In this document: in pieces, positions 1 to 64,000 of the stretch
Layout: every line of letters starts with the position of its first letter
How positions within the stretch are numbered: the stretch's first letter is position 1
Source of the DNA: Escherichia phage CJ20
DNA: 64,000 bases
Sequence record: MT533174.1
Reading direction: 5' to 3' (one strand)
Notes under the pieces: model-generated
Databases searched by the model: none
Told to the model about the DNA's origin: nothing
What the model saw: the letters and a program-made list of their open reading frames with translations, nothing else
Made by a program: the position numbers and the translations under genes

Positions 1-1537
1 GAGCCTCTTTGGACTCCAATTCAATTTGCTTAGCTTCTTGATTAATTTCTTCATCAGACATCTGGAGGAAATCCTTCATAGCCGTTTGATGCGAAATATA
101 TTTACCGATAAACGGTTCAGCCATCGTTAGCATATTGATTCTGCGTTCCATGATTTCTGCATCTTTCATTTCGGTGAAATAGCTATCACGGTTGAACGTA
201 ACTTTAATATTATTTAGTTCCTTGTCCCATTCCTCTTCTGAAATAACTTTTTTCAGGATAAGGTTTGTTTTAAGCGGGTCGAGGAAAACTTCTTCAAATT
301 TATTCTGTAGCTGCCTAATCCATTTAGCGAAATTCAATTCATCACGAGTAATTGTCGCGCCTGCATCAAACATAACGCCACTGTTTTGGTCATTAGGGAT
401 ACGAGATAATGGAATTCGGAGAGCCTGATATAGGTTGTTCTTAAACCAACGAACATCGTCCATATCCGACATGCCTTGTGCACCCGGGAGTGTATCAACT
501 TCAGTGACTGCTTTACCATCACGACGTTGCAACCAATAGTCTTCTGTCATTGACATGTTGTGCTGTTGGTTTTTGATTTTACCCGTGGTTGCATCATATA
601 CGACACGGTTTTTCATCGTGTTCATAATATGTTGCATATGTGCTGCTGCTTTACGAGACGGCATATTCCCGGTATCGATATAAAAGACTCGGCGGTCTGG
701 AGCACGAGTTATACGATAAATGACTAAAGCATCTTCTAATAGTTTTAATTGGTTTGCAGGTTTAATTGCTCGTTGCAAGTATCCGATGATATTCTTGCCA
801 CAACAATCGAGTAATCCAGAATGCGCATATACAATCGCCGCGCGAGGAATTTTTATTTTAGTACCTGCTTCATATATACGACCATCGGCACAATAACTTT
901 CATGGCCAGTATCGTATACAAAATATTCTCTGTAACCGTCGACAATTTTTGTACCATTTTCCATGCGTGTAACGATTTCACGGATGAACTGGATTTGTCT
1001 TGGGTCAAGGCGACGAAGTTCTTGAACTCCATCTTTAAGTTTTGATGGGTTGATAATTTTGTGGAAGAAAATTCGAGAATCCACATACCAACGTTTAAAA
1101 TGGTCAGAACCTTTACGCTCGAAATTAAGGAGGTTATTGACTTCCAAAAATTCTTCGAGGATTCGGTCTTTAATTTTCTGACTAAATTCGGTAGCATCAA
1201 GGTTAAGAGATACAACATCTTTACCGTCTTCAAAAACGATAGCATCAGACACAATTTCTTGCACCGCGTTATCAACTTCATAATTATTTAGTAGGTTGCG
1301 GTAAGTGTCAATTAATTCCCTGGTATTTTTTACTTCAGGTTCATTGCTCCCGAACATCTGTTGCATCAATGCATTATACGGGACGTTTTGTTCTTGTGAC
1401 TCAATTTCGCGAGCCCCATCATCAAACTTCGGCCCGGTCATTGACTCTAAATTATTTTTTTCTTGTTGCTTATATTCTTGTTCATCTTCTTTAGCCCAAG
1501 GCTTAAGAAAATTTAGTATTGTGTTAAAACCTGCCAT
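1..1537 (-). CDS. 20: portal vertex protein, T4 gp20-like (3' end of gene lies beyond window start)
   Basis: Reverse-strand ATG at 1535-1537 preceded by GGAG; translation [24 protein letters not shown]... stays open to position 1, where it reads ...[19 protein letters not shown]; both ends resemble T4 gp20 as I recall it; lies downstream of gene 19 as in T4. Absent from the ORF track because no stop codon falls inside the window. Confidence 0.88.
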
Positions 1538-1585
1538 TAGAGTCTCCGAAGTTTGGGAAATGAGGCCGAAGCCTCATAATAACTT

Positions 1586-1593
1586 TATTTATA
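1586..1593 (-). promoter_or_regulatory. T4-type late promoter (TATAAATA) upstream of gene 20
   Basis: Plus strand reads TATTTATA, i.e. TATAAATA on the minus strand, about 50 nt upstream of the gene 20 start; a GC hairpin (tgaggccgaagcctca, 1561-1576) lies between promoter and start. Confidence 0.6.
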
Positions 1594-1594
1594 C

Positions 1595-2086
1595 TTATTC
1601 CCACCAGTCAATTGCGAACGTTGCTTCGAACGTTTCAATTTCGTTGTTCGAATCCCAATCCATCTGGACTTCCCCAACGTTGGTTGGCCACATGCCGGTA
1701 ATAACAACTTCTTTCGTAACAGTTTTGCCATCACGATGGAACTGGCGGACAGTAGCAGTTTTCTTATAATCAGCAGGAGCTGCACCGGTAATTTCGTTAG
1801 TCATACCGTGACACAGATTTTGCCAATCAACAATTGCTTGACGAACTTTATGAGCATCGTCGTTATAAATCGTAATAGTCCAGTCATCAAATGTACGGTC
1901 ACCCGCTACGTTGATTTTACGGTTCATGTAACCGACCGGAACTTTTTCTACAATGCCTGCTGGCATCGGGGCTGCTTTACAATGGAAAGCAAAGTTTTTA
2001 CCCAGGAATGGGATTTCGACTTCGAACAGGTTAGGGCGAGCAAAGTCGCCGGATTCGAAAGCGCGTGTGATATCGGTCAACTCCAT
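1595..2086 (-). CDS. 19: tail tube protein, T4 gp19-like
   Basis: 163 codons from the internal ATG at 2084-2086 (MELTDITRAFESGDFARPNLFEVEI...); near-identical in my recall to T4 gp19 (163 aa); RBS GAGG upstream. The ORF-track N-terminal extension to 2137 is rejected. Confidence 0.9.
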   Translation of the reverse strand: MELTDITRAFESGDFARPNLFEVEIPFLGKNFAFHCKAAPMPAGIVEKVPVGYMNRKINVAGDRTFDDWTITIYNDDAHKVRQAIVDWQNLCHGMTNEITGAAPADYKKTATVRQFHRDGKTVTKEVVITGMWPTNVGEVQMDWDSNNEIETFEATFAIDWWE

Positions 2087-2138
2087 TAAGGAATCCTCTT
2101 TATAGACACAGGTCGCGCGAACGCGTCCCTGATGCATG

Positions 2139-2146
2139 TATTTATA
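2139..2146 (-). promoter_or_regulatory. T4-type late promoter (TATAAATA) upstream of gene 19
   Basis: Plus strand TATTTATA at 2139-2146, 53 nt upstream of the gene 19 ATG. Confidence 0.6.
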
Positions 2147-2225
2147 CTAGGTAATATGATTCATCATCTCAAGATAATGGCTTCCCAGAATCAACCACAG
2201 GAGTCCGTAGAACCGATTATGCTTT

Positions 2226-2233
2226 TATTTATA
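2226..2233 (-). promoter_or_regulatory. second TATAAATA late-promoter motif in the 18-19 intergenic region
   Basis: Plus strand TATTTATA at 2226-2233 between the gene 18 stop and gene 19. Confidence 0.4.
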
Positions 2234-2290
2234 ACACTGTATAATGGTTCTACGGTTTCTAACTGATTAATTCATTCTAAGCGATGATAA

Positions 2291-4270
2291 TTATTGTGGT
2301 CCAATCAACTCATCGAAATCAGCACCCGTGCTTGTTGCCACGAAGTTAAGAGTGATGTAGTTGATGCTGCGCGCAGGTTTGAAATAAATGCTAGCAACAA
2401 ACTCATTTCGGTCTATGACCGACGGGGTGTTGTTAGTAGTATCACAAACCACACGACCTTCATAAATGCCACCGAGCGCACGAATACCATCTAAGTATTG
2501 AGAAGTTTCCATACGGAATGATGCGCGAGTAAAGTTATCGTTAAGCTCAAACAGTTTATATTTGGATGCGTCACCGATATTTTTCTTCAGCATATTCGTA
2601 AGACGGCGAACGTTGATATGGTCCATCGGAGATGGAACTTTAGTTGCAGTCTTATCACCATACAGAACAAAACCATCACCACCTGCGAAACCAACAACCG
2701 GGTTGATAGCTTCCTGATACATGCGGTCACGTTGGGTCTGACGTGGTTCAACAGCCAATTTCAGAACATTCAGAATCTGACCACGGTTATAGCCGGCCGG
2801 AGACATCCAAGGCTGAGAAACATCATCAGTACGAGCACACAGACCAGCCATATCAGCTGCCAGAGGAACCCAACGGTTAACGTCGTTATATTTATCATAC
2901 TGATATTTATAGTTGCCATCAATCGCTGCATAAGTCGTGCTGATATTCATGTTATCAGTATCAAATGCACCACTACCTGTACGCCAGTCAATCAGGTTAT
3001 CCACTGCACGGGTCAGAGGAACGTTAACCAACAGACCTTTCGGCGGAGAGATAAATGCCAAGCAATCCTGACGTTCGTCAGCGATAGAAACTACGTGCTT
3101 CTGAACAGTGGAAGCGGTTGCATCACCTTCACCAGCACAAGCACCAGCGATAAGCAGGTTAATATGTAGTGCTTCACGGTCAGCAAACAGGTCCCAACCT
3201 TGCATCAAATCACCAGCGGTAACTTGGTCGTTTGCAGAAATACCGCCCATCAGATTGATGATGCCTGCAAAACCTTTTGGCCAGTTCAGAGAAGTTGCAT
3301 AGATGTAATTGGAAGTACCTTTTGCAAAGTAGTCATCCAGATAAATGTTGTTGCCGTAAACGTCTTTATCGCCTTCTTTAGTTGACAGAACAACGTTTTC
3401 AACGATAGCACCATCACGGCGAACGATGATTGCATACTGGTCATCAGACTGTGGACCATAGTTAAACACCGCACGAGCTACAGAAGCACGGGAACCACCA
3501 TTTGGATAGATGTCAAGCATCTTCGAAGCGCCAGCATCATAAGCAGCTTTGGAAACGATTTCAACTTCGAGAGTCGAGCCGATTTCACCAGGATAAAGAG
3601 CAACAACACCTGGCATTGCATATTTCTGCAGGGAAGCCTGGAATTCCAGAGAGGTAATAGCTTCTTCACTATTTTCCGCTTCAGTCAACAGGATACCAGA
3701 ATCGGTAACAATTTTCCCGATGGTAATCGTACCAGACACACCTGAAGAAGTGGTCAGGATTTCAGCAGTCCAAGCCGGGCCTAAAGCAGGATACTGGTTT
3801 ACAGATTTTGCAAAGGCAATAATTTTGTCAGACGGAATGAAGACCGCAAGGATTTTCCCGTCAACGTCTACCTTGGTGATACGGCCGGCGGTTTCAACAA
3901 CAGTCTGGTTGTGTTTAACCTGGATAACGTCACCGACTGCATAGTTAGAACCAGCTGTAGCGATTGTACTTTCGATGTTCCCTGCTACCGGGGATGCGTT
4001 TTTAGCGTGGTCGCGGTTAACTACACGAACAGTACGCAGGTCATTACCATATTGAAGGAAGTTCATTCCACTCATAAAGTAGTCAGCCGTGATATTGTTC
4101 GGGCCACCAAACAAATCAACAAGTTCTACTTCGTTTGTAATCTGAGTTACCTGGAAAGCTGGGCCCCACTGGAATTTACCAACCAGCGCCGCACGACCCG
4201 TCGCGTTACGAACAACAGTGCTTTGGACCGTTGTTTCTTTGAGCTCAATGCCCGGGGATAATAAAGCCAT
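2291..4270 (-). CDS. 18: tail sheath protein, T4 gp18-like
   Basis: 659-aa ORF, same length as T4 gp18; MALLSPGIELKETTVQSTVV... and long internal stretches (VSQPWMSPAGYNRGQILNV, YITLNFVATSTGADFDEL) match my recall of T4 gp18. Confidence 0.95.
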   Translation of the reverse strand: MALLSPGIELKETTVQSTVVRNATGRAALVGKFQWGPAFQVTQITNEVELVDLFGGPNNITADYFMSGMNFLQYGNDLRTVRVVNRDHAKNASPVAGNIESTIATAGSNYAVGDVIQVKHNQTVVETAGRITKVDVDGKILAVFIPSDKIIAFAKSVNQYPALGPAWTAEILTTSSGVSGTITIGKIVTDSGILLTEAENSEEAITSLEFQASLQKYAMPGVVALYPGEIGSTLEVEIVSKAAYDAGASKMLDIYPNGGSRASVARAVFNYGPQSDDQYAIIVRRDGAIVENVVLSTKEGDKDVYGNNIYLDDYFAKGTSNYIYATSLNWPKGFAGIINLMGGISANDQVTAGDLMQGWDLFADREALHINLLIAGACAGEGDATASTVQKHVVSIADERQDCLAFISPPKGLLVNVPLTRAVDNLIDWRTGSGAFDTDNMNISTTYAAIDGNYKYQYDKYNDVNRWVPLAADMAGLCARTDDVSQPWMSPAGYNRGQILNVLKLAVEPRQTQRDRMYQEAINPVVGFAGGDGFVLYGDKTATKVPSPMDHINVRRLTNMLKKNIGDASKYKLFELNDNFTRASFRMETSQYLDGIRALGGIYEGRVVCDTTNNTPSVIDRNEFVASIYFKPARSINYITLNFVATSTGADFDELIGPQ

Positions 4271-4299
4271 TTTGAGTCCTCTAATAGTTTGCTTTACTT

Positions 4300-6606
<2,307 letters not shown>

Positions 6607-6610
<4 letters not shown>

Positions 6611-7482
6611 AATGATACCCTATTTTTTCTTGGCGCTGGAGGTGCTGGGTCAACCGGTACAGGAATATCCTGCGAGTATGTTTGAACGGATTCACCTTGC
6701 CAGTCTTCTTGGTCGACATCTCGCGGAACGGCTTCCGAGTCAACAGATTCGAAATTACCTTCCGGCGCAAGCTCTCTGGAATTTGCAAAGAAGTCAAGAT
6801 AGATAGTACGGATTTCTCCGGCCACTTCTTTAACCGGTGGATATAGCCAACCGTTGACTTCGAACATAATGGACCATTCAAGTCTACGACGGGTCATTGC
6901 ATCACCTTCAATTTGCTCATCCATAGCAATGGACTGAAGCACGATTCTTATATCACGTTCGAATGTAATTTCATTCGTGTAGAGTTCGGTGATAGTTGTA
7001 TTAAAATGTGGCTGGAAGTAAGGCATGATTTGTTCGATAATCTGGAACATATCATCTTGATGCCTTGTATATATTCCAAGCTCAAAAATCATTTTGACCG
7101 GCACCGGAGAATATTGAGATATCTGCTTGCGAGGGTCGTTATTAGCAAATCGCGCCTGTGTGTGATTCTGGAGAGCCGTTTTATATTGCCCGTTATACAT
7201 CAAGTCAACAAGATGTAAGTTCATACGGGGCAGTACGGTCTCGATTTTAGCCTTCTGAGCAGCACGTTCTTGTGGTGACATGTCAGGAGTCGGTGTATTC
7301 TGAATTGCGGTCCATTTTCCAAGCTGCATCATGAATTTTTCTTTTGATGCGTAGGAAATAGGGACCTTAATATATTTAAGTCCAGTGTCTTCTCTGGTTC
7401 TGGCCACTTGTACATGGGAAAATAAATCGCCCATTAAAACGATATAGCGACGCAGAGACGAATTATAAAAATGCCCAAACAA
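6607..7482 (-). CDS. 15: tail sheath stabiliser / tail terminator, T4 gp15-like
   Basis: 291-aa [24 protein letters not shown]... resembling the T4 gp15 N-terminus; the conserved first codon is TTG (plus strand CAA at 7480-7482) with GGAGG 8 nt upstream. Confidence 0.85.
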
Positions 7483-7525
7483 AGTAACCTCCGGGCGCCC
7501 AGTTCGGGCGCATTAATAAATGTAT

Positions 7526-8311
7526 TTATTCATCAAAGAAACTATCGTCAAAGCTATCCTGTTTTGCCTTAGGCGGTGACTCAAGCCCACGACCATTCTG
7601 CACAAAATATGGTTTAACATATTCAGCTGCTTCTGCGTTAATCTCATCAGATTCTGCATAAGGAATATCACTGATATCTGTAAGGCCATCGATATTGTGG
7701 ATTGGTTGCAAATCGAGCTCACTGAATTCTGGAATATTAATACCTTCATTTCGTTGCAATTCGGGTTTAAGCTCTTCTCCGGAGTAAATGTATTTGCTCG
7801 CGGTGATTTTACGGATGGCGTTTTGACCTACCTGATAGAACGGGTCATAAGGCTGTACCCAGGTTATTTCGAACAGACTGTTATCGAGAGGGAAATAAAT
7901 CAAATCCCCTGCAATAGGTTCGGTGCCGTTGCATTGATGTTTAAACAGATTAGGGTTAATCGACACTGTGATTTCATCATTCACAGTCATACCAAATTTA
8001 CTGAAGATGGAACCATCACCCTGATAAGCATCGAACGTATCCAGATAACCAGCAAATTTCCATGCTTTATCAAATTTACTCTGGAGGTCTTCACCGAATA
8101 ACAAATCTGGTTTAACGAATTGTCTTGGGATGTAATAGAGAGACATCCCGCGCATCTGAATACTTTCAGCAACAATAGCATCGGCTAAAGTCTGGGTATT
8201 TTCATGATGCATAAAGTTTACATAAGGGTTCAATATCTCTGTAGCATTGGTATTGTCATACCCGGTCCCGTCTTCGAGCCGAGCGAATAAGTTCGCGTCA
8301 TATGTAGCCAT
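7526..8311 (-). CDS. 14: neck protein, T4 gp14-like
   Basis: 261-aa [21 protein letters not shown]...; position and size match T4 gp14 (256 aa); start shares a base with the gene 13 stop (TAATG). Confidence 0.85.
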
Positions 8312-9249
8312 TAGCCCACCAATATAGGAGTCGGTGCATCCAGCAGGTCAAGTTCTTCGCGAAGACGTTCTTTTTCCATACGAGCTTCTTCAATTAAACG
8401 AACACCATCAACCGTGGTACCACCCGGCATCATCATTCCCTGGTGCTTTGCCAATACGTTGCCGTTAACTTCCTTAACAAGCGCCGTGGCATAGTCTTTC
8501 ACCCAACGGTTGTTGTATGCACCATCTTGAAGTCCAAGGTCCTCACCAGCTCTCATGCCGCTTATTCTGCGTGCAGGGTTATCCCACTGCGCACCAGTGT
8601 TCCACGGATTATCACAATCACCAGAAGCATAACCATAACCCGCCGTATTGCTGGCCATTGCATCAACACCATTAAAGGATTTGGTGTAAACTTCAATTAC
8701 AATCACATCTCCCTGGCGGAAGTTGCCCATAATTTTAAGTTGTTCAGTATCGTCATTATACCAGTAATCTGGAAGCGGAACCATCAGGTCTTGCATCATC
8801 GAACGATATTGCATAAGCTGTGTAAAATAACCAAGGTCTGCACCAAAGGCATTTGGGCCAAAGCTATTACAAGAACTCCCCATTCCACCGTTAATCCCGG
8901 CAAGCCCCAGAACGAAATCTGTGAACCATGGGTATGTTGCCTGACCATCCATCGAAGTTAATGAACCGACGTTGGTACGAATAATCTGTGTTACTGCAAA
9001 AATATTACGACCTTTTAAATCGAAAACACCATCACGGAATTTCTGTTGTGAAACTTCATCATGGCCAATATAAAAAGCCTGATAGCCTTTGTTGTAACCA
9101 TTATAATGATATTCACCATATAATTCTAATGCGCGCTGGATACAATCATAAACCTGTTCGGTCGTGACTTCGATATTCGTGATTGGGGCGCCAAGACGAC
9201 GAAGGATTGCATCTTTTAATTGTTTCGGGTTGTATGATTCAGTTGCCAT
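8311..9249 (-). CDS. 13: neck protein, T4 gp13-like
   Basis: 312-aa ORF between wac and gene 14; size and synteny as T4 gp13 (309 aa). Confidence 0.82.
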
Positions 9250-9267
9250 ATGTTTTCCTCTTTACTG

Positions 9268-9275
9268 TATTTATA
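9268..9275 (-). promoter_or_regulatory. T4-type late promoter (TATAAATA) upstream of gene 13
   Basis: Plus strand TATTTATA at 9268-9275, 19 nt upstream of the gene 13 ATG. Confidence 0.65.
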
Positions 9276-9277
9276 CG

Positions 9278-9296
9278 AAAAAAGGGCCGAAGCCCT
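9278..9296 (-). terminator. rho-independent terminator after wac (hairpin usable in both directions)
   Basis: GGGC-CGAA-GCCC hairpin at 9284-9295, followed on the minus strand by a U-run (plus-strand A-run 9278-9283); located between the wac stop and the gene 13 late promoter. Confidence 0.6.
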
Positions 9297-9301
9297 TTTG
9301 T

Positions 9302-10879
9302 TTATGGTCCAACAGTCACGAATGTCGACAAAAGAACCCATGCATTATCAACAAGCACGTAAGGGAGTCCGTCAGCCGCAGGAGCGACAGGAGGCCTTTT
9401 GGCGAGCTCTGTTTCTAAGGCTGATACTTTACCTTCAAGTTCAGTTATCTTCGTCTCGGCTCCACTGGTGCGCGATTCGATACCATCCACACGTGATACT
9501 AGAGCAGGAATATCACCACCTACGATTTCGGCCCAAGCACCGTCCTGGCGCCCGTAAATCTTCGTATCAGATGGAGCGTCACTAAGCTTAGTCGGCATTT
9601 CATTTACCAGGCCTTCAACAGTCGGGAGAATACCTTTTTCAGCAACAGTCGAACCGTTTGGGTTAGTCCCTTCGATTTGTGATTTAATCGTCAGGATAGA
9701 ACCTTTAAGACCAGATTGGTTGTTACCAATTTCTGCCTGAATATCCTGAATAGCCGCGGCATTTGCGCGACTAGAAGTTTCGACTTCACGCATACGCGGA
9801 ATCAAGGAAGTTGGTGCCGGACTATCACTAATACCCACTGCAACGTTAAGGGCTACAACTTGTCCCTGTAAACCACTGCTTGTATTTTCTCCGATAACAA
9901 CATGAACACCTGTCATGTCATCACGCAACGTTTTTAGACGACCATTAATGGAAGTCGGTTTGGCATCAGTACCAATATCTGTTTCAACTTTCGACAATCT
10001 TGTATTCATACCAGAAGTGGTATTTTCTAAATTTGTTGCCTTGGTTTCCAGAGTCCCGACACGGTTTGCGATACTTTGACCTTGGCCAAAACCAATTGCG
10101 GTTTTGATATTCCCTATATCAGTTTCATTAGTTCCGGCTTTAGCTTCGACTGCAGTTAAACGAGTATAAACAGGAGATTTACCAATACCTTCAGTGCGAG
10201 GACCAAGTTCTTCGCGCATCTCATTTAATTTAATCGCGAGGCCACCAACATCCGAATCATTATAATTATCTTCGAGAATAGTAAGACGACGTTGCGTGGT
10301 TGCAATTGCCGTACTATTATCGATGATAATACGTTTCATCCCGGTGGCATCATTGGTTTCGCCTTCAGGCAACGGGTCGCCATTGATATCTTGGTTTGCA
10401 TAATGACCCATTTCACGCTTAATACGGTTAATATTGGCACGAACGGTCAAATATGGTCCATCTTCCAGTGGGTTATAATAACCAACATCTTCCTGTAATT
10501 CACCGAGATTTGTGCTGGTATCAAGTAAAGCAATATCAGTTTCGGCTAAACCAGTCTGGAGGCTTACAATATTAATACGGTTAGTTTCAATCTGTTGAAT
10601 AACGCTTGCATCTGTAGAAATATCCAGAGCTTCTTTAATCTGGTTAACGCTATCGACAATTTCGTTTACTTTGTCTTTAGTGGTCGCGTCATTCTTTTCC
10701 AGAGTTTCAACGTTGGTCTGTACACCCAAAGCTGCAGCATTAAGGGCACCATCGTGCCCATATTTGGTAGTGGCTGCAGTTAAGCAATCACCATTGCGAA
10801 TCCATTCAATTCGTTTTTGGTTAGCTTCTGGCACACCATCGACAAACGGAAGATTCACTAATTCTAATTTGTTAATCAT
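9302..10879 (-). CDS. wac: fibritin (whisker antigen control), T4 wac-like
   Basis: 525-aa coiled-coil protein; N-terminus ...LPFVDGVPEANQKRIEWIRNG... and foldon-like C-terminus ...GLPYVLVDNAWVLLSTF resemble T4 fibritin; synteny 12-wac-13. Confidence 0.9.
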   Translation of the reverse strand: MINKLELVNLPFVDGVPEANQKRIEWIRNGDCLTAATTKYGHDGALNAAALGVQTNVETLEKNDATTKDKVNEIVDSVNQIKEALDISTDASVIQQIETNRINIVSLQTGLAETDIALLDTSTNLGELQEDVGYYNPLEDGPYLTVRANINRIKREMGHYANQDINGDPLPEGETNDATGMKRIIIDNSTAIATTQRRLTILEDNYNDSDVGGLAIKLNEMREELGPRTEGIGKSPVYTRLTAVEAKAGTNETDIGNIKTAIGFGQGQSIANRVGTLETKATNLENTTSGMNTRLSKVETDIGTDAKPTSINGRLKTLRDDMTGVHVVIGENTSSGLQGQVVALNVAVGISDSPAPTSLIPRMREVETSSRANAAAIQDIQAEIGNNQSGLKGSILTIKSQIEGTNPNGSTVAEKGILPTVEGLVNEMPTKLSDAPSDTKIYGRQDGAWAEIVGGDIPALVSRVDGIESRTSGAETKITELEGKVSALETELAKRPPVAPAADGLPYVLVDNAWVLLSTFVTVGP

Positions 10880-10888
10880 TTTTATTCC

Positions 10889-12424
10889 TTATCTGACCTT
10901 AATAATAAAAAGAATAGACATGGACCATGGGCGGCTTTCATTACCTATCAGACCTTCGCTGTTTAATGTAGTTCGAGAATCACGACTGCCATCGCCATCG
11001 ACTTCATAACCTTCGTTCGTAAAATAAGAACGGTTATCCCAGTCCAAACCTTTACGAGTGCCTGCATAGTTTGAACGAGCTGTGTTACCAAATGCACCAG
11101 CATTATCATGTTCACCAAAACCACCGGCGTGCTTGTGGAAACGGAGTTGTTGTGCCTGTACTGTACCGTGACCATATGAACCAACACCTTGACCCAATTT
11201 AGGTTTTTGTTTGGAATCATTTCCTTTGGCGTTTCTTATATTAATGTTTGTTTCCCATTCCTTCATAGCACCATCGTTAGAGCTGTTGGAACCACGAGGA
11301 AACAATCCACGAAAATCTGGCTTATTACCAGTTGCGCCCCATTTACCACCAACGACATTTCGGAAACCAGCATCACCGACATTACCGCCGTCACAAATTT
11401 CCCAACCAGAAGGAATATTACCAGTTTGACCGCCCCACATAATAATAGTTCCGATTGGCACACTATCTTTTAGTTCGTTACGGGTTACAACATCCTGACC
11501 ATTTCTGCGTAAAGTTCCATTAACGTTAAGAGTTCCATTAATTGTACCGCCCCCAGTCGAAATGACGTTTGCATTATATGCAAGAGCTGTATTACCATCA
11601 CCTGAGCCAACGGTAGTTGTTAATTTAACAACACCAAGGCGACCAGTTGTGCCAGTTCTGGATAAAAGAGTGGACGGAGATAATGCAATATTCGAGTTAC
11701 TTCCCGCAGCTGCCTCGGACGGAGTTGCCAGACGAATAAGACCATTTTGGCTTTGCGTAGAAACGAGTTGTTTCAAGCCAAGCGGAGAAACTGCAACGCC
11801 ATCATTCATTGTCCCCTGCTGAACTTCCGCCGGAGTTGCAATTTTAACAATCCCTTGAACAGTGGTTGTTGCGGTGCTATAAGTTGGAAGTGCAGCCGTG
11901 GCTTTACCGATTGCTAATGAAACCTTCAGAGGAGTCATAGCTGTTGTATCATCAGTTCCGGCTAGCGCAGCCGGTTGGGTTGAAATCTTAATTACACCAT
12001 TGCGGTCTTCAGTAGAAGTGCGAGTATTAAATGTATTATCAATGGATGCTTTAAGACTTGACGGGACAATAGCTGCATCGGTTACTGTACCATCAATAGC
12101 TTCTGCATTGGTTGCGTAACGGGTAATACCAACATATGTTTCGGTAGCTTGTGTCGGGATAGTCAGTCGAGCTTTAAGAGTTTCTGGAGTTACTGCTGTA
12201 TTATTACCGAGACCATCAATAACTTCTTGTTCAGTTGCCAGTCGAATAATACCTGGGACTGCAACAGTTGCTTCTGGGATAAATCCATCAATAGCAATAG
12301 GAGCCAAAGCCCCTAATGCATCTTGAACGTTTGTTACTGTCGGCGAGAATGAAGTTCCCGCCGGGTCAAATGTTTTATATTCGGATTTATCGCTAATATG
12401 TTTTAGCGTGTTAGTCGTTGTCAT
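10889..12424 (-). CDS. 12: short tail fibre protein, T4 gp12-like
   Basis: 511-aa ORF; C-terminal region ...HKHAGGFGEHDNAGAFGNTARSNYAGTRKGLDWDNRSYFTNEGYE... closely matches my recall of T4 gp12. Confidence 0.9.
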   Translation of the reverse strand: MTTTNTLKHISDKSEYKTFDPAGTSFSPTVTNVQDALGALAPIAIDGFIPEATVAVPGIIRLATEQEVIDGLGNNTAVTPETLKARLTIPTQATETYVGITRYATNAEAIDGTVTDAAIVPSSLKASIDNTFNTRTSTEDRNGVIKISTQPAALAGTDDTTAMTPLKVSLAIGKATAALPTYSTATTTVQGIVKIATPAEVQQGTMNDGVAVSPLGLKQLVSTQSQNGLIRLATPSEAAAGSNSNIALSPSTLLSRTGTTGRLGVVKLTTTVGSGDGNTALAYNANVISTGGGTINGTLNVNGTLRRNGQDVVTRNELKDSVPIGTIIMWGGQTGNIPSGWEICDGGNVGDAGFRNVVGGKWGATGNKPDFRGLFPRGSNSSNDGAMKEWETNINIRNAKGNDSKQKPKLGQGVGSYGHGTVQAQQLRFHKHAGGFGEHDNAGAFGNTARSNYAGTRKGLDWDNRSYFTNEGYEVDGDGSRDSRTTLNSEGLIGNESRPWSMSILFIIKVR

Positions 12425-13089
12425 TAGTAGACTCGCTTATAGTGATAAAGAGATGTTGGACCATTAACCGAACCACCTTGCAATACTACATCTTGTGCGC
12501 CAAGATATTCCCATTGGCCATAACCAGAGCGGGGTTGCTGAACAATAGTCTGTTCCATAACACATCCATATTGGGTCGTAGGAGCAAAGATGTGATTCTG
12601 ATAGTCGTTATATGTAATATTTAATATAGACTGGTCCAGTGCATCGATAGCAGTCGCAGAAATAATCATTCCCTGGGAAATTGCAGTCAAAAGAACGTCA
12701 TTGACTTTCGATGCAACCAGCACGCTCGAGTCGCCGACAATAACTTCTACCGGGAAACCGAATACTTTAATAAGAACCGTTTCGCCAAGGTTTTCGCCAG
12801 AAATAGACCCAGTGAACTTAATTTTATCAGACTGACTAATAAATCCAGGGGCGGTATTCTCATGACGAGTAATTATCGAACCAACAGGAAGTTCTGCACG
12901 AAATGCAATATCATCAATTGCACTTTGGACTGTTGGATAGAATACACCATCATTTGTCTGGTTAGCAGACGGGCCACCGATATAGCGGTTACCCGCTACA
13001 GCAGTGGAATCAGTAGTTGTATAATCAAACTGGAGGTAACCAGCATGGCGGGATATTACACCCGCCTTTTTATTTGTCAACGTAGTCAT
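12424..13089 (-). CDS. 11: baseplate wedge / short tail fibre attachment protein, T4 gp11-like
   Basis: 221 codons from the ATG at 13087-13089 (MTTLTNKKAGVISRHAGYL..., cf. T4 gp11 MSLLNNKAGVISR); start overlaps the gene 10 stop as TAATG; the ORF-track TTG extension to 13107 is rejected. Confidence 0.85.
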   Translation of the reverse strand: MTTLTNKKAGVISRHAGYLQFDYTTTDSTAVAGNRYIGGPSANQTNDGVFYPTVQSAIDDIAFRAELPVGSIITRHENTAPGFISQSDKIKFTGSISGENLGETVLIKVFGFPVEVIVGDSSVLVASKVNDVLLTAISQGMIISATAIDALDQSILNITYNDYQNHIFAPTTQYGCVMEQTIVQQPRSGYGQWEYLGAQDVVLQGGSVNGPTSLYHYKRVY

Positions 13090-14900
13090 TATGCAATCCT
13101 TACCCAACGGTAAACAATCAAATATGGAGGAAGCGTATCTATTGGCTGTGCCAGCGGGTCAAGAGCTTCGTTAATAGTCGCATAATCTTCACGATAGTTT
13201 GTATAAGCAGGACCTTGCGCATCTGGGTCAACCTGGCAACCACCAACAATAATTGGACCAGTTGCATCAGCTACCAATACTTTTTCATCGGTCTGAATTT
13301 TAGGAATATTGTTTGATTTAATATGAATCTGTACATTACCACCAGTTCCGCCCGCAGTTGCCTGAGGAGCACCAGAAGAATCAAGGTCGTTATTGTTCGT
13401 ATGGAAGTTCGAGGCTGGGTCAGCAGACCAACCAATCAAAACACGTTCTTCAAGGCGCTTCCATGTTCCCATACCCATATATGTTGCAGGGTTATTCGGG
13501 TTAGTCGTGTTCTCGTAAATTGTGCCAATTGGATGGAACATATTAAAGAGAATCGAAACAGCAGATGGTTTAATTTCGCTTGGGTCAACCGGTTCCAGGT
13601 TAGGAGCAAACGGATTATCGTAATCCGTAATTCTTATATCGCCGGTGATTGAAACTTCTGGACCCTGGGAAACATAGATGTTATTTGTTTCATCTGTAAT
13701 TTCATCAAGAGTCATTGTGGTGCCGATATCGTTATTATACCAAACGATAGACAGAATATCGCCATCTTCAAATGTGCGAGCAAACTCAAAAGATTCAATA
13801 CGGTTGTCTTCATCAAAGGTTGTTATATAGTCTTCTTTTGATTTAGCCCATTGACCACCATTATCTGTACACTCTTCTGCAGTGTCACCATCAGCACCTT
13901 CGCATGTATAAGCTGGATAGTTTGCAGTTCCTGCTTCGTGTTGTAATATGCTGTTGATATAAACTTCACATGCGTTCGGGTTAATTGGACTGCTAGGAGA
14001 TACCGCTAGTTCAGTAACCATAAATGTGTGTTTAGTAGATAAATCAGCTACAACCAAAGAGCCTTCGACAGGGGTTTCAAGAGTAAATTTCGAATCACGG
14101 ATTTGAACATCTCGACGGTTATAAGAACTACGATACTGAGCAATACCATCGTTGAATGTTCTGACAATAACTGTGTCACCAGCTGCACAAGGCATACGTA
14201 AACGAATATTGCGACCGTCAAGGGTTACAATTTCACCAGGCGCAGCACCAGGCGAACCGAATTCAGCATTAACCGGGTCGAAAATATCATCTTTGCCATA
14301 AAACAGGTCGTTACCACGATGTTTAACTTCGAGGCTTGCAATGTTATAAGGACGACCATTAAACACATCCAGGAAGTCCGTTTGACCTTCTGTTGCGATG
14401 AATTGCTGGGTCTCAACAGTTGCCACGTCGTTATTTGAAATCTTGTCAATCTGTTTGTTGTCAATGTATTCCCAACGACCTGGAGAGCAATAAACCAGTT
14501 CGATATCTGCCAGGTTACGACGGATAACAACAGGGTCAGGAGAGCCTTTCATTGTGTCACCGACAGCCGGAACAATCGTCACCGGGGAGACTTGCCATGT
14601 TGCAAACACATCACGCAAACGAATAACGTAATTATATTCGGCTGGTGTCCCTTTAGGTAGTTTAACAGTAATCATACCATTTGAAGTATTCACTGCATAG
14701 CTACGACCCATAACGGCTTCCAGAGTTGTACCGTCGGCTACTGACCATGTTTTCCATGCACCAGCAGCATGAGGATTTTCTCCATCGCCGAGCTGGTAGT
14801 AAAGGTCATCAAAGTTATTATTAATTTTTTGGCCGCCGAGACGAAGATAATCGCCGGTACCATCATCGACCATCACGCCTATTTTTAAATTTTGTTTCAT
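13089..14900 (-). CDS. 10: baseplate wedge protein, T4 gp10-like
   Basis: 603-aa ORF; size (T4 gp10 is 602 aa) and synteny 9-10-11; start overlaps the gene 9 stop (TAATG). Confidence 0.82.
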   Translation of the reverse strand: MKQNLKIGVMVDDGTGDYLRLGGQKINNNFDDLYYQLGDGENPHAAGAWKTWSVADGTTLEAVMGRSYAVNTSNGMITVKLPKGTPAEYNYVIRLRDVFATWQVSPVTIVPAVGDTMKGSPDPVVIRRNLADIELVYCSPGRWEYIDNKQIDKISNNDVATVETQQFIATEGQTDFLDVFNGRPYNIASLEVKHRGNDLFYGKDDIFDPVNAEFGSPGAAPGEIVTLDGRNIRLRMPCAAGDTVIVRTFNDGIAQYRSSYNRRDVQIRDSKFTLETPVEGSLVVADLSTKHTFMVTELAVSPSSPINPNACEVYINSILQHEAGTANYPAYTCEGADGDTAEECTDNGGQWAKSKEDYITTFDEDNRIESFEFARTFEDGDILSIVWYNNDIGTTMTLDEITDETNNIYVSQGPEVSITGDIRITDYDNPFAPNLEPVDPSEIKPSAVSILFNMFHPIGTIYENTTNPNNPATYMGMGTWKRLEERVLIGWSADPASNFHTNNNDLDSSGAPQATAGGTGGNVQIHIKSNNIPKIQTDEKVLVADATGPIIVGGCQVDPDAQGPAYTNYREDYATINEALDPLAQPIDTLPPYLIVYRWVRIA

Positions 14901-15769
14901 TAGATTGCTACCCCAATGGTTTGTGTCTCGGCTACCTTAATGGCGAGCTTCATGGAGACTGGTGCGCTTACGGTCGCCGTAACGAAGTTGTCAGCGCCTA
15001 TTTTAAAGTTAATGGTATATAACTCATCATCGTCATCCACGTGACCACGACGCAATACACCGTATTCTGTGCTATACACTTGGTTAGCTTGAGTGTCTAC
15101 AAAGAGCATGACCTCTGATGCTTTGTATTTAGTTTCATCAGTAGATATAGCGGTTAACAAAAGTTTCATTGTTTTGAAATCACTGCGCAATGCAATCGGA
15201 ATATCTCTTGCGTTCAGGCCAATATTATAAGTTCGGTCCAAAGGAATGTGTTTTACACCAAACATATTTTCGATTGAATAATCCCAGGTACCGACGCCGT
15301 TTGCATCATCGATACACCAAAGAGTAATCTTTGTATAAGGGCTGGTGAAGCGAATTTTGTTAGTCGGTGCCGAAACGAAAGTATCTGTGCCTTGTAGTTC
15401 GATTTCCAGAGATTGAGTCGGTGATAAAGTCCCGTTAGAGTTAATGAAGATAATACCTTCACCCATTTTACCGCGGGCAATCCTGGCAGTAACAACACCC
15501 TTGGAGGTATCAACGTCACGGAGAGAACCGAGCGCAACAGGAGTGTTCCATTCGATTATGTTTGTTGCTTTTTGATAATAACCAGTAGCATGCAAGACTT
15601 GGGATTTCTGACCGTTATCGATTGAATAAAGACGTTGGTCACCGAAGGTATTATAGACGTTATCAAAATCTTCGTTAATTTTACGACCACCATCATATAA
15701 GATATCGCCGGTGCTGGCGTTACCAATTTCGCCGACATCTATTAGAAGTTTTGGGGTTTGATTAATCAT
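14900..15769 (-). CDS. 9: baseplate wedge / long tail fibre socket protein, T4 gp9-like
   Basis: 289-aa ORF; size (T4 gp9 is 288 aa) and synteny; preceded by a late promoter. Confidence 0.82.
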   Translation of the reverse strand: MINQTPKLLIDVGEIGNASTGDILYDGGRKINEDFDNVYNTFGDQRLYSIDNGQKSQVLHATGYYQKATNIIEWNTPVALGSLRDVDTSKGVVTARIARGKMGEGIIFINSNGTLSPTQSLEIELQGTDTFVSAPTNKIRFTSPYTKITLWCIDDANGVGTWDYSIENMFGVKHIPLDRTYNIGLNARDIPIALRSDFKTMKLLLTAISTDETKYKASEVMLFVDTQANQVYSTEYGVLRRGHVDDDDELYTINFKIGADNFVTATVSAPVSMKLAIKVAETQTIGVAI

Positions 15770-15796
15770 AGGTAAGCCTCATTATTGATATAGCTA

Positions 15797-15804
15797 TATT
15801 TATA
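15797..15804 (-). promoter_or_regulatory. T4-type late promoter (TATAAATA) upstream of gene 9
   Basis: Plus strand TATTTATA at 15797-15804, 28 nt upstream of the gene 9 ATG. Confidence 0.65.
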
Positions 15805-15830
15805 AAATAAAAAAGGGACCCGAAGGTCCC
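15805..15830 (-). terminator. rho-independent terminator after gene 8
   Basis: GGGACC-CGAA-GGTCCC hairpin at 15815-15830, followed on the minus strand by a U-run (plus-strand A-run 15805-15814). Confidence 0.6.
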
Positions 15831-15833
15831 TAG

Positions 15834-16838
15834 TTAGAATTCAAAAATAATATTTACTTCTTCGGTTTGGTCCATTGCACGATAAACAGGTGGCCTGTTT
15901 TCCATGTAAATCATTTCACCAGAATGTCGACTCAAATCAATAGCATCATAATATTCCTTTGTTGCTTTGATGTTTGGGTCATTAGGAGCAGCTTTAATTT
16001 CCAGAGGGTTAGCGACAATTGAAATCTGTCTAAAACCTTTGTTACCTGGAAGACTGAACTGAGGAAAATAAATCGAATCCATGAAAGCCTTGAAACGAAT
16101 TGTATTACCCTTGATACGATAGATTAAACCATAATCATTTTGCTGCCATGTCAGGTTATCTTTGTACCCCCAACGTTCTGGGTCTTCTGCAATTTCTTCT
16201 GGCCATGGAACAACGATATATTCGTTTGTGCAGCGGTTAATGGATACGTCAGGTGGAATCTCATAGAGATATTCCCAGAGATAGCCATCACCCATATCAA
16301 CACGTCCTTCAGTATCGCCAGTCCCTGATGGAGCCCGGCTGGAAGCATAGTCTGAAGTCCATTTACCACCAAGCTTAAGACATTCTTGCTTATTAGTGAT
16401 GGAATAAATCGAACAAGTACCAGATTCAGGAACATCCACACAACGATAAACCATCCAACCTTTACCAACATCAGTTCGGTTATATGGTGCGGTATTACTT
16501 ACGACAATTTCGCCAATCTGGAAGTTCAGCGGGTTAGGATAACGAACATCACCCCAATCCTTACGAGGAACCACGCAGTCAAGCATGGATTTATACACCT
16601 TGACTGCTCCCATCATATTAGTCCAAACATCTTCAACACCTTGAGCATCATCAACCGGATAAGGTGGAGCAAACCCCGGGTCGTTCTCGTTTGCAGCCCA
16701 TGGTTCTGCACGACCGAACGTGACATACATTGTATTTTCAGTGGCGCTATCCCCGATAGCGCCGTAAAAGTTATACATTTTTTCCGTTCTGAATTTTGAT
16801 GTAACAATCGAACGGTAAACTACGGTAGAGTTATTCAT
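15834..16838 (-). CDS. 8: baseplate wedge protein, T4 gp8-like
   Basis: 334-aa ORF, exactly the T4 gp8 length; synteny 7-8-9; overlaps the gene 7 stop by 8 nt. Confidence 0.82.
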   Translation of the reverse strand: MNNSTVVYRSIVTSKFRTEKMYNFYGAIGDSATENTMYVTFGRAEPWAANENDPGFAPPYPVDDAQGVEDVWTNMMGAVKVYKSMLDCVVPRKDWGDVRYPNPLNFQIGEIVVSNTAPYNRTDVGKGWMVYRCVDVPESGTCSIYSITNKQECLKLGGKWTSDYASSRAPSGTGDTEGRVDMGDGYLWEYLYEIPPDVSINRCTNEYIVVPWPEEIAEDPERWGYKDNLTWQQNDYGLIYRIKGNTIRFKAFMDSIYFPQFSLPGNKGFRQISIVANPLEIKAAPNDPNIKATKEYYDAIDLSRHSGEMIYMENRPPVYRAMDQTEEVNIIFEF

Positions 16839-19800
16839 TTACATTTACCTGTGTAGGATTAACCGGGTCTCTTGGATTACCAATATCATCTTTAAGACGT
16901 TGGTCAACTAATGCTCTCCAATTCGAGAATGTAACAGCAGACTGGTCAAACAGTGGACTATATTTTCCACGACGTTGTGACGGTAACAACCCATAGAACA
17001 TAGAGAAATCATTCTCGGCATCATAATCCGCAGGTAACGGGAAAGGTTGACCAGCATTAGGAGCGATGTTATATATTGCTTCGCCTGTGGTAGGGTTTTT
17101 CTCAATAGCACCATCAACACCAATCACCGCAACTCGGTCATTCCATTCGGACGGAATACCAGAAGACCATCTATAGTTACTTAATTTATTAATGATTGTC
17201 TCGGTGTGTTTAAGAGTCAAACCAACGTTAACAAACATTGTCAGCAACGTAATACCGATGAATCCAAATCCAACCGGGTGAACGAATCTTAAAACGTCAT
17301 TACGATAACGGGAGGTCGGAAGGTTTGACTTAATTGTCATTACGTAATAAGAGCGATTACGGTTAATATAATCGATGTTGTTACTCAACAACTCTTTACC
17401 ACGAACACCTTGTACAATCATCCCCTCGAATGAGGTTCTTTCTGATTTAATTTCTTGTCCAGCAATAAAACGACCCAGGAGATTATGAATCGTGATGCGC
17501 CATCTTAATTTACCATCTTTATAATCGCGCTCCATATAAGTCACATTACTGCGCCCGGTAGCGGTATAAATGGTTTGGCCTACAATGTCTTCACTGATAT
17601 TATCAGATTCAACTACGATATCATACTCGGTTCCGTTCTTGGATTCGATGTCAATTTCAACATCTTCATTATATAACAATTTGAACAGGAATTTATAAGA
17701 TGCTTCTGTGCCTTTTGTTGCCCAAAAATCAGACTGTCTGGCTTGGAAGAATCGAACAGCTTCGTCACGTTTTTCCTTGGAAAGATAAATGTTGCGTTTG
17801 TACATTTCGCTCCAGAGATATTCCCATGCATCTTCCTCTCGCGGATATTGGTTGCGAATAAGATTCAAAAGGTTATTATAGTATGTACCGGAACCATCAC
17901 TGATGAACTGCAAATAGTATTCACAGAATTTTTCAAATTTGCTATCCTGTAAAAGATAACTATCCGGGACCATTTTCGTTAACAGTGGCTGCAAGTCAGG
18001 GTCTTTTTCCTTGTTCTCATTTTCCGGAGTCCATGGAATATCGTGTTCCTGGTTTTGCAGTTCAGCCATAAGCATAATTTCTTTTGGCTTCCAGATGATG
18101 CGCACTTCATCACGCACGCGATAGTCAAACTCAAAATAGCCAATTAATTCCCCGGTATTTTTATGAAGCATAATCCCGGAGGCATATTTTTTAAAGCTAT
18201 TGAATTCGATGTTAGGTGCAGTAATCGTTACTTGACCTTTGTTCCAATATTCATGCACGATACGTTCCGGGGAAGTTCCACCAAATGTATCGATGATATA
18301 TTGATAAAGAACATCATTATAGACGACCATTGCTCGGTCTGAAGTCGTAATCCAACAACGAGTATCGTCACGTCTTGACCAGTTAAAGAACGGCTCTGCA
18401 TAGTAAGTCATACGACCTGGTTTGAACTCTTCGAAATCAGAATCTTCACCAGCTCTGAAGCTCATCATCAGGTAATGCTTATCATGTATCCATTGCTCAT
18501 CGTAAACGTATTTGACTGCTTCATTAACTTCATCAGGATATTTAAGAGGTAGTTCAGTATCAGGCTCAACCGAATATTTGAAGTTACTGGAGCTAAAGAA
18601 CACTTCGATGCCATCAGTTGACATGCTCGCATAACCGTGTTCGATTCGACGACGTTCTTCTTCTGTATTACCAAAAACTCTCGTCCATGTATCAGTAGCG
18701 GGGTCTAATTTATAAACACCTTTATCCAGAGAGTCAACAACGTTTTCAGGTTTAGTTGGGTCTTGTCTTTCTTCTTTAACTTCACCCGTAATTAATGCAA
18801 ATGTATGACCTTGAACCGAATCCATTTTATAGCAAACTGCTTTAGGGTTCGCCGTAATTGTACTGTAACCAGTTTCAAATAGTTTTTCACCGAAGGTTGG
18901 AGACCCTGGAGTTGTATCAATCGGGGCATCGGAGGTTTTTGCTTTATACACACGACCGCGCGCCGCAACATAAATGAACTCATCCGAAACCGTAATAGCT
19001 TCTGCTATTTGCGAAATATAGGCCGGAAGTCTTGCATAGTTACCGAAGATTTCAATATCAAATCCAAGGTTAATATCCGAACCGACTTTAGCAAATGTAA
19101 TATCTTCAGAACTGAATCGAACATCATCTGCAGACCATCTTATGTCACTTGACTGACGACCATAGAATATGCGGTCATACCCAAGAACATAAGTTGTGGT
19201 ATCAGTCTGGTAATACACAGTTCTTGACACAGGGTTACCGATACGCTCATTAAAGAGTCTTATGTAATACCAGTTCTGACCTTTGTCATTGGAGACTTTA
19301 ACCATCGGCTGAAAGCGTTCGAACAGATAAAGCACGCCACCAAGTTCAGCAAGCATCGTACGGTTTTGGTCAACACAAACTGCTTGAATCGGTCCCTGGA
19401 TTTCGTGATATTGGTCTTCTTGTAAAACATAGTTCGAGATTGAAGACAAATGAGAATATGCAGAGGTCCATGTAAAGTCTTCGGACATCAATGAGGCCAT
19501 AATAGCATCATTGTTAAAGTTGATATATCTCTGATTGTTATTGGTGAATTTTTCTTCAATGAACTTATTGGCCAAGCTAAATTCGCGCATATGTTCAAAA
19601 GTATATGCGTTCGTGGCGAAGGTTTCAAATTCCTCGGTGTATTCCCAATCAGACCGTTCGAAGCCCATTGCCGCAACAGACACGCGCATCTGATAACTTG
19701 TTAACGGACGAATATATTCCTGCTCAAACCATTCATTGTCTGCGGTATAACCAAGGTCACGCCAAATTAAATCTCTAGTTGGGATGTGTACTCCATTTTC

Positions 19801-19926
19801 TGTGATTTGTGCAATCTCCACAAAATAGTAAAAGTTGGAGCCTACATCATCCCATTTAATACTAACCTGGTTGGCAGATAGTTTATCAATCCGCAAGCTA
19901 GTAACAGAAGGGGCTTTAACAGTCAT
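16831..19926 (-). CDS. 7: baseplate wedge protein, T4 gp7-like
   Basis: 1031-aa ORF (T4 gp7 is 1032 aa); synteny 6-7-8. Confidence 0.85.
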   Translation of the reverse strand: MTVKAPSVTSLRIDKLSANQVSIKWDDVGSNFYYFVEIAQITENGVHIPTRDLIWRDLGYTADNEWFEQEYIRPLTSYQMRVSVAAMGFERSDWEYTEEFETFATNAYTFEHMREFSLANKFIEEKFTNNNQRYINFNNDAIMASLMSEDFTWTSAYSHLSSISNYVLQEDQYHEIQGPIQAVCVDQNRTMLAELGGVLYLFERFQPMVKVSNDKGQNWYYIRLFNERIGNPVSRTVYYQTDTTTYVLGYDRIFYGRQSSDIRWSADDVRFSSEDITFAKVGSDINLGFDIEIFGNYARLPAYISQIAEAITVSDEFIYVAARGRVYKAKTSDAPIDTTPGSPTFGEKLFETGYSTITANPKAVCYKMDSVQGHTFALITGEVKEERQDPTKPENVVDSLDKGVYKLDPATDTWTRVFGNTEEERRRIEHGYASMSTDGIEVFFSSSNFKYSVEPDTELPLKYPDEVNEAVKYVYDEQWIHDKHYLMMSFRAGEDSDFEEFKPGRMTYYAEPFFNWSRRDDTRCWITTSDRAMVVYNDVLYQYIIDTFGGTSPERIVHEYWNKGQVTITAPNIEFNSFKKYASGIMLHKNTGELIGYFEFDYRVRDEVRIIWKPKEIMLMAELQNQEHDIPWTPENENKEKDPDLQPLLTKMVPDSYLLQDSKFEKFCEYYLQFISDGSGTYYNNLLNLIRNQYPREEDAWEYLWSEMYKRNIYLSKEKRDEAVRFFQARQSDFWATKGTEASYKFLFKLLYNEDVEIDIESKNGTEYDIVVESDNISEDIVGQTIYTATGRSNVTYMERDYKDGKLRWRITIHNLLGRFIAGQEIKSERTSFEGMIVQGVRGKELLSNNIDYINRNRSYYVMTIKSNLPTSRYRNDVLRFVHPVGFGFIGITLLTMFVNVGLTLKHTETIINKLSNYRWSSGIPSEWNDRVAVIGVDGAIEKNPTTGEAIYNIAPNAGQPFPLPADYDAENDFSMFYGLLPSQRRGKYSPLFDQSAVTFSNWRALVDQRLKDDIGNPRDPVNPTQVNVNE

Positions 19927-19954
19927 TAAGATTCCTTAAAGCCTCCGAAGAGGC

Positions 19955-21913
19955 TTATAATGTAATTGGTTCTAAATTAATAGTCGTATAATGTGGACGA
20001 AGGTCATTTTCGAATACGATAAGCGAACCGTCTTTTGTGTAGATGTTGTCCTGGTCTGGACCCGCATACAGTTCGATTGATTGCACTTCAAAACGGTCCG
20101 AAGTCAAACCAATCGCGGCAATGTCCCAGAAGATATAATCAGACCAATAATCGATTTCACCGATTACAAAGTATTGAGTCTGGTCAGCTGGTGCAACCAT
20201 CTTATTAAAGTCATTACCTGTATAAGGTTGAATATTCGCATTAAGCTGAACATCACCTGGACGGAACGGACCAATGACCATTTTACCATCGCCAGAAGAG
20301 TTGCGGTCAGTCGCTACAATACGGACGTTATATGAGGTAATGGTATCGCTTTGGTTTGTTGGAACGAATTCGAATTCGCTTGATTCCACCGACCTATTAG
20401 TATATTGATTATAATATTTAATGCCGGATTCTGGAGTCTTAAAGAAGTTCAAGACCTCGCGAACCATTGTCACCGTTGCAGACGAACCCAAAATACTATG
20501 GTCAGTATTATCCACATAAGTGAGCATTTTCGATTTAGCAAAACTGTGGTTAAACAATTCAACTTCATCAATATAATAGCGGTCAATCTGGTTAATGATT
20601 TGTGCTTGCAACCACTGTTCAGATTCCTGTAATTTATTCAGCGCATAAGACACTTTGATATTGTGTTTAAGGAACAAATAATCAGGAGAAATAACTGATG
20701 GTGTAATTGTCGATACGTTGAACTCACTAAGGTAGTTTTTGATGTCCTCACGCTGCACTGCGGTGAGATACAAGCCCGATTTAGGTTTAACTGATATAAA
20801 CGCATACCCAGGTTTATTTGCGTCCGTAAACGTCTGTACGGCTTGTACGATTGAGCCGAATCTTTCTGATACGAAGGTATCATAATCGGTCCCGGTGACA
20901 GCACGCATCTGCGCTTCACGTTTAACTACAGCCAGTTCACGGATTCGTTCAATATCTTCCGGGTCACCGCCACCATCAGCTCCAACGTAATCTTTATCGT
21001 TATTGTAGTTTTCGGTAATCTTGTCAACAGTGATATAAGTCAAGGAGTCTGCATAGCTGAAATCAACTGCACCATTTGCATCAGCCCCTGATGTGCGAAG
21101 ATATTCGATAACAATTGTCGAATCCTGCACAGGTTTCAATCCACCAATATAGTTGGCTTCCAATACGCCACCGGCAACCGATTTGGTCGATTCCCCTTCA
21201 CCAAAGAAGAATTCAGTATTACCATCAACAGTTTCACGCATATAGAAAATGGTGGATGTTGAGCCAGCATGAACCATTGATTTGTTTGTCCAGTCAGTCC
21301 ACTCGATACCGTTCACAAAAAGCTTAACTTCTTTTCGGTCAATATCCGGGTCACGAATAAGAATAGGTTGTTTCGGGTCATACAAAAGTTCGGTACGAAT
21401 AATGCGGCCTTGTGCAAGGGATACAATCGGCAGATATTGGTTGTTAATGTCTTTTACCGCGATTACATTATCCGTTGTGACAAACATATAAGGGTCAGCT
21501 GATGTATCACGAGCATAAGCCAGGAACTTAGTCCCGCGCGGGATTTCAATATTCGATGGTTGGAGAGCGTGAGAACATGTCAGCATAACCGAAGTCTTTG
21601 CGGCTGAACGTGAAGATGGAAGATAACCATTATCCTGTGCAGCTTGAACAACCGAAGACCTTAGGTTTGCAGTTCCGATAAATGATTCATAAACTGCCGT
21701 ATTAGCAAACTGCTGCATATACAATGTATTATATGCAAGCATATCAATCAGGATATTCATTCGCGAACCTACGAAATCATAATCCTTAAATTCATCCTGG
21801 CTTGATAACCAGTCAATGATGTTCTTTTTAATTTCTTCAAACGTAGCTCCCACAAATACTTTTGGGATAGCGTTAACGGTTCTTGTTAATTGGTAATTCG
21901 TAGGAGTAGCCAT
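19955..21913 (-). CDS. 6: baseplate wedge protein, T4 gp6-like
   Basis: 652-aa ORF (T4 gp6 is 660 aa); synteny; followed by an AAGCCTC-CGAA-GAGGCTT hairpin at 19937-19954. Confidence 0.82.
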   Translation of the reverse strand: MATPTNYQLTRTVNAIPKVFVGATFEEIKKNIIDWLSSQDEFKDYDFVGSRMNILIDMLAYNTLYMQQFANTAVYESFIGTANLRSSVVQAAQDNGYLPSSRSAAKTSVMLTCSHALQPSNIEIPRGTKFLAYARDTSADPYMFVTTDNVIAVKDINNQYLPIVSLAQGRIIRTELLYDPKQPILIRDPDIDRKEVKLFVNGIEWTDWTNKSMVHAGSTSTIFYMRETVDGNTEFFFGEGESTKSVAGGVLEANYIGGLKPVQDSTIVIEYLRTSGADANGAVDFSYADSLTYITVDKITENYNNDKDYVGADGGGDPEDIERIRELAVVKREAQMRAVTGTDYDTFVSERFGSIVQAVQTFTDANKPGYAFISVKPKSGLYLTAVQREDIKNYLSEFNVSTITPSVISPDYLFLKHNIKVSYALNKLQESEQWLQAQIINQIDRYYIDEVELFNHSFAKSKMLTYVDNTDHSILGSSATVTMVREVLNFFKTPESGIKYYNQYTNRSVESSEFEFVPTNQSDTITSYNVRIVATDRNSSGDGKMVIGPFRPGDVQLNANIQPYTGNDFNKMVAPADQTQYFVIGEIDYWSDYIFWDIAAIGLTSDRFEVQSIELYAGPDQDNIYTKDGSLIVFENDLRPHYTTINLEPITL

Positions 21914-21914
21914 T

Positions 21915-23978
21915 TTATTTCCTAGTAGGAGATTCTAAACAAGGTATGCAAATGGAAAGGGATGGAAATGCAATCGTTAAACCGAATATTCCCAGCATCT
22001 TATTAATCCATTGTACCACCTTACTTAATGATAATGTTGATATTTGGTTATACATTGATTTGCACAAGTCTTTCATTGACCTGGAACCATCAGTAAATTC
22101 GTGATATAAAGATTTTGCTTTAGTTACTGAGTTCTCGTATATAACCATGATATCATCTACAGTAGCTCCGAGCATACCGAGAAGTTCTTCCATTTGAGTC
22201 ACAATAGGAAGCTTTTTGAATTCTTCTAAAGCCATATCTAATACATCAGAAACGGAGGTTTGACTTTCGGTAATAGAGTTCTTAATCTGATTATATTTAT
22301 TCTTTAAAAGTTCAAGTGCAGCTTCAGCTTGTGCTAATGCGGCTTCCTTCTGAGCAGTTAGCTCGTCTGTAACTTTTTCGTACATTCCTGAAAGATATTG
22401 TTTAAATTCAATAGCTTGTTTTTGTACTTCTTGCTTTTTGAGCTTAATCTCATTCCACAGATTGAGTGCCTGGGTTTTAAGAGCCTCAATCATTGCATAA
22501 GCTTCGTCTATTTTCTGGTCTACCTTTTCCATAACCATTTGATAAACATCTGATGCTGTGAATCCTGGAAAGTTACCGCTCATTATCATGTCCAGTGGTT
22601 TAACTTGCTTCATCATTTCCTTGACCGCAGTAATAACGCTCCAAACTGGGTTCGGAACTATAGGAGGCATACTCCATATTTGAGCGAGGTCTACACACAG
22701 TTTTGATAATGCAACACCAGCCATAAGCAATTGAGACCAGGCCCAGTCATACAAGTCTGTAATTGCATCAATAAGGTCACGCGAATACATCTTGACGCGT
22801 TCAACCGAATAATCGTATGCCGACCCAATGGCAGAATAAATCGATTGGATGGTTTCTTCTAAATTAAAGTTTTTCCATGCTTCTTTTAATTTCTGTACAC
22901 CATCACCTGAAGTGCAGAGGTCTTCCAGGTCAATAGTCATGCCCATAATAGTAATCGAGGGTAAAAAGCTTTTAAGTAAGTCCCACCCACCGCCAACAAT
23001 ATTCAAGACCTGTGATATGGCATCTTTAAATGCAAGAAAAGCCATTTGCTGAACATATTGACACATAGCAACAGCTGAGTTGCCTAGCTCTTCCATTGCG
23101 ACCGATAGCTTACTATAACCAGAATCGAAGAATTTTTCCCAATCGGTTCCACCAGATGATGGCCATCCAGGGAGCATATCCCAATATAATTTGAATGAAT
23201 TCCTAGATGTATTCCATGAAGCCATAATCGCATTGGTCAATCCGTTGTAAGGGAATTCCGCTGTAAAAGGAACACAGCTTATTGCCCTGGCTCGCCCGGT
23301 TATTTCTGGCGGTAAAGACCCGATGGATACCGGTCCCGGAATCGGAGTTCCTGGGATACTCATATCAACATCTAGATTTAATATCAGTCCAACATAAGTA
23401 CAAGGTTTTGTCTCATAGTACTTCAAATAAGCCCTGCGGGAGTCACCAAGGCCGTTAAAGTTGACATACATATGATAATCAGCCGTAACTGCAATCATCG
23501 TCCTGGGGTCCATTCTGGGGCCTTGTGACGTCCATACACCGCCACAGTTTTCGATGCGATACATATCATATTCAATAGATGTTTTATACAATACAGATTT
23601 TGATAAATCGGCGCCGTACCAATCATTACCGGACAAAAGAGTTGCACCAATCGATTCTACATAATTTTCTAAATCCAATTGCGTAATAAAGAATATTCCG
23701 AGTTTAGCACACCAGATACCTTGACTTGTTCCATCTTCCGGCGGGGGAGGTGCAGGAAAAGTTTCGGACTTATTACCAAATGGATTTTGTGTGTATAAAT
23801 GTGTAGCTAGTGGAATAATCTCGGTATCCCATTCAACGCCATTCCCAGGTTGAATAAAAGCACCTGTTGGGTTATATAATTCCCATTTAACCCGGCGATA
23901 TTCACCGGGTCCTACTGCGTCATCACAGGGACTTGTTACAGTCCCTACCACTTCATCAACTTTATTGTAGTAATTCAT
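21915..23978 (-). CDS. hypothetical 687-aa protein inserted between genes 5 and 6 (baseplate module); C-terminal third predicted coiled coil
   Basis: Long uninterrupted minus-strand ORF; likely start is the ATG at 23976-23978, 1 nt after the gene 5 stop (the ORF track uses an upstream GTG at 24002); ends 1 nt before the gene 6 start. T4 has only small genes (5.1-5.4) here, and I do not recognise this protein. Confidence 0.8.
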   Translation of the reverse strand: MNYYNKVDEVVGTVTSPCDDAVGPGEYRRVKWELYNPTGAFIQPGNGVEWDTEIIPLATHLYTQNPFGNKSETFPAPPPPEDGTSQGIWCAKLGIFFITQLDLENYVESIGATLLSGNDWYGADLSKSVLYKTSIEYDMYRIENCGGVWTSQGPRMDPRTMIAVTADYHMYVNFNGLGDSRRAYLKYYETKPCTYVGLILNLDVDMSIPGTPIPGPVSIGSLPPEITGRARAISCVPFTAEFPYNGLTNAIMASWNTSRNSFKLYWDMLPGWPSSGGTDWEKFFDSGYSKLSVAMEELGNSAVAMCQYVQQMAFLAFKDAISQVLNIVGGGWDLLKSFLPSITIMGMTIDLEDLCTSGDGVQKLKEAWKNFNLEETIQSIYSAIGSAYDYSVERVKMYSRDLIDAITDLYDWAWSQLLMAGVALSKLCVDLAQIWSMPPIVPNPVWSVITAVKEMMKQVKPLDMIMSGNFPGFTASDVYQMVMEKVDQKIDEAYAMIEALKTQALNLWNEIKLKKQEVQKQAIEFKQYLSGMYEKVTDELTAQKEAALAQAEAALELLKNKYNQIKNSITESQTSVSDVLDMALEEFKKLPIVTQMEELLGMLGATVDDIMVIYENSVTKAKSLYHEFTDGSRSMKDLCKSMYNQISTLSLSKVVQWINKMLGIFGLTIAFPSLSICIPCLESPTRK

Positions 23979-23979
23979 A

Positions 23980-25767
23980 TTAACCGACCTGTACGTTGCC
24001 ACCAGATACTTTAGCTAATGAACCGCCATCCATATGCACAGTATTTGATGCGTTTAAATTAATGTTCGTCGCTGCAAAATTTAAATCTTGTTCGACATTT
24101 ACATCCATATTTTGAGCATTGATTGTGGCCTTTTGTTTAACGCTTATATCTGCATTCTGGTTGACATTAACTGTTGTATCTTTTTCAACCGTAATATATG
24201 CTTCTTGTTCAACAGTTATATCAGCAGTACCCATAATAACTATTTTAACATTTCCTTTAACAAGCAGAGTTCCATTACCTTCTACAGTTTTGGTTTCATT
24301 CCCTCTGATATGAATACTTTCGTTTCCATCGGTCTGACGACGAACGTTAGCCATATTATAATAGGTTTCATCACCACCAACGTTGACTTTATTATTACCG
24401 CCAACGTAAGTACTCGAATCGCCCTGGGTCATATAATAACCATCAGCCACTGTCTTCGAAGTCTTACGACCATCTGGCGCAACTTCCTCATAGGAACCGG
24501 TCGGATGAATCAGTCGATAACGTTCTTGACCTGGGGTGTTATCGAATTCCTGTACATGCCCGCCTTCGGTTTGCATTGTCTGCACATAAGGATATTCGCC
24601 CTTGTAACTTGATTCTGGCTCTTTAAATAGAATCCTTGTATCTTCTGGAGTCCACGGGTCGGCTGGGTCAGAATTTGTAGGGGCCACAAAGGTTTGAATC
24701 ATCCTATACGAACGCCCTTTAAATTCTATTTCTTTTGGGGCCATAATACCGTATGATTCCATATTACCTGTAAGGATAATCATTGATACCCTTGATGCAC
24801 GCCCTTTAGTTTGGTTAAACCATACTGAATTACGAGCTTCCTCAAATGCCTTTTTATAATCACCTACTAACATTGCGCTAAGCATTCCACGGAATTTAGT
24901 TAATCCGCCTAATCCCATTTGGAAAGCCATGTTTTCAAGAGCCATTTGTCTCGAACGGTTTTCTTTATTATAAACCGGACCAACAACACTGTGTTTGCCT
25001 ATATCATTTTGAACTTTTTTAAGGTCTTCTTGGAATAACTTAGAAGCCTCGTCCATTGATATTGCACCAGGGTTACCTTTAACTTCACGGCCTATTTGAT
25101 TAGATAATATTTTGTTTATCTGATTCATATCTCTAATAGGTTGTGGTGCAATTAAGTGGCCTATACCTATAGTTGGATATCCTTCGGTGTCCCAATATAC
25201 CTTCAGTCGAAGACCTTCATCACGGTGAAGCATATTTTCAATTGTGAAATTAGGGTTATCATCTGGTTTAACCTGACTCAAATCAAGACCATCAGGGTTA
25301 ATACCAAGGTCAAGGTTTGCATCCTGAATTACGTTCGAAGTTGCATCATAACCGACTTCACCGCCACGGTTAAGCGCCGCCGCATCATTACCAACATAAA
25401 GTGGGTATTGCCCTGTGGGGTCAGAGAAACCTTCGTTAGGATTTGCTTTTTGTCTTGAGGCTGAACCATACGTACCAATAACAAGACCGTTGAGCTTCCA
25501 CTTGTCTAAAAAGTGACCATATACTTGAGTACCTGGGACCATACCAGTCATGGCAGTTTGAATCCCAGAAACTGATGCAGATGATGTTGGCATCAATACA
25601 GACATCCAAGGAAGGTCTTCGGTTCTGATACCTTTAACAGGCCCTTGTGCTTTCTCATATGGATGCATACCCCATACACGAACACGAACACGACCTTGCT
25701 GAAGTGGGTCCATTCGGTCTTCGACAACCCCGACGAACCAACTTACATTATCTGACATGTTAATCAT
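23980..25767 (-). CDS. 5: baseplate hub / cell-puncturing spike with tail lysozyme domain, T4 gp5-like
   Basis: 595-aa ORF; N-terminus NVSWFVGVVEDRMDP...GRVRVRV, lysozyme core LRLKVYWDTEGYPTIGIGHLI and a C-terminal beta-helix-like repeat region (VNVNQNADISVKQKATINAQNMDVNVEQ) as in T4 gp5. Confidence 0.92.
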   Translation of the reverse strand: MINMSDNVSWFVGVVEDRMDPLQQGRVRVRVWGMHPYEKAQGPVKGIRTEDLPWMSVLMPTSSASVSGIQTAMTGMVPGTQVYGHFLDKWKLNGLVIGTYGSASRQKANPNEGFSDPTGQYPLYVGNDAAALNRGGEVGYDATSNVIQDANLDLGINPDGLDLSQVKPDDNPNFTIENMLHRDEGLRLKVYWDTEGYPTIGIGHLIAPQPIRDMNQINKILSNQIGREVKGNPGAISMDEASKLFQEDLKKVQNDIGKHSVVGPVYNKENRSRQMALENMAFQMGLGGLTKFRGMLSAMLVGDYKKAFEEARNSVWFNQTKGRASRVSMIILTGNMESYGIMAPKEIEFKGRSYRMIQTFVAPTNSDPADPWTPEDTRILFKEPESSYKGEYPYVQTMQTEGGHVQEFDNTPGQERYRLIHPTGSYEEVAPDGRKTSKTVADGYYMTQGDSSTYVGGNNKVNVGGDETYYNMANVRRQTDGNESIHIRGNETKTVEGNGTLLVKGNVKIVIMGTADITVEQEAYITVEKDTTVNVNQNADISVKQKATINAQNMDVNVEQDLNFAATNINLNASNTVHMDGGSLAKVSGGNVQVG

Positions 25768-26366
25768 AGAGCCTTCTCCATTTCACGGATAAGCGCAGAA
25801 ATAAATGACTCAATATCTTCTGGGTCAATTATTTTTATTTCGCGTTTGTATTCATTTTTACGAATAGCATCTTCATAGATATCCACTGCAGCCAATGGGC
25901 CTTCGTATTGTGGATATAATTTGTTCTTATCACCTTTATCGTACCAGGTGTATGGATTATCAGGATAAGAAACAAGATTCCAGAATTTTTCACCATCTTC
26001 ATTCACATGATAAAGGACCTGGTTACCACCTATATTCGAATAGCGTTGAATTGATGCCTGATACGATGATTCTTGTGAACATATCCAACCATAATAAGGG
26101 TCATAGATATTATTAAGCATAAGGAGAACCCAATAGAGTTGCGTGTTTCCATAGAGCTGGTATGCAAGTTCTTCAGGTCTCGGAGCTCCGGCGATGTAAT
26201 ATGTTTTTGGTGTATAATTAACCGCAACCTTATCAAAATAGGCACGATAGTTTCTGAAGATGTCAGTCATTGGGATGCTTAAGACATCTTCTTTCGTTAA
26301 TGATGCCGAGTTTTTTCTGATTGTTTTAGCATCATAATCAATTGGGTTAAAAAATGAAAAAAGCAT
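25764..26366 (-). CDS. 53: baseplate wedge protein, T4 gp53-like
   Basis: 200 codons from the ATG at 26364-26366 (MLFSFFNPIDYDAKT..., cf. T4 gp53 MLFTFFDPIEYAAKT) with GGAGG upstream; the ORF-track TTG extension to 26396 is rejected. Confidence 0.88.
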   Translation of the reverse strand: MLFSFFNPIDYDAKTIRKNSASLTKEDVLSIPMTDIFRNYRAYFDKVAVNYTPKTYYIAGAPRPEELAYQLYGNTQLYWVLLMLNNIYDPYYGWICSQESSYQASIQRYSNIGGNQVLYHVNEDGEKFWNLVSYPDNPYTWYDKGDKNKLYPQYEGPLAAVDIYEDAIRKNEYKREIKIIDPEDIESFISALIREMEKAL

Positions 26367-26378
26367 AAAGCCTCCATT

Positions 26379-26386
26379 TATAAATA
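26379..26386 (+). promoter_or_regulatory. T4-type late promoter (TATAAATA) upstream of gene 4, in the divergent 53/4 intergenic region
   Basis: Plus strand TATAAATA at 26379-26386, 29 nt upstream of the gene 4 ATG; AGGAGG RBS at 26405-26410. Confidence 0.65.
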
Positions 26387-26414
26387 AGTATATCAATATT
26401 TATTAGGAGGCTAT

Positions 26415-26864
26415 ATGGCATACTCCGGGAAATTTAAGCCCACCAATATAGAAAAATATAAGGGCGACTGGAAGAAAATACAATACCGGTCAAGCTGGGA
26501 GGCGTGGTTGATGAGATGGCTCGACAACCATCCGAACGTTGTTCAATGGGGCTCTGAGACTGTCATTATCCCCTACTTTAGCAATGCCGATGGTAAAAAG
26601 CGCAGATATTATATGGATTTCTGGGTTAAGTTTGATACGGGACAACAGTTCTTTTTCGAAGTTAAGCCATTAAAAGAAACAAGACCTCCAACCAAACCGG
26701 CCAATAATACCACTGCGAGTAAAAAGAGATTTATTAATGAGATGTACACCTGGAGCGTTAACTCTGACAAATGGAAAGCTGCGCAAGCTACCGCTGATAA
26801 GATGGGTATAACGTTCAGGATAATCACTGAAAACTCACTGAAAAAATTAGGATGGAAAGGATGA
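26415..26864 (+). CDS. 4: head completion protein, T4 gp4-like
   Basis: 149-aa [32 protein letters not shown]... closely matching my recall of T4 gp4 (150 aa). Confidence 0.9.
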
Positions 26865-27685
26865 GTATTTTTACATTTATCAATGAATCTGCAGATAAAC
26901 CAGGTCCGAAACCCAGTAAATCCGAACAACAATGGGTTGAAATAGGGGTTGAATTTTATACAGCAAAAGAAAAGGGAATGACCTCGAAGAAGTTTGCTGA
27001 AGAGAAAGGAATCAATTATTCGACCTTTACCAAAAGCATGTCAAGATACCATTCGAGAATTCAGACTGCTTATAAAGTATCCAAGCTCAAAAAGAAACCT
27101 GCTGGTAAACTTACGAAGGCTGAACGCCAGCTGATAATGGTGAATAGTTTTAGGAAGAGCATAAGAGATAAGATTGCTAACGAAGGTGCAGCAAGCAACA
27201 CCAAATCTGCCAGATGGTTTGCTGAGACAATTAAGAAATCAGTTCGCGGTCACGTAACGGCTAAACCTCAACCAGGTAAGATTTATGCTTATATCTATGA
27301 TGCAAAGCATAAGGATACTCTTCCGTACTGGGACAAATACCCGTTAATCATTTATCTTGGGCTAGGTAAGCATAATTTGATGTATGGTTTGAACTTGCAC
27401 TATATTCCACCGAAGGCACGCCAAGAGTTCCTTGAGGAACTTCTTAAGCAATATGCTAATACTCCTACGATTACGAACAAGACTCATCTGAAGATTGATT
27501 GGTCAAAGGTGAAGGGATTTAAAGGGGCTGACCAGATGATTAAAGCATATATACCTGGCAATATAAAAGGTACTATCACTGAAATCAAGCCCAGCGACTG
27601 GGCAAACGTTGTTATGCTTCCGTTGCAAGCTTTTTACAGCAAAGGCAAAAAATTCTCTGCACAAAAAGTTTGGAGAAATTCATAA
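26861..27685 (+). CDS. 2: DNA end protector protein, T4 gp2-like
   Basis: 274-aa ORF from the ATG at 26861 ([10 protein letters not shown]...), overlapping the gene 4 stop; an in-frame ATG at 26852 is an alternative start; size and synteny as T4 gp2. Confidence 0.82.
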
Positions 27686-27770
27686 TCTATTATCGGTCAG
27701 TGTTATTGGTAAGGACAAAAGGTCTAGAACCATTATAACACTGATTGGTTTAAAGCAAACAAGGTGCACT

Positions 27771-28370
27771 ATGTCAGGTTTATATAATCAAACTAACACG
27801 ACTAACTTTATATTAGAGGTAAGCGATTCAAACCTCACACAGACTTTTAAACTCAACGTTCAAGACGTTACCCTCCCAGGGGTTCACATTCCTGTGACGG
27901 ATGTCCCCGGCGGAACGCAAGGTATAAATCGCTCCAGTCTTCCTGGTAGTACAATAGAATTCGACCCGCTGATTGTTAACTTTCTGTGTGACAAAGACCT
28001 AAGAGCATGGCTTGACATCTATAAATGGATGCTCTCGCTCAACAACTACATCACACACGAATCAAAAGCATGGCATCCAAAGGGTCGTCCTGAAGCGGTC
28101 ACGCTTCATATCTTAGATAACAACAAGGACAAAATTGTCATGTCAATCCATTACTATGGAGCATGGCCGTCCGACCTGTCAGAGATTCAGTATTCATATA
28201 AAGAAGATTCTGACCCGGCTATCAACGCAACAGCAACTTTTAACTTTAAGTCTTTTGCTGTAGAAATTGATGGTATAATAATAGAAGGTAGACCACAGAT
28301 TGATAGTAATGCAGCAATGCAACAGGAAATCAGGTCTAAGTCAATGCATCCATCTATGAGAAACGTATGA
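27771..28370 (+). CDS. 3: tail completion and sheath stabiliser protein, T4 gp3-like
   Basis: 199 codons from the internal ATG at 27771 (MSGLYNQTNTTNFILEVSDSNLTQTFKLNVQDVTLPGVH...), resembling T4 gp3; the ORF-track extension from 27609 overlaps gene 2 and is rejected. Confidence 0.85.
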   Translation: MSGLYNQTNTTNFILEVSDSNLTQTFKLNVQDVTLPGVHIPVTDVPGGTQGINRSSLPGSTIEFDPLIVNFLCDKDLRAWLDIYKWMLSLNNYITHESKAWHPKGRPEAVTLHILDNNKDKIVMSIHYYGAWPSDLSEIQYSYKEDSDPAINATATFNFKSFAVEIDGIIIEGRPQIDSNAAMQQEIRSKSMHPSMRNV

Positions 28371-29043
28371 AATTAATTGCGATTGTGGGTAAAAAACGCA
28401 GTGGTAAAGATACGACTGCTGATTATGTTATTAGTCAAAACGGAACAAAGTGGCAGCTTGCAGGTCCGATTAAAGAAGCGCTTTATAAAGCGTGGATTCG
28501 TCAAGACCTGCCACACAATTTGACCCTGGAAAATTTTGATGGGCAAGGTTATGACCGTGAAAAAACCTTGATAATGAACAACACCGAAGCTTATATTCTT
28601 CTGGTTGATGCTCTTGAATGGTTAAAACAACAATATAATCTTGACCTTCCGAATCCAGATATGGTTCGTAAAATTATTGAATTTCACACACTAAATAATG
28701 TTGAGCCCTGGACGGTTAGACGTTTCATGCAGACCCTTGGAACTGACATCGTTTGTACAGAGTTCGACAGCATGTTTTGGATTAAAACTTTTGCATGCGA
28801 TTATCTTGACAACCTCTATTCTGGATATAAATATTACGTTGTCCCGGATGTTCGCCAAAAGAACGAACTTGATTCGCTTCGGGCGATGGGTGCTACAATA
28901 ATCTTTGTAGAACGCGATGAAGCAAATCATTCTACTGATACACACATTACGGAAGCTGGACTTCCACCACTAGCTAGTGACATTGTTATTAAAAACGATG
29001 GCACACTCGATGAACTTTTTGATAAAATTAATAAGGTAATATA

Positions 29044-29044
<1 letters not shown>
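28367..29044 (+). CDS. 1: deoxynucleoside monophosphate kinase, T4 gp1-like
   Basis: 225-aa ORF MKLIAIVGKKRSGKDTTADYVIS... with P-loop GKKRSGKDT and ...HITEAGLP... as in T4 gp1; ATGA overlap with gene 3. Confidence 0.9.
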
Positions 29045-29728
<684 letters not shown>

Positions 29729-29729
<1 letters not shown>

Positions 29730-29758
29730 TGTACAAATGAGTGTAGGTGCAGTATTAT
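29729..29758 (+). promoter_or_regulatory. T4-type early promoter with downstream stem-loop (PeSL-like cassette)
   Basis: -35 GTGTAC (29729-29734), 18-nt spacer, -10 TATTAT (29753-29758); inverted repeat GTAGG...CCTAC spans the -10 region. Confidence 0.55.
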
Positions 29759-29789
29759 GCTCCTACACCAACGAACAAACGGAGTTAAA

Positions 29790-30122
29790 ATGAACATAAA
29801 GACTTACAACGAGTTTTTAGCCGAATCCGCCATCAATGAGACCAAATCAATTGATGATAGTGAAGGCTCTCTGAAATTTGGTTTAACCAAAAATGCAGAT
29901 GGTGTTTTCTTTCAGATTGGTAATGAACGTTTTCAAACGTCCAAATATTCCAAAGCTGCAGTTGAAGCTGTCCTGAAATCTGGTGGCAAGTGGAAAGGCA
30001 AAGAAGGTACTAAAGAAATTGGCATCGCTGTTGACGGTGGTATGGCTTATTTTAAAATTGGCGATGAACAATTTATTATGTCTGCTCGCGGACGTAAAGA
30101 ACTGGCAAAACTTTATAAATAA
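29790..30122 (+). CDS. internal protein (ip)-like, with variant capsid-targeting N-terminus MNIKTYNEFLAE
   Basis: 110 codons from the ATG at 29790 with GGAG RBS; N-terminus is a variant of the T4 IP capsid-targeting sequence MKTYQEFIAE; lies at the T4 ipI position after 57B. Confidence 0.7.
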   Translation: MNIKTYNEFLAESAINETKSIDDSEGSLKFGLTKNADGVFFQIGNERFQTSKYSKAAVEAVLKSGGKWKGKEGTKEIGIAVDGGMAYFKIGDEQFIMSARGRKELAKLYK

Positions 30123-30130
30123 GGTTTCTT

Positions 30131-30403
30131 ATGAAAACTTTCAATGAATTTTTCAACGAGTCCCAACTGAATGAAGAAGTAAAAATTAGTAAAGCAGTCA
30201 AAGCTATGATTGACAATATCAATCACCTGTACAGCATTGACTTGACTGACCATATAACAATTGGTAACAAACGCAACTTTTTCGCGTTTGACATCTCTGA
30301 ACTTGACCAGAACCAAATTAATAACATTGAGCGTTTTGCCAATGACAAGGGTCTCCGCCATGAGACAGCTGGTTATAAAAAATATGCAATTTATCTAAAA
30401 TAG
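30131..30403 (+). CDS. internal protein (ip)-like, N-terminus MKTFNEFFNE
   Basis: 90-aa ORF with a variant CTS N-terminus; second gene of a tandem ip cluster. Confidence 0.7.
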   Translation: MKTFNEFFNESQLNEEVKISKAVKAMIDNINHLYSIDLTDHITIGNKRNFFAFDISELDQNQINNIERFANDKGLRHETAGYKKYAIYLK

Positions 30404-30411
30404 GATTTCAA

Positions 30412-30711
30412 ATGCAAACTTTTCATGAATTTTTGGTAGAAAACAATTACCTGGCGGAAGCAAAAACCTGGCCTCTGGGTCTTCAGAAGAAAAACACCTA
30501 TAAATGGGTTGACTTCAAAGGTAAAGGCGACGCTGAAGACTTTGACCAGCTGCGTAAAAATGGTTATACCTTCCTTGACTCTAACTATAACAAAATTACC
30601 TCTTTTAGTCAGAAGTCAAGCATTGCCTTCATTGAAACTGGTAAGAACTCTCCTAAAGATATTTCTGACGACTTCGCCGCTTATGGTGTAATTCGTGGTT
30701 CAAAAATGTAA
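30412..30711 (+). CDS. internal protein (ip)-like, N-terminus MQTFHEFLVE; paralog of the gene at 44475
   Basis: 99-aa ORF; variant CTS; shares GDAEDF...NGY(T/S)F...IAF(I/V)...G with the ip-like gene at 44475-44738. Confidence 0.7.
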   Translation: MQTFHEFLVENNYLAEAKTWPLGLQKKNTYKWVDFKGKGDAEDFDQLRKNGYTFLDSNYNKITSFSQKSSIAFIETGKNSPKDISDDFAAYGVIRGSKM

Positions 30712-30740
30712 TGTACATGATGGGATAGTTGCAGTATAAT
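30711..30740 (+). promoter_or_regulatory. T4-type early promoter with stem-loop (PeSL-like cassette)
   Basis: -35 ATGTAC (30711-30716), 18-nt spacer, -10 TATAAT (30735-30740) centred in the inverted repeat GGGATAgttgcagTATAATTATCCC. Confidence 0.6.
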
Positions 30741-30766
30741 TATCCCATCAACTACTGGAGCTACTA

Positions 30767-31045
30767 ATGAAAACTTATCAAGAATTTATTAACGAATCAA
30801 TTAGTCACCCGGATATGCTGGAAGACCTGAAAGGACATCTGATGGTTAAGGCCAAACCGGTTGATGGTGGCGCATTTGAGTTGTTTCTTGTTAAAGGCGA
30901 AAACGGTCCTGATAACAAGAAAGTTTCAGCAATGATGTTGACTAAAGGTTACAAAGTCAGTTCTTCCTGGAATGCTCCATTCACTTACGCGGTAAGCCCT
31001 CGTGAACTGAAAAAAGTTAAAGCTGGACAATATACAAAAATTTAG
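30767..31045 (+). CDS. internal protein (ip)-like, N-terminus MKTYQEFINE
   Basis: 92-aa ORF beginning with the canonical CTS MKTYQEFI.E; GGAG RBS. Confidence 0.75.
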   Translation: MKTYQEFINESISHPDMLEDLKGHLMVKAKPVDGGAFELFLVKGENGPDNKKVSAMMLTKGYKVSSSWNAPFTYAVSPRELKKVKAGQYTKI

Positions 31046-31074
31046 TGTACGTGATGGGATAGTTGTAGTATGAT
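31045..31074 (+). promoter_or_regulatory. T4-type early promoter with stem-loop (PeSL-like cassette)
   Basis: -35 GTGTAC (31045-31050), 18-nt spacer, -10 TATGAT (31069-31074); same GGGATAGTTG...ATCTCATCAACTACTGAGGAG leader as the copy at 30711. Confidence 0.55.
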
Positions 31075-31102
31075 TATCTCATCAACTACTGAGGAGAATA
31101 AA

Positions 31103-31288
31103 ATGAAACGTTGCGAATTAATTAGAAATGTTACTGCCCTTGTTGCTGTTACCACTTTTGGTTTTAGCATGTTTGCTGGCTTTATGTTGAATATGCTTTC
31201 AACTTCTGAGAATATAATCTCTTTAGTAGTTGCATTTTTAATTGGTTCAATCTCTTTCGTTATGGATAAAATCTCTAAAGGTGAGTAA
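31103..31288 (+). CDS. small hydrophobic (membrane) protein, 61 aa
   Basis: ATG at 31103 after GAGGAG; MKRCELIRNVTALVAVTTFGFSMFAGFMLNML... carries a predicted transmembrane segment. Confidence 0.55.
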   Translation: MKRCELIRNVTALVAVTTFGFSMFAGFMLNMLSTSENIISLVVAFLIGSISFVMDKISKGE

Positions 31289-31289
31289 A

Positions 31290-31670
31290 ATGTATAAAGT
31301 GTATGCGGATTATCAGGCAAATCCATCTGAAAAACCAGATTGCCAAATTGGGTGGGCGCATGACACCCTGCTTGAAGCGGTAGATGAAGCTCAAAAATTA
31401 GGGTATAGTTATGTGGATATTGTTCAACCTGGTGGAACAGTTATTACTCTTGAAGAATTCAAGAATATCAAAACAAACTTTTTACTCTTTGCTGGCGATA
31501 ACTATTATCCTCGTGGCGGTTATGCTGACTTAATTGCAAAAGCGGCGACTGAAGATGAACTGCGTGATATCATTAAAGAAAACGAGAAGAAGCCTTGTTA
31601 TGGTTCCAACCGTTTTGACTGGTGGCAGATTGTTAATGCCAATACACATACTATTGTTGATGAGGGCTGA
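31290..31670 (+). CDS. hypothetical protein, 126 aa
   Basis: ATG at 31290, 1 nt after the previous stop (MYKVYADYQANPSEKPD...); no family recognised. Confidence 0.6.
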   Translation: MYKVYADYQANPSEKPDCQIGWAHDTLLEAVDEAQKLGYSYVDIVQPGGTVITLEEFKNIKTNFLLFAGDNYYPRGGYADLIAKAATEDELRDIIKENEKKPCYGSNRFDWWQIVNANTHTIVDEG

Positions 31671-31672
31671 TT

Positions 31673-32149
31673 ATGAATATTAAATTTGGTCAGACCATCC
31701 CTAAAGGTTATGTGATTGAAATTGAAACCTGGGAAAATGATGGTGACAACTATAAAACCCAAACGGTATTTGGCGTAGAAGAACAAGAAATCCAACAGTA
31801 CAAATATATCCTGGAACTTTTCCATGGTTCACATTGTAACAACCGCAATAAATGTGGTAATTCAGAATGGGATGTGGTTAAACACTTGGTTATCGCCCAC
31901 ATTGCATCTGGTGTAAAATCTGGGCAGTTGACTTATGAATTTTTGGATAAAGTTCTTGGTATTGCAGATTTGGAAGCCTTGTTGAATGACGATGATGAAG
32001 AATACTACCTGAATGAAGCTCTGACTGAACTTTTAGGTATGGCTTGCGAATATGATGGCGATTTCATGCGTGTAATTTCTTATGTTAAGCTATATATAAT
32101 CGAAGAAGAAATCCGAATCCCATCTGTTAAAGCGCTTGACATGCTTTAA
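31673..32149 (+). CDS. hypothetical protein, 158 aa
   Basis: ATG ORF (MNIKFGQTIPKGYVIEIETWENDGDNYK...) directly following the previous gene; no family recognised. Confidence 0.6.
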   Translation: MNIKFGQTIPKGYVIEIETWENDGDNYKTQTVFGVEEQEIQQYKYILELFHGSHCNNRNKCGNSEWDVVKHLVIAHIASGVKSGQLTYEFLDKVLGIADLEALLNDDDEEYYLNEALTELLGMACEYDGDFMRVISYVKLYIIEEEIRIPSVKALDML

Positions 32150-32270
32150 CAAAAACGCGTTATTATTAATAAGTACCCTCTATTACCAAAGGTTCTTCCC
32201 TCAAAGAACCTTTCATAATAGCATGTGCTATTAATCAAACTTACTTTACTTAATTTTATTTGAGGTGTTT

Positions 32271-32540
32271 ATGTTAGTATTAAAATTAGCTTTTTATGAC
32301 CCTAAAACAAAGACAACCACTACCAAACGTTGCTCTATTTCGTATGAGTGTCAATTTGGCGAAATTCAGCATCCAACAGGCGAAACTTTTATGTCAATTG
32401 GTTGTTCAACATTCAATAAAGTCAAATTAATCCCGTTGGTTAATACGGCGGCTTATCTGGTTGCACCAGAAGAAATGACTTATCATACAATTCAGCATAT
32501 GGTTAAAGATGATAATGCTCCCGCTGGATTTGTAATTTAA
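32271..32540 (+). CDS. hypothetical protein, 89 aa
   Basis: ATG at 32271 with GAGG RBS (MLVLKLAFYDPKTKTTTTKRC...); ends 5 nt before the first tRNA. Confidence 0.5.
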   Translation: MLVLKLAFYDPKTKTTTTKRCSISYECQFGEIQHPTGETFMSIGCSTFNKVKLIPLVNTAAYLVAPEEMTYHTIQHMVKDDNAPAGFVI

Positions 32541-32545
32541 TTTTA

Positions 32546-32621
32546 GGCCCTGTAGCTCAATTGGTTAGAGCATCCGGCTCATAACTGGCAGGTTTCCGGT
32601 TCAAGTCCGGATGGGGCCACC
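32546..32621 (+). tRNA. tRNA with anticodon CAU (Met, or Ile if the C34 is lysidine-modified as in the T4 tRNA-Ile)
   Basis: Hand-folded cloverleaf: acceptor GGCCCTG/TGGGGCC, D stem GCTC/GAGC, anticodon loop CTCATAA, T arm TCCGG-TTCAAGT-CCGGA, discriminator A plus CC; one mismatch in the anticodon stem. Confidence 0.75.
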
Positions 32622-32698
32622 CGGGGTGTAGCTTAATTGTATAGAGCAACGGTCTTCTAAACCGTAGGTTGTGGGTTAGAATCCCGCCACCCCGACCA
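32622..32698 (+). tRNA. tRNA-Arg (anticodon UCU)
   Basis: Hand-folded cloverleaf with all stems pairing: acceptor CGGGGTG/CACCCCG, D stem GCTT/GAGC, anticodon stem ACGGT/ACCGT with loop CTTCTAA, T arm GTGGG-TTAGAAT-CCCGC, discriminator A and encoded CCA. Confidence 0.82.
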
Positions 32699-32713
32699 AT
32701 TACTGAGGATATT

Positions 32714-32953
32714 ATGGTTATTAGTGAATCATATGCAGTTATGGATATAACCAGCAACGAGCTGGTTTATAGCTTTGATGAGTTTGATGAAAATGATAAA
32801 CAAGTCCCATGGTTTGCATTAACTGCTCCACCTGAGCATAATAAATATCTAAGTTTCCCGACACGTAGATTAGCAGCAAATTTTATGGAATTCAATGACC
32901 TTGATTCCAATTATAAGGTTGTTAAAGTCAAATTAGCTATTACAATTGAATGA
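32714..32953 (+). CDS. hypothetical protein, 79 aa
   Basis: ATG at 32714 after GAGGA (MVISESYAVMDITSNELVYSFDEFDENDK...); the ORF-track extension from 32669 overlaps the tRNA and is rejected. Confidence 0.5.
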   Translation: MVISESYAVMDITSNELVYSFDEFDENDKQVPWFALTAPPEHNKYLSFPTRRLAANFMEFNDLDSNYKVVKVKLAITIE

Positions 32954-33243
32954 GAAACCGGGTCGCTACCGGTAAGTCGTCGGACTGATGTTCCCTGCGT
33001 AAGGACTGGTCTTAATAAATCTTTACGATTTGTTAATATCCCCTTACATCACAGCAGAAACGGCGCACAGAATTATCGATTCGAGGAAATATCTTTGCCG
33101 TAAGCCGAGTAGCGTTTTTGACGGAACGTTCGGATATGGTCGAGATATGGCCTTTTAAAAATATTGAGTAGCGTCAACTGCTTAATAACCGGGTTCGAAT
33201 CCCGGCGTTTCGTACAAACACTTGCCTTGCAGGTGGAACCCCG
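32954..33243 (+). ncRNA. candidate structured stable RNA(s) downstream of the tRNA pair (possible counterpart of T4 RNA species 1/2); contains a tRNA-like T-arm
   Basis: About 290 nt with no convincing ORF, GC-richer than its surroundings, several hairpins (ACCGG-gtcgcta-CCGGT at about 32949-32965), a perfect tRNA-type T arm CCGGGTTCGAATCCCGG at 33179-33195 and a terminator immediately downstream; T4 encodes small stable RNAs next to its tRNA cluster. Confidence 0.3.
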
Positions 33244-33271
33244 ACAAGGTATAGCCCCTTCCGAAAGGTTG
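33244..33271 (+). terminator. rho-independent terminator
   Basis: GCCCC...GGGGC hairpin followed by TTTTTT at 33266-33271. Confidence 0.65.
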
Positions 33272-33304
33272 GGGCTTTTTTATAAATCAACTAAAGAGAA
33301 ACGT

Positions 33305-33859
33305 ATGAAACTGTTAAAATATTTGAGTTGGATTCTGTTAGTTCCGCTGGATTTTATCTCCATGATTCTGGCCGTTATCCTGGCTCCATTTGTAGTTCCG
33401 TTCCATAATAAAAAGACTGGTAAACTTCCGTTTGGGTTTGATTGGATGATGACTTATGATAATCCGATTGATGGTGACCGGGGTCATGTCAAACGTTGGT
33501 CAAAAATCCGAAAATGGCCATTAGGTGTTTACTTCCAACGAGTAGCCTGGCTCTGGCGAAACAAAGCATACAATTTTGCTTACCACAAGCTCGGCCGTGA
33601 TTGCAATTCAGAATTCCATTATAAAGGTAATCCTGATGTCGAATCTGGTTCCCCGGATAAAGCTCATCACGGTTGGCTCTTTATGTGGACGGACAATGCC
33701 TGGGGTGTTTTTGCTTCTGTTCCTTATCTTAAGGTCGGTGGAATCACCTTTTATCTGCGTGTTTATTGTGGCTGGAAGCTCAAGAGTCTTCTGTCCCGAC
33801 CTATCCCTAAGGCTATGCTCGCCTTCCATATAAATCCGTTCCGCTTTTATAAGAACTAA
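33305..33859 (+). CDS. hypothetical membrane-anchored protein, 184 aa
   Basis: ATG at 33305 (MKLLKYLSWILLVPLDFISMILAVILAPFVVPF...) with an N-terminal transmembrane helix; bracketed by terminators; the ORF-track extension from 33164 runs through the upstream terminator and is rejected. Confidence 0.65.
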   Translation: MKLLKYLSWILLVPLDFISMILAVILAPFVVPFHNKKTGKLPFGFDWMMTYDNPIDGDRGHVKRWSKIRKWPLGVYFQRVAWLWRNKAYNFAYHKLGRDCNSEFHYKGNPDVESGSPDKAHHGWLFMWTDNAWGVFASVPYLKVGGITFYLRVYCGWKLKSLLSRPIPKAMLAFHINPFRFYKN

Positions 33860-33860
33860 C

Positions 33861-33882
33861 AGCCCGCATTGCGGGCTTTTTT
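33861..33882 (+). terminator. rho-independent terminator
   Basis: AGCCCGC-ATT-GCGGGCT hairpin followed by TTTTTT. Confidence 0.7.
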
Positions 33883-33919
33883 ATACCCTGAATAAATTTG
33901 AAATTTTCTTCAAAAAGTA

Positions 33920-33949
33920 GTGTACATCCGAATTGACCGGGTGCATAAT
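33920..33949 (+). promoter_or_regulatory. T4-type early promoter (PeSL-like cassette with conserved leader)
   Basis: -35 GTGTAC (33920-33925), 18-nt spacer, -10 CATAAT (33944-33949), then the conserved leader GATTCCATACTGAGTTACA...GGAGAAATAAAATG. Confidence 0.6.
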
Positions 33950-34000
33950 GATTCCATACTGAGTTACACACTGAATCAAACAAAACTTTGGAGAAATAAA

Positions 34001-34426
34001 ATGAACTTTCTGACCCTGACCTCTGCATTCTCTGTTACCCGCATCACTAACAAAATGGTTGCTGACGAAGTATGTGAAATCTGCATTCGTGAAGATGCAC
34101 TTATTCATCTGACTTCAACCCAGATTGTTGCCATCGCCAAGTCCCTTAATTCTGAACTGAAGGTAAACACCAAACAGTCAAAAGAATCTATCATTGAATT
34201 AATCCAAGCTGAAATGATTGAATTTCCAATTGAAGAAGTTAAAGAAGAAAAAATCCAGTCCAAATCTGGTAACGCTCGTGACATTTGCTTCCAGGCATTT
34301 GCAGAAATTGATATGAATGATAATGCAGCTCGCCGCGCTCTGATTGATGTTCTGGTTACCACCCATGATATCAAAAAGACTGTTGTTCAGTCATATGCAT
34401 CCAACTTCCGCAAAGCTCAAAAATAA
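34001..34426 (+). CDS. hypothetical protein, 141 aa; C-terminal domain paralogous to the gene at 34879
   Basis: ATG at 34001 after GGAGAAATAAA; C-terminus ...DNAARRALIDVLVTTHDIKKTVVQSYASNFRKAQK shares a roughly 50-aa domain with the 34879 protein. Confidence 0.65.
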   Translation: MNFLTLTSAFSVTRITNKMVADEVCEICIREDALIHLTSTQIVAIAKSLNSELKVNTKQSKESIIELIQAEMIEFPIEEVKEEKIQSKSGNARDICFQAFAEIDMNDNAARRALIDVLVTTHDIKKTVVQSYASNFRKAQK

Positions 34427-34438
34427 TTGAGAAAAGTG

Positions 34439-34467
34439 TTTTACTTCCAGGTGGGATAGTGTATAAT
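34439..34467 (+). promoter_or_regulatory. T4-type early promoter with stem-loop (PeSL-like cassette)
   Basis: -35 TTTTAC (34439-34444), 17-nt spacer, -10 TATAAT (34462-34467) inside the inverted repeat GGGATAgtgTATAATTATCCC; conserved leader ...CATACTGAGTTAACAAATAAAACACTGGAGAATAAAATG. Confidence 0.6.
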
Positions 34468-34508
34468 TATCCCATACTGAGTTAACAAATAAAACACTGG
34501 AGAATAAA

Positions 34509-34805
34509 ATGTTCAACGCACCTGCATGGCACGCTACCCAAGCTCAAGAAGAAAACAAAGCAATCATTTCTGCTAAAATTGAAGCTCAACTGAATGAATT
34601 GTGTGAAACTGCTTCTGAAGAAGTTGTTGCAATCATCAAACAGTATCCTGCATCCAACTACTCCCTGGCATGCATCAAAACAGAAATGGTTAACTTGTGG
34701 CGTAAGAACAAGAAAACTTTCTTGGGTATGCAGTACCAAGCAATCGCGTCTGCAGTAGTAAACATGTATGACTTTGAAGTTTATTTCCCAACTTCTGAAA
34801 ATTAA
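34509..34805 (+). CDS. hypothetical protein, 98 aa
   Basis: ATG at 34509 after the conserved GGAGAATAAA leader (MFNAPAWHATQAQEENKAIISAKIE...). Confidence 0.6.
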   Translation: MFNAPAWHATQAQEENKAIISAKIEAQLNELCETASEEVVAIIKQYPASNYSLACIKTEMVNLWRKNKKTFLGMQYQAIASAVVNMYDFEVYFPTSEN

Positions 34806-34806
34806 T

Positions 34807-34836
34807 GTGTACTTTGGAATTTAACTAAGACATAAT
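34807..34836 (+). promoter_or_regulatory. T4-type early promoter (PeSL-like cassette with conserved leader)
   Basis: -35 GTGTAC (34807-34812), 18-nt spacer, -10 CATAAT (34831-34836), then GATTCCATACTGAGTTAACAAATAAA. Confidence 0.6.
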
Positions 34837-34878
34837 GATTCCATACTGAGTTAACAAATAAACAAACGGGATAATAAA

Positions 34879-35322
34879 ATGAAAACTTCAAAACTGGTTA
34901 AGTATGTTAAACTGGCATTAAACAACTCTTCTGAAGCTGAAGCACAATCCGCAGCACGTATGTTCTTCAAACGTCTGACAGCTGAAGGTATTTCATTTAA
35001 CCCGGCAGTATTTGGTATCACTCGTGGCGAAGCTGCTAAACTGGCAACACTGGCAGGTAAAATTTTTAAAGGTCTGAATGATGGACAGGTTAAACCAGAA
35101 GTTAAACCTACTCCTAAGACTGAACCAAAAGCTGAACGTAAGGCACCTAAACGCTCCGGTATGAGCAACAAAGATTTATGCTATGATATGTTCAAAACTG
35201 TTAATATGTCTAATGGTGCTGCTCGCAGAGCTGTTATTGATATGATTGTGCGTGAGTTTGGATTCAACAAAGCATCAGTTCAGTCTTATGCTTCCAACTT
35301 CCGCAAAGAATTTGAAATTTAA
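34879..35322 (+). CDS. hypothetical protein, 147 aa; C-terminal domain paralogous to the gene at 34001
   Basis: ATG at 34879; C-terminus ...SNGAARRAVIDMIVREFGFNKASVQSYASNFRKEFEI. Confidence 0.65.
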   Translation: MKTSKLVKYVKLALNNSSEAEAQSAARMFFKRLTAEGISFNPAVFGITRGEAAKLATLAGKIFKGLNDGQVKPEVKPTPKTEPKAERKAPKRSGMSNKDLCYDMFKTVNMSNGAARRAVIDMIVREFGFNKASVQSYASNFRKEFEI

Positions 35323-35329
35323 TTCAAAA

Positions 35330-35355
35330 AGGGGGGTATACAAGCCCCCTGCTTT
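35330..35355 (+). terminator. hairpin, possible weak terminator overlapping the next early promoter
   Basis: GGGGGG-tatacaag-CCCCCT hairpin followed by GCTTTA; the -35 of the downstream promoter lies in its loop. Confidence 0.4.
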
Positions 35356-35365
35356 AAGGCATAAT
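35336..35365 (+). promoter_or_regulatory. T4-type early promoter (PeSL-like cassette with conserved leader)
   Basis: -35 GTATAC (35336-35341), 18-nt spacer, -10 CATAAT (35360-35365), then the GATTCCATACTGAGTTACACAATAAAACACTGGAGAATAAAATG leader. Confidence 0.55.
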
Positions 35366-35406
35366 GATTCCATACTGAGTTACACAATAAAACACTGGAG
35401 AATAAA

Positions 35407-35712
35407 ATGAAATTCATCATCAACCTGGCGCTTGTTGACTTTGATAAAACTGGTAATTTCGCATCTGCTGAAAATATGATTCGTAACACCAAGTTTAAAG
35501 TGCAAGTTCAACAGGCGGTAGCAAAAGAGTTCTTTACTGATAAATTAACTAACGTTGTCAATCACCTGAATGTGCAAGTTAAATTTACTCGTGAAGCAGA
35601 AACTACTGTTGCATTTGATTTTGACTGCCAATACCATGATGAATATGTTCGCCGTATCCTGGATATTGTGTCTGATGAACTGTATTATGGTGTGCAGGAA
35701 AACAAAATCTAA
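35407..35712 (+). CDS. hypothetical protein, 101 aa
   Basis: ATG at 35407 after the conserved leader (MKFIINLALVDFDKTGNFASAENMIRNTK...). Confidence 0.6.
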   Translation: MKFIINLALVDFDKTGNFASAENMIRNTKFKVQVQQAVAKEFFTDKLTNVVNHLNVQVKFTREAETTVAFDFDCQYHDEYVRRILDIVSDELYYGVQENKI

Positions 35713-35716
35713 ATCA

Positions 35717-35746
35717 GTGTACGCTTTAATGGGAACATGATAGTAT
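35717..35746 (+). promoter_or_regulatory. T4-type early promoter with stem-loop (PeSL-like cassette)
   Basis: -35 GTGTAC (35717-35722), 18-nt spacer, -10 TAGTAT (35741-35746) inside the inverted repeat GGGAACATgatagtATGTTCCC. Confidence 0.55.
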
Positions 35747-35788
35747 GTTCCCTGGATAATAAAACATTAACCAACTGAAGGAAATACC

Positions 35789-36382
35789 ATGAATACTTTA
35801 AAGAAAATTGTTGAATTCATCCGCTCCAAACTGGGTACTGCAATGGCAAAAAACCTGTCTATTGAAGACCAATATACTCAAGCGGCTTCTACCCTGATTG
35901 ACAAGATTACTGAGCTCCAGACTGCCCACGTTAAGTCTATTAATGAAGAAAAACGCATCCGCGAGTTGGCGAATGAAAAAGACCAACTGGCAGCTTCAAA
36001 AGAGCGTGAAATCCGCAAACTGATTGCTGATGGTGCGGATGTCCAGGTCCATGCTAAACTGGGTCTCCTGTATCGCCGCACCGCTAAACAACTTCGTAAG
36101 AAGGCAGATGATTATGTTGAAATGCGTAATGAAATTAAATTGAAAGTTAAAGAGCTGGATGACTCTCGTCAGGAACTAGCTGTTAAACTGGAATACATCC
36201 GCGAAACCCGTAAAGTATCTGCTCTGGGTATTGCGACCGCAGATGATGTTGTTGAAATCGCTGCATTGACTAAGATTGATATTGAAGACACTCTGATGCG
36301 TGTTGAAACCTTCAAAGGTCCACAGGTTGGTGTGGATACCACGTCCGCTGACATTGAAGAATACATCAATTCACTTAAGTAA
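35789..36382 (+). CDS. coiled-coil protein, 197 aa (possibly PspA/IM30-like; unverified)
   Basis: [50 protein letters not shown]... predicted almost entirely alpha-helical with heptad character; followed by a GGGGGC-TTT-GCCCCC hairpin. Confidence 0.6.
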
Positions 36383-36424
36383 GATAAAGGGGGCTTTGCC
36401 CCCTAATTGGGAGAGGAGAAAATT

Positions 36425-36979
36425 ATGAGCTTATATACTGACCTTATATCAAATGTAGACTGGTTTGGCGGTAGTGGTCTTGCTACTGAAACTAATACAG
36501 TTCTTTATAGAATCCGCGGTGATTTGGGTTATTCCAATGATTTCTTAAGAAGAACGACAAGTCGCGGTGATACTACAAAATTGCCTTTTATTTTTGCTTT
36601 AGCTGAAGACCTTTCTTTTGCAGATGCCTTGGAAATTATTGATGTAAATCTGGGTATTCAACGAGTGGAATTCGCTGGACTACGTTATTCAGTATATGCT
36701 TTAAACGAGAGCGATGATTGTATACTTCTTAATATGGCAGATGATGATTACCATTTAGTATGTTATGTGACGCTAGAAAATGGTGATGTATTTGGAATGG
36801 TTGACCGCCGGCCAGCTTATACTGATATTAAAAATTATGATAAAGATGAGCTTACTATTTTGGCTAATGAGTACACATTAGAGAGTCGTAAACGGAAACG
36901 TAAGCTTAATCGTTTTATTGCTGAATGTCGTGAATATGCTAAAGGGGTTCATAATGCGAACGTTATATCTGCCAAGTAA
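36425..36979 (+). CDS. hypothetical protein, 184 aa, with C-terminal ...LNRFIAECREY tail shared with three downstream membrane proteins
   Basis: ATG at 36425 after GAGAGGAGAA (the ORF track starts at TTG 36407); MSLYTDLISNVDWFGGSGLATE... Confidence 0.6.
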   Translation: MSLYTDLISNVDWFGGSGLATETNTVLYRIRGDLGYSNDFLRRTTSRGDTTKLPFIFALAEDLSFADALEIIDVNLGIQRVEFAGLRYSVYALNESDDCILLNMADDDYHLVCYVTLENGDVFGMVDRRPAYTDIKNYDKDELTILANEYTLESRKRKRKLNRFIAECREYAKGVHNANVISAK

Positions 36980-37313
36980 ACCAGAAAAATTTGTATACGC
37001 AGACAAGATTGATAAAGACCTTATGCCTCCATTTGGAGCTTTGTCCATGTGCATCGTTGGGGTTATAATGATGGTGCTTTGTGGGGATATGAATATCATT
37101 AGTGTTGGAGTCGCCTGGACGCTAGTAATTGCAGCTCCTTTTATTACAGTCCTGTGTATGGTATTGATAAATGTGTGGCATCAAAATCATATGAATAAAG
37201 GTTATCGTGGGCGAGTTAAAGCGTGGGAACAAAAATGTGTTTCCCTGCAAGAAGAGCACAAAATTAAATGTGCCGAAGAATTTATTAAGGAGGTTCGTAA
37301 TGGAACGGCCTAG
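36954..37313 (+). CDS. small membrane protein, 119 aa, two predicted TM helices, C-terminal ...EEFIKEVRNGTA
   Basis: ATG at 36954 overlapping the end of the previous gene (MRTLYLPSKPEKFVYADKID...); hydrophobic segments MCIVGVIMMVLCG and WTLVIAAPFITVLCMVLINVW. Confidence 0.6.
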   Translation: MRTLYLPSKPEKFVYADKIDKDLMPPFGALSMCIVGVIMMVLCGDMNIISVGVAWTLVIAAPFITVLCMVLINVWHQNHMNKGYRGRVKAWEQKCVSLQEEHKIKCAEEFIKEVRNGTA

Positions 37314-37653
37314 TCTTGCATCACATGTTTATCAATTGGTTGAATATGATATTGGTGCCAATTTATTATTAGGGATTGTCACTGCCATGCTTGGTGGTTT
37401 GGTTGGTCTGGTAATGACCACGGTTATGGCTGCAATCGAGGGAGTCATGCCCATTGAGATGGGTTTCTTTATGATAATCGCTCCGGCTGTTGTGTCTTAT
37501 TTTATCCCTGTTGTGTATGATATCTGTCACACAAATGCCGTGAATGCTCCTAGTCGGAAGAGATACGCTTCAGCAATGGCTGAGTATAATAAGTTCCTAG
37601 ACAAAACAAAACGTAATGACCTTGAAACCTTTATTAAGGAATGTAAATCATGA
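37300..37653 (+). CDS. small membrane protein, 117 aa, two predicted TM helices, C-terminal ...LETFIKECKS
   Basis: ATG at 37300 after AGGAGG (MERPSLASHVYQLVEYDIGANLLLGIVTAMLGGLVGLVMTTVMAAIEG...). Confidence 0.6.
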   Translation: MERPSLASHVYQLVEYDIGANLLLGIVTAMLGGLVGLVMTTVMAAIEGVMPIEMGFFMIIAPAVVSYFIPVVYDICHTNAVNAPSRKRYASAMAEYNKFLDKTKRNDLETFIKECKS

Positions 37654-37940
37654 ATAAAATTGAAATTGCTATCCCCAAGTATTATGATGAGAAATCTGCA
37701 GAAAAAGCCATCTATTCTCTTCTAAATAAGACCTCTGAAATTGAAAAACACTGTGAAGAAATCGCAGATGAATATGGTATCCAATTCGGTACCGGTGATT
37801 ATGGTTCAGGCCGCACATATTATCCTGTCGGTTATGAATGCTCCCAGTGGTTTAAAAATGAAATTGAAAACAACGGTGGTGAAGTTGAAAACGGTGTCGT
37901 TACAGTTGGTGCTTGGGTCTCCTCTTCGGCAATGTGCTAA
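37650..37940 (+). CDS. member 1 of a tandem four-gene family, 96 aa, C-terminal ...GAWVSSSAMC
   Basis: ATG at 37650 in ATGA overlap with the previous gene; MNKIEIAIPKYYDEKSAEKAIYSLLNKTSEIEKHCEEIADEYGIQF... Confidence 0.65.
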   Translation: MNKIEIAIPKYYDEKSAEKAIYSLLNKTSEIEKHCEEIADEYGIQFGTGDYGSGRTYYPVGYECSQWFKNEIENNGGEVENGVVTVGAWVSSSAMC

Positions 37941-37949
37941 GGAAACGCT

Positions 37950-38231
37950 ATGATGAATGATTACCGTAAAAATAAAGAACTGGCTAACGCAGTAAATGAC
38001 ATCCATAAAGCTATTCGTCGTGCCGAGGAAATTGCAGACAAATATGAGACTCATTTTAATATATACCCTGCTCGCGGTATGGGCGGTGACTATTATTCTC
38101 CTGGCGCCTTGAAAGCTGACCTTGCCCATTGGGAAGAACATGGTCATCCTGAATGGGCTATTGTTAATACTCATGACTATACAACTGACCTGGAAAATGG
38201 TGGTTGGGTGTCCTCCTCTTACGAATGCTAA
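37950..38231 (+). CDS. member 2 of a tandem four-gene family, 93 aa, C-terminal ...GGWVSSSYEC
   Basis: ATG after the TAAGGAAACGCT junction; shares EEIADKYETHF and the C-terminal tail with member 1. Confidence 0.65.
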   Translation: MMNDYRKNKELANAVNDIHKAIRRAEEIADKYETHFNIYPARGMGGDYYSPGALKADLAHWEEHGHPEWAIVNTHDYTTDLENGGWVSSSYEC

Positions 38232-38240
38232 GGAAATAAA

Positions 38241-38468
38241 ATGACTGCTAAAACTGTTAAAGAAATTGAAAACCAAATCCGTGCACTAATCTGTGAAGGT
38301 GAGCAGCTGGCCGATAAAACTGGTGAATACTTTCATGTGTATGCTGATAGTCTTCAACGATATATTCCCGCAGGTTGTCCAGAATATGAAGAATATGACT
38401 GGATTCGCGGTGATTACGGTATCCCAGATGGTAAAGGCTTCTGGTTTAACTCCTCTATGACTTGTTAA
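38241..38468 (+). CDS. member 3 of a tandem four-gene family, 75 aa, C-terminal ...GFWFNSSMTC
   Basis: ATG after the TAAGGAAATAAA junction; MTAKTVKEIENQIRALICEGEQLADKTGEYFHVY... Confidence 0.65.
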   Translation: MTAKTVKEIENQIRALICEGEQLADKTGEYFHVYADSLQRYIPAGCPEYEEYDWIRGDYGIPDGKGFWFNSSMTC

Positions 38469-38477
38469 GGTGATAAA

Positions 38478-38711
38478 ATGACTACTGCTGTTGAACATGC
38501 TGAATTAGAAAAAGCTGCCCTTGAACTGGCTGCGCTGTATAAGAAAGTAAAAGATATGGCTTCTGCCCAAGATTTCGGTGTTGAGCTTGACGATTATGAT
38601 GGCGAAGTCCGTCTTGAAGATTGGTTGAATAGCTCTTGTTACGGTGAAGAAGCTGGTCGTACCTTCGTTGCTCGTGCCGATGGTAAAATCTGGTACCCGA
38701 GCTCATGCTAA
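38478..38711 (+). CDS. member 4 of a tandem four-gene family, 77 aa, C-terminal ...KIWYPSSC (also has an internal WLNSSC)
   Basis: ATG after the TAAGGTGATAAA junction; MTTAVEHAELEKAALELAALYKKVKDMASAQDFGVELDDYDGE... Confidence 0.65.
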   Translation: MTTAVEHAELEKAALELAALYKKVKDMASAQDFGVELDDYDGEVRLEDWLNSSCYGEEAGRTFVARADGKIWYPSSC

Positions 38712-38932
38712 AATTAAAGAAAAGATATATTCGTAAAATAAATGGTCTTCGTGATTATGCCAAAGGTTGGCCATTAAGTATTATTATGGCTGATAGACAT
38801 CCACGTTATAATAACGAGTTGACTTATTACAAAAAGTATGATTCGTATTGTCGGTCTAAAGCGGGTCGTTTAGATGGTTCCTATGAAGAATATTTCGGTA
38901 AAAAACCTACTCGTATTTCGTTAGGAAAATAA
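38705..38932 (+). CDS. hypothetical protein, 75 aa
   Basis: ATG ORF overlapping the previous stop (MLKLKKRYIRKINGLRDYAKGWPLSIIMADRHPRYNN...). Confidence 0.5.
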   Translation: MLKLKKRYIRKINGLRDYAKGWPLSIIMADRHPRYNNELTYYKKYDSYCRSKAGRLDGSYEEYFGKKPTRISLGK

Positions 38933-38962
38933 TTTAATCACAAGGATGTGGTAGGAGGAATT

Positions 38963-39292
38963 ATGCATAAAGATTCGGTATTCAAATATCTTTTGAAAAC
39001 AGATAAAGAATTCTATATGAATGGGCAAGCCTTCTTGTTCGTTCGTGGTAAACGTGAGATGTTTTACAAATGCGACCTCTCAATGCATCATCATATGTAT
39101 CATACCCACGGTGAGCATATACTGGGGTTCTCCGGTGACGAGACTAGACATATAGCTATGTACTATGACCATTTTAAGCTTAATGATTGTGGTGACAATG
39201 CTTTAGTCTGGAACTCATCTTGGCGCCGATGGGACGTAGTAGACAACAATAAATTATTTTTAGAATATTGTCGAAGCAGTATACAAGTCTAA
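38963..39292 (+). CDS. hypothetical His/Cys-rich protein, 109 aa
   Basis: ATG at 38963 after GGAGGAATT (MHKDSVFKYLLKTDKEF...CDLSMHHHMYHTHGEH...); possible metal-binding cluster. Confidence 0.55.
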   Translation: MHKDSVFKYLLKTDKEFYMNGQAFLFVRGKREMFYKCDLSMHHHMYHTHGEHILGFSGDETRHIAMYYDHFKLNDCGDNALVWNSSWRRWDVVDNNKLFLEYCRSSIQV

Positions 39293-39356
39293 AAAACTGT
39301 GTTACTATACTCCTATCAACTGATGACAATCACGTTATCAGAACAGGAGAATAAAA

Positions 39357-39557
39357 ATGTCTATCGCAAACGAATTAATCAAAGTTCTGAACGAAGCCAA
39401 AGTCAACCAACTGGAGGTTAATCTCCAGGAAGTTTCTGATGGCATTAAAGTAACCATCAGTGGTGATTACGCAGGCGTCACAGAACGTGTTTGTGATTCT
39501 CTGGAAGAAGTAGTTTCCTGCATTAAAAGAGATATTTACGCATACGGTATTATTTGA
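39357..39557 (+). CDS. hypothetical protein, 66 aa
   Basis: ATG after AGGAGAATAAAA (MSIANELIKVLNEAKVNQLEVNLQE...). Confidence 0.55.
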   Translation: MSIANELIKVLNEAKVNQLEVNLQEVSDGIKVTISGDYAGVTERVCDSLEEVVSCIKRDIYAYGII

Positions 39558-39567
39558 GGAAAATATT

Positions 39568-39798
39568 ATGTGGTATTACGCCCCAATGGCTGATGAGCCC
39601 GTAAAAATTAGTCGTGCTAAGTTTACAAAGATTTACGGTCTCGTTTATAAGAAGTCTGATTACGGTGTTCGTTTTGAAGATGCGCACTGTATCAACGACC
39701 CTTATAATGAAGACCTCTATGGCAAATTGGTTCCTATCGTTAAGGGGTCCGCTTCTGAGATGATAGATGAATCTAATATCTCTGCTGCTGAAATTTAA
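39568..39798 (+). CDS. hypothetical protein, 76 aa
   Basis: ATG after GAGGAAAATATT (MWYYAPMADEPVKISRAKFTKIYGLVYKK...). Confidence 0.55.
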   Translation: MWYYAPMADEPVKISRAKFTKIYGLVYKKSDYGVRFEDAHCINDPYNEDLYGKLVPIVKGSASEMIDESNISAAEI

Positions 39799-39816
39799 GT
39801 TACTGAGGAAAATATT

Positions 39817-40776
39817 ATGATGTTAGTTATTGGCTCTCGCGCATTGCATAACGCCGGTCTGATTGAAAGTAAGAAAATTGAAAACTCTGATTGGGACTTT
39901 ATAGCAGACCAAGGTTCCTGGAACAACTTTAAAACCCAGATGATGGGGCAGCATGTTCCTGTGGATAACCCAGATGTGCAAGCTTTTAAGTGTATGCACA
40001 ACGGTAAAGAAACCTATTTTGAAGCATACATCGTCCGAGCCCTGACAAGTGTTCGTGAGCTGACTGATGAGCTACAAGAGGAAGATTTTACTTCCAGTTA
40101 TCGTCTGCTCAAATATGCGAAGGCAAATATTCAGAAAGACCGTCTATCTGGTTTTTACTGGGCGACCCCTGATATTTGTCTGGCAATTAAATTGTCTCAT
40201 CGTTACCTGAAGAACAATCCATTCTTCCTGAAGACAATGAGCCATATTAATTACCTTCGTAATAAGGGTGTTGTTCTTAATGATGAACTACAAAAAATCA
40301 TGCAACAACGACAGGCAGAAACACTGTCATATAGCCACCCTAAACTAGACGTGGGCAAGAAAACTTTCTTTAATGATACAATCTATACCCTTGACCATGA
40401 CTCCATCCACGAGGCCGTGGCGCTTGCTGATAAGCCTGCATATAAGTTCTATATGAAGGATGATTCAGAAGTTATGACCTCGCGTGAAAAATTTGAAGCA
40501 CTCCCTGAGATTATTAAACTGGCAGGGGTTTATGAAGAAGCATGTGTGCTCGCTCTGGAGCGTTCGCAGGTTCCTAATGAGTTCAATATTTCTCCATCCG
40601 TGAGCTTCCATATTGCACTGGAAAAAGTCTGTACCTCCATTACTTCTGGATGGTTCCGTGAGTATGCCTGGGAACATTACCAGGAAGTGGTTAATATGTA
40701 CAACACCCTGGGTCACGAAGACTATGTTAAACGTTTCAAGGCTAACCAACATTTAATTCGTCCTTTCGAAAAATAA
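39817..40776 (+). CDS. hypothetical protein, 319 aa (N-terminal G-S...D-W-D pattern is at best a weak nucleotidyltransferase-like hint)
   Basis: Long ATG ORF after GAGGAAAATATT (MMLVIGSRALHNAGLIESKKIENSDWDFIADQ...); no family confidently recognised. Confidence 0.7.
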   Translation: MMLVIGSRALHNAGLIESKKIENSDWDFIADQGSWNNFKTQMMGQHVPVDNPDVQAFKCMHNGKETYFEAYIVRALTSVRELTDELQEEDFTSSYRLLKYAKANIQKDRLSGFYWATPDICLAIKLSHRYLKNNPFFLKTMSHINYLRNKGVVLNDELQKIMQQRQAETLSYSHPKLDVGKKTFFNDTIYTLDHDSIHEAVALADKPAYKFYMKDDSEVMTSREKFEALPEIIKLAGVYEEACVLALERSQVPNEFNISPSVSFHIALEKVCTSITSGWFREYAWEHYQEVVNMYNTLGHEDYVKRFKANQHLIRPFEK

Positions 40777-40778
40777 TT

Positions 40779-40808
40779 GTGTACATCCAAGTGGGGCTAT
40801 GACACAAT
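40779..40808 (+). promoter_or_regulatory. T4-type early promoter (PeSL-like cassette)
   Basis: -35 GTGTAC (40779-40784), 18-nt spacer, -10 CACAAT (40803-40808), RBS GAGGAAAATATT before the ATG at 40836. Confidence 0.5.
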
Positions 40809-40835
40809 GGTCCCACAATCAATGAGGAAAATATT

Positions 40836-41528
40836 ATGAACAGTCCAAAAACTTTTAATAGTCAAATGCGTGAAGTTGGTCAATTTGCTCAATATGTCAG
40901 TAATGACGAAATCAAAAATGAACCGATGTTCTTTAACTGCTATCCAGAATTTGCGCATAAGCATGGTGGCCCAATCACGCGCAGTTTTCTTGATAACCTA
41001 CCAAAAGAATGGACTGATGGTCCTGATAATTTGGTGTTTGACTCTCGCGTCCATATGTTGATGCCTGGTTGGTATCCTGCTATCCCTGGGTATCACCATG
41101 ATGATGTACCACGTCCAGATATTCCAGCAGGACAACATTTTATTACAGCAGGACAACCTGATTATGATAACCCTCGTTACCATTCTGAACACATCCTGGG
41201 TCTGGTTAACGCTTCTGTTTGCCCTACTAATTTTGCTCTGGGAACTTCAGAATTCAGTCAGATTCCTGATGGCGAACTTATCTATCGCCAGTGGCACCAG
41301 GAAGTTCTGGAAAAAATCAAGGCGGGTGAACTTTTAGTTCAAGAAGCTCCTGACCGCACATTATGTGAATTCAACTGGCAGACCTGGCATACTGGAACAA
41401 AAACAGTTAGTAACGGTTGGCGCTGGTTTGGTCGCGTATCTCGTAAAACAGACCGTGTTAATAAAGTTACCAATGAAATCCGCGTTAATGCTCAAGTATA
41501 TCTGGAATTCCCCATGGAGGGCTGGTAA
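40836..41528 (+). CDS. hypothetical protein, 230 aa
   Basis: ATG ORF (MNSPKTFNSQMREVGQFAQYVSNDEIKNEPMFFNCYPEF...); no family recognised. Confidence 0.7.
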   Translation: MNSPKTFNSQMREVGQFAQYVSNDEIKNEPMFFNCYPEFAHKHGGPITRSFLDNLPKEWTDGPDNLVFDSRVHMLMPGWYPAIPGYHHDDVPRPDIPAGQHFITAGQPDYDNPRYHSEHILGLVNASVCPTNFALGTSEFSQIPDGELIYRQWHQEVLEKIKAGELLVQEAPDRTLCEFNWQTWHTGTKTVSNGWRWFGRVSRKTDRVNKVTNEIRVNAQVYLEFPMEGW

Positions 41529-42115
41529 TGGCCCTTTATGAACCTGGGTGTATGGGTGTTGATGTAAACTTCATCCGTCGCCCAGAAAATGCAGGAATTA
41601 TTGTCTCAAGAGACGAATTTATGATTACCAAAAGATATTGGGCGGACCTTGATGATGGTGATGAAGGAATCAAGGTTGAAAACGTTGATTGGTCGCGATG
41701 CAATCGTCATGTGAAAGAGCTTTTAATTAAGGAATATAAAATGGGATATATTGTTAATGGGTATCAACCGGAACCACTCAAAGAACAGACACCCGACCCA
41801 TTAATTTCTTATAGCAAGAAATATGGATTTCGTACCTGGAAAGATGAATTTGATAAGTTAATTTGTTCCAGGTTTTATGTGTGGGCTGGAATCTTATTTT
41901 TACCAATCCTGTTGTTTTTCTTGACAGGTAAAAATGAAGCACCTGTGGCTGTAATGGGTGCGTGCATTTCTTCTGCTGCTGTTGGACTTATTGCATCATT
42001 TTTATGGACTATGGCTATTGAAGTACCTTTTCGTATTTCTAAAGTTAAAAAGGTATACGACGATATCGCTAAGAAAAATACATTAAATTCTTTTATTGAG
42101 GAATGCCGTAAATGA
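41528..42115 (+). CDS. membrane protein, 195 aa, two predicted TM helices, C-terminal ...LNSFIEECRK
   Basis: ATGA overlap with the previous gene; hydrophobic segments FYVWAGILFLPILLFFL and VAVMGACISSAAVGLIASFLWTMAI; the C-terminal tail matches the FIxEC family at 36425-37653. Confidence 0.65.
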   Translation: MALYEPGCMGVDVNFIRRPENAGIIVSRDEFMITKRYWADLDDGDEGIKVENVDWSRCNRHVKELLIKEYKMGYIVNGYQPEPLKEQTPDPLISYSKKYGFRTWKDEFDKLICSRFYVWAGILFLPILLFFLTGKNEAPVAVMGACISSAAVGLIASFLWTMAIEVPFRISKVKKVYDDIAKKNTLNSFIEECRK

Positions 42116-42348
42116 GTATTGCAATTTATATTAAATCTGAGTCGTGTGATTCTTATCTGTATTCCTATGACACCGGAACATCAGAAGAGAAAATCAAAGA
42201 AGATTTGGAAAGTGACTTGGATATGTTCCGGCCTATTTCCGATTATATGGTCCAAATATCTGATAGTGAAAGCCCATCAACAGAAACATGCGTTGAAATT
42301 ATTATGGCCGAAATCTTTAAAAAATCTTGGGAACGTGATGATGAGTAA
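42112..42348 (+). CDS. small acidic protein, 78 aa
   Basis: ATGA overlap with the previous gene (MSIAIYIKSESCDSYLYSYDTGTSEEKIKEDLESDLDMF...); preferred over the overlapping frame that forms the N-terminal extension of the nudE ORF. Confidence 0.55.
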   Translation: MSIAIYIKSESCDSYLYSYDTGTSEEKIKEDLESDLDMFRPISDYMVQISDSESPSTETCVEIIMAEIFKKSWERDDE

Positions 42349-42793
42349 GAAAGTGAAGGAATTATCTGCTGGCATTATTTTCATGACTGAAGATAAAGAG
42401 TTATTTATGGGGCGTGTGACTGGTTCTCGTAAACCAGGTATGCCTGCGCACAAATGGGACATCCCTAAGGGTCATGTTGAAGCTGGTGAATCCCCGATTG
42501 AAGCTGCTATCCGTGAAACCGAAGAAGAAACCGGGTTTACCCAATATGACCCGGCATTCTTAAAAGACCTGGGTGAGTTCCGTTATTCAGATAACAAAAA
42601 CCTTCACCTGTTTTTGTATACGGTTCCTGTCGAGCATGAACAATTCAGACATAGTAAATGCTCTGCCTATCATACCTTCCCGGATGGCAGTTCGGTCCCA
42701 GAGTTTGATGCGTTTGCTCTGATTAAACCGAGCCAATGGCAGTACGTGATGGGCAAATCGATGTACAAGGTACTGACTCAAATTTTCGGATAA
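42338..42793 (+). CDS. nudE: Nudix hydrolase, T4 NudE (e.1)-like
   Basis: 151 codons from the ATG at 42338 (MMSKKVKELSAGIIFMTEDKELFMGRV...); Nudix box GHVEAGESPIEAAIRETEEETG; same length and position (adjacent to e) as T4 NudE. Confidence 0.85.
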   Translation: MMSKKVKELSAGIIFMTEDKELFMGRVTGSRKPGMPAHKWDIPKGHVEAGESPIEAAIRETEEETGFTQYDPAFLKDLGEFRYSDNKNLHLFLYTVPVEHEQFRHSKCSAYHTFPDGSSVPEFDAFALIKPSQWQYVMGKSMYKVLTQIFG

Positions 42794-42796
42794 TAA

Positions 42797-42819
42797 ATAC
42801 CCCTATATAAGGGGGTATT
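42797..42819 (+). promoter_or_regulatory. stem-loop immediately 5' of the e start codon (possible RBS-occluding hairpin)
   Basis: TACCCC-tatataa-GGGGGTA hairpin ending 1 nt before TTATG; the G-run that should act as Shine-Dalgarno is within the 3' arm. Confidence 0.5.
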
Positions 42820-43311
42820 ATGAATATATTCGAAATGTTACGCATAGATGAAGGTTGTAAGTTGGATTTGTATAAAGATACTGAAGGCTATTGGACCATT
42901 GGTATCGGGCAACTGATAACTAAGAACCCATCAAAAGATGTTGCTCGTGCCGAGCTCGACAAGCTCATGGGTCGCGTCTGTAATGGTCGCATAACCCAGC
43001 ACGAAGCTGAAACATTGTTTAACCGTTCGGTCGAAAAAGCTAAAGCCGGAATCTTGAGACACCCTGTCTTAAAACCTGTTTATGATGTGCTAGATGAAGT
43101 TCGTCGTTGTGCACTCATTAATATGGTATTCCAGATGGGTGTTGCTGGTGTTGCTGGTTTTCCTAAGGGTATGCGATTGTTGAAGGCCAAATCGTGGGAA
43201 GCCGCCGCCAAGGAACTGGCCGACTCGAGATGGTATAAAGTCCAGACTCCGAACCGAGCCAAACGAGTTATAGAAACGTTCCGTACCGGAACTTTTAGCG
43301 CATACAAATAA
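42820..43311 (+). CDS. e: endolysin (lysozyme), T4 e-like
   Basis: 163-aa [37 protein letters not shown]... matching T4 lysozyme, with catalytic E11, D20 and T26 positions preserved. Confidence 0.95.
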
Positions 43312-43319
43312 GGTAAAAT

Positions 43320-43622
43320 ATGAAAACGTATAAAGAATTTATCACCGAAGCGCGCGTAAGTGCAGGTAAATTAGAAGCCGCTGTAAATAAAAAGGCCCAT
43401 TCATTTCATGATTTACCAGATAAAGACCGTAAGAAACTTGTAAGCCTTTATATTGACAAAGAGCGTATTCTAGCTCTCCCTGGCGCTAACGAAGGTAAAC
43501 AGGCCAAGCCTTTGAATTCTGTCGAAAAGAAAATTGATAACTTTGCTTCTAAGTTCGGCATGTCTATGGATGACCTTCAGCAAGCGGCTATCGAAGCAGC
43601 TAAAGCAATTAAAGGTAAATAA
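43320..43622 (+). CDS. internal protein (ip)-like, N-terminus [10 protein letters not shown] (T4 ipIII/ipII position)
   Basis: 100-aa ORF beginning with the capsid-targeting sequence; lies between e and denV, where T4 carries ipIII and ipII. Confidence 0.75.
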
Positions 43623-43624
43623 CA

Positions 43625-43653
43625 GTTTACTTCCACGATACGTGTGATATAAT
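43625..43653 (+). promoter_or_regulatory. T4-type early promoter with stem-loop (PeSL-like cassette)
   Basis: -35 GTTTAC (43625-43630), 17-nt spacer, -10 TATAAT (43648-43653), followed by the inverted repeat GTTCTCCTacaaacatAGGAGAAC, which contains the RBS. Confidence 0.6.
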
Positions 43654-43681
43654 GTTCTCCTACAAACATAGGAGAACAAAC

Positions 43682-44098
43682 ATGACTCGCATTAATTTAA
43701 CCCTGGTATCTGAACTCGCTGACCAACATCTTATGGCTGAATATCGTGAACTTCCTCGCGTGTTTGGTGCTGTTCGTAAGCATGTGCAAAATGGTAAAAA
43801 GGTGTCTGACTTTAAAATCCCATCATCTTTTCTTTTAGGGACTGGTCATGTCACCTTCTTTTATGATAAGCTTTTGTTCCTTAAAAACCGGCATCAAGAA
43901 CTTATTGCGGAATGTTTAAAGCGAGGGTTTAACATAAAAGATATTTCTACCCAAGATTTAAATGATATTCCTGATGAATGGAAGAATGATTATCAACCAT
44001 CAATCTGGTCAATTGAAATCAGTCAAGCCAGACTGAATGAGAAAATTTCTCAAAAGCCTACCTGGTACAAATACTATGGGAAAGCTGTGTACGCTTAA
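43682..44098 (+). CDS. denV: endonuclease V (pyrimidine-dimer DNA glycosylase/AP lyase), T4 denV-like
   Basis: 138 codons from the ATG at 43682; [34 protein letters not shown]... is nearly identical to T4 DenV as I recall it; the ORF-track N-terminal extension is rejected. Confidence 0.93.
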
Positions 44099-44146
44099 CT
44101 AAAAAGGTTGTATAATGATTTTATCAACCAAACAATGGAATATAAA

Positions 44147-44461
44147 ATGAAAACTTATCAAGAATTTATTACTGAATCTACCCAAAAACGTGTTGAAGGC
44201 GGTTATGTCTGGATTGAACAATTAACCCCACCAAGTGAAACGAGCACGGGTTCGTGGAAAATTACTGTTGATGGCCCTGGTGGAAAACGTAAGACTATTA
44301 AAGAAATTAAAGGCTATTATGATGAAGCCAAATCATGGGCTGGTAGTCATGTAATGCAGATTAAAATTGCAAACCCGGATAACGTTCATGCGGCAAAAGC
44401 ATTCCGTCGCATTGGTAATAAACTTTATGATGCGTTTTTGCGTGATTTCCCTAAAGAGTAA
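44147..44461 (+). CDS. internal protein (ip)-like, N-terminus MKTYQEFITE
   Basis: 104 codons from the ATG at 44147; canonical CTS N-terminus. Confidence 0.75.
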   Translation: MKTYQEFITESTQKRVEGGYVWIEQLTPPSETSTGSWKITVDGPGGKRKTIKEIKGYYDEAKSWAGSHVMQIKIANPDNVHAAKAFRRIGNKLYDAFLRDFPKE

Positions 44462-44474
44462 TTAAAGAGACATT

Positions 44475-44738
44475 ATGAAAACTTATCAAGAATTTATTAC
44501 TGAATCTGCTAAAGCTCCTACCGGTGCTTTTAAAGTCCGCGCCTTCGCTGGTGATGCTGAAGACTTTGGCACCATGAAGCGCAATGGTTATTCTTTCTTT
44601 GGTGGCGATGGTAAAGAAATTGTTACCTATGCAAAACGCCGCGAAATCGCATTCGTGGTTGCTGGTAAGAAAGTTGATGTTGACGATATTGAATGGGATT
44701 TTGATACCTTTGGTATTGTTTCTGGCGGTAAAGCATAA
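44475..44738 (+). CDS. internal protein (ip)-like, N-terminus MKTYQEFITE; paralog of the gene at 30412
   Basis: 87-aa ORF; CTS N-terminus; GDAEDF...NGYSF...IAFV...G shared with the ip-like gene at 30412. Confidence 0.75.
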   Translation: MKTYQEFITESAKAPTGAFKVRAFAGDAEDFGTMKRNGYSFFGGDGKEIVTYAKRREIAFVVAGKKVDVDDIEWDFDTFGIVSGGKA

Positions 44739-44740
44739 CT

Positions 44741-44768
44741 GTTTACTTTATGATGGGATAATTATACA
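44741..44768 (+). promoter_or_regulatory. T4-type early promoter with stem-loop (PeSL-like cassette)
   Basis: -35 GTTTAC (44741-44746), -10 TATACA (44763-44768), inverted repeat GGGATAattatacacTATCCC. Confidence 0.5.
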
Positions 44769-44794
44769 CTATCCCATCAACTTGGAGCGAATAA

Positions 44795-45094
44795 ATGAAA
44801 ACTTATCAAGAATTTATTACTGAAGCCAAAGCTCCTAAAGCATTTCAAATTGGGGTTCAGGGTAATTTAGACCAACAATATGTTGATGCTATTGTAGCAA
44901 GCCTCGGCAAGCAGGGTGTACAAGTGGATTTGGTTGATTTTACTAAAGGTAATACTTTTAATATTGTTACATCTAAAGGTTCTTTAGCTAAAGTTAAAAA
45001 GGCCTTTGGTGTAGCACAAGCATACGAAATCGACCATTCTGAATTAGAAAATAAAGGTCGCCAGAACACAATTAAAGGCTCTGGTTCTTTTTAA
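44795..45094 (+). CDS. internal protein (ip)-like, N-terminus MKTYQEFITE
   Basis: 99-aa ORF with the canonical CTS. Confidence 0.75.
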   Translation: MKTYQEFITEAKAPKAFQIGVQGNLDQQYVDAIVASLGKQGVQVDLVDFTKGNTFNIVTSKGSLAKVKKAFGVAQAYEIDHSELENKGRQNTIKGSGSF

Positions 45095-45256
45095 TAAAGG
45101 CAAACCGACCCTCTCCTCATGAACGTCGCGTCCTCTGAGTGATGGACCTTTCCCTACCTGTAATAAGGTCGAGCCCGAGTGCGGTAAGGGGTTTACATTC
45201 GGATACATGGATGAATTATGTGCCAAGGAACGGCCCCAACTTAAAAAGAGACAATT

Positions 45257-45802
45257 ATGAAAACGTTTTTAACCGGTAGTTATCTATCCCTGATGAATGC
45301 TTTTGCAAACCATTCTGATGCTAGAGTAGAGCACATTTGTAATAGTGGGTTTTATGTACCTGATTCACAAACCCTGTTTAAAGAATGCTGCACCCTAAAA
45401 CTTGATGGTGGACGCCAATCTGGTAAAACAAGGGCAGTATCCATTTTTGCGTCTGATTGGCTCGCAGGTGGTGGGACTGTAATTATTTTGTCTAATTGCG
45501 CCGCGTATGCTAATGTTTCGGCTACTGCAATCCGAAAGGAATATTTTAATAACCATACAGAAAGTATTAAGCACCGTTTGTACACTGATTCTGTTCGTAG
45601 TTTTATTGGTAACACTGCATGCAAATTCCGTGGATTATCACTTTCACGGGTTCTGTATATAATTGATGAGCCTGTTAAAACACCTGATATGGATAAGATT
45701 TATGATGCCCACATAAAGGTTGTGCATTATTGCTGTCGTGCATCATGTGAAGAAACCAATCAAACCACACGTCCTCTGTTCTTTGTGATAGGAATGCAAT
45801 GA
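45257..45802 (+). CDS. small P-loop NTPase, 181 aa
   Basis: ATG ORF with Walker A DGGRQSGKT and Walker B VLYIIDEP; preceded by a 160-nt GC-rich intergenic region. Confidence 0.7.
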   Translation: MKTFLTGSYLSLMNAFANHSDARVEHICNSGFYVPDSQTLFKECCTLKLDGGRQSGKTRAVSIFASDWLAGGGTVIILSNCAAYANVSATAIRKEYFNNHTESIKHRLYTDSVRSFIGNTACKFRGLSLSRVLYIIDEPVKTPDMDKIYDAHIKVVHYCCRASCEETNQTTRPLFFVIGMQ

Positions 45803-46095
45803 TGACTGATGAAGAACTTTTTGAGTTCTGTTATTTCTCACGTAAGGTCCGAAGAGAGGACCTTACTACAAATTTCGAATATGCTTATTTCTATCCGTTA
45901 GAATATGTATTCATGACAGGGCCCTTTAAGGGCTCTCGTTTTAGATGTCATGCACCAAGCATCCGATTAATGAAACAGGTTCCTTACTTTACTCTGGAAT
46001 TTATTTCTGGGCCGTGTAAGGGTATTATCACTCGCAGTCTCTTAACTTATGACCAAGAGATTCATATGATTTCTGACTGGAAAAAATATGTCTAA
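45799..46095 (+). CDS. hypothetical protein, 98 aa
   Basis: ATGA overlap with the previous gene (MMTDEELFEFCYFSRKVRREDL...). Confidence 0.55.
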   Translation: MMTDEELFEFCYFSRKVRREDLTTNFEYAYFYPLEYVFMTGPFKGSRFRCHAPSIRLMKQVPYFTLEFISGPCKGIITRSLLTYDQEIHMISDWKKYV

Positions 46096-46302
46096 ATTGA
46101 CAATTGAAGGCTCTGATGAAGCTCTGAAGATGTTTGTTGACTGGTTCCACGAACAGGGCGAACAAGGCTTTATGGAATGTTGGGATGGTGGGCAATGGAA
46201 CGGTAAAGAAATTGTTTATCCGAGCACATATATCTCTGTTCGTGGTGGATATGATGGCCTTCGTTTGGTAGAATATGATACTGCATCTGATGAGGAAGTA
46301 AA

Positions 46303-46306
<4 letters not shown>
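46088..46306 (+). CDS. small acidic protein, 72 aa
   Basis: ATG overlapping the previous stop (MSKLTIEGSDEALKMFVDWFHEQGEQGFMECWDGGQWNGKE...). Confidence 0.55.
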
Positions 46307-46885
<579 letters not shown>

Positions 46886-46886
<1 letters not shown>

Positions 46887-46915
46887 TGTACAAGCAGGTT
46901 GAAATGAGTTATGAT
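46886..46915 (+). promoter_or_regulatory. T4-type early promoter (PeSL-like cassette)
   Basis: -35 GTGTAC (46886-46891), 18-nt spacer, -10 TATGAT (46910-46915), then ...ATCCCATCAAACAAAAGGAGATAATCATG. Confidence 0.55.
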
Positions 46916-46942
46916 TATCCCATCAAACAAAAGGAGATAATC

Positions 46943-47401
46943 ATGACTACTATCGATTCAAGTGTTTACATTCGCCGCAATAAACTTCGTCGTATTTTTG
47001 AAACGGAGTTCCTCAAAATTAATAATGCTATCAACAAGGCTTGTAAAGAAGCAGGTCTTGAAGCATTCTTCATTAAGTACAGTCCGCACCTGTTGGACCG
47101 TGCAATCCAACGTGAAATTGACGAACAATATGTTTTTGACTTGTTTGGAAAAATCACACCACATGTAAAAGAAATCGTTGAATTCCTGGAGATGAAACCA
47201 CTCCCGGAAGTTGAAGCACAAATTGACCCGAGTGTGAACTACCGTCCACTTCGTCTGGAAATCACAGACAAGAACCTATGGTTAGGAATGACAGTTAACC
47301 CAGCTCTTCCTGGGAAGTCTCCAACCATGTGTTGTCGTATGGCGTTTGTTAACTCTAATCGTCTTGAAGGAAAAATTAGCACAAAAGTGATTTATATCTA
47401 A
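46943..47401 (+). CDS. regB: site-specific endoribonuclease, T4 RegB-like
   Basis: 152 codons from the ATG at 46943; MTTIDSSVYIRRNKLRRIFETEFLKINNAINKA...HLLDRAIQREIDEQYVF...LEITDKNLWLG... closely matches my recall of T4 RegB. Confidence 0.88.
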   Translation: MTTIDSSVYIRRNKLRRIFETEFLKINNAINKACKEAGLEAFFIKYSPHLLDRAIQREIDEQYVFDLFGKITPHVKEIVEFLEMKPLPEVEAQIDPSVNYRPLRLEITDKNLWLGMTVNPALPGKSPTMCCRMAFVNSNRLEGKISTKVIYI

Positions 47402-47411
47402 TGGGGAATTC

Positions 47412-47954
47412 ATGAAAAAAGTAATAGCCACTTTACTATTGACAGTTAGTATGTCTGCCCATAGCGTAGAGCCTACTTTCAGTAATGAACAAATGGAAAA
47501 TCTTCAATATGCTTATGCGTTTGGAGAACAGTTCCAGAAAAATGGTAAGTACAAAGAAAATCCGCACCAACATAATGGTTTGGGATATATCATGGCTGGT
47601 TTAACCTGGCAGGAATCATCTGCTGGTGTTAATACAGGATTAAATAAAGATAAGCATCATGCATATGGTATATTCCAAAATTATCTTCCAACCGTGCGTG
47701 AGCGCGTAAAACAGGTTGGGTGGACAATGACAGATAAAGAAATAATCAAGATGATAAGCAAGAGAGAGAACAGTGCACGCTGGGCTTATATTGAGCTTTC
47801 ATACTGGTTGAACATTCACAAGGGGGACATAAGAAAAACACTATCATCATATAACGCAGGGTGGAATGTGAAAGCTGGAAACACGTATGCTTCGCAAGTC
47901 CTAGAAAAAGCTAACTACTTAAAATCACGAGGCCTATTAAAAACGGTGGATTAA
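47412..47954 (+). CDS. secreted lytic transglycosylase (SLT-domain)-like protein, 180 aa
   Basis: N-terminal signal peptide MKKVIATLLLTVSMSAHS; SLT motifs in order: catalytic E-S (TWQESSAG), GIFQ (GLMQ-like) and SYNAG (AYNAG-like). Confidence 0.7.
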   Translation: MKKVIATLLLTVSMSAHSVEPTFSNEQMENLQYAYAFGEQFQKNGKYKENPHQHNGLGYIMAGLTWQESSAGVNTGLNKDKHHAYGIFQNYLPTVRERVKQVGWTMTDKEIIKMISKRENSARWAYIELSYWLNIHKGDIRKTLSSYNAGWNVKAGNTYASQVLEKANYLKSRGLLKTVD

Positions 47955-48314
47955 ATGGTAAGAGTCATAACTTTAGCCATAGGGTTAGTATTTAGCACGG
48001 GAGGAATAGCTTCAGTACAGAGCGATGATAATAATAGCATCATAGAATATGCAACGAGGACGGCCAAAGATTATTGCGCATCAAGCAATGTGGATTGTGT
48101 AATCCAGTTCAGTGCCAAACTCACTGCTGCCTATAAAGACGGTCAAAATGATGTTGAACACACTCTTATGAAAAAGAGTATTTTATCCAACAAATATGAA
48201 AAGAAACTATTTGAAATGGATTGTATTCTGTCGAGTGCCAAATATAAAGCGGCCTGTACCAGTATGGTTGACAGGTTAGTCGATTCCTATAACAGAGGAT
48301 TGAACTCTAAATGA
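47955..48314 (+). CDS. secreted/periplasmic Cys-containing protein, 119 aa
   Basis: ATG 1 nt after the previous stop; signal-peptide-like N-terminus MVRVITLAIGLVFSTGGIASVQS. Confidence 0.6.
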   Translation: MVRVITLAIGLVFSTGGIASVQSDDNNSIIEYATRTAKDYCASSNVDCVIQFSAKLTAAYKDGQNDVEHTLMKKSILSNKYEKKLFEMDCILSSAKYKAACTSMVDRLVDSYNRGLNSK

Positions 48315-48790
48315 TTGTTAACTATATTAAGGGCGATATAGTCGCCCTCTTTCTCGAAGGAAACATCATAGCTCATGGCTGTAATTGTTTCCATACAATG
48401 GGTTCAGGTGTCGCTGGCCAACTGACAAAGGCTTACCCAAAAATTTTAGAAATGGATAAGACATCAACTGAATACGGTTCCCGAGAAAAACTCGGTGATA
48501 TGTCTATCGTTTTTAAACATAAGCCAACTGGATTTGGTATGTGCTATAACCTTTATACCCAGTATGAACCGGGTCCAAATCTGGATTATGGCGCTTTAGT
48601 AAATTGCATGATAGAATTAAATCTACAAGCAGAATCACTTTTGTTCAAGCCTGTGATTTATATTCCCAGGATTGGATGTGGTATTGCAGGTGGTGATTGG
48701 GATAAGGTTTCCCGGTTAATTGATATGTTTACTCCTGATATTGATTTGGTGGTAGTTGATTATGAAAGCACATTATCCACATCCGTTTGA
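48311..48790 (+). CDS. macro domain protein (TARG1/OARD1-like ADP-ribose-binding or hydrolase fold), 159 aa
   Basis: Motifs in canonical macro-domain order: GDIVALFLEGNIIAHGCNC (cf. AHCISxDxxMGAGIA of TARG1), MGSGVAGQL (Gly-rich phosphate loop), IPRIGCGIAGGDWDKV (second loop). Confidence 0.7.
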   Translation: MIVNYIKGDIVALFLEGNIIAHGCNCFHTMGSGVAGQLTKAYPKILEMDKTSTEYGSREKLGDMSIVFKHKPTGFGMCYNLYTQYEPGPNLDYGALVNCMIELNLQAESLLFKPVIYIPRIGCGIAGGDWDKVSRLIDMFTPDIDLVVVDYESTLSTSV

Positions 48791-48974
48791 CCCTAAAAAC
48801 AAAGCTACAATTATTCGACACTGGTCCGAAACACGGGTAACCAAGTGTCCTATAAAAAGTCCTCACAATGTAGATAAGTGGTATATCGGCGAGTATGTTG
48901 AATATACTTTTATTGACAAAAACAAACGTAAACAGTATGTAGAAGAATACTGCTTAAAGGTACAATGGTTATGA
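48756..48974 (+). CDS. hypothetical protein, 72 aa
   Basis: ATG ORF overlapping the end of the macro-domain gene by about 35 nt (an alternative start at 48762 exists). Confidence 0.45.
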   Translation: MIMKAHYPHPFDPKNKATIIRHWSETRVTKCPIKSPHNVDKWYIGEYVEYTFIDKNKRKQYVEEYCLKVQWL

Positions 48975-49177
48975 GCCAAGCCCGAATTCTTAAAACGGCC
49001 AAATGTGAAAAATGTGAATGGCCAGTAATCGCAGCTTTATGCAACGATGAAATGAATTGCGAATTTGATTACCGGTGGTACTGTTCTAATAAAGGATGTT
49101 CTAATCATAAGGGTGAAGGTTTTCATTCTGGCGATTGCGAACATCCTAAATTTGTGCGATATGGGGAACCGAAATGA
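48965..49177 (+). CDS. Cys-rich small protein, 70 aa (possible zinc-binding)
   Basis: ATG ORF with 10 Cys residues (CEKCEWP...CNDEMNCEF...YCSNKGCSNHKGEGFHSGDCEH). Confidence 0.55.
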   Translation: MVMSQARILKTAKCEKCEWPVIAALCNDEMNCEFDYRWYCSNKGCSNHKGEGFHSGDCEHPKFVRYGEPK

Positions 49178-49359
49178 GTTTAAGCATTAGTCAGAAAAGT
49201 AGATTATTTGAGCTTATCCATGAGCTTTTGGATGAGCATACAGAAGCAAACGCTTTTTATGATGAATACGGTCCAATAGATGCCGAACATCAGGAAGAAT
49301 TTGCCAATCGATTTGATGCGAAAGAAAACGAATTAATAGCTTATGTGAATACGCTTTAA
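49174..49359 (+). CDS. small acidic protein, 61 aa
   Basis: ATGA overlap with the previous gene (MSLSISQKSRLFELIHELLDEHTEANAFYDEYGPIDAEHQEEF...). Confidence 0.5.
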   Translation: MSLSISQKSRLFELIHELLDEHTEANAFYDEYGPIDAEHQEEFANRFDAKENELIAYVNTL

Positions 49360-49368
49360 GAAGGTGAT

Positions 49369-49941
49369 ATGGCGAGTTTAATTTATCATTACGCAGCAAT
49401 GAATGCAGGCAAAACAGCTTCATTGCTGACTGCAGCTTATTCCTATAAAGAGCGTGGAATGAGTGTGCTTTTGCTAAAACCTGTTATTGATAATCGGGAC
49501 TCGGAAGGCGAAATTAAATCACGCATCGGTATTAGCCAGGAAGCAAACCTGGTAACGGCCGACATGAACCTGTTTGAATTCTATAAATGGGCCGAGTCTC
49601 AAAAGGATATCCATTGTGTCCTGGTCGATGAAGCTCAATTTTTGTTACCAGAGCAAATTGACCAGTTAGCTCAAGTGGTTGATAATTACAATATCCCCGT
49701 TATGTGTTACGGGTTAAGAACAGATTTTCGGGGTCAATTATTTCCCGGTTCGGCCAGACTTCTGGCTATTTCGGATAAACTGGTTGAATTAAAGGGCGTC
49801 TGTCATTGCGGCCGGAAAGCAACCATGACCGCTCGAGTAATCGACGGTGCTGCTGTAAAGGACGGCGAGCAAGTGTTAGTCGGTGGGAATGAATCGTACG
49901 TATCTTTATGCAGGAAACATTGGCTCGAATTGACAAGCTGA
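49369..49941 (+). CDS. tk: thymidine kinase, T4 tk-like
   Basis: 190-aa ORF MASLIYHYAAMNAGKTASLL...VDEAQFL...CHCGRKATMTARV...VSLCRKHW closely matching my recall of T4 Tk. Confidence 0.93.
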   Translation: MASLIYHYAAMNAGKTASLLTAAYSYKERGMSVLLLKPVIDNRDSEGEIKSRIGISQEANLVTADMNLFEFYKWAESQKDIHCVLVDEAQFLLPEQIDQLAQVVDNYNIPVMCYGLRTDFRGQLFPGSARLLAISDKLVELKGVCHCGRKATMTARVIDGAAVKDGEQVLVGGNESYVSLCRKHWLELTS

Positions 49942-49948
49942 GGTTCGC

Positions 49949-50224
49949 ATGGTATACAAGGTTTGGACGTATATCTCTATTTTTGTTATTGCTGGAATTG
50001 CATTTATCCCCACACAAACAGATAGCGAGAGATATGAAAGGGAAATTGAAATAGTAGCAAGCACGTACCATTCTGTTAATAAAGAATGCCCGAATAAAAA
50101 TGGAATAAATTTACAAAAATCACATTATATGCTGACTGTTACTAGTCCAGTGCAAAGAATATGGGTTGATAGACATTTTTCTGATTTATTTGCAATGTAT
50201 TGTTTCAAATTTAAAAGATTATAA
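49949..50224 (+). CDS. small membrane-anchored protein, 91 aa
   Basis: ATG ORF with an N-terminal hydrophobic segment WTYISIFVIAGIAFIP; lies between tk and rI. Confidence 0.55.
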   Translation: MVYKVWTYISIFVIAGIAFIPTQTDSERYEREIEIVASTYHSVNKECPNKNGINLQKSHYMLTVTSPVQRIWVDRHFSDLFAMYCFKFKRL

Positions 50225-50226
50225 AT
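50219..50226 (+). promoter_or_regulatory. T4-type late promoter motif (TATAAATA) upstream of rI
   Basis: Exact TATAAATA at 50219-50226, 73 nt upstream of the rI ATG. Confidence 0.45.
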
Positions 50227-50298
50227 ACAGTTACTAACTAGTATTCCGCTATGTTAAGGCTGCAAAGCGTAATCATGACCAACAATAAGGAGTCCTTT

Positions 50299-50595
50299 AT
50301 GGACCTTATTCGAGGACTTTCTCTAAGTCTATTACTAATGGGCTGTTTGGGCCCAAACATGTCCTCTGCTACAGATGGTAAATTTACCCAGTATGCAGAT
50401 AGTGCGATGCAAATCTATTCGCAATTCAAAGAACCTAGCGTCGCGCAGTCCGAACAATTTTGGGCTTTTATTAAAACTGAATGGAACAATAAGAGTCAAT
50501 GTGTAAATGAAATCACATGTCAAATTGATGGCCGGGCTGCTGCAGTCGAATACGCTAAATTAATGAAGGTAAAATTGGAAGATGAAATTCGATGA
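50299..50595 (+). CDS. rI: lysis-inhibition regulator (periplasmic antiholin), T4 rI-like
   Basis: 98 codons from the ATG at 50299 after AAGGAG; signal-anchor N-terminus, then ...QSEQFWAFIKTEWNNKSQCVNEITCQIDGRAAAVEYAKLMKVKLE, which parallels T4 RI (...ESSEQFYSFMRTTYKNDPCSSDFECIERGAEMAQSYARIMNIKLE). Confidence 0.8.
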   Translation: MDLIRGLSLSLLLMGCLGPNMSSATDGKFTQYADSAMQIYSQFKEPSVAQSEQFWAFIKTEWNNKSQCVNEITCQIDGRAAAVEYAKLMKVKLEDEIR

Positions 50596-50965
50596 TTTCG
50601 TAACAGGTCGTGGGTCTGAGGTGGATTCATACATTGGGTGGCTATTAGTCTCTTTGGCTTATTTTAAATCCGCCCATCTTGAAACCAAAAGTTACGCCCG
50701 CCATAAAGCTTATGATTTCTACTTCACAGAAATCCAAGGTCCACTCGACCAGTTCAGTGAGCAATGGTTAGGTTACAGCGGGAAACAATACAAAGCTGCA
50801 TTACCGTCCGCCTCGGACTTGCCGAAAGATACAATTTTGTTTTTAGATGAAATGATTAAAAGCTCGGAAAGAGTCTATAAAGTTGTACCCAAGGCTATTC
50901 AATCGACTCTGGACGATATCGTTGGAGTTTTCTTTCAGACTAAGTATCTGTTAACATTAGAGTAA
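50582..50965 (+). CDS. hypothetical protein, 127 aa (at the T4 rI.-1 position)
   Basis: ATG ORF overlapping the rI stop (MKFDDFVTGRGSEVDSYIGWLLVSLAYFK...). Confidence 0.6.
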   Translation: MKFDDFVTGRGSEVDSYIGWLLVSLAYFKSAHLETKSYARHKAYDFYFTEIQGPLDQFSEQWLGYSGKQYKAALPSASDLPKDTILFLDEMIKSSERVYKVVPKAIQSTLDDIVGVFFQTKYLLTLE

Positions 50966-50971
50966 TTCAAA

Positions 50972-50998
50972 AGGTCTGCCTTCGGGTGGACCTTTTTT
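50972..50998 (+). terminator. rho-independent terminator
   Basis: AGGTCTGCC-TTCG-GGTGGACCT hairpin followed by TTTTTT. Confidence 0.7.
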
Positions 50999-51007
50999 CA
51001 TTTAGGG

Positions 51008-51037
51008 GTTTACATCCTCATCAAAAGGGTGTACTAT
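51008..51037 (+). promoter_or_regulatory. T4-type early promoter (PeSL-like cassette)
   Basis: -35 GTTTAC (51008-51013), 18-nt spacer, -10 TACTAT (51032-37), then ...TATCCCATCAACTACTGAGGAGAACACAATG. Confidence 0.5.
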
Positions 51038-51065
51038 TATCCCATCAACTACTGAGGAGAACACA

Positions 51066-51269
51066 ATGAGAATTAAAAATATCAAGATTGATGCAGTTAA
51101 TACTGGTGATGAGGTTGTTATCTATCTTAATGATTATGCAATCTTTATGGACAGTGCCACTGATGAAGAAGTGGTTGAACTCTTACAGAAAGCTCCATTT
51201 GAACTGTGTGAAGAAGATGCTACCCATCTTTCATCAGCAATTTTCTCATTATCATATGTGGTGGAATAA
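51066..51269 (+). CDS. small acidic protein, 67 aa
   Basis: ATG after GAGGAGAACACA (MRIKNIKIDAVNTGDEVVIYLNDYAIFMDSATDEEVVELL...). Confidence 0.55.
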   Translation: MRIKNIKIDAVNTGDEVVIYLNDYAIFMDSATDEEVVELLQKAPFELCEEDATHLSSAIFSLSYVVE

Positions 51270-51505
51270 TGAAACTTACAAATACCATGGTTTCATTGGA
51301 ATATGAAACCAATAATCATATTCTTGAAATTAAGATATTTGATGACAGAAGTATATTTGCTGATTACAGGGGATACAGAATCCGCCTGGAAAAGGAACAG
51401 CTTAAAGATGTTGAGCTTTTTAAAGAAACATTAAAAAGTTGTGGGTGTAAACTGAAAAATACTCAAGTCCAAGAATTAATTTCTACCATCAACAAATACT
51501 GGTGA
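51269..51505 (+). CDS. hypothetical protein, 78 aa
   Basis: ATGA overlap with the previous gene. Confidence 0.5.
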   Translation: MKLTNTMVSLEYETNNHILEIKIFDDRSIFADYRGYRIRLEKEQLKDVELFKETLKSCGCKLKNTQVQELISTINKYW

Positions 51506-51509
51506 TATT

Positions 51510-51692
51510 ATGTTAACTACTGAACAAATTGAAAAAATTATTAAACTCGCCTGGCATATTGAAAATGCATCTAATGACCTGGCAGTGGAATTATGTGAAG
51601 GCTATTCATATTCTGGAATAGAACAGTGTAAGCGTGATTTGAATAGTTCTAAAGCTAATTTGGTTGAGTATCTGAATGAGTTGAAAGAATAA
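51510..51692 (+). CDS. hypothetical protein, 60 aa
   Basis: ATG ORF directly after the previous gene. Confidence 0.45.
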   Translation: MLTTEQIEKIIKLAWHIENASNDLAVELCEGYSYSGIEQCKRDLNSSKANLVEYLNELKE

Positions 51693-51949
51693 TGGCTGTT
51701 GGATTTGCAAAAGATGGTGCTGAACAGTTAGAGATGGAAGCGGTTGTCCAAGCCGCTATCACCCATGCGAGAGCACAAGTTGCAGTTGAAAGGGAGTCTG
51801 CTGAATTCTGTTTTGACTGCGACGAAAAAATTCCTGAAGCGCGGAGACAAGCGATTAAAGGTGTGATATATTGTGTTGGTTGTCAATCAATGCATGATGA
51901 AATTTTTAAACGTGAGCCACGAAACTGTTGGCACAGGAGCATGAGATGA
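51692..51949 (+). CDS. TraR/DksA-family C4 zinc-finger protein, 85 aa
   Basis: CFDC-(17 aa)-CVGC spacing with IPEARRQAIKG between the Cys pairs, the hallmark of the TraR/DksA zinc ribbon. Confidence 0.7.
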   Translation: MAVGFAKDGAEQLEMEAVVQAAITHARAQVAVERESAEFCFDCDEKIPEARRQAIKGVIYCVGCQSMHDEIFKREPRNCWHRSMR

Positions 51950-52040
51950 TTTACTATCTTGAACCTTGGGCTTGGTTAACAATGGCTATAGGGCCTGTTT
52001 TAATTGGTTTATTCTTTTCATGGTTAGCGAGGAAACTGTA

Positions 52041-52256
52041 ATGTTGTATGACCCAAGTGGTAATTCTGAAAATGGTGTGATTGTTCTGGAACCTGAGCAT
52101 CCAGTTGGTGACGTATACCGCCCAGTTGAAGTGTGCGAATGTAATTTTGTTAAAGGTAATACTGGTGGGATTTCCATTGAGCAAGATGATGATGTTATTT
52201 ACCTGGATGCAAGCCAAGTAGAAGCGCTTTATAGTATTTTAAAACATAACCGTTGA
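52041..52256 (+). CDS. hypothetical protein, 71 aa
   Basis: ATG at 52041 after GAGGAAACTGTA (MLYDPSGNSENGVIVLEPEHPVGDVYRPVEVCECNF...); the ORF-track extension from 51966 is rejected. Confidence 0.5.
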   Translation: MLYDPSGNSENGVIVLEPEHPVGDVYRPVEVCECNFVKGNTGGISIEQDDDVIYLDASQVEALYSILKHNR

Positions 52257-52266
52257 GGAACAGAAA

Positions 52267-52827
52267 ATGATTATTGAAACAACTGAATTGTTTGGCGAAC
52301 TGACCGCTGAAGTAGTTAATAACGCAATTGAGCTTTGTCAAGAAGACGATAAAATCGTACTGACTATCGCTGATATTAAACCGCTTTATGATTTAATGGT
52401 TTTGGATAAAGATGAATATCTTAACGGTAGTTTTAGTGGTGTATTTGATATTAACGATGATGTATGCGCTCGCATTTATAAGCACGACGCTGGGTTTAAT
52501 ATTGAAACAGATGAAAAATGTCTGAGCATCAGCGATTCTGATAAATTCTTTGATTGTATTTTCAAACTGTTCCAGGAAGAATGCAAGCCAGAAGTTGAAT
52601 GGAAAGTCCCTGGTCAAGACGCACTGATTCGCTCTAGCGAAACGTTTGAAGGCGATGAAGAGGAATTAGATTATAATACTGAACTGACTGTGCATCAACA
52701 TAACGGCCGTGACTTGTTGTCCATTGTCCAAAGACATGACGGTGAAAGTGAAGTGGTATTTACTAAGGACGAGCTAAAAGTTTTAGTCTCTTATCTGAAC
52801 TCTGTTATCCCAACTATGAACTCTTAA
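52267..52827 (+). CDS. strongly acidic protein, 186 aa (estimated net charge about -28); candidate DNA-mimic-type protein
   Basis: ATG after GAGGAACAGAAA; by my count about 43 Asp/Glu versus about 15 Lys/Arg, spread along the whole sequence (MIIETTELFGELTAEVVNNAIELCQEDDK...). Confidence 0.65.
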   Translation: MIIETTELFGELTAEVVNNAIELCQEDDKIVLTIADIKPLYDLMVLDKDEYLNGSFSGVFDINDDVCARIYKHDAGFNIETDEKCLSISDSDKFFDCIFKLFQEECKPEVEWKVPGQDALIRSSETFEGDEEELDYNTELTVHQHNGRDLLSIVQRHDGESEVVFTKDELKVLVSYLNSVIPTMNS

Positions 52828-52837
52828 GGAAAATATT

Positions 52838-53290
52838 ATGATTATCAATTCAAACTCTTGGCACGTTAAATTACATGACCGTTTTTATGACCGTCATTCT
52901 CGACCACACTCTCTGTGCGCTTATTTCTGGAAAATGGTTTGGGCTTGTTTCGTTTGTGCTATTGTTGCAGGTGGTACGCTTTTTGGATTAACTGTTGCAG
53001 GAGCTAGTGTATTAGAGCATTTCTTTGTATTAAGTACTCCTGTTCTGTTGAGTCTCGGGTTTGTTTTAGGGTTGGTTGCAATAGCTCTTATTATTGCGAT
53101 ATCCATTGGTTTGGCCTTCGGTGCGATGAATTTACACGCGTGGTATGATTTACATAAAGAAGAAAAGGAATGGCAACGTATTAAAGCCAAACGTGAAGGA
53201 AAGGAAATTAAAGAAAACATCGTTATCCAATACATTAAAGCTCGTAAATCTAAGATGTGTCCGGTAATCCATTTTGAGGCGAAGAAATGA
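52838..53290 (+). CDS. polytopic small membrane protein, 150 aa
   Basis: ATG ORF with at least three hydrophobic helices (FWKMVWACFVCAIVAGGTLFGLTVAGA, VLLSLGFVLGLVAIALIIAISIGLAFGA). Confidence 0.65.
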   Translation: MIINSNSWHVKLHDRFYDRHSRPHSLCAYFWKMVWACFVCAIVAGGTLFGLTVAGASVLEHFFVLSTPVLLSLGFVLGLVAIALIIAISIGLAFGAMNLHAWYDLHKEEKEWQRIKAKREGKEIKENIVIQYIKARKSKMCPVIHFEAKK

Positions 53291-54297
53291 GAACAGTTAT
53301 GAAAGGCTACTTCGGTAGCCATCTTTATGGAACAAGTACTCCGGAATCTGATGTCGATTTTAAAGAAATCTTTGTTCCTCATCCGCGAGATATCCTGCTC
53401 GGGACCGCGATGAACCATACCAACCTGAACACGAATAACACGGCTACCAAAAATACAAAAGATGATGTTGACCATGAACTTTATAGTCTGAAATATTTCT
53501 TTAAACTGGCAGCCGAAGGCGAAACCGTTGCTCTGGACATGATTCACACACCGGCTGACCTGGTTGTCAAATCCGATTTACCAGATGTATGGAAGTTTAT
53601 CCAGGATAACCGTTCACGGTTCTATACAACTAACATGAAAGCCTATTTGGGGTATGTCCGTAAGCAAGCTTCTAAGTATGGTGTTAAAGGTTCTCGATTG
53701 GCTGCACTGCGTGGTGTACTGGCAATTGTTAACCAGATTCCTGAACAGTGGGTCGATTATCAAGAAGATGGTTCTACTAAGCAACGACGTACTAAGGTAG
53801 AAGATATCAAACACCGGCTCCCTGAAAACGAGTTCTGTGAATGGGTATTTCATAACCATGAGAAAACAGGTCCTCAAACATTCTATACTGTTCTCGGTCG
53901 TAAATACCAAACTACCCTGTCTTTAATCGAGCTCAAGCAGTCTCTGAATAAACTTGATGCCGAATATGGTGAACGTGCTCGTAAGGCTGAAGCCAATGAA
54001 GGTATTGACTGGAAAGCTCTGAGTCATGCTTATCGTGCCGGATACCAGTTGAAGGAAATCTATCAAACTGGTGACCTCCAATATCCTTTACGTACAGCAC
54101 CGTTTATCCTTGAAATCAAACAAGGGCTTCATGCTTTTAAAGATGTACAGGCCGAACTTGAAGCTATCGTTGATGAAGTCGAAACTAATGCCATCTGGGC
54201 CGCTAAGAATGGTATGCCTGAGAAGGTAGACATGAAGTTCTGGGACAAGTTCGTTGAAGAGGTATACCTTGACAACCACAATTCCTATTATCGTTAA
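53287..54297 (+). CDS. Pol-beta-superfamily nucleotidyltransferase-like protein, 336 aa
   Basis: N-terminal hG[GS]x(10)DhDh signature (YFGSHLYGTSTPESDVDF) typical of minimal nucleotidyltransferases, followed by a helical domain of about 300 aa; ATGA overlap with the previous gene. Confidence 0.7.
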   Translation: MRTVMKGYFGSHLYGTSTPESDVDFKEIFVPHPRDILLGTAMNHTNLNTNNTATKNTKDDVDHELYSLKYFFKLAAEGETVALDMIHTPADLVVKSDLPDVWKFIQDNRSRFYTTNMKAYLGYVRKQASKYGVKGSRLAALRGVLAIVNQIPEQWVDYQEDGSTKQRRTKVEDIKHRLPENEFCEWVFHNHEKTGPQTFYTVLGRKYQTTLSLIELKQSLNKLDAEYGERARKAEANEGIDWKALSHAYRAGYQLKEIYQTGDLQYPLRTAPFILEIKQGLHAFKDVQAELEAIVDEVETNAIWAAKNGMPEKVDMKFWDKFVEEVYLDNHNSYYR

Positions 54298-54303
54298 ATT
54301 CTA

Positions 54304-54327
54304 AGGACCCTTCGGGGTCCTTTTTTA
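54304..54327 (+). terminator. rho-independent terminator
   Basis: GGACCC-TTCG-GGGTCC hairpin followed by TTTTTT. Confidence 0.75.
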
Positions 54328-54341
54328 TTTTAAAAAAAGTA

Positions 54342-54371
54342 GTGTACAACCAGATGGTCATGAGGCATAAT
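54342..54371 (+). promoter_or_regulatory. T4-type early promoter (PeSL-like cassette with conserved leader)
   Basis: -35 GTGTAC (54342-54347), 18-nt spacer, -10 CATAAT (54366-54371), then GATTCCATACTGAGTTACCAAATAAAAACGGAGAATAAAATG. Confidence 0.6.
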
Positions 54372-54410
54372 GATTCCATACTGAGTTACCAAATAAAAAC
54401 GGAGAATAAA

Positions 54411-54617
54411 ATGTTAGAATTAATCAAAGCTGCTGGTGAAAAAGGTCTGATGGTTAACACTCGTGACCCTGAACAACGTCAAGCATTTGGCGAGTTAAAA
54501 GCCAAAGGTCTGGTTAAAGCATCCCTTGGTATTGGTAATGCTTTGCGTGTGACTTTGACCCCTGCAGGTAAAGCAATGTTCTTCCCTAAACCATTACCAA
54601 AACGTCGTCGCAAGTGA
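54411..54617 (+). CDS. small basic protein, 68 aa
   Basis: ATG at 54411 after the conserved leader (MLELIKAAGEKGLMVNTRDPEQRQAF...LPKRRRK). Confidence 0.55.
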   Translation: MLELIKAAGEKGLMVNTRDPEQRQAFGELKAKGLVKASLGIGNALRVTLTPAGKAMFFPKPLPKRRRK

Positions 54618-54623
54618 GGAATT

Positions 54624-54926
54624 ATGAAAAAGTATGAACTTGACATGATTGAGGCATGTCTGAAATCTGCTGACCATTTTAAGTTGAAAATGCACAAGTT
54701 AAGAGGAATGGTCAAAACTCCAGAAGAGAAGAAGCGATACGCTCTAAAGGAGAAATGTAAAGCTCTTATCATGATGGATAAGCTGCAAATGGTCGCCGCA
54801 GAAGCCCACAGGACGCGTAAAGCTGAGGCCCTTGGTGTTTATATGGCAGAGCAGCTCCATCGCGCACAGCAAGCCGTTAAGAGCGTCTGGTTCAGCGGTG
54901 AAAATACTGAAAGAACTTTTAATTAA
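54624..54926 (+). CDS. hypothetical protein, 100 aa
   Basis: ATG after GAGGAATT (MKKYELDMIEACLKSADHFKLKMHKLRG...). Confidence 0.55.
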   Translation: MKKYELDMIEACLKSADHFKLKMHKLRGMVKTPEEKKRYALKEKCKALIMMDKLQMVAAEAHRTRKAEALGVYMAEQLHRAQQAVKSVWFSGENTERTFN

Positions 54927-54929
54927 ATG

Positions 54930-54959
54930 TTGTACATAGTATGGGGATAGACGTATAAT
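54930..54959 (+). promoter_or_regulatory. T4-type early promoter with stem-loop (PeSL-like cassette with conserved leader)
   Basis: -35 TTGTAC (54930-54935), 18-nt spacer, -10 TATAAT (54954-54959) within GGGGATAgacgTATAATGTTCCC, then CATACTGAGTTACCAAATACTGGAGAATAAAATG. Confidence 0.6.
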
Positions 54960-54995
54960 GTTCCCATACTGAGTTACCAAATACTGGAGAATAAA

Positions 54996-55520
54996 ATGGA
55001 CGCAAAATCAATCTTTAATCTGATTAATTACAATAATGGTAATTTTAAATCAGAAGCACAAAGTAAGTTCTTTAATGATGTTGCTTGTGCGGGTGAGATT
55101 ACAGTATCAGGTGGTCAAACTTATAAAAACGCCTGGAACTGGATTGTGACTGTTGATTCAGTTGGTATTGTTGATGTGTATAAAAACACCAACAAAAACC
55201 GCTCTTTGTTCTGGTCAAGAGAGACTAATGCAGAATATCAAGCGGCAAGAGCGAAGAAAAATATGCCTACTGAATCTGATGTACAAAACATCAAATCAGA
55301 TATCCAATATTATGATGGTCTGATTGCTGAACAACAAGCGGTGCTTGATAAGTTCAATGAAATCAAGGCGTGTAAAGAGATTCCTGAATTCATGAGGGAA
55401 TCAGTTAATGAACAATACAATCTCACTTCAGAGCGTATTGAAACCTATACCAAACAAAGAGCAGAGCGCCAGGTACTCCTTCAGAAGTTTGAAGAGCGTT
55501 TAAAGACGGTTCTCGCATAA
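54996..55520 (+). CDS. hypothetical protein, 174 aa, C-terminal coiled coil
   Basis: ATG after the conserved leader (MDAKSIFNLINYNNGNFKSEAQSKFFNDVACAG...). Confidence 0.6.
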   Translation: MDAKSIFNLINYNNGNFKSEAQSKFFNDVACAGEITVSGGQTYKNAWNWIVTVDSVGIVDVYKNTNKNRSLFWSRETNAEYQAARAKKNMPTESDVQNIKSDIQYYDGLIAEQQAVLDKFNEIKACKEIPEFMRESVNEQYNLTSERIETYTKQRAERQVLLQKFEERLKTVLA

Positions 55521-55546
55521 ACGCTTTATACCAAGGATGGTATAAT
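55517..55546 (+). promoter_or_regulatory. probable early promoter (weaker -35)
   Basis: -10 TATAAT at 55541-55546 preceded by CCAAGGATGG (the same spacer motif as the promoter at 57549); the -35 region ATAAAC matches poorly. Confidence 0.35.
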
Positions 55547-55583
55547 GGTTCTGACCTTTGATTAATCTATTGAGGAAATTATT

Positions 55584-56429
55584 ATGTCGCAAGCAATTAA
55601 TGAAATTCGTTCTGAAGTTAAAAAAGTTGTTAAATTTAACAGCATTCCAAGCACTAAAGATGTGGTTTTAAAGGTTCTATATATGATGTGGGATAAGTTC
55701 AATGTTTGTACTAATTCTGCTGAATTCACTAAAATCTTTGAAAAGACCAAAGGCCTTCTTACATTAGAAGACCGAGTCATGAAATCTCTTCATCGTTCAG
55801 GTATGTTGTCTCGTGCTAATGCTAAAATTCTACTTAAAAATTATAACAAAGGCTATGACCTTTATGGTCGTGCGATTAGCACCATGACGTTTGATGAAGT
55901 GGTTAAAGACCTTTGGAAGAACCAACGACGTTTACTGGCTCTTGGTGCTCGTTTGGCAAGCGGTCAAGATAAACAAATGACCTTTAAAACCAATAATTCT
56001 TTAGATTATAAACTATTTAATGTTATTAAAGGTCAAAATGAAGGCGAATACAGTATTTCTTCTTTTAGTGGATGTCAATACGAAAACTGGAAATTCCACC
56101 TCCGTTTGGCTTTGTCTGAACTCGAACATCATGGGGTTCTTACCTTTTATGATGTTAAAACTGGAGGCGTCCAGCGTATTAAACTATGTCAAATTAAAGA
56201 CCGAGTTGAAGTCAGTCCTTCAGAACAAGCTCCTAAAATGGAACAGGTTCCAGTGCGAAGCAATGAAAAATATTCAGAGCAAATTGAGCTTTTCACTAAA
56301 CAGATTGAAGAACTTAACATCACCATCCAGCAGCAAGATGATGAAATTTTCCGCCTGACAGGATTGAACAGTGCAGCGAAAGCTGAACGTCAGAAACTGA
56401 TGAACGTTATTGAATTGCTTAAGGATTAA
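55584..56429 (+). CDS. hypothetical protein, 281 aa, C-terminal coiled coil
   Basis: ATG after GAGGAAATTATT (MSQAINEIRSEVKKVVKFNSIPSTKD...). Confidence 0.65.
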   Translation: MSQAINEIRSEVKKVVKFNSIPSTKDVVLKVLYMMWDKFNVCTNSAEFTKIFEKTKGLLTLEDRVMKSLHRSGMLSRANAKILLKNYNKGYDLYGRAISTMTFDEVVKDLWKNQRRLLALGARLASGQDKQMTFKTNNSLDYKLFNVIKGQNEGEYSISSFSGCQYENWKFHLRLALSELEHHGVLTFYDVKTGGVQRIKLCQIKDRVEVSPSEQAPKMEQVPVRSNEKYSEQIELFTKQIEELNITIQQQDDEIFRLTGLNSAAKAERQKLMNVIELLKD

Positions 56430-56430
56430 T

Positions 56431-56646
56431 ATGACCATTTTTATTATCAGTATTATTTTTGGTTATCTTTTGACGGGATTTATTACTACCCTATTGCTCC
56501 ACAAGTTTGATAGTCCCTACGAAAGTGGGGACGAGTATGATGCAGTGTTCACTACATTTGCATGGCCTTTGTTTTGGATAATCGCTGTTATAATGTTTGT
56601 GACCTGGCCTTTTGCTAAACTCTATGAAAAATTATTTGGATTATGA
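56431..56646 (+). CDS. small membrane protein, 71 aa, two predicted TM helices
   Basis: ATG at 56431 after AAGGATTAAT (MTIFIISIIFGYLLTGFITTLLL...FAWPLFWIIAVIMFVTWPF); the ORF-track start at 56410 lies inside the previous gene. Confidence 0.55.
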   Translation: MTIFIISIIFGYLLTGFITTLLLHKFDSPYESGDEYDAVFTTFAWPLFWIIAVIMFVTWPFAKLYEKLFGL

Positions 56647-56647
56647 T

Positions 56648-57547
56648 ATGAAAATTAAAACTCGTGCTGAATATGCTAGTAGTTATGAACCACATGACGG
56701 TCGTGTGACTCGTCTTATCGCAATGAATTCTTTGGTTAACTTTGGCAAAATTAAATCAGGTTCTGCCACCCAGGGGTATGGACAACGTATTGTAAAGATT
56801 GATTCTTTGAATGATTACTGCCGCCGCCCGGCGTTTTTGTTTGGTGCCACGGTTCGTAAGAGTATCAAGGAAATTCTGGCCGGTGGATTTCGTATTCGCA
56901 AAGCTCCGGTTAACATCAAGAACTATAATTTTAACTCTGACAACTTGATTATCAATATCAAGAATGATGGTATACAGATTAAGTTCAAACCAACCACCAA
57001 GGGCGATGTTGCTCTTTGCCATAACTTTAAAGAGGTTATGGGTATTGCACTGTTTTATATGCGTCATGCTGTTGAATCTTACACGTTTGATGAAGATACA
57101 AATTATATCCACCAAACGGAAAAATTCCTCAAAACTATAGTCATTGATATTAAATTAACTAAAGAATATCTTTTGTCTTATGCTCCTTATCAAGAGAAAA
57201 ATGAACCAGAAGAGGAAAAGGAACCAGAAATGGAACGTATCCCTACCGCATCATATGGCCCAGCATTTGCAGGTCAATTTAAATCTTATGACCAGACTAA
57301 AATTTCACCACATGACGTTAAAAATATGTACAAATGGAACGTCCAGCCAAACAGCTCTCTTGAAATCTTTAACCCACCAATGAAGCCTATTGAGAGCTAT
57401 CATGCTGATGCTATCCGGGAATCAGTTAACCGCTTAAATGGTCTGATTGAAGATGAGAAAAAGGGTATCCAGGATGTTCTGAATCGCATCAAGAATATGG
57501 AAAAACAACGCAATAAATTGCAAGCTGCAATCAAAGCATTAAAATAA
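56648..57547 (+). CDS. hypothetical protein, 299 aa, C-terminal coiled coil
   Basis: ATG at 56648 (MKIKTRAEYASSYEPHDGRVTRLIAMNSLVNFG...). Confidence 0.65.
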   Translation: MKIKTRAEYASSYEPHDGRVTRLIAMNSLVNFGKIKSGSATQGYGQRIVKIDSLNDYCRRPAFLFGATVRKSIKEILAGGFRIRKAPVNIKNYNFNSDNLIINIKNDGIQIKFKPTTKGDVALCHNFKEVMGIALFYMRHAVESYTFDEDTNYIHQTEKFLKTIVIDIKLTKEYLLSYAPYQEKNEPEEEKEPEMERIPTASYGPAFAGQFKSYDQTKISPHDVKNMYKWNVQPNSSLEIFNPPMKPIESYHADAIRESVNRLNGLIEDEKKGIQDVLNRIKNMEKQRNKLQAAIKALK

Positions 57548-57548
57548 T

Positions 57549-57578
57549 GTTTACTTCCAAGGATGGAGGGAGTATAAT
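57549..57578 (+). promoter_or_regulatory. T4-type early promoter (PeSL-like cassette)
   Basis: -35 GTTTAC (57549-57554), 18-nt spacer, -10 TATAAT (57573-57578); RBS GAGGAGAACAC before the ATG at 57606. Confidence 0.6.
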
Positions 57579-57605
57579 GAATTCCTACTTTATGAGGAGA
57601 ACACT

Positions 57606-58595
57606 ATGACACGTAATGAATATATCCAGGCCTTTAACACCACTATCGATGCAAAAGTAAAACCATTAACAGGTGAATCGGCTATCCTTTCAATTATCAA
57701 TTCCTGGTTAAATCAGATTGATTCGACTATTGTTGCATCTTGTCGCTTTGAAAAAGACATCGCAACTATTGCGAGTCGCGCCGGTAATGATGATATCAAG
57801 AAAACTTTTAAAGGTTCCCGAGTCCTGGCATACCTGGTTAATAAAGACCTTCTTAACAAGTTTGGTGTTGAATCCAGACGCGGTAAAGGTACAATTGGCT
57901 ATCATTGGTTTGGTGATGTTGAAAAATACTATCTTGATAAACAAGGCTATACTGTTTCTGAATTCGCAAATTGCTGGGCGCGTGAATTCAGAGATAACAA
58001 AATGTCTATCATCAAATCAGCGACAAAATTGATGGATGGTGATTATCGCACTATCTCCCATTTGGCTGAGCACATGGTCAAGGTTAAAGAGTCTGGGGAA
58101 AACCAGGTAATTATTACAGTTAAGCATGAGTTCTTTACTCCAGTAGCTACCCCAGAAAATGTCAAAAAGTATTTGGATGCTGCGAGCATGCTTACTTCAC
58201 AACTGCAGTGTGCCCTTAACTATATGCGTACTGTTGAAAAAATTAAAGTAGACCCTATTACCAGTACTCATGGTTGGAAAGGTTGGAAATTTGTGGTGAC
58301 ATTACGCGAAGTTAAATGTGCAAAGCAACCAACTGTTGCAGAAATCCATAAAAAGAAAAGTGAGGAAATTATGAATGCACCACAAGAAACCACCCTTGAA
58401 GACCTGATTGATAATCTGAATAATGAGCCAGTGGAACAAAAAGCGCCTGAAATTGTTGCTCTGGAAATGGCGTATAATAAAGCTCTTGCTGTTAATAAAA
58501 AGGCAACTGAAGACTATACCAAAGCCAAGCGACTTTGGGAAGAATCAACTAATCGTCTGGATAAACTGGAACAGGCTCTGGAGCTGCTGAAATGA
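57606..58595 (+). CDS. hypothetical protein, 329 aa, C-terminal coiled coil
   Basis: ATG ORF (MTRNEYIQAFNTTIDAKVKPLTGESAILSIINSW...). Confidence 0.65.
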   Translation: MTRNEYIQAFNTTIDAKVKPLTGESAILSIINSWLNQIDSTIVASCRFEKDIATIASRAGNDDIKKTFKGSRVLAYLVNKDLLNKFGVESRRGKGTIGYHWFGDVEKYYLDKQGYTVSEFANCWAREFRDNKMSIIKSATKLMDGDYRTISHLAEHMVKVKESGENQVIITVKHEFFTPVATPENVKKYLDAASMLTSQLQCALNYMRTVEKIKVDPITSTHGWKGWKFVVTLREVKCAKQPTVAEIHKKKSEEIMNAPQETTLEDLIDNLNNEPVEQKAPEIVALEMAYNKALAVNKKATEDYTKAKRLWEESTNRLDKLEQALELLK

Positions 58596-58894
58596 AACAA
58601 CGTTTAAGAGAAGACATTGCTTCAGCATCTAATACAGGTTTATTGAACTTTATTAAAGGAGCCGAATTGATTGGTAAGATTCACGGTTGTGATGATTATA
58701 GCCAAGATATTCCTGATTGGAATGCGATTATTAAAATTGTCGAACGTCGTGAAAAAGCTTCTAAGAACGTTCCGAACTGTCCTGAATGCGGAACTGAACA
58801 GGTCCAATTGACTTATTGGCGTAGCTCTCCGCTTCAATATAAATGCAGACATTGTAAACACAAATTTGAGCGAGATGAAAATGGCAAAGCGTAA
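58592..58894 (+). CDS. zinc-ribbon protein, 100 aa
   Basis: ATGA overlap with the previous gene; C-terminal CPECGTEQ...(15 aa)...CRHCKHKF zinc-ribbon pattern. Confidence 0.6.
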
Positions 58895-59123
58895 AGAATA
58901 TGTTGAGACCGCCGAAAGGGTGGTCCGTGAATTAACTCTGGCTTATTATAAAGAACACGGTAAACTTCCGGATAGTTATTCAGTATTGAAATCTGCTTTA
59001 ACTCGTTCATATAATAATATGCGTTCAGAAGTTTATGGTATTATGGTCAAACATAAAGAACAAACCGGTCAATACTCCGATTATACTGAGACCTTCAAAC
59101 AAGTATTAGGAATTAAGGAATAA
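58881..59123 (+). CDS. hypothetical protein, about 80 aa
   Basis: ATG at 58881 ([31 protein letters not shown]...); the in-frame ATG at 58866 is an alternative start; overlaps the previous gene. Confidence 0.5.
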
Positions 59124-59124
59124 T

Positions 59125-59388
59125 ATGTTTAAAGTATATGGTTATGATTCATCTATCCATCGCTGTGTTTTCTGTGATAATGCAAAACGTTTACTTGACG
59201 TTAAAAAACAACCTTACGAATTCATTAACGTTATGCCGGAAAAAGGTGTGTTTGATGATGAGAAGATTGCTCAACTCCTGGTTGCACTTGGTCGTGAATC
59301 CCAAATTGGTTTGACCATGCCGCAAGTATTTGCCCCTGATGGAAGTCATATTGGTGGCTTCGACCAACTGCGAGCTTATTTTAAATGA
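59125..59388 (+). CDS. nrdC: glutaredoxin/thioredoxin, T4 NrdC-like
   Basis: 87-aa ORF MFKVYGYDSSIHRCVFCDNAKRLLDVKKQPYEFINVMPEKGVFDDEKIAQ...; C-x-x-C active site; near-identical to T4 NrdC as I recall it. Confidence 0.93.
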   Translation: MFKVYGYDSSIHRCVFCDNAKRLLDVKKQPYEFINVMPEKGVFDDEKIAQLLVALGRESQIGLTMPQVFAPDGSHIGGFDQLRAYFK

Positions 59389-59552
59389 TTGAATTATCGT
59401 TGGGTGTTTTGTATCTTATCATCGGTATTGGTTATGCTAAGACCCTAGCTAAATTAGATGATTTCGGTGCAGGTGACTTTTGTTGGTGGCTGACGTCTAT
59501 GATTTGTTGGCCTTTATTTCTGGTTGGTGCTTCATTCTGGAACTTTAAATGA
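59385..59552 (+). CDS. small membrane protein, 55 aa (below the ORF-track size cut-off)
   Basis: ATG at 59385 overlapping the nrdC stop; MIELSLGVLYLIIGIGYAKTLAKLDDFGAGDFCWWLTSMICWPLFLVGASFWNFK; its stop overlaps the next gene's ATG (ATGA). Confidence 0.45.
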   Translation: MIELSLGVLYLIIGIGYAKTLAKLDDFGAGDFCWWLTSMICWPLFLVGASFWNFK

Positions 59553-59857
59553 TTGAATTAAGCGGACAAACAATTTATCTGGGCGATGGCAACGAAGACG
59601 ACCTGGAATATAAACTCTACGAATACATGGTCGCCCTGGCGAAAGCAGAAGGTATTGACTTTGCTGTGGCTAACCCGTATGGTGAGAACACTGTTGTAAT
59701 CGGCGGCACTGCTTATGAAGTCCAATGGCAATACGTTGGGCTTGAATCTGAAGAATATGAAGAAGATAAGCATGGCGATTGGCATCCGGTTGGTCCTTGG
59801 TACTGGGACGACGGTGAGCCTGATTTTGAAGTATCAAGCTATTGGAGTGACCAATGA
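59549..59857 (+). CDS. strongly acidic protein, 102 aa
   Basis: ATG ORF (MIELSGQTIYLGDGNEDDLEYKLYEYMVALAKAEGIDFAVANPYGENT...), about a quarter Asp/Glu. Confidence 0.6.
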   Translation: MIELSGQTIYLGDGNEDDLEYKLYEYMVALAKAEGIDFAVANPYGENTVVIGGTAYEVQWQYVGLESEEYEEDKHGDWHPVGPWYWDDGEPDFEVSSYWSDQ

Positions 59858-60174
59858 CTATTGAAAATGAATTAGATGTTGATGCTGTTTTAAGCGAAAT
59901 CATTGAAGACCATGATGCGTTTACTGAATCATACGAGTTTGAATTTTCGGACTATCTGGTTCCGGTTGAATTAGGCGAATGGACACAAACCGGCAAATAC
60001 CAATATCGCCAGGCAATTTATTTCAGCAAAAAACATAATGTGCATGTGGCTGTAAACGAAACTCGTACCGGCTCTTATCATACCGACTGGGACCATATGG
60101 TCCCGACTGTTGAACTGGTTAAGCCCCAAGAACGCGTCGTAACCCAAACTATCAGAGAATGGATTACGCTATAA
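59854..60174 (+). CDS. acidic protein, 106 aa
   Basis: ATGA overlap with the previous gene (MTIENELDVDAVLSEIIEDHDAFTESYEFEFSDYLVPVELGEW...). Confidence 0.6.
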   Translation: MTIENELDVDAVLSEIIEDHDAFTESYEFEFSDYLVPVELGEWTQTGKYQYRQAIYFSKKHNVHVAVNETRTGSYHTDWDHMVPTVELVKPQERVVTQTIREWITL

Positions 60175-60291
60175 AACCATGGTATACCGCTCGATGGGAA
60201 ACTGTCGAGCCAGAGGAACCTGTTTACATCGGTTCCGAAACAGAGTATAATGAACCTTCAAACAATGATTTAATTGATATGGAATATGGCT

Positions 60292-60465
60292 ATGAGTACC
60301 AAAATTGAAATTGGTCGTCATAAAGGCCGTCTGATTGAACATTCGCTTTACGAGTTATCGGATTCGGGTTCTTTACCTGACCTAGAATCCGATTTGATTA
60401 AAGCTGCAGCCGATTATATTCATTGGCTTGAAGCTCAACTCCGCTTTTCCGATGAGGTCTTCTGA
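60292..60465 (+). CDS. hypothetical small protein, about 57 aa
   Basis: ATG at 60292 (MSTKIEIGRHKGRLIEHSLYELSDSGSLPDLESDLIKAAADYIHWLEAQLRF...); start uncertain (the ORF track uses TTG at 60274). Confidence 0.4.
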   Translation: MSTKIEIGRHKGRLIEHSLYELSDSGSLPDLESDLIKAAADYIHWLEAQLRFSDEVF

Positions 60466-60642
60466 TGAAAACTGTATTAGTCTATACCGAAAAGTTAAAC
60501 GGTGACAAGGTCTGGAAACTTCTTATCAAAGGAAGTCCTACCGACCAGTTTATGGCCACCTGTGTGGGATTGTATACTCGTCCTACCAAAAAGATGATTC
60601 GTCAATTTAAACGGTTACATCGCTCGTTCTACGGGGTCTGAT
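60466..60642 (+). CDS. hypothetical small basic protein, 58 aa (below the ORF-track size cut-off)
   Basis: ATG at 60466 overlapping the previous stop; MKTVLVYTEKLNGDKVWKLLIKGSPTDQFMATCVGLYTRPTKKMIRQFKRLHRSFYGV. Confidence 0.4.
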
Positions 60643-60740
60643 ATGGATGCTCTTATTACGGTATTTTGGGTCGGAGTCGTTTTATTCGGATTGTTGTTAG
60701 TGCTAAGTTGCACTGCTAAACTATTGGGATATTAATAAAT

Positions 60741-60765
60741 ACCCTTATCTAATAATGGTAAGGGT
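60741..60765 (+). promoter_or_regulatory. stem-loop immediately 5' of the gene 49 start (possible RBS-occluding hairpin)
   Basis: ACCCTTA-(11-nt loop)-TAAGGGT hairpin ending 5 nt before the ATG; the purine-rich RBS candidate is in the 3' arm. Confidence 0.45.
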
Positions 60766-60770
60766 TTATT

Positions 60771-61244
60771 ATGTTGTTGACTGGCAAATTATACAAAGAA
60801 GAAAAACAAAAACTTTATGATGCACAAGCTGGTAAGTGTCCAATTTGCCACCGTGATTTGGACTCTGATGTTCAGGCCAACCATCTTGATCATGACCACG
60901 AATTGAACGGACCAAAAGCCGGTAAGGTTCGCGGGTTACTATGCAATCTGTGCAATGGAACAGAAGGACAAATGAAGCATAAGTTCAGCCGTTCGGGTCT
61001 AAAAAGTCGCGATGTTGACTACCTGGAATGGTTAGAGAGTTTGCTTGTCTATCTGAAATCTGATTATACCGAAAACAATATTCACCCCAATTTTGTAACA
61101 GACAAAGCCAAAGAGTTTGGCCGCCTGGGGAAAGAAGAAATGATTCGGGAAATGCTTTTGAATGGTATGACTTATAATGAATCTGACACCAAAACACAAT
61201 TAATGGCTTCATTTAAGAAGCAGCTTAGAAAGAGTTTAAAATGA
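60771..61244 (+). CDS. 49: endonuclease VII (Holliday-junction resolvase), T4 gp49-like
   Basis: 157-aa ORF MLLTGKLYKEEKQKLYDAQAGKCPICHRDL...HLDHDHELNGPKAGKVRGLLCNLCN... matching T4 endo VII (157 aa). Confidence 0.95.
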   Translation: MLLTGKLYKEEKQKLYDAQAGKCPICHRDLDSDVQANHLDHDHELNGPKAGKVRGLLCNLCNGTEGQMKHKFSRSGLKSRDVDYLEWLESLLVYLKSDYTENNIHPNFVTDKAKEFGRLGKEEMIREMLLNGMTYNESDTKTQLMASFKKQLRKSLK

Positions 61245-63058
61245 CAATTGAAAACGAAATTGAAGGATTGATTCATAAAACTAATAAAGACCTTTTAAAC
61301 GAGAATGCTAATAAAGATTCTCGTGTTTTTCCAACTCAACGTGACCTTATGGCTGGTATTGTATCTAAACACATTGCCAAAAATATGGTCGCGTCTTTTA
61401 TTATGAAAGCACATGAAAGCGGAATTATTCATTTCCATGATATTGATTATTCCCCTGCTCTTCCATTTACTAATTGTTGTTTAGTAGATTTAAAAGGAAT
61501 GCTTGAGAATGGATTTAAGCTCGGTAATGCGCAGATTGAAACTCCTAAATCAATTGGCGTTGCTACTGCAATTATGGCGCAAATTACTGCACAGGTTGCT
61601 TCTCACCAATATGGCGGAACGACTTTTGCTAATGTAGACAAAGTATTTTCTCCTTATGTTAAACGCACCTATGCAAAACATATTGAGGATGCAGAAAAAT
61701 GGCAAATCACTGATGCGTTGAATTATGCCCAATCTAAAACAGAAAAAGATGTATACGATGCATTCCAAGCTTATGAATATGAAGTAAACACTCTCTTTAG
61801 TTCAAACGGACAGACCCCTTTTGTGACAATTACATTTGGTACTGGAACTGATTGGACTGAACGAATGATTCAGAAAGCAATTCTGAAAAATCGTATTAAA
61901 GGTCTTGGTCGTGATGGGATAACTCCTATTTTCCCTAAGCTTGTTATGTTTGTTGAAGAAGGTGTTAATCTTTATAAAGACGACCCGAACTATGATATTA
62001 AGCAGCTTGCTCTAGAGTGTGCAAGCAAAAGGATGTATCCTGATATTATTTCAGCTAAGAACAATAAAGCTATCACTGGTTCATCTGTTCCTGTTTCTCC
62101 AATGGGTTGCCGTAGTTTCTTGAGCGTATGGAAAGATTCGACTGGCAATGAAATTCTTGATGGACGTAATAATCTTGGTGTTGTAACACTGAATCTTCCT
62201 CGTATTGCATTAGATTCTTATATTGGAACACAGTTCAATGAACAGAAATTTGTTGAGCTATTTAATGAACGAATGGATTTATGTTTTGAAGCTTTAATGT
62301 GTAGAATTAGTTCCTTAAAAGGAGTTAAAGCGACTGTTGCTCCTATTCTTTATCAAGAAGGTGCATTCGGGGTTCGTCTTAAACCTGATGACGATATAAT
62401 TGAGTTATTTAAAAACGGTAGAAGTTCAGTGTCTTTAGGATACATTGGTATTCACGAATTGAATATTCTTGTCGGTCGTGATATTGGACAAGAAATTTTG
62501 ACTAAAATGAATGCTCGTCTTAAGCAGTGGACTGAAAGAACCGGATTTGCTTTTAGTTTGTATTCTACTCCTGCTGAAAACCTGTGCTATCGCTTCTGTA
62601 AACTTGATACCGAAAAATATGGAAGTGTAAAAGATGTTACTGATAAAGGCTGGTACACTAATAGTTTCCACGTTTCAGTAGAAGAAAATATTACTCCGTT
62701 TGAAAAGATTTCTCGCGAAGCCCCATATCATTTCATTGCAACAGGTGGTCACATTTCTTATGTTGAACTTCCTGATATGAAAAATAACTTAAAAGGTCTT
62801 GAGGCTGTATGGGATTATGCTGCACAACATTTAGATTATTTTGGTGTTAATATGCCAGTAGATAAATGTTTTACGTGTGGAAGTACCCATGAAATGACTC
62901 CTACTGAAAACGGATTTGTTTGTTCTATTTGTGGAGAAACTGACCCTAAAAAGATGAACACAATAAGAAGAACATGCGGCTATTTGGGGAATCCGAACGA
63001 ACGTGGATTTAATCTCGGCAAAAATAAAGAAATCATGCATAGGGTTAAACACCAATGA
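61241..63058 (+). CDS. nrdD: anaerobic ribonucleoside-triphosphate reductase, T4 NrdD-like (uninterrupted, no intron)
   Basis: 605-aa ORF; C-terminal glycyl-radical motif RRTCGYLG and Cys cluster CFTCGS...CSICGE; one continuous reading frame. Confidence 0.93.
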   Translation: MTIENEIEGLIHKTNKDLLNENANKDSRVFPTQRDLMAGIVSKHIAKNMVASFIMKAHESGIIHFHDIDYSPALPFTNCCLVDLKGMLENGFKLGNAQIETPKSIGVATAIMAQITAQVASHQYGGTTFANVDKVFSPYVKRTYAKHIEDAEKWQITDALNYAQSKTEKDVYDAFQAYEYEVNTLFSSNGQTPFVTITFGTGTDWTERMIQKAILKNRIKGLGRDGITPIFPKLVMFVEEGVNLYKDDPNYDIKQLALECASKRMYPDIISAKNNKAITGSSVPVSPMGCRSFLSVWKDSTGNEILDGRNNLGVVTLNLPRIALDSYIGTQFNEQKFVELFNERMDLCFEALMCRISSLKGVKATVAPILYQEGAFGVRLKPDDDIIELFKNGRSSVSLGYIGIHELNILVGRDIGQEILTKMNARLKQWTERTGFAFSLYSTPAENLCYRFCKLDTEKYGSVKDVTDKGWYTNSFHVSVEENITPFEKISREAPYHFIATGGHISYVELPDMKNNLKGLEAVWDYAAQHLDYFGVNMPVDKCFTCGSTHEMTPTENGFVCSICGETDPKKMNTIRRTCGYLGNPNERGFNLGKNKEIMHRVKHQ

Positions 63059-63525
63059 ATTATGATAGATTTTATCCTTGCGATTTTGTGAATGGCCCTG
63101 GATGCAGGGTCGTTCTTTTCGTTACAGGTTGTTTGCATAAATGCGAAGGGTGTTATAATAAATCAACATGGAATGCTAGAAATGGTGTTCCATTTACTGG
63201 TGAAACACTAGAACAATTAATTGAATGTTTGAATAATGATTATATAGAAGGATTAACTATAACCGGAGGAGACCCTCTCTATCCTGATAACCGAGATGTT
63301 ATTCACTCTGTGGTTCAAACTATTAAAAATCTTTATCCCAATAAAAGCATTTGGATGTGGACGGGATATAAGTTTGAAGATATTAAACAACTAGAAATGC
63401 TTAAATATGTTGATGTTATTATTGATGGGAAGTATGAGAAAAATCTTCCGACCAAAAAACTGTGGCGAGGGTCAGATAATCAGCGACTTTGGTCAAATAC
63501 CGATGGGGTGTGGAAACATGATTAA
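63055..63525 (+). CDS. nrdG: anaerobic ribonucleotide reductase activating protein (radical SAM), T4 NrdG-like
   Basis: 156-aa ORF (T4 NrdG is 156 aa) with the radical-SAM Cys cluster GCLHKCEGCYN; ATGA overlap with nrdD. Confidence 0.9.
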   Translation: MNYDRFYPCDFVNGPGCRVVLFVTGCLHKCEGCYNKSTWNARNGVPFTGETLEQLIECLNNDYIEGLTITGGDPLYPDNRDVIHSVVQTIKNLYPNKSIWMWTGYKFEDIKQLEMLKYVDVIIDGKYEKNLPTKKLWRGSDNQRLWSNTDGVWKHD

Positions 63526-63639
63526 ATTGAATTACATTATGGATACTATAAATGATATGATTTTTCGTTTTGGTCCAGAATTTTATTCGCAGTATAGTTT
63601 AGTGTTTATCAATGCTTGGTTAATCAATTAAGGGTAAAT

Positions 63640-63855
63640 ATGAATAAATTTCGTAATGCTACAGCAGATATTCTGGCAAACATAACGCTTGTGTTGTTCA
63701 TCGTTTGTCTGCTTATTCTGGCTATCCCGTTTGGTTTGCTGTTTGTTATTATCGGTTGGTTAAGCACCAATCCTGGCCTCGAAAGCTCTGAATTCAACAA
63801 AAGAATCCAGACTATTCATAGTACCATTGCAAAAATGCTGAAGGTGAAAGAATGA
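63640..63855 (+). CDS. small membrane protein, 71 aa
   Basis: ATG at 63640 after AAGGGTAAAT (MNKFRNATADILANITLVLFIVCLLILAIPFGLLFVIIGWL...). Confidence 0.5.
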   Translation: MNKFRNATADILANITLVLFIVCLLILAIPFGLLFVIIGWLSTNPGLESSEFNKRIQTIHSTIAKMLKVKE

Positions 63856-64000
63856 AACGTTTTGAAGAATATGTAGCTACTAATTGGACCGCATGGGACA
63901 AGTTCGGTGATGAATGGTACTTCCACGACTGTGACCTGGACCCGGAATTCTTTGTCGGTAAGGAAGAAGACCTTAAAGACATCTATGCATTGTCTGAGAT
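63852..64000 (+). CDS. hypothetical protein, 5' part only (runs off the window end)
   Basis: ATG at 63852 after AAGGTGAAAG in ATGA overlap with the previous gene; open to the window end (MKRFEEYVATNWTAWDKFGDEWYFHDCDLDPEFFVGKEEDLKDIYALSE...). Confidence 0.4.
   Translation, partial: MKRFEEYVATNWTAWDKFGDEWYFHDCDLDPEFFVGKEEDLKDIYALSE

Follow-up and report, generated by a model that had tools for sequence, protein, structure and literature searches.

The non-coding stretch beside the two tRNA genes of Escherichia phage CJ20 aligns with T4 rnaD and rnaC and is predicted to form conserved structured RNAs

The two tRNA genes of Escherichia phage CJ20 (sequence record MT533174.1) are followed, after one small ORF, by a stretch of DNA in which no convincing protein-coding gene can be recognized, and the question raised by this locus is what that stretch specifies. 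We analyzed a window of 64,000 nucleotides from this genome; the phage is of the RB69/T4 type (Tevenvirinae). The locus forms a tRNA and stable-RNA transcription unit in which a tRNA with a CAU anticodon and a tRNA-Arg with a UCU anticodon are followed by the small ORF, rnaD, rnaC and, after a conserved hairpin, a terminator. All of the genes and RNA elements described below lie on the + strand unless stated otherwise.

ARAGORN reports a total of two tRNAs in the 64-kb window (CAT at 32546–32621 and TCT at 32622–32698), and the same two genes are its only gathering-level Rfam matches (tRNA family; 62.2 and 69.8 bits, respectively). Both methods therefore agree with the count of two made in an earlier, sequence-only reading of this DNA. 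The genes are separated by a spacer of 0 nt, with the tRNA-Arg beginning at the base next to the end of the tRNA(CAU). The tRNA-Arg, which reads AGA, has an encoded CCA, while the 3′ end of the tRNA(CAU) has the CC of that sequence and no more.

The base pairs C4-G69 and C5-G68, together with a CAU anticodon, are the TilS determinants of lysidine-dependent tRNA-Ile2. Direct reading of the tRNA(CAU) sequence gives an acceptor stem (GGCCCUG/UGGGGCC) in which both of these pairs are present and an anticodon loop CUCAUAA, and the T4 tRNA-Ile aligns with it, the likeness lying in the acceptor and D arm. The gene probably encodes a tRNA of the tRNA-Ile2 type, which would read AUA provided that C34 is modified to lysidine. 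The long ORFs of the window use AUA and AGA at 9.4 and 6.7 per thousand codons, respectively; given these frequencies, the two base pairs and the likeness to T4 tRNA-Ile, the earlier suggestion that both tRNAs read rare codons is a reasonable one.

Between the tRNA-Arg and rnaD lies a 79-aa ORF (32714–32953; ATG at 32714, stop codon at 32951–32953) that matches phrog_33509 (E = 2.5e-56) and is the positional counterpart of RB69ORF150c. Alignment places its stop codon within the conserved AAUGAGAAAC lead-in of rnaD. From 32954 to approximately 33300 every ORF starts with TTG: one of 42 aa on the + strand, two of 34 and 38 aa on the − strand, and a fourth that extends the following gene upstream. 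The earlier description of the stretch after the small ORF as lacking a credible ORF holds, over ∼330 nt. An elevated GC content had also been described for the stretch; the elevation is there but is modest (0.40–0.455, compared with 0.31–0.40 in the flanks).

A blastn search with positions 32940–33290 matched 804 phage records, 679 of which cover at least 80% of the query, and in several of these records annotations of rnaC or rnaD lie under the match. Alignment of the stretch with Aplg8, T4 and RB69 gave a mean column identity of 92%. Coordinates were transferred from the annotated genes of Aplg8 (both RNAs) and T4 strain 147 (rnaC), which positions rnaD at 32949–33069 (Aplg8 mapping; CM R2 match at 32948–33072, 121 bits) and rnaC, the tRNA-like four-way junction discussed below, at 33076–33214 (T4 strain 147 and Aplg8 mapping; CM R1 match at 33076–33218, 162 bits). 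In T4, Aplg8 and RB69, too, the tRNA operon ends with rnaD, rnaC and a terminator in this order. The rnaC sequence differs from that of T4 at 2 of 143 positions, and copies at least 99% identical to that of the window are present in 490 of 750 phage records.

We conclude from these alignments that the non-coding stretch is orthologous to T4 rnaD (species 2 RNA) and rnaC (species 1 RNA). The sequence-only reading had offered a stable RNA like T4 RNA species 1/2 as one possibility; by alignment to annotated records the stretch contains outright orthologues of both, as adjacent genes. The finding is thus a rediscovery, since T-even phages were recognized decades ago to make the species 1 and 2 RNAs. 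RNAC has been seen by Northern blot in T4-infected cells, and both RNAC and RNAD were classed in T4 as late RNAs with function unknown (PMC9697503). In the literature that our search covered, statements about the function of either RNA say only that it is not known. Considered jointly, and with function excluded, the identity, fold and biogenesis that we describe here for rnaD and rnaC are in our judgment very probably correct.

The whole stretch folds better than shuffled sequences (z = −5.1; 0 of 100 shuffles as good), as does rnaC by itself (MFE −50.2 kcal/mol, z = −4.55; 0 of 200 shuffles as good). RNAalifold, applied to rnaC from seven genera, indicated compensatory changes at 19 of 46 pairs. 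In an alignment of 23 distinct rnaC sequences, 94.7% of cells are paired and 33 of 53 pairs have changed on both sides, counts that are inflated by the fitting of the alignment to a nested structure; none of 500 shuffles reaches the observed values, and slid controls pair at 37–46%. In the resulting model, rnaC forms a four-way junction in which the half of a tRNA made up of acceptor stem and T arm is retained, and a long arm and a 10-bp hairpin stand where the D and anticodon arms would be. The sequence-only reading had found no cloverleaf that could be folded around the T arm; a four-way junction does form there, in which two arms are unlike those of a tRNA.

The 5′ strand of the acceptor stem (CGAUUCG, 33077–33083) pairs with CGUUUCG at 33206–33212 to form a 7-bp stem with a tandem U.U at its fourth and fifth positions. 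These mismatches are replaced by U-A and C-G in Tegunavirus sequences; at pair 3:70, A-U is found in 9 sequences and G-C in 14. The discriminator position is U33213, and CCA is not encoded (UACAAA comes next). The long arm (33084–33153), which stands in the place of the D arm, comprises ∼26 bp with internal loops and ends in an apical loop, UUGACG (33118–33123). Its helices 3 and 4 show compensatory changes in 20 of 22 pairs (a count subject to the same inflation), and in Gelderlandvirus, one Karamvirus and Marfavirus the length of the arm is kept with a different sequence. An invariant, A-rich single-stranded linker, UUUUAAAAAU (33154–33161), connects this arm to the 10-bp hairpin in the place of the anticodon arm (33162–33187), which has a CGUCAA loop (33172–33177).

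The T arm, CCGGG-TTCGAAT-CCCGG (33189–33205), has a 5-bp stem and a canonical T loop (UUCGAAU) and is the perfect tRNA-type T arm recognized in the earlier reading. The third pair of its stem covaries (G-C, U-A and A-U), and the motif GGTTCRANTCC is observed twice in the window, in the tRNA(CAU) and in the rnaC T arm, against an expectation of 0.26. Because the T loop is non-canonical in the rnaC of Kanagawavirus and Winklervirus, the notion that a canonical tRNA elbow is a requirement is weakened.

The loops of the two replacement arms are complementary to one another over 6 nt and could form a ‘kissing’ interaction between CGUCAA and UUGACG. This loop-loop helix (helix 5), which is exempt from the inflation described above because it lies outside the alignment model, is 100% paired in the 23 distinct sequences. 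Two independent compensatory variants occur, CAUCAA/UUGAUG in Tegunavirus and CGCCAA/UUGGCG in Marfavirus, so that the covariation is based on two lineages and about six sequences; it would fit an intramolecular contact or a dimerization alike. An intramolecular contact needs the 26-bp arm to be bent sharply in order to meet the loop of the 10-bp arm.

The second RNA, rnaD, consists of a 5′ hairpin (32959–32973) followed by a long irregular hairpin that carries a variable apical hairpin; its conserved helices are P1 (GUCGUCG/CGGCG.AC) and P2 (UGUU/AGCA). Its folding relative to shuffled sequences is weaker (z = −2.0; 8 of 200 as good). Among 24 distinct sequences, 95% of cells are paired and both-sided changes are found in 14 of 22 pairs, numbers that again are raised by alignment to a nested structure. 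On the strength of these sequence comparisons we regard rnaD as a separate RNA with a covariation-supported fold. We rejected the idea that it arose by duplication of rnaC or is left over from a tRNA: the rnaC model has no match in it, and there is no tRNA-clan match in 32949–33069. A kink-turn in its internal loop, judged by eye, was also dropped because the sequence of that loop varies between genera.

Neither ARAGORN (in default, tmRNA and mitochondrial modes) nor Rfam (run at the gathering score and at E values up to 10) returned anything credible as a third tRNA or a tmRNA in the stretch; a standard third tRNA there had been named beforehand as the result that would speak against the sequence-only reading. 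For rnaC, Rfam RF00005 gave no match, and the best match within the clan was to tRNA-Sec (16.6 bits, E = 2.9). In its intron mode ARAGORN can be forced to a tRNA-Leu(taa) with a 5-nt intron at 33121–33215. We rejected this call because only T4 reproduces it (Pet-CM3-4 is called differently, and seven homologues give none) and because the alternative acceptor pairing that it involves creates A.C mismatches in most genera. An alternative acceptor, in which the 3′ strand of rnaC pairs with GAAACG at the end of rnaD (33059–33064), was likewise rejected as a conserved feature, because the rnaC stem uses its own 5′ end in genera without a preceding rnaD. We conclude that rnaD and rnaC are conserved structured RNAs and not decayed tRNAs.

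Downstream of rnaC is a trailer hairpin (33223–33251) that is nearly invariant in T4, RB69 and Dhakavirus; an 11-nt mini-hairpin that comes after it in T4 and RB69 is missing from the window. The intrinsic terminator previously proposed for this position is visible in both sequence and fold at 33254–33281 and is annotated as such in Aplg8. It consists of a hairpin, GCCCCUUCC-GAAA-GGUUGGGGC (33254–33275), and a U6 tract (33276–33281), and was missed by a simple scan because its stem has two U.U mismatches.

Comparison across phages revealed that rnaC lies between tRNAs in Moon, Pet-CM3-4, Melville, KaAlpha, EcS1 and CW742, and that the spacers between rnaC and tRNAs in several genera measure 5–13 nt. 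Its neighbors vary: it is found after a Met, Trp or Phe tRNA, and without nearby tRNAs in Tegunavirus. A position directly after a tRNA is also occupied by rnaD in T4, W70, Moon, Entb_45, Pet-CM3-4, EcWhh-1 and PWKp18. This is not so in RB69 or in the window, where the 79-aa ORF intervenes, and we treated direct adjacency as a feature of context and not as defining homology. Dhakavirus EcWhh-1 precisely lacks rnaC, and pEC-M719-6WT.2 has an ORF cassette in its stead; the tRNAs are unchanged in phages without rnaC. Unrelated rV5-like phages, which belong to another phage subfamily, also possess rnaD, and a SNP in the rnaD region arose convergently when a T4-like phage was evolved on a host that is semi-permissive (PMC12685909). 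A blastn search of 5,426 complete E. coli genomes gave no match, the GTDB genome collection yielded 18 pattern matches (all by chance and none with a CM match), and a pattern scan of metagenomes identified one contig, which is Marfavirus-like.

Because in several genera rnaC sits flush between tRNAs, and because rnaD begins close behind a tRNA, the two RNAs are most likely cut from a tRNA precursor by the tRNA-processing enzymes of the host. Judging from position, the 5′ end of rnaC would be generated by RNase P, which fits with its acceptor/T minihelix, the U at position −1 and its placement in a tRNA slot, and its CCA-less 3′ end would arise by trimming, possibly with CCA addition. The 5′ end of rnaD in the window would not come simply from tRNA 3′ processing, as in T4, because the 79-aa ORF lies in between.

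With respect to function, we tentatively propose that rnaC might act in trans by mimicking the ‘top half’ of a tRNA. The factor occupied or recruited by it would be one that recognizes the acceptor/T-arm minihelix, its locked body being unable to decode. It would behave as an accessory, host-dependent cassette and not as a core gene, in keeping with its absence from EcWhh-1, its replacement in pEC-M719-6WT.2 and the convergent SNP in the rnaD region. A more elaborate version, which we consider doubtful, is that rnaC is a purpose-built acceptor/T-arm mimic, either locked by the 6-bp loop-loop helix or dimerizing through it, that serves as a mobile counter-defense or host-takeover cassette, with rnaD as an independent second module. 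The target of such a mimic would be a host factor that recognizes the acceptor ends of tRNAs, for instance a tRNA-processing enzyme or toxins by which tRNA 3′ ends are modified or cut, and rnaD would belong to the same tRNA-array toolkit. If true, this would provide a function for two RNAs that have gone without one for decades.

Several other explanations were weighed against this proposal. That small proteins are encoded here (such as the 42-aa ORF at 33030–33158) might be suggested by the TTG-started ORFs on both strands and by the ‘hypothetical proteins’ annotated at this location in several GenBank records. Substitutions, however, follow the paired RNA helices and not codons, the starts are non-ATG with no ribosome-binding site seen ahead of them, and the variable hairpin of rnaD is swapped wholesale between close relatives. 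We give this explanation practically no credence and regard the ‘hypothetical proteins’ as a mis-annotation of the region in many GenBank records. A decaying tRNA pseudogene, or a functionless remnant of the larger T4 tRNA cluster, is highly improbable: it would agree with the loss of most of the T4 tRNA set in RB69-type phages, with a perfect T arm in the absence of a recognizable tRNA and with the tRNA-Leu that the ARAGORN intron mode can impose on 33121–33215, but rnaC is near-identical across hundreds of phages, every helix shows compensatory changes across about ten genera, the arm length is kept despite replaced sequence, and 7 of 10 homologues fail to give the forced tRNA call. The ‘degenerate tRNA’ raised in the sequence-only reading is contradicted by the 490 of 750 near-identical records and by helices that keep pairing through compensatory changes.

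The remaining explanations accept the RNAs and differ in what they would do. A purely cis-acting role, with rnaD and rnaC as structured spacers that guide or protect the processing of the tRNA precursor and its 3′ ends and with no role in trans, strikes us as rather unlikely. Both RNAs are found only inside or beside tRNA arrays, rnaD always a few nucleotides after a tRNA (the window and RB69 apart) and rnaC flush between tRNAs in several genera, and a conserved trailer hairpin and terminator lie downstream, all of which would suit such a role. Against it, rnaC accumulates in T4 as a discrete RNA (PMC9697503), its loops and AAAAAU linker are conserved beyond the needs of a spacer, it follows differing tRNAs (Met, Trp, Phe) or, in Tegunavirus, has none nearby, and phages without it have the same tRNAs. 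It is less probable still that rnaC, rnaD or both are regulatory sRNAs that base-pair with phage or host mRNAs, possibly via Hfq or ProQ; they are stable, abundant small RNAs that accumulate late, and the invariant A-rich linker of rnaC is single-stranded, but the best-conserved loops pair mutually and are not free seeds. Finally, the sequence-only reading had pointed to host anticodon nucleases, for which (PrrC, RloC, PARIS and those of the retron PtuAB type) rnaC could be a decoy substrate, being tRNA-like, phage-encoded, located beside tRNAs and gained and lost like accessory counter-defense genes. No arm of rnaC has a 5-bp stem and a 7-nt anticodon-like loop, however; the arm in the anticodon place has 10 bp and a conserved 6-nt CGUCAA loop that is complementary to the other conserved loop of the same RNA, and neither Rfam tRNA nor ARAGORN recognizes rnaC. 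The suggested link is not supported, and we consider a decoy very unlikely.

For solving the function of both RNAs, the value of the comparison lies in what it adds to RNAs already known: covariation-supported folds for two RNAs that are both without an Rfam family; a defined loop-loop contact, within rnaC, that is open to compensatory mutants; the placement of rnaC in the tRNA slots of several genera, together with natural variants in which it is absent or replaced; and the occurrence of rnaD in a phage subfamily to which these phages are unrelated.

A canonical tRNA and rnaC have in common a four-way junction, a 7-bp acceptor stem stacked on a 5-bp T stem with a UUCGAAU loop, and a single base at the discriminator position; in arrays, moreover, rnaC takes the place of a tRNA. 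Unlike such a tRNA, rnaC lacks a D arm, a 7-nt anticodon loop, a variable region and an encoded CCA, has a tandem U.U in its acceptor stem and a length of 139 nt, and is unrecognized by tRNA models. In tmRNA, a longer RNA that undergoes tRNA-like processing, the 5′ and 3′ ends come together as an acceptor stem and T arm, and those of rnaC are likewise formed by the ends of the RNA. In contrast to tmRNA, rnaC lacks a tag reading frame and a series of H-type pseudoknots, and in place of the alanine identity pair G3.U70 it has A3-U70 or G3-C70; the ARAGORN tmRNA search was negative, and Rfam produced no tmRNA match even at E values up to 10. The Y RNA-like YrlA RNAs of bacteria and phages and the eukaryotic mascRNA are non-decoding, tRNA-shaped RNAs that enter tRNA processing. 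YrlA carries its tRNA-like module internally and has a Ro-binding stem made by its ends, and mascRNA is a small cloverleaf. Rfam matches to these families in the region are weak, below gathering and on the genuine tRNAs, with none on rnaC or rnaD, and the principle is the same, that of a non-decoding RNA with a borrowed tRNA shape.

In relation to the T4 locus, the operon of the window has two tRNAs where that of T4 has eight, and an additional ORF lies upstream of its rnaD. T4 rnaD (∼119 nt) begins right after the CCA of tRNA-Arg, whereas in the window the 79-aa ORF stands between the two, and the variable apical hairpin of the window's rnaD is that of RB69 and unlike that of T4. The 5′ hairpin, the P1/P2 core and the position immediately upstream of rnaC are all alike. 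T4 rnaC (∼139–140 nt) differs in nothing essential: its sequence is that of the window's copy apart from the 2 of 143 positions, and it has the same neighbors, length and fold.

A blastn search with positions 32940–33290 against 50,697 phage records matched 804 of them, nearly all from T-even type phages of Escherichia, Shigella, Yersinia and their relatives, and in the carefully annotated records the features lying beneath the match are 'rnaD' and 'rnaC'. The record of phage Aplg8 labels them 'rnaD, small stable RNA; species 2 RNA' and 'rnaC, small stable RNA; species 1 RNA' and predicts a terminator after them; rnaC is also annotated in T4 strain 147. Among classical phages the closest relative is RB69, which shares both tRNAs and carries RB69ORF150c in the position of the 79-residue ORF described below, with the RNAs unannotated. 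A four-way alignment (mean column identity 92%) places rnaD at 32949–33069 and rnaC at 33076–33214, and the Aplg8 terminator maps to about 33254–33285, in keeping with the terminator proposed in a sequence-only reading of the region. Because the annotated rnaD and rnaC of relatives map onto the window, the 'roughly 300-nt structured region' of that account amounts to these two known genes, and its suggestion of an RNA like T4 species 1/2 is borne out.

On every feature open to testing, the element belongs to the T4 rnaC and rnaD families. The finding is a correct rediscovery: the RNA pair was already known (the sequencing papers of the 1970s and 80s are reportedly those of Paddock and Abelson; Mazzara, Plunkett and McClain; and Broida and Abelson). 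Two stable RNAs without known function come from the T4 tRNA region (PMC3014915); RNAC has been confirmed by Northern blot, and RNAC and RNAD are both classed as late RNAs (PMC9697503). The function of rnaC and rnaD was still termed unknown in 2025 (PMC12685909). No Rfam family for either RNA was matched, and a search of 5,426 complete E. coli genomes gave no match; pattern matches were found in the GTDB genome set, none of which was confirmed. Many phage GenBank records (blastn matches H1–H36 and H261–H290) show 'hypothetical protein' coding sequences across rnaC and rnaD or leave the region blank, while those of RB32 and PG7 list tRNA-Arg and tRNA-Met beneath the match.

Upstream, ARAGORN called a tRNA gene with anticodon CAT (32546–32621) and a tRNA-Arg gene with anticodon TCT and a fully encoded CCA (32622–32698), and no others over the whole 64-kb window. 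These two (62.2 and 69.8 bits with the Rfam tRNA model) were also the only features of the 64 kb to reach gathering score in the Rfam scan, in agreement with the earlier count of two tRNAs, CAU and UCU. The spacer between them is 0 nt (32619–32623): the CAU tRNA ends in A-C-C, directly followed by C1 of tRNA-Arg, which leaves the last A of the CCA unencoded. That A would need adding once RNase P has cut the 5' end of tRNA-Arg. The acceptor stem and D arm of the CAU tRNA are common to T4 tRNA-Ile, and the stem contains C4-G69 and C5-G68. As these pairs are the acceptor-stem marks of lysidine-dependent tRNA-Ile2, the proposal that the two tRNAs read the rare codons AUA and AGA stands as a likely one for AUA. 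The two codons are used at 9.4 (AUA) and 6.7 (AGA) per thousand in window ORFs of at least 150 amino acids, or two to three times as often as in E. coli.

The tRNA genes are followed by an ORF of 79 codons with no assigned function (32714–32953; phrog_33509), whose stop codon falls within the conserved AAUGAGAAAC lead-in of rnaD. Between 32954 and the ATG of the next gene at 33305 we found short, TTG-started ORFs only, which upholds the claim of about 290 nt free of credible ORFs. The folding energy of 32949–33290 is far better than that of shuffled sequences (z = −5.1), as expected of the structured, hairpin-rich region that had been described, and the perfect tRNA-type T arm, CCGGG-UUCGAAU-CCCGG, lies at 33189–33205; two copies of the motif GGTTCRANTCC are present in the window versus 0.26 expected. 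The GC content, reported as elevated, is indeed raised, but only mildly. The tRNA calls, ORF check, motif count and folding score together confirm the observation over 32546–33290 as a whole.

Several further features were seen in the flanks. A sigma-70-like match (TTGTTA, 16 nt, TACAAT; 32919–32946) lies inside the 79-residue ORF and ends 2 nt before the mapped rnaD start; such matches are no more frequent in the region than chance would give. An 11-nt mini-hairpin, UGCCGCAAGGC, located between the trailer hairpin and the terminator in T4, RB69 and most relatives, is missing from the window at 33250/33251, and phage pEC-M719-6WT.2 has the same deletion. The sequence TATAAATC (33281–33288), one base off the T4 late-promoter consensus, lies 3' of the terminator and about 17 nt ahead of the ATG at 33305. 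The gene that begins there (33305–33859) encodes a 184-residue protein with a hydrophobic N-terminus and no assigned function (phrog_2143); a long TTG-started upstream extension of it, from 33164, overlaps rnaC and was judged not credible.

The RNA encoded by rnaC is a conserved, tRNA-shaped molecule. A 151-nt query segment matched 750 records, of which 490 were at least 99% identical to the window copy, and divergence was greater in the adjoining rnaD and flanks. Distant copies (about 68–87% identity) occur in Kanagawavirus, Moonvirus, Karamvirus, Tegunavirus, Gelderlandvirus, Kagamiyamavirus, Winklervirus and Marfavirus, and a covariance model built from seven genera found full-length copies in all of them at 90–168 bits. 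The minimum-energy fold of the window copy and the RNAalifold consensus concur. Numbering U33076 as 1, an acceptor stem of seven pairs (2–8 with 131–137, with U.U at the fourth and fifth) is followed by a long arm (9–78), a single-stranded linker containing an invariant AAAAAU (79–86), a hairpin of 10 bp with a 6-nt loop (87–112) and, after one unpaired base, the T arm (114–130), which adjoins the acceptor 3' strand. U138 occupies the discriminator position, and since the trailer reads ACAAA, CCA is unencoded.

Across 23 distinct rnaC sequences, standard pairs fill 94.7% of cells and both-sided changes occur at 33 of 53 pairs, in an alignment that was fitted to the nested structure and hence is biased towards it. 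Neither measure was reached by any of 500 shuffles, sliding the 3' partners by 1–3 columns lowered pairing to 37–46%, and compensatory changes are also evident in an unfitted MAFFT alignment. At the third acceptor pair T4-type sequences have A-U and the others G-C, Tegunavirus has U-A and C-G in place of the two U.U, and the third T-stem pair varies among G-C, U-A and A-U. In four Kanagawavirus copies (loci L004, L016, L046 and L051) and one from Winklervirus (L050) the T loop is non-canonical, with UGCAUGC or UGCAUUC in place of UUCGAAU; the remainder of rnaC is conserved in them (T-loop columns of the rnaC alignment, A6).

The long arm carries the apical loop UUGACG (33118–33123), exactly complementary to CGUCAA (33172–33177), the loop of the 10-bp hairpin. 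This helix, which was left out of the covariance model, is fully paired in 23 of 23 sequences and has changed in a compensatory manner at two different positions in two lineages (CAUCAA/UUGAUG in Tegunavirus; CGCCAA/UUGGCG in Marfavirus-like phages). In Gelderlandvirus, one Karamvirus and Marfavirus the sequence of the long arm differs and its length and UUGRCG loop are kept. Given complementarity that is complete in 23 sequences and compensated in two lineages, the loops are predicted to pair with each other. The contact could be a kissing-loop tertiary interaction within one molecule, for which the long arm must bend back, or could form between molecules.

In Moon, Pet-CM3-4, KaAlpha, Melville, EcS1 and CW742, rnaC lies within the tRNA array, with 5–10 nt separating it from the preceding tRNA (Met, Trp or Phe) and 7–13 nt from the following one (Gly or Trp); its position and spacing there are those of a tRNA gene. 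The base before C1 is U in most copies. From this placement, the preceding U and the acceptor/T minihelix, we naturally infer that RNase P and the enzymes acting on tRNA 3' ends would process rnaC. rnaC nevertheless behaves as a removable cassette and is dispensable in nature, since it is absent from one phage and replaced in another. It is precisely missing from Dhakavirus EcWhh-1 (locus L009, around 1620), where rnaD runs directly into the trailer hairpin; in pEC-M719-6WT.2 (L055, 829–1332), which is closely related to the window, a cassette with a 127-residue ORF of unassigned function, preceded by two short hairpins, sits exactly in the rnaC slot, with rnaD and the trailer intact on either side.

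The conserved core of rnaD comprises a 5' hairpin, AA, P1 (GUCGUCG / CGGCG.AC), P2 (UGUU / AGCA) and the motif UCCCUG; the apical hairpin that it flanks is exchanged wholesale among close relatives. RNAalifold gave compensatory changes at 13 of 22 pairs (12 sequences), and 24 distinct sequences aligned by a second model gave 95% of cells paired and both-sided changes at 14 of 22. Moon, Entb_45, Pet-CM3-4, KaAlpha and Marfavirus have homologues within their tRNA arrays and, the RB69 type apart, all genera examined have a tRNA ending a few nucleotides before the start of rnaD; in the window the 79-residue ORF stands between tRNA-Arg and rnaD. The unrelated, rV5-like phage W70 (Vequintavirinae; L054, 1490–1595) has a homologue 5 nt 3' of a CAU tRNA, with no rnaC after it. 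Its core is near-identical to that of T4 and its variable hairpin resembles the Karamvirus version, a combination that suggests horizontal transfer or mosaic exchange of the module. In EcWhh-1, a short rnaD-like element (hairpin, AA, GCCGUCG ... CCGGCGCAAC; about 1431–1495) lies between tRNA-Arg and full-length rnaD; seen by eye and not reported by the rnaD model, it may represent a reduced copy in tandem. Between rnaD and tRNA-Met in Moon (L005, about 1217–1428) and Entb_45 (L004, about 1270–1424) lies a third conserved non-coding block, about 160–210 nt long, which shows long-range complementarity (CCAGAGAG ... CUCUCUGG), lacks an Rfam family and may be another structured RNA of T4-like tRNA arrays.

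The whole unit would be transcribed as one precursor ending at the terminator (here 33254–33281), from which tRNA-processing enzymes would free the tRNAs, rnaD and rnaC. With neither a D arm nor an anticodon loop, rnaC would be incapable of decoding. Its acceptor end has C1-G72 with U73, without G3.U70 or G-1, and to our knowledge fits none of the acceptor-stem identity sets, and so rnaC is probably uncharged. The function we favour, though with low confidence, is that rnaC acts in trans by mimicking the top half of a tRNA, engaging a factor that recognises acceptor/T-arm helices. The pattern of gain and loss is consistent with a host-dependent role, as is a SNP that arose convergently in the rnaD region when a T4-like phage adapted to a semi-permissive host (PMC12685909).

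Competing with the top-half mimic are a cis-acting processing element, a base-pairing sRNA and a stretch encoding small proteins. The idea of a tRNA-like decoy, linked to anticodon nucleases, is disfavoured because rnaC has no anticodon-like loop, and covariation of the helices excludes a pseudogene, and with it the degenerate tRNA that the sequence-only reading had entertained.

The comparison also yielded useful by-products: a comparative structure for the RNAs, the predicted loop-loop contact and naturally occurring deletion variants. As non-decoding RNAs in the tRNA processing pathway, the tRNA-like domain of tmRNA, YrlA and mascRNA are alike in principle to the rnaC/rnaD element, which is itself a member of none of these groups.

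Follow-up and report, generated by a model that had tools for sequence, protein, structure and literature searches.

Phage T4 is the best-studied large phage, yet its genes e.2–e.6 have no assigned function. This block is presumably transcribed early or at middle times. No curated Pfam or NCBIfam family was found for e.2–e.6, and full-text searching of the literature, whether by gene name or by theme, yielded nothing of relevance to these genes. The T4 proteins e.3, e.4 and e.5 end in ...MKEFVIDCRKIK, ...IMKFVKESRCKSQS and ...LEKFVKECREYVKAITIPSK, respectively. These three proteins and a broken e.2 are the T4 carriers of a short conserved tail, and the complete T4 genome holds no such tail outside e.2–e.5 and none on a protein of known function.

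Several described systems are comparable in other respects. T4 Imm and Sp are made early and, according to the T4 record annotation, are small proteins of a T4-like phage acting at the cell envelope. The membrane-targeting sequences of MinD and FtsA act as in-plane amphipathic helices. LiaI with LiaH, and PspB/PspC with PspA, exemplify small membrane anchors of PspA-type proteins. In 2010, Arbiol et al. reportedly described promoter-early stem-loop cassettes and repeat-mediated modular shuffling in the hyperplastic regions of T4-type genomes. Finally, T4 internal proteins bear the targeting sequence MKTYQEFIAE, in which Y4 and F7 serve targeting and I8 and E10 serve processing; C-terminal processing by gp21 is also known for Alt (PMC9026906). 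The capsid targeting sequence is likewise a short conserved peptide on hypervariable, unrelated proteins of the same plastic regions, with a similar hydrophobic-x-x-F-I-x-E spacing.

In this study, the window, namely, the whole 64 kb stretch of Escherichia phage CJ20 DNA, was analysed. The window is T4-like and ~95% identical to Shigella phage SP18. An earlier note on this DNA had singled out four proteins (A, B, C and D), mostly two-helix membrane proteins, as a family with a common C-terminal motif. All four open reading frames are present, each with a good Shine-Dalgarno sequence, and their endings were confirmed as ...LNRFIAECREYAKGVHNANVISAK (A), ...EEFIKEVRNGTA (B), ...LETFIKECKS (C) and ...LNSFIEECRK (D). 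A, B, C and D correspond to e.5-like, e.4, e.3 and e.2 genes, respectively. The features of the locus are as follows.

35789..36382, + strand: e.6 gene, 197 aa, all-helical hairpin protein; conserved upstream neighbour in every tail-gene cluster examined
36388..36404, + strand: GC-rich hairpin between e.6 and A, the first tail gene
36425..36979, + strand: A, 184 aa, soluble, putative divergent e.5-family protein (phrog_8788)
36905-36931, + strand: tail of A, LNRFIAECR, followed by 15 more residues
36941..36956, + strand: junction repeat copy 1, AAAGGGGTTCATAATG, forming the Shine-Dalgarno sequence and ATG of gene B
36954..37313, + strand: B, e.4 homologue, 119 aa, two-helix hairpin (phrog_2604, E 1.2e-44)
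37272-37298, + strand: tail of B, AEEFIKEVR, with Val replacing Cys
37287..37302, + strand: junction repeat copy 2, AAGGAGGTTCGTAATG, forming the Shine-Dalgarno sequence and ATG of gene C
37300..37653, + strand: C, e.3 homologue, 117 aa, two-helix hairpin (phrog_2330, E 2.5e-45)
37621-37647, + strand: tail of C, LETFIKECK
38963..39292, + strand: candidate fifth member, 109 aa, soluble, His/Cys-rich, ending in ...NKLFLEYCRSSIQV (phrog_9796)
39248-39274, + strand: tail of the fifth member, NKLFLEYCR
41528..42115, + strand: D, e.2 homologue, 195 aa, N-terminal soluble domain plus two-helix hairpin (phrog_2203, E 1.9e-66)
42083-42109, + strand: tail of D, LNSFIEECR

Terminators are annotated at the position equivalent to the 36388..36404 hairpin in the records of phages MP1 and CfP1.

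Sequence comparisons identify these tail genes with the known, uncharacterised T4 open reading frames e.2–e.5 (PHROGs 2203, 2330, 2604 and 2607). B, C and D are direct homologues of e.4, e.3 and e.2. B matched T4 e.4 in tblastn (5e-13), its phrog_2604 match spans residues 1–118, and the SP18 record annotates its counterpart as e.4. C matched T4 e.3 (tblastn 1.5e-6), which falls in the same phrog_2330 (E 2.9e-57), and D matched the T4 e.2 region (tblastn 1.2e-18). A occupies the e.5 position directly after e.6 and has conserved columns in common with e.5 proteins of other genera, but it lies beyond BLAST or HMM detection outside the tail. When A was aligned with e.5 proteins of nine other genera, N94, F164 and C168 were invariant and a common ...YS(V/I)xxxN(D/E)... 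block was found. The e.5 family was represented by phrog_2607, phrog_13418 and relatives. With tails removed, the hhalign probability was 91% between T4 e.5 and Klebsiella-type e.5, which are homologous without their tails, 19.5% over 106 columns between A and Klebsiella-type e.5 (a weak match) and 0.5% between A and T4 e.5. The window phage differs from T4 in having extra tail genes and an intact e.2, which is broken in the T4 reference.

The conservation of the tail, as claimed in the earlier note, proved to be non-random. Six-frame translation of the 64 kb window yields exactly three instances of the pattern L..FI.EC[RK] (in A, C and D), whereas shuffling predicts 0.01. A nine-column scoring matrix made only from tails of other genomes, leaving the window out, placed the tails of A–D at ranks 1–4 of 81,332 six-frame positions (24.8, 23.4, 20.1 and 19.2 bits); among matches clearly due to chance, the highest score was 13.1 bits. 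The pattern count and the matrix ranks together exclude a chance origin. The tail at 38963-39292 ranked fifth of 81,332 with 13.6 bits, near the best chance match, and this gene is a probable fifth tail-bearing member with a score at the noise boundary. T4-type capsid targeting 9-mers ranked from 38th to 662nd of 81,332 with the same matrix, and 78–137 with a seven-column version.

The tail core reads hydrophobic-x-x-F-(I/V)-x-x-C-(R/K). Among 88 non-redundant tails, collected by a regular expression that already required [FYW][IVL]..[CIVS][RK] in the last 40 residues of each open reading frame, F was found in 83, I/V in 82, C in 74 and R/K in all 88. Position -3, which the expression left free, held L, I, V or F in 69 of the 88. 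The motif lay within about the last 35 residues in the tails found, and ranked at or near the top among the conserved 9-residue windows of the e.2, e.3 and Klebsiella-type e.5 families. All four proteins carry the tail, as had been claimed, although in A it is not terminal. The Cys of the proposed motif is common to A, C and D, and the Val of B reflects a constant trait of the e.4 subfamily, where I, V or S replaces Cys throughout; this exchange is easier to reconcile with a small, buried hydrophobic position than with a role in catalysis or metal binding. The residue before the Cys (+3) is Glu in just 46 of the 88 tails, and E, Q, S, M, H and Y all occur there within the e.5 family, so the binding surface is not fully fixed and gp21-type cleavage cannot be a conserved property.

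The designation of these proteins as a family is misleading, since the tail sits on many unrelated bodies, including soluble ones. With tails removed, proteins from 25 loci in ~11 genera fell into 31 BLAST clusters, giving at least 30 BLAST-unrelated bodies, which are either soluble domains or two-helix membrane hairpins. In profile–profile comparison, matches obtained with the tails kept spanned just the 9–24 tail columns, and most vanished on tail removal; e.3 and e.4 were the sole pair to retain a weak whole-length signal. A single homologous family was thereby ruled out. Up to six tail genes occur in one genome (Morganella phage MP1 and KaAlpha). Soluble tail-bearing proteins occupy a block position similar to that of the fifth member in L014–L016, Marfa and KaAlpha, and hhalign gave a weak match (16%) between the fifth member and the L014–L016 soluble cluster. 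These comparisons indicate that the tail is a portable, protein-level module on otherwise unrelated small proteins of one early-gene block. A DNA pattern scan of IMG/VR for FI(K/E)EC(R/S)K-stop gave 17 matches, 11 of which are e.2 or e.3 of T4-like genomes, and five of the other six lie in open reading frames of 8–33 codons. The sixth, L032, is a longer open reading frame that ends in FIEECSK and overlaps an ATGA start.

The setting described in the earlier note, a cytoplasmic tail on small membrane proteins of an early-gene block, was borne out. Hydropathy gave two hydrophobic helices in each of B, C and D and none in A, as claimed. Across 17 representative hairpin members, K+R counts were 54 in the N-terminal flank, 9 in the loop and 93 in the C-terminal flank, and by the positive-inside rule this distribution indicates an N-in/C-in hairpin with the tail in the cytoplasm. 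In the AF2 model of A, which is weak overall (pLDDT 65), the tail lies inside a long C-terminal helix (residues 153–183, pLDDT ~80–85 there); Foldseek searches with this model gave only meaningless matches (TM ~0.2). The i, i+3, i+4, i+7 spacing brings four hydrophobic residues onto one helical face, namely, the -3 residue, F, I/V and C, with the basic residue beside them. The tail is thus predicted to be a short amphipathic helix, helical where modelled (A).

We infer that the tail binds something. The suggestion of a shared interaction peptide in the earlier note is, in putative form, the reading favoured here. A shared docking helix offers the best explanation of the data, held tentatively as a real possibility. 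The tail helix would act as a common docking or assembly handle for diverse proteins, and all tails would share one partner on the cytoplasmic side of the inner membrane. The bodies are those encoded in the early-gene block from e.6 to nudE, i.e., e.2, e.3, e.4 and e.5 in T4 and extra genes elsewhere, and the set grows and shrinks via tandem duplication and recombination in the short Shine-Dalgarno/ATG junction repeat.

The protein e.6, encoded immediately upstream, is the leading candidate partner, and its being the partner is in itself rather unlikely. The gene directly after e.6 bears a tail in 25/25 loci from ~11 genera, and e.6 lies 1.4–6 kb upstream in 14/14 e.2-anchored loci; this linkage is synteny within a single viral lineage, whose members keep these genes adjacent in any case. 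The e.6/e.5 pair has stayed intact in Aeromonas phages 65 and avDM5 and Citrobacter phage CfP1 even though it has moved to other genomic surroundings there. Acinetobacter phage 133, the single genome serving as negative control, is without e.6, and a scan of 149 of its 160 kb revealed no tail. The e.6 protein, of ~200 aa, is a long helical hairpin with best Foldseek matches to Vipp1, and this fold resemblance to Vipp1/ESCRT-III is ambiguous. The relation to PspA was rejected at the sequence level: none of 28 e.6 homologues matched Pfam PspA_IM30, the e.6 profile found nothing relevant among PDB sequences, and exhaustive HMMER searches with e.6 recovered just 45 phage-type representatives. The architecture is like that of the LiaI and PspB/PspC anchors: small N-in/C-in hairpins bearing a cytoplasmic tail have a ~200-aa helical-hairpin protein, e.6, encoded beside them. 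The likeness to the Psp/Lia families is confined to architecture, with no sequence similarity, and B, C and D had no Pfam or NCBIfam match, which places them outside the LiaI/PspB/PspC families by sequence. The fuller version, in which e.6 would be a membrane scaffold (Vipp1/PspA/ESCRT-III or BAR-like) into which the tail plugs the hairpin anchors and the soluble e.5, is decidedly unlikely.

The tails could instead bind one another. As homo- or hetero-oligomeric bundles, they would join soluble e.5 and the hairpins in one complex with no outside partner. The co-occurrence of several tail genes per genome agrees with this arrangement, and the narrow hydrophobic face deduced from the spacing would suit a small helical bundle. 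However, in avDM5 and CfP1 the conserved tail is found on e.5 and on no neighbouring gene, so hetero-oligomerisation cannot be the sole role; homo-oligomerisation would still fit. Self-association is considered unlikely.

A tail lying in the plane of the membrane would explain its amphipathic character, its cytoplasmic location near the C-terminus and the many flanking K/R residues (e.g., RKRKRKLNRFIAECREYAK, CRGKK and CRRRL). Such a helix on the cytoplasmic surface would recruit e.5 and pin the tails of the hairpins. Surface helices tolerate wide variation, whereas F, C and R are almost fixed here; acidic residues are common at -2, -1 and +3, and the hydrophobic face comprises four residues, one of which is Cys. 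The motif is also present on proteins already integral to the membrane. An in-plane anchor is judged quite improbable.

The earlier note had guessed at superinfection-exclusion or immunity proteins resembling T4 Imm and Sp, or at anti-defence factors; on this view, the tail would contact a protein of the host or of a defence system. The genes encode small early membrane proteins and form a hypervariable block whose copy number and bodies change between genera, which is compatible with this guess, as such variability would be typical of arms-race genes, and the PHROG label of phrog_2203 is 'moron, auxiliary metabolic gene and host takeover'. The comparison found no sequence support. In tblastn of A–D against the whole T4 genome, matches were limited to e.2, e.3, e.4 and the e.5 tail, with no imm or sp at E up to 10, and T4 Imm has no such tail. 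The only match to an exclusion family was Pfam SieB, whose score of 11.8 bits (E 0.19) falls short of the cut-off of 26. A relationship to Imm, Sp or SieB was rejected for lack of similarity, and the literature searches gave nothing in its favour. For an anti-defence role, the data speak neither in favour nor against. The guess concerns the bodies and leaves the constant tail unexplained; it is compatible with docking and is not a true alternative. As an account of the tail, it is very doubtful.

The conserved element could also reside in the DNA, as an inter-gene junction that acts as a ribosome-binding or recombination site and makes the peptide incidental. The tail does overlap the ribosome-binding site of the next gene: the +2/+3 codons AAGGAG, AAGGAA and GAGGAA stand 7–8 nt before the next ATG, and the commonest position of the next start codon is 2 nt past the R/K codon. 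AAG and AGA/AGG are over-represented at codons +2 and +5, so part of the conservation reflects the downstream ribosome-binding site. The junction pattern AARGRGGTTCRTAATG occurs exactly twice in the window, and its second copy overlaps the K-E-V-R codons of the B tail. In L005, L006 and L008, C follows A without e.4 between them, and the join coincides exactly with the 16-nt repeat found on either side of e.4 in the window, which indicates that this repeat mediated e.4 gain or loss. Short gene-boundary repeats thus allow precise gain or loss of a single open reading frame, as in T4-type hyperplastic shuffling; the repeat there is a promoter stem-loop, whereas here it is a 16-nt Shine-Dalgarno/ATG junction within or just after the tail codons.

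The third codon positions of the tail are nevertheless free. Cys is encoded by TGT 43 times and TGC 31 times, in line with the background ratio, each of the six Arg codons occurs, and R and K interchange via unrelated codons (CGT and AAA); 320 pairwise codon differences in the tail columns are synonymous. The use of both Cys codons and all six Arg codons points to selection on the protein. The next long open reading frame begins 16–71 nt past the R/K codon in at least 14 of 77 measured tails, with a 64-nt gap for the fifth member, and no RNA structure stood out at the tail or junction (z-scores -1.0 to +1.1). A purine-rich ribosome-binding site leaves F, I/V, C and the -3 hydrophobic residue unexplained. 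Nucleotide-level conservation was rejected as the cause, with just the purine-rich overlay of the next ribosome-binding site left, and it is highly unlikely as the main account.

A relationship to capsid targeting, by which the tail would bind the prohead core and gp21 would cut after the Glu (with membrane members perhaps holding proheads at the membrane up to maturation), is the least credible reading and was rejected, because the similarity is weak and the Glu is not conserved: Y4/F7/I8/E10 do align in spacing with tail positions -3/0/+1/+3, internal-protein genes flank the tail-gene block and Alt gives a precedent for C-terminal processing by gp21, but the targeting sequence stands at the N-terminus after Met, needs the cleavage Glu, and is without the Cys-Arg that is the hallmark of the C-terminal tail. 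Many proteins with the tail are, moreover, membrane proteins and so unfit for packaging, and the e.2–e.6 block is presumably of early or middle timing.

The docking reading makes the block of 'hypothetical membrane proteins' directly testable, as a single 9-residue handle is present on at least five ORFans per genome. The gain or loss of e.4 at the 16-nt junction repeat is a small, clear example of how accessory-gene arrays are remodelled. If the partner of the tail is a host protein, it would be a common host target of many variable phage proteins. If the partner is e.6, the tail and e.6 would form a membrane module that is conserved among phages and present in more than a thousand sequenced T4-like genomes. 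If the scaffold version is true, T4-like phages would bring with them a modular system by which the inner membrane of the infected cell is remodelled or protected.

The interval 36000-42200 of the window matched Shigella phage SP18 (Gaprivervirus) at 95% identity over 96% of the length, and the source of the window is, by this comparison, a T4-like phage. The gene order in the SP18 record is e.6, a hypothetical gene, e.4, a hypothetical gene, approximately fifteen small ORFs, e.2, one ORF, nudE, e (lysozyme) and denV. The window genes were assigned as follows, A to D being those with the shared C-terminal motif (the tail):

35789-36382, assigned e.6
36425-36979, A, e.5 by position
36954-37313, B, e.4
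37300-37653, C, e.3 by position
41528-42115, D, e.2

PHROG profiles placed B, C and D in phrog_2604, phrog_2330 and phrog_2203, respectively, and T4 e.4 and e.3 belong to the same families as B and C. Using tblastn against the complete T4 genome, B matched e.4 (5e-13), C matched e.3 (1.5e-6) and D matched e.2 (1.2e-18). Pfam and NCBIfam contained no significant model for the window tail proteins. The alignment of A with the e.5 proteins from nine genera rests on a common ...YS(V/I)xxxN(D/E)... block and the tail, and a divergent e.5 is the best reading of A. The tail carriers are known but uncharacterised T4 genes; a literature search found nothing relevant on these genes or the tail, which is, as far as found, previously undescribed. 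The analogy with Imm/Sp proposed in the earlier note gained no sequence support from Pfam or from tblastn against the complete T4 genome. Compared with T4-type e.2, D carries a 31-residue N-terminal extension (41528-41620), and the PHROG profile match begins at residue 32; its Shine-Dalgarno is strong at the long start (GGAGGG) and weak at the internal ATG (41621).

The four ORFs and their quoted endings were recovered as the earlier note described, with two hydrophobic helices each in B, C and D and none in A. The claim of a common ending holds for the motif, which all four share; 15 residues follow it in A, and Val replaces Cys in B. The six-frame translation of the window had three matches to the pattern L..FI.EC[RK], where shuffles predict 0.01. 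A 9-column scoring matrix built only from the tails of other genomes ranked the four window tails 1-4 of 81,332 positions (24.8, 23.4, 20.1 and 19.2 bits). NKLFLEYCR, at the end of a soluble 109-aa protein (38963-39292), is a fifth candidate and scored 13.6 bits, narrowly above the 13.1 of the best chance match.

The comparison covered 25 e.6-anchored loci: the window, 15 loci taken from IMG/VR, and those of SP18, T4, Serratia LC53, Aeromonas 65 and avDM5, Morganella MP1, Klebsiella Marfa and KaAlpha, and Citrobacter CfP1. Every locus had tail-bearing genes, with at most six per genome. Tails were gathered by the regular expression [FYW][IVL]..[CIVS][RK] (88 non-redundant), so the position counts are partly preset: L/I/V/F at -3 (69/88), F at 0 (83/88), I/V at +1 (82/88), E at +3 (46/88), C at +4 (74/88) and R/K at +5 (88/88). 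Non-Cys residues at +4 in the e.4 subfamily were I, V or S. These counts give a durable core of hydrophobic-x-x-F-(I/V)-x-x-C-(R/K), and the acidic residue is variable and lies outside it. The tail feature is real, reproducible and lineage-wide. In T4, e.5 ends in ...LEKFVKECREYVKAITIPSK, e.4 in ...IMKFVKESRCKSQS and e.3 in ...MKEFVIDCRKIK. The reference T4 e.2 is broken by a 1-nt deletion and a compensating 1-nt insertion, separated by about 90 nt and producing in-frame stops (T4 67,481-67,960; about 3492-3961 of the T4 region analysed). A tail-coding remnant of e.2 (...LNNFITECRKLK) lies unannotated between e.2 and nudE and is the second-best matrix match genome-wide (22.9 bits); e.2 is intact (162 aa) in three close relatives (L010, L012 and L013). 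The matrix scan of the complete T4 genome revealed no further gene with the tail. In the T4-type locus L009, taken as Yersinia phage ZN18, the e.5 ORF (10973-11251) has just 92 aa from the first ATG and keeps the tail; it is possibly truncated or frameshifted.

The earlier note regarded the carriers as a protein family; the tail is instead a module on different bodies, and the 88 proteins fell into 31 BLAST clusters once tails were removed. About a dozen clusters are soluble, and the rest have at least one hydrophobic segment, mostly as two-helix hairpins. In profile-profile comparisons, T4-type and Klebsiella-type e.5 remained homologous when tails were removed (probability 91%), e.3 and e.4 gave a weak whole-length signal (13% without and 82% with tails), and the e.2-e.3 match needed the tail (87%, 84 columns); in nearly all remaining pairs the alignment was confined to 9-24 tail columns. 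Single tail genes also come and go as cassettes. The 16-nt AARGRGGTTCRTAATG, comprising a Shine-Dalgarno and ATG, has exactly two copies in the window, at the A/B junction (36941-36956) and the B/C junction (37287-37302), and in the three e.4-less genomes (L005, L006 and L008) the A-C join falls precisely inside this repeat.

Other genes of the region were also recorded. Four tandem small acidic paralogues (37650-37940, the first, phrog_899; 37950-38231; 38241-38468; 38478-38711) end in W-x-(S/N)-S-S-x-x-C-stop or a shorter variant (GAWVSSSAMC, GGWVSSSYEC, GFWFNSSMTC and IWYPSSC). Such endings also occur in Serratia LC53, Klebsiella Marfa and KaAlpha, forming a second C-terminal-motif family interspersed among the tail genes. 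Two larger conserved genes in the block have no tail: 39817-40776, with DUF7277 (E 5.5e-27) and DUF7275 (2.8e-76), and 40836-41528, phrog_1843, for which one relative carries the annotation phytanoyl-CoA dioxygenase. A paralogous pair (33920-34426 and 34879-35322) shares a C-terminal domain ending ...VQSYASNFRK, and promoter-like sequences and repeated DNA precede several genes (~33920-33990, 34440-34510, 34851-34880 and 35337-35408).

Across 17 representative hairpin members, the N-flank held 54 K+R residues, the short loop 9 and the segment past the second helix 93. This distribution indicates an N-in/C-in topology and bears out the cytoplasmic tail of the earlier note. The second helix is followed by 29-57 residues in all. 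The tail of A lies within a long C-terminal helix of the AF2 model (pLDDT ~80-85; whole model weak, pLDDT 65). If helical, positions -3, 0, +1 and +4 share one face, and a buried small hydrophobic residue at +4 would agree with the I/V/S that e.4 has in place of Cys. We infer the mechanism: a portable cytoplasmic docking helix would tie variable bodies to one common partner. This is the best-supported reading, with e.6 as the leading candidate partner, though e.6 specifically is rather unlikely; alternatively, the tails may self-associate or serve as in-plane membrane anchors.

The gene directly 3' of e.6 carried the tail in 25/25 loci and, except in Morganella MP1, encoded an e.5-type soluble protein with a 5-25-residue extension beyond the tail. 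The e.6/e.5 pair is kept in other neighbourhoods, adjoining gene 31 in Aeromonas 65 and nrdD in avDM5 and CfP1, and e.6 was upstream in 14/14 e.2-anchored loci. Neither e.6 nor a credible tail was found in the 149 of 160 kb scanned of Acinetobacter phage 133. Conservation of e.6 is high and its distribution wide (1110 phage records), and it forms a closed family with 45 representatives among 1.8 billion proteins. Its AF2 model (pLDDT 73) shows a long helical hairpin with short helices after it, for which Foldseek placed nine Vipp1 structures on top (probability 1.0, E 8e-3 to 7e-2); as e.6 had no sequence match to PspA/IM30, a membrane-scaffold-like e.6 is a lead and not a finding. Residues 1-16 of e.6 (35789-35836), of low AF2 confidence, show the hydrophobic-x-x-F-I spacing of the tails and the capsid targeting sequence, and F10 is almost invariant among 28 homologues. 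A GC-rich hairpin, AGGGGGCTTTGCCCCCT (36388-36404, without a T-run on the + strand), lies between e.6 and A, and the records of MP1 and CfP1 annotate terminators at the equivalent site; this hairpin may set differing expression of e.6 and the tail genes.

The tail could also be a by-product of junction DNA or RNA. The next gene's signal does overlay tail codons: its Shine-Dalgarno, 7-8 nt before the ATG, is made up of the +2/+3 codons (AAGGAG, AAGGAA, GAGGAA), the codons AAG and AGA/AGG are over-represented, and the commonest next start codon position is 2 nt past the R/K codon. However, tail Cys codons (TGT 43, TGC 31) matched the 60:40 background, all six Arg codons are in use, Lys substitutes via unrelated codons, and family alignments held 320 synonymous pairwise codon differences in tail columns. 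The nonsynonymous-to-synonymous ratio was 2.0 in the tail and 3.3 elsewhere, as a crude count of non-independent pairs. Ranked by conservation, the tail was among the top 9-residue stretches of the e.2, e.3 and Klebsiella-type e.5 families. What is conserved is therefore the peptide, and no outstanding RNA structure was found at tail-gene junctions.

A capsid-targeting-like signal, a further rival reading, agrees with the tail in determinant spacing, since targeting by the T4 sequence depends on Y4 and F7 and processing on I8 and E10 (PMC9026906); however, the matrix places targeting sequences just 38th-662nd of 81,332, and the tails do not conserve Glu. Five window genes (starts 30131, 30767, 43320, 44475 and 44795) open with the internal-protein targeting sequence MKT(Y/F)xEF(I/F)xE and sit either side of the e.6-to-nudE block. 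The motif gives experiments a direct way into this block of T4 ORFans.

Follow-up and report, generated by a model that had tools for sequence, protein, structure and literature searches.

Why should four consecutive phage genes encode small proteins that differ over most of their length and end in much the same few residues? The genes lie in Escherichia phage CJ20 (MT533174.1), in a stretch of 64,000 nucleotides that was analysed as a whole and is referred to here as the window. They form an array of four plus-strand open reading frames (ORFs) of 96, 93, 75 and 77 aa, separated by three gaps of exactly 9 nt (TAAGGAAACGCTATG, TAAGGAAATAAAATG and TAAGGTGATAAAATG, in this order). The array follows tRNA-Met/Arg (32546-32698) and precedes ORFs that synteny with SP18 puts at the nudE/e position, in agreement with the initial annotation, which placed it between the tRNAs and nudE. 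IP-type genes also occur near the array region in SP18. The array and the genes immediately before it are as follows:

36918..37653, plus strand: e.4-like and e.3-like genes for predicted membrane proteins (phrog_2604, phrog_2330; SP18 and RB69 annotation)
37650..37940, plus strand: Cys-tail protein type A, 96 aa, ending in GAWVSSSAMC (ORF; phrog_899, E 5e-23)
37938..37952, plus strand: stop/Shine-Dalgarno/start junction TAAGGAAACGCTATG, read from the sequence, with equivalents at 38229-38243 and 38466-38480
37950..38231, plus strand: Cys-tail protein type B, 93 aa, ending in GGWVSSSYEC (ORF; phrog_899, E 4e-20; dN/dS 0.13-0.37)
38241..38468, plus strand: Cys-tail protein type C, 75 aa, ending in GFWFNSSMTC (ORF; phrog_899, E 1e-14; dN/dS 0.48)
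38478..38711, plus strand: Cys-tail protein type D, 77 aa, ending in KIWYPSSC (ORF; phrog_899, E 9e-10; dN/dS 0.03-0.17)

The ATG of type A shares bases with the stop codon of the e.3-like gene (ATGA); on the T4 map, e.2 directly follows e.3. A minus-strand ORF at 37806-38276 (156 aa) was treated as spurious, because in relatives the longest stop-free stretch antisense to the array is anywhere between 91 and 176 aa, and dN/dS in the plus-strand frames is below 1.

All four copies match PHROG 899, a family of unknown function, aligning to the C-terminal profile positions 133-221, which bears out the earlier description of a tandem array of four diverged paralogs. Copies 2-4 are 24-31% identical to copy 1, the first two copies have in common the EEIAD(E/K)Y core that had already been pointed out (CEEIADEYG / AEEIADKYE), and the columns invariant in the four-copy alignment are M1, D40, W89, S92, S93 and C96. 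The family comprises 249 clusters at 50% identity and, as shown in silico, is restricted to phages; its members are acidic, cytoplasmic proteins of 65-100 aa. We defined the family tail as W-x-x-S-S-(x0-3)-C at the C-terminus or one residue from it, a form carried by all four copies in the window. The terminal residue is Cys in 169 of 181 family sequences, and 160 of the 181 end in W-x-x-S-S-x-x-C. Among 118 diverse members with a mean column identity of 21%, W89, S92, S93 and C96 are invariant; conservation is thus much stronger in the tail than elsewhere in the protein. The codons of the motif vary synonymously (TCC, TCT, TCG, AGC and TCA for Ser; TGC and TGT for Cys), which places the constraint at the protein level.

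The proteins begin with an amphipathic helix (AExIADxYG), include a hairpin rich in Gly (YGMGGTYYP or a variant) and finish with an exposed tail of the form G-x-W-x-S-S-S-x-x-C-COOH. Model confidence is lower in the tail (pLDDT 76) than in the core (pLDDT 96), which fits the exposed position predicted for the tail. The AF2 model of type A (pLDDT 90.6) gave no fold match in the PDB. Type D carries the motif twice, internally as DWLNSSCYGEE and terminally as IWYPSSC, and additional W-x-S-S-[DEC] repeats are found in many family members. The proposal that the tail acts as a functional tag is strengthened by the newly found association with a nucleotidyltransferase described below, but the metal site once suggested for it is unlikely within a single protein, as is a disulfide, because the terminal Cys is the sole Cys in 92 of 177 family representatives.

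No hit of the small proteins in Pfam, NCBIfam or PADLOC exceeded noise, and searches of the PDB by sequence and by fold gave no match and no known fold, in agreement with the earlier statement that no characterised family is involved. Both the Cys-tail family and its partner enzyme are absent from the whole T4 genome, in line with the earlier remark that the family was not recognised from T4. Literature searches on PHROG 899, the RB69/JS98 ORFs, DUF7275, DUF7277 and the tail motif found no paper. Two unusual proteins were set aside: the UvrB-like N-terminus of P0055 was rejected as a domain fusion, since a near-identical protein without it (P0115) makes a chimeric assembly most likely, and P0236 (DUF1190 + DUF7275) was uninformative.

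Judged by sequence comparison, the copies are ancient paralogs that fall into five types, A to E, each with orthologs in Dhakavirus, Gaprivervirus, Mosigvirus, Marfavirus and even Aeromonas phages. Type A is 100% identical to its SP18 ortholog and 88% to that of JS98 (dN/dS 0.11), and type D has orthologs in Marfa (70%) and in Aeromonas phage AS-zj (47%). Type C evolves fastest, with 56% identity to its dhaeg ortholog compared with 85-93% for types A, B and D. Ortholog dN/dS values of 0.0-0.65, below 1 gene-wide for every type, indicate purifying selection, and since each type is conserved separately across genera, the protein bodies are not redundant. These results do not sustain the view that the locus arose by recent local amplification followed by rapid divergence, as in an arms race. 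Near-identical tandem copies, which would mark a recently amplified segment of the kind discussed for anti-defence loci (SegB-type, in the T-even tRNA region; background in PMC13096335), were not found in the CJ20 array.

Copy number at the syntenic locus does differ among relatives (4, 5, 4, 3 and 2) in the comparison that the initial annotation had proposed, and one such change can be read from the DNA at the following site:

38205..38220, plus strand: 16-nt repeat TGGGTGTCCTCCTCTT encoding W-V-S-S-S, recombination scar where type E was lost (SP18 DNA alignment)

In SP18 these 16 nt are found at the end of type B as well as of type E, and the window matches SP18 type B until the repeat and type E beyond it. 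This alignment shows in silico that type E of the window was lost by recombination across the WVSSS-coding repeat; on the same reading of the DNA, the type B tail and downstream junction are a hybrid end that comes from the deleted type-E gene.

An explanation for the shared tail is suggested by a gene that lies 1.1 kb downstream of the array on the same strand, beyond four small ORFs:

38705..39798, plus strand: four short ORFs (75, 114, 66 and 76 aa) that separate array and enzyme gene, lineage-specific filler
39817..40776, plus strand: partner gene, 319 aa, DUF7277-DUF7275 (phrog_2141), predicted nucleotidyltransferase (Pfam)

Among those window ORFs between 35789 and 41525 that were scanned with Pfam, DUF7277 (256.1 bits) and DUF7275 (94.7 bits) were the only domains found, both above the gathering threshold (cut-off 27). 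The enzyme has the pol-beta nucleotidyltransferase (NTase) fold, including hG[ST], DxD and the third carboxylate. D25, D27 and E69 are invariant, and at least 90% of sequences retain G6 and S7; with its catalytic motif intact, the predicted enzyme looks active. Fold matches include MenT toxins, ANT(2'') and LnuA, and a sequence-level PDB search returned nothing. With 2,063 clusters at 90% identity the enzyme is abundant, and 731 GenBank phage records contain it. Two T4 proteins, nrdC.3 for its similar length and nrdC.11 for its annotation as a nucleotidyltransferase, were rejected as counterparts, as the enzyme profile has no match in T4 (the best E, 0.8, belongs to other ORFs).

The association between the two families is strongly directional. 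In 80 IMG/VR loci chosen solely by enzyme motifs and scanned for 4 kb upstream on the same strand, 74 carry one to six Cys-tail family ORFs in that interval, while in five or six loci with the enzyme no Cys-tail gene lies within 4 kb; around the enzyme, 239 family ORFs lie upstream, three downstream and none on the opposite strand. A profile-free test on 72 non-redundant loci gave Cys-ending ORFs at 192/697 (27.5%) upstream of the enzyme versus 7/565 (1.2%) for downstream controls (Fisher p 9e-46). For the reverse test, 13 loci were chosen by the YGMGGTYYP coding pattern; in nine of them the sequence on the side where the enzyme was expected could be read, and all nine have there an ORF of about 300 aa starting with M-x-[LI]-I-G-S, and the five of these that were scanned are all DUF7277-DUF7275 proteins. 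The pairing recurs among different flanking genes in unrelated lineages, such as Otagovirus phiPsa347 (at least 4 copies), Phapecoctavirus EP57 (3), jumbo phage Munch (1), Acinetobacter phage KARL-1 (2-3) and Stenotrophomonas phage YB07 (2-3, downstream), whereas the other neighbour genes of the window occur in just 1-24 of 86 enzyme-bearing loci. Homologs of the four intervening ORFs, which have no match in Pfam, NCBIfam or PADLOC, are found in 1-12 of the 86, and on sequence grounds these ORFs are filler outside the conserved module. The enzyme also differs with its company: R/K129, R165, H174, C272, S277 and R281 are present in 8/8 homologs with Cys-tail neighbours and replaced in four without them, a comparison of eight against four that phylogeny confounds. 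Remote homologs in Gram-positive and Vibrio phages are without the Cys-tail partner.

Since Cys-tail genes almost always lie beside the gene of this uncharacterised nucleotidyltransferase, the two probably are the halves of an undescribed, phage-restricted two-part module. The explanation that we tentatively prefer, at a little below even confidence, is that the shared tail is recognised and likely modified by the enzyme and that the divergent bodies confer separate roles. The tail would serve as a handle and probably as the acceptor site: a single enzyme would meet the identical tail on every paralog, recognise W-x-S-S...C-COOH and most likely nucleotidylylate (or phosphorylate) one of its Ser or Cys residues, which are nucleophiles. 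Bodies A to E would then direct each paralog, as effector or adaptor, to its own downstream target in the infected cell. Against this explanation stand the separation of array and enzyme gene by 1.1 kb and four unrelated ORFs in the window, the enzyme-bearing loci and remote enzyme homologs that lack a Cys-tail partner, and the fact that the closest structural relatives of the enzyme act on tRNA 3' ends or small molecules and not on proteins.

In its favour, control of an NTase by a small helical partner has a precedent in MenA1 acting on MenT1 (PMC11375011). On a rival reading, the enzyme could be a toxin of the MenT/AbiEii type, for instance one blocking tRNA 3' ends, with the Cys-tail proteins as its inhibitors or timers, or the small proteins could neutralise host AbiEii/MenT toxins; the tail may plug the active site, or the helix may, as MenA1 does for MenT1, induce auto-phosphorylation of the G-S motif. 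We consider this unlikely, while giving it some weight. One to six non-redundant paralogs per enzyme, each forming its own orthologous lineage, are atypical of an antitoxin, the best-conserved element is the nucleophile-rich tail and not the helix, and the T4-like genes are neither adjacent nor translationally coupled to the enzyme gene. Relative to MenAT and AbiE, in which a DUF1814 NTase is joined by a small partner, the CJ20 enzyme has no AbiEii/DUF1814 match at E <=0.1 in Pfam and no AbiE match in PADLOC, the small proteins show no sequence or fold similarity to MenA1-4 or AbiEi and have the invariant W-SS-C-COOH tail, and the module resides in lytic phages, not in bacterial chromosomes. 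Alternatively, the small proteins could, as the initial annotation proposed, be independent host-takeover or anti-defence effectors whose tail docks a host factor or binds metal or thiol, their proximity to the enzyme resulting from co-transfer of early-gene cassettes. They are indeed small, acidic and probably early, the region is hyperplastic, with copy number varying in close relatives and recombination at the motif codons, type C evolves faster than the other types (dN/dS about 0.5), and four unrelated ORFs separate array and enzyme gene in the window. However, the pairing persists in lineages that have no other neighbour genes in common, its direction is kept (239 upstream versus 3 downstream), both parts are absent from T4, enzyme residues follow the presence of the partner, and dN/dS is gene-wide below 1 in every type; we therefore rate independent effectors as quite improbable.

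The expression signals bear on a further possibility, namely that these are internal proteins of the virion or accessory structural ones, of the kind encoded by the IP genes flanking the region in T4-like phages. Such genes are nearby in SP18 and the Cys-tail proteins are small and acidic, but no late promoter TATAAATA was found on the plus strand between 30121 and 50220, and the family stands beside the enzyme gene in phages that are not T4-like as well. The T4 capsid-targeting sequence is MKTYQEFIAE, and the four N-termini (MNKIEIAI, MMNDYRKN, MTAKTVKE and MTTAVEHA) are unlike it. Lacking both late promoter and targeting sequence, the internal-protein idea fails almost entirely, and we give it next to no credence. 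Sigma-70-like sites upstream of the array, together with the missing late promoter, instead suggest that the Cys-tail genes are probably expressed before late transcription, within the e.6-e.3 operon.

Other known systems illuminate the chemistry that tail modification would involve. HepT-MntA (type VII TA) and GlnE/GlnD have a pol-beta-fold NTase whose target is a side-chain hydroxyl in a dedicated partner protein, the same chemistry as proposed for the tail Ser; the phage partner is not a HEPN RNase, PII or GS, and acceptor motif, enzyme family and setting differ, the phage modification itself being a proposal. ANT(2'')-Ia (AadB) and LnuA are O-adenylyltransferases of small-molecule antibiotics, without a DUF7275-type C-terminal domain and without protein partners. 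Multi-precursor RiPP clusters likewise combine several small paralogs that share a motif with a single enzyme gene. Lanthipeptides form S-x-x-C rings, including the C-terminal AviCys ring of epidermin, and the spacing of lanthionine and AviCys rings equals that of the phage S-x-x-C-COOH. A very unlikely but specific version would be a new protein-modification system in which O-NMP on a tail Ser yields a stable protein-nucleotide conjugate or, via elimination and attack by the terminal Cys, a C-terminal lanthionine-like S-x-x-C ring, converting folded clients into active effectors against host factors or defences. Compared with RiPP precursors, the phage proteins are folded, acidic and 65-100 aa long (pLDDT about 90) rather than leader-core peptides, the putative site itself is conserved rather than a leader, and no LanB/C/M/KC/L/D-type dehydratase, cyclase or decarboxylase was found in the window ORFs scanned with Pfam (35789 to 41525).

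PHROG 899 and Pfam DUF7277/DUF7275 (PHROG 2141) already hold the small proteins and the enzyme, all labelled 'unknown function'; no prior record was found of the characteristic tail, of the paralog types or of a link between the families. Large lytic phages of Gram-negative bacteria carry both in abundance, and neither has a described function. Among the hosts are E. coli, Klebsiella, Acinetobacter, Aeromonas and Pseudomonas, the phages of which are used in therapy. Within T4-like hyperplastic regions, the 16-nt motif-coding repeat offers a concrete route for the gain and loss of cassettes. Linking the two families yields a testable system in which one enzyme faces several clients that share a tail of eight residues with an invariant Cys at its end. 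Should the small proteins prove to regulate a MenT-like enzyme, lytic phages would be making use of toxin-type nucleotidyltransferases; modification of the tail would mean that phages encode a new kind of protein chemistry, and in the case of O-NMP and ring formation it would amount to RiPP-like chemistry on whole proteins, encoded by lytic phages.

The window is T4-like, shares ~96% identity with Shigella phage SP18 and with Escherichia phage P896, and carries what the initial annotation had described as a tandem set of four diverged plus-strand paralogs, located as stated there between the tRNAs and nudE, and followed by ORFs that occupy the nudE and e positions.

32546-32698, tRNA-Met and tRNA-Arg, upstream of the array
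37650-37940, + strand, copy A, 96 aa, tail GAWVSSSAMC
37950-38231, + strand, copy B, 93 aa, tail GGWVSSSYEC
38241-38468, + strand, copy C, 75 aa, tail GFWFNSSMTC
38478-38711, + strand, copy D, 77 aa, tail KIWYPSSC
39817-40776, + strand, predicted nucleotidyltransferase (NTase), 319 aa

The first array ORF shares an ATGA start-stop overlap with the e.3-like gene, and the gaps between array ORFs, previously put at 8-10 nt with near-identical junctions, are each exactly 9 nt and read TAAGG(A/T)...ATG. Identity to copy 1 is 24-31% across the four copies, with D40, W89, S92, S93 and C96 (copy 1 numbering) invariant, and the W/S-S/C tail is retained as first noted. Upstream, tRNA-Met directly abuts tRNA-Arg where the syntenic SP18 site has Met-Asn-Arg, so that tRNA-Asn is missing in the window; RB69 likewise has just Met and Arg. 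The overlapping e.4-like and e.3-like ORFs (36918-37653) encode predicted membrane proteins that are weak mutual paralogs (phrog_2604-phrog_2330 cross-hits). A 156-aa antisense ORF over copies A and B (37806-38276, minus strand) was treated as spurious; in relatives the longest antisense stop-free stretch across the array is 91-176 aa.

All four copies match PHROG 899 (E 5e-23 to 9e-10), whose function is not known, and searches of Pfam, NCBIfam and PADLOC with the small proteins gave no match, so that no characterised family was found for them. When 1.84 billion representative proteins were searched exhaustively with a profile, 249 clusters were returned (E <= 1e-3), with nearly all alignments reaching the protein's last residue. 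This residue is exactly Cys in 169 of 181 family sequences, 160 of which end in W-x-x-S-S-x-x-C. Mean column identity in a 118-member alignment is 21%, yet the tail W, S, S and C do not vary, confirming that the tail is better conserved than the body; conservation is at least 90% at A39, G54 and Y57. The architecture runs from a variable-length N-terminal helix ending AExIADxYG, through a YGMGGTYYP-bearing hairpin and an acidic linker, in many cases with extra W-x-S-S-[D/E/C] repeats, to the tail, and the proteins are acidic (median pI 4.5). Synonymous variation in the motif Ser and Cys codons places the constraint at the protein level. Of 177 representatives, 92 have no Cys other than the terminal one, which speaks against an intramolecular metal or disulfide site; metal or thiol chemistry had been one suggestion for the tail in the initial annotation.

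Profile-matching variants that lack the terminal Cys and end ...DYGWN[IV] or ...DYGWDL occur in the phiPsa347 array (1732-2163 of compared locus L025) and at similar IMG/VR loci, L069, L080-L082, L087, L092 and L096-L097, and a variant ending ...WISSSICW at other IMG/VR loci, L070-L072, L095 and L110. In metagenomic protein P0055 (153 aa) a family member is joined to a stretch that matches UvrB residues 376-439 (E 2e-15); since this stretch is missing from the near-identical P0115, the fusion is probably an assembly chimera. Similar GEPDFEVSS[WY]W ends at window 59549-59854 and T4 47826-48131 (gp49.3) draw the family profile weakly (E 0.05-0.2) but do not belong to the family.

Comparison with relatives gave five paralog types, A to D in the window and a fifth, E (65 aa, MSRELDCA...GWVSSSYxC), absent from it.

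Order of paralog types in the arrays
A-B-C-D: window and phage 212
A-B-E-C-D: SP18, JS98 and dhaeg
A-B-E-D: ECML-359
A (frameshifted)-B-E: RB69
A-B-D-C-x-E: Klebsiella phage Marfa
A-D: Aeromonas phage AS-zj

Copy number at the syntenic locus differs among relatives, as the type-by-type composition makes plain, and each type can therefore be followed across genera as a separate line of orthologs. Between orthologs, pairwise whole-gene dN/dS (0.0-0.65; type C highest, ~0.5) indicates gene-wide purifying selection on each type. By sequence comparison, the window copies are ancient paralogs and not a recent amplification, and the local amplification with rapid divergence proposed in the initial annotation was not borne out. 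In DNA alignment the window tracks SP18 type B as far as the 16-nt TGGGTGTCCTCCTCTT (W-V-S-S-S codons, 38205-38220) and beyond it the type E end and downstream junction; because of this switch, window copy B ends YEC, as type E, not SEC. On this alignment the motif-coding repeat itself serves as a substrate for recombination, through which cassettes are gained or lost. The RB69 type-A gene (4989-5295 of L002), which a frameshift divides into ORF139c and ORF138c and whose tail is WVSSPALC (Ser to Pro), is probably a decaying copy, and the JS98 reference record NC_010105 leaves an intact type-C gene (...GFWFSSSMSC; 1454-1669 of L022) unannotated.

Inspection of the ORF lists of environmental loci, collected via the YGMGGTYYP coding pattern, revealed a ~300-aa protein starting M-x-L-I-G-S-x-A...D-x-D just after the family genes. 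The same protein is the window NTase, and every scanned copy carries Pfam DUF7277 and DUF7275 (PHROG 2141). In the reverse test, with 80 IMG/VR loci chosen solely by two enzyme peptide motifs, 74 had one to six same-strand family ORFs in the 4 kb preceding the enzyme gene; family ORFs at the 80 loci numbered 239 upstream, 3 downstream and 0 on the opposite strand. A profile-free test on 72 non-redundant loci found Cys-ending ORFs to be 192/697 upstream versus 7/565 downstream of the enzyme (Fisher p 9e-46). The two families also occur together in GenBank phages of unrelated lineages chosen by enzyme alone, namely Otagovirus phiPsa347, Phapecoctavirus EP57, Munch (350 kb), Acinetobacter phage KARL-1 and Stenotrophomonas phage YB07. 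In YB07 (4665-5457 of L119) the Cys-tail genes lie downstream of the NTase gene; adjacency is kept and order is not absolute. Other genes around the window module were found in just 1-24 of 86 enzyme-bearing loci, and the pairing is therefore not ordinary synteny.

The whole T4 genome, where e.2 directly follows e.3, contains neither family, in agreement with the initial remark that the small proteins were not recognised from T4. Among 100,044 bacterial and archaeal species (DNA-pattern scan, one genome each) the enzyme motif occurs in just two places, both on metagenome-assembled (MAG) contigs, one of which also bears three Cys-tail ORFs. One IMG/VR lineage (L075, L076, L084, L104) has the enzyme with no Cys-tail gene within 4 kb; its aligned member, L075, shows D193Q and W279R at positions otherwise invariant, and the L084 gene is split into two ORFs, changes that may reflect decay after partner loss.

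At 90% identity the enzyme family forms 2,063 clusters, and it appears in 731 phage records. Its invariant residues are D25, D27, E69, K125, H128, H194, D195, H198, E240, E241, E248 and R249; at least 90% of sequences retain G6 and S7, the KVCTSITSGWFRE block is conserved, and the AlphaFold2 model is confident (pLDDT 90.8, pTM 0.84). Sequence-level searches did not place it in AbiEii/DUF1814 or any PADLOC or NCBIfam entry, and a literature search on the DUF7277-DUF7275 enzyme found no paper. An alignment of 13 homologs has a common catalytic core, with R/K129, R165, H174, C272, S277 and R281 present in 8/8 homologs with Cys-tail neighbours and replaced in 4/4 without (Vibrio phages PG216 and K408, Streptomyces phage BillNye, Gordonia phage Bachita). 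This small, phylogeny-confounded sample fits a partner-specific surface on which, e.g., arginines would face the terminal carboxylate and His/Cys would lie close to the terminal Cys. In Brevibacillus phage Sundance, a gene (2156-2437 of L031) just upstream of a remote enzyme homolog, which retains C272, S277 and R281, encodes an acidic protein ending EEEYSSSYYEEEEYSSSYYEED, possibly a Cys-less counterpart of the tail with an aromatic-Ser-Ser-Ser pattern.

The sequences are already filed as unknowns, the small proteins in PHROGs and the enzyme in PHROGs and Pfam, and the enzyme fold and the "NTase plus small partner" layout are of known kinds; we found no earlier description of the tail hallmark, paralog types, recombination scar or enzyme pairing. 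MenT toxins add nucleotides to tRNA 3' ends under the control of small, diverse antitoxins, of which MenA1 works via a single helix, triggering auto-phosphorylation of a G-T motif (PMC11375011). Fold and gene order favour Cys-tail proteins that are antitoxin-like regulators of such a toxin, but the one to six non-redundant paralogs and the nucleophilic tail speak against this role, which we consider unlikely. Independent effectors with the tail aimed at a host factor appear less likely again, given that the pairing is directional and spans lineages, and that T4 lacks both families. We infer expression before the late phase, because TATAAATA is absent from the + strand of window 30121-50220, sigma-70-like sites occur at 34.4-35.4 kb and the array is tightly coupled to the e.3-like gene; that the products are virion internal proteins is very improbable.

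The reading we consider most likely, at a little short of an even chance, is that the Cys-tail proteins serve as clients of the nucleotidyltransferase; that the module represents a novel phage system for protein modification, with the tail as its target, is doubtful, and less probable than either regulators or effectors. As clients, the paralogs would share the tail by which the enzyme recognises them and in which it probably modifies a Ser or Cys, and their separately conserved, type-specific bodies would direct each of them to a different downstream target.
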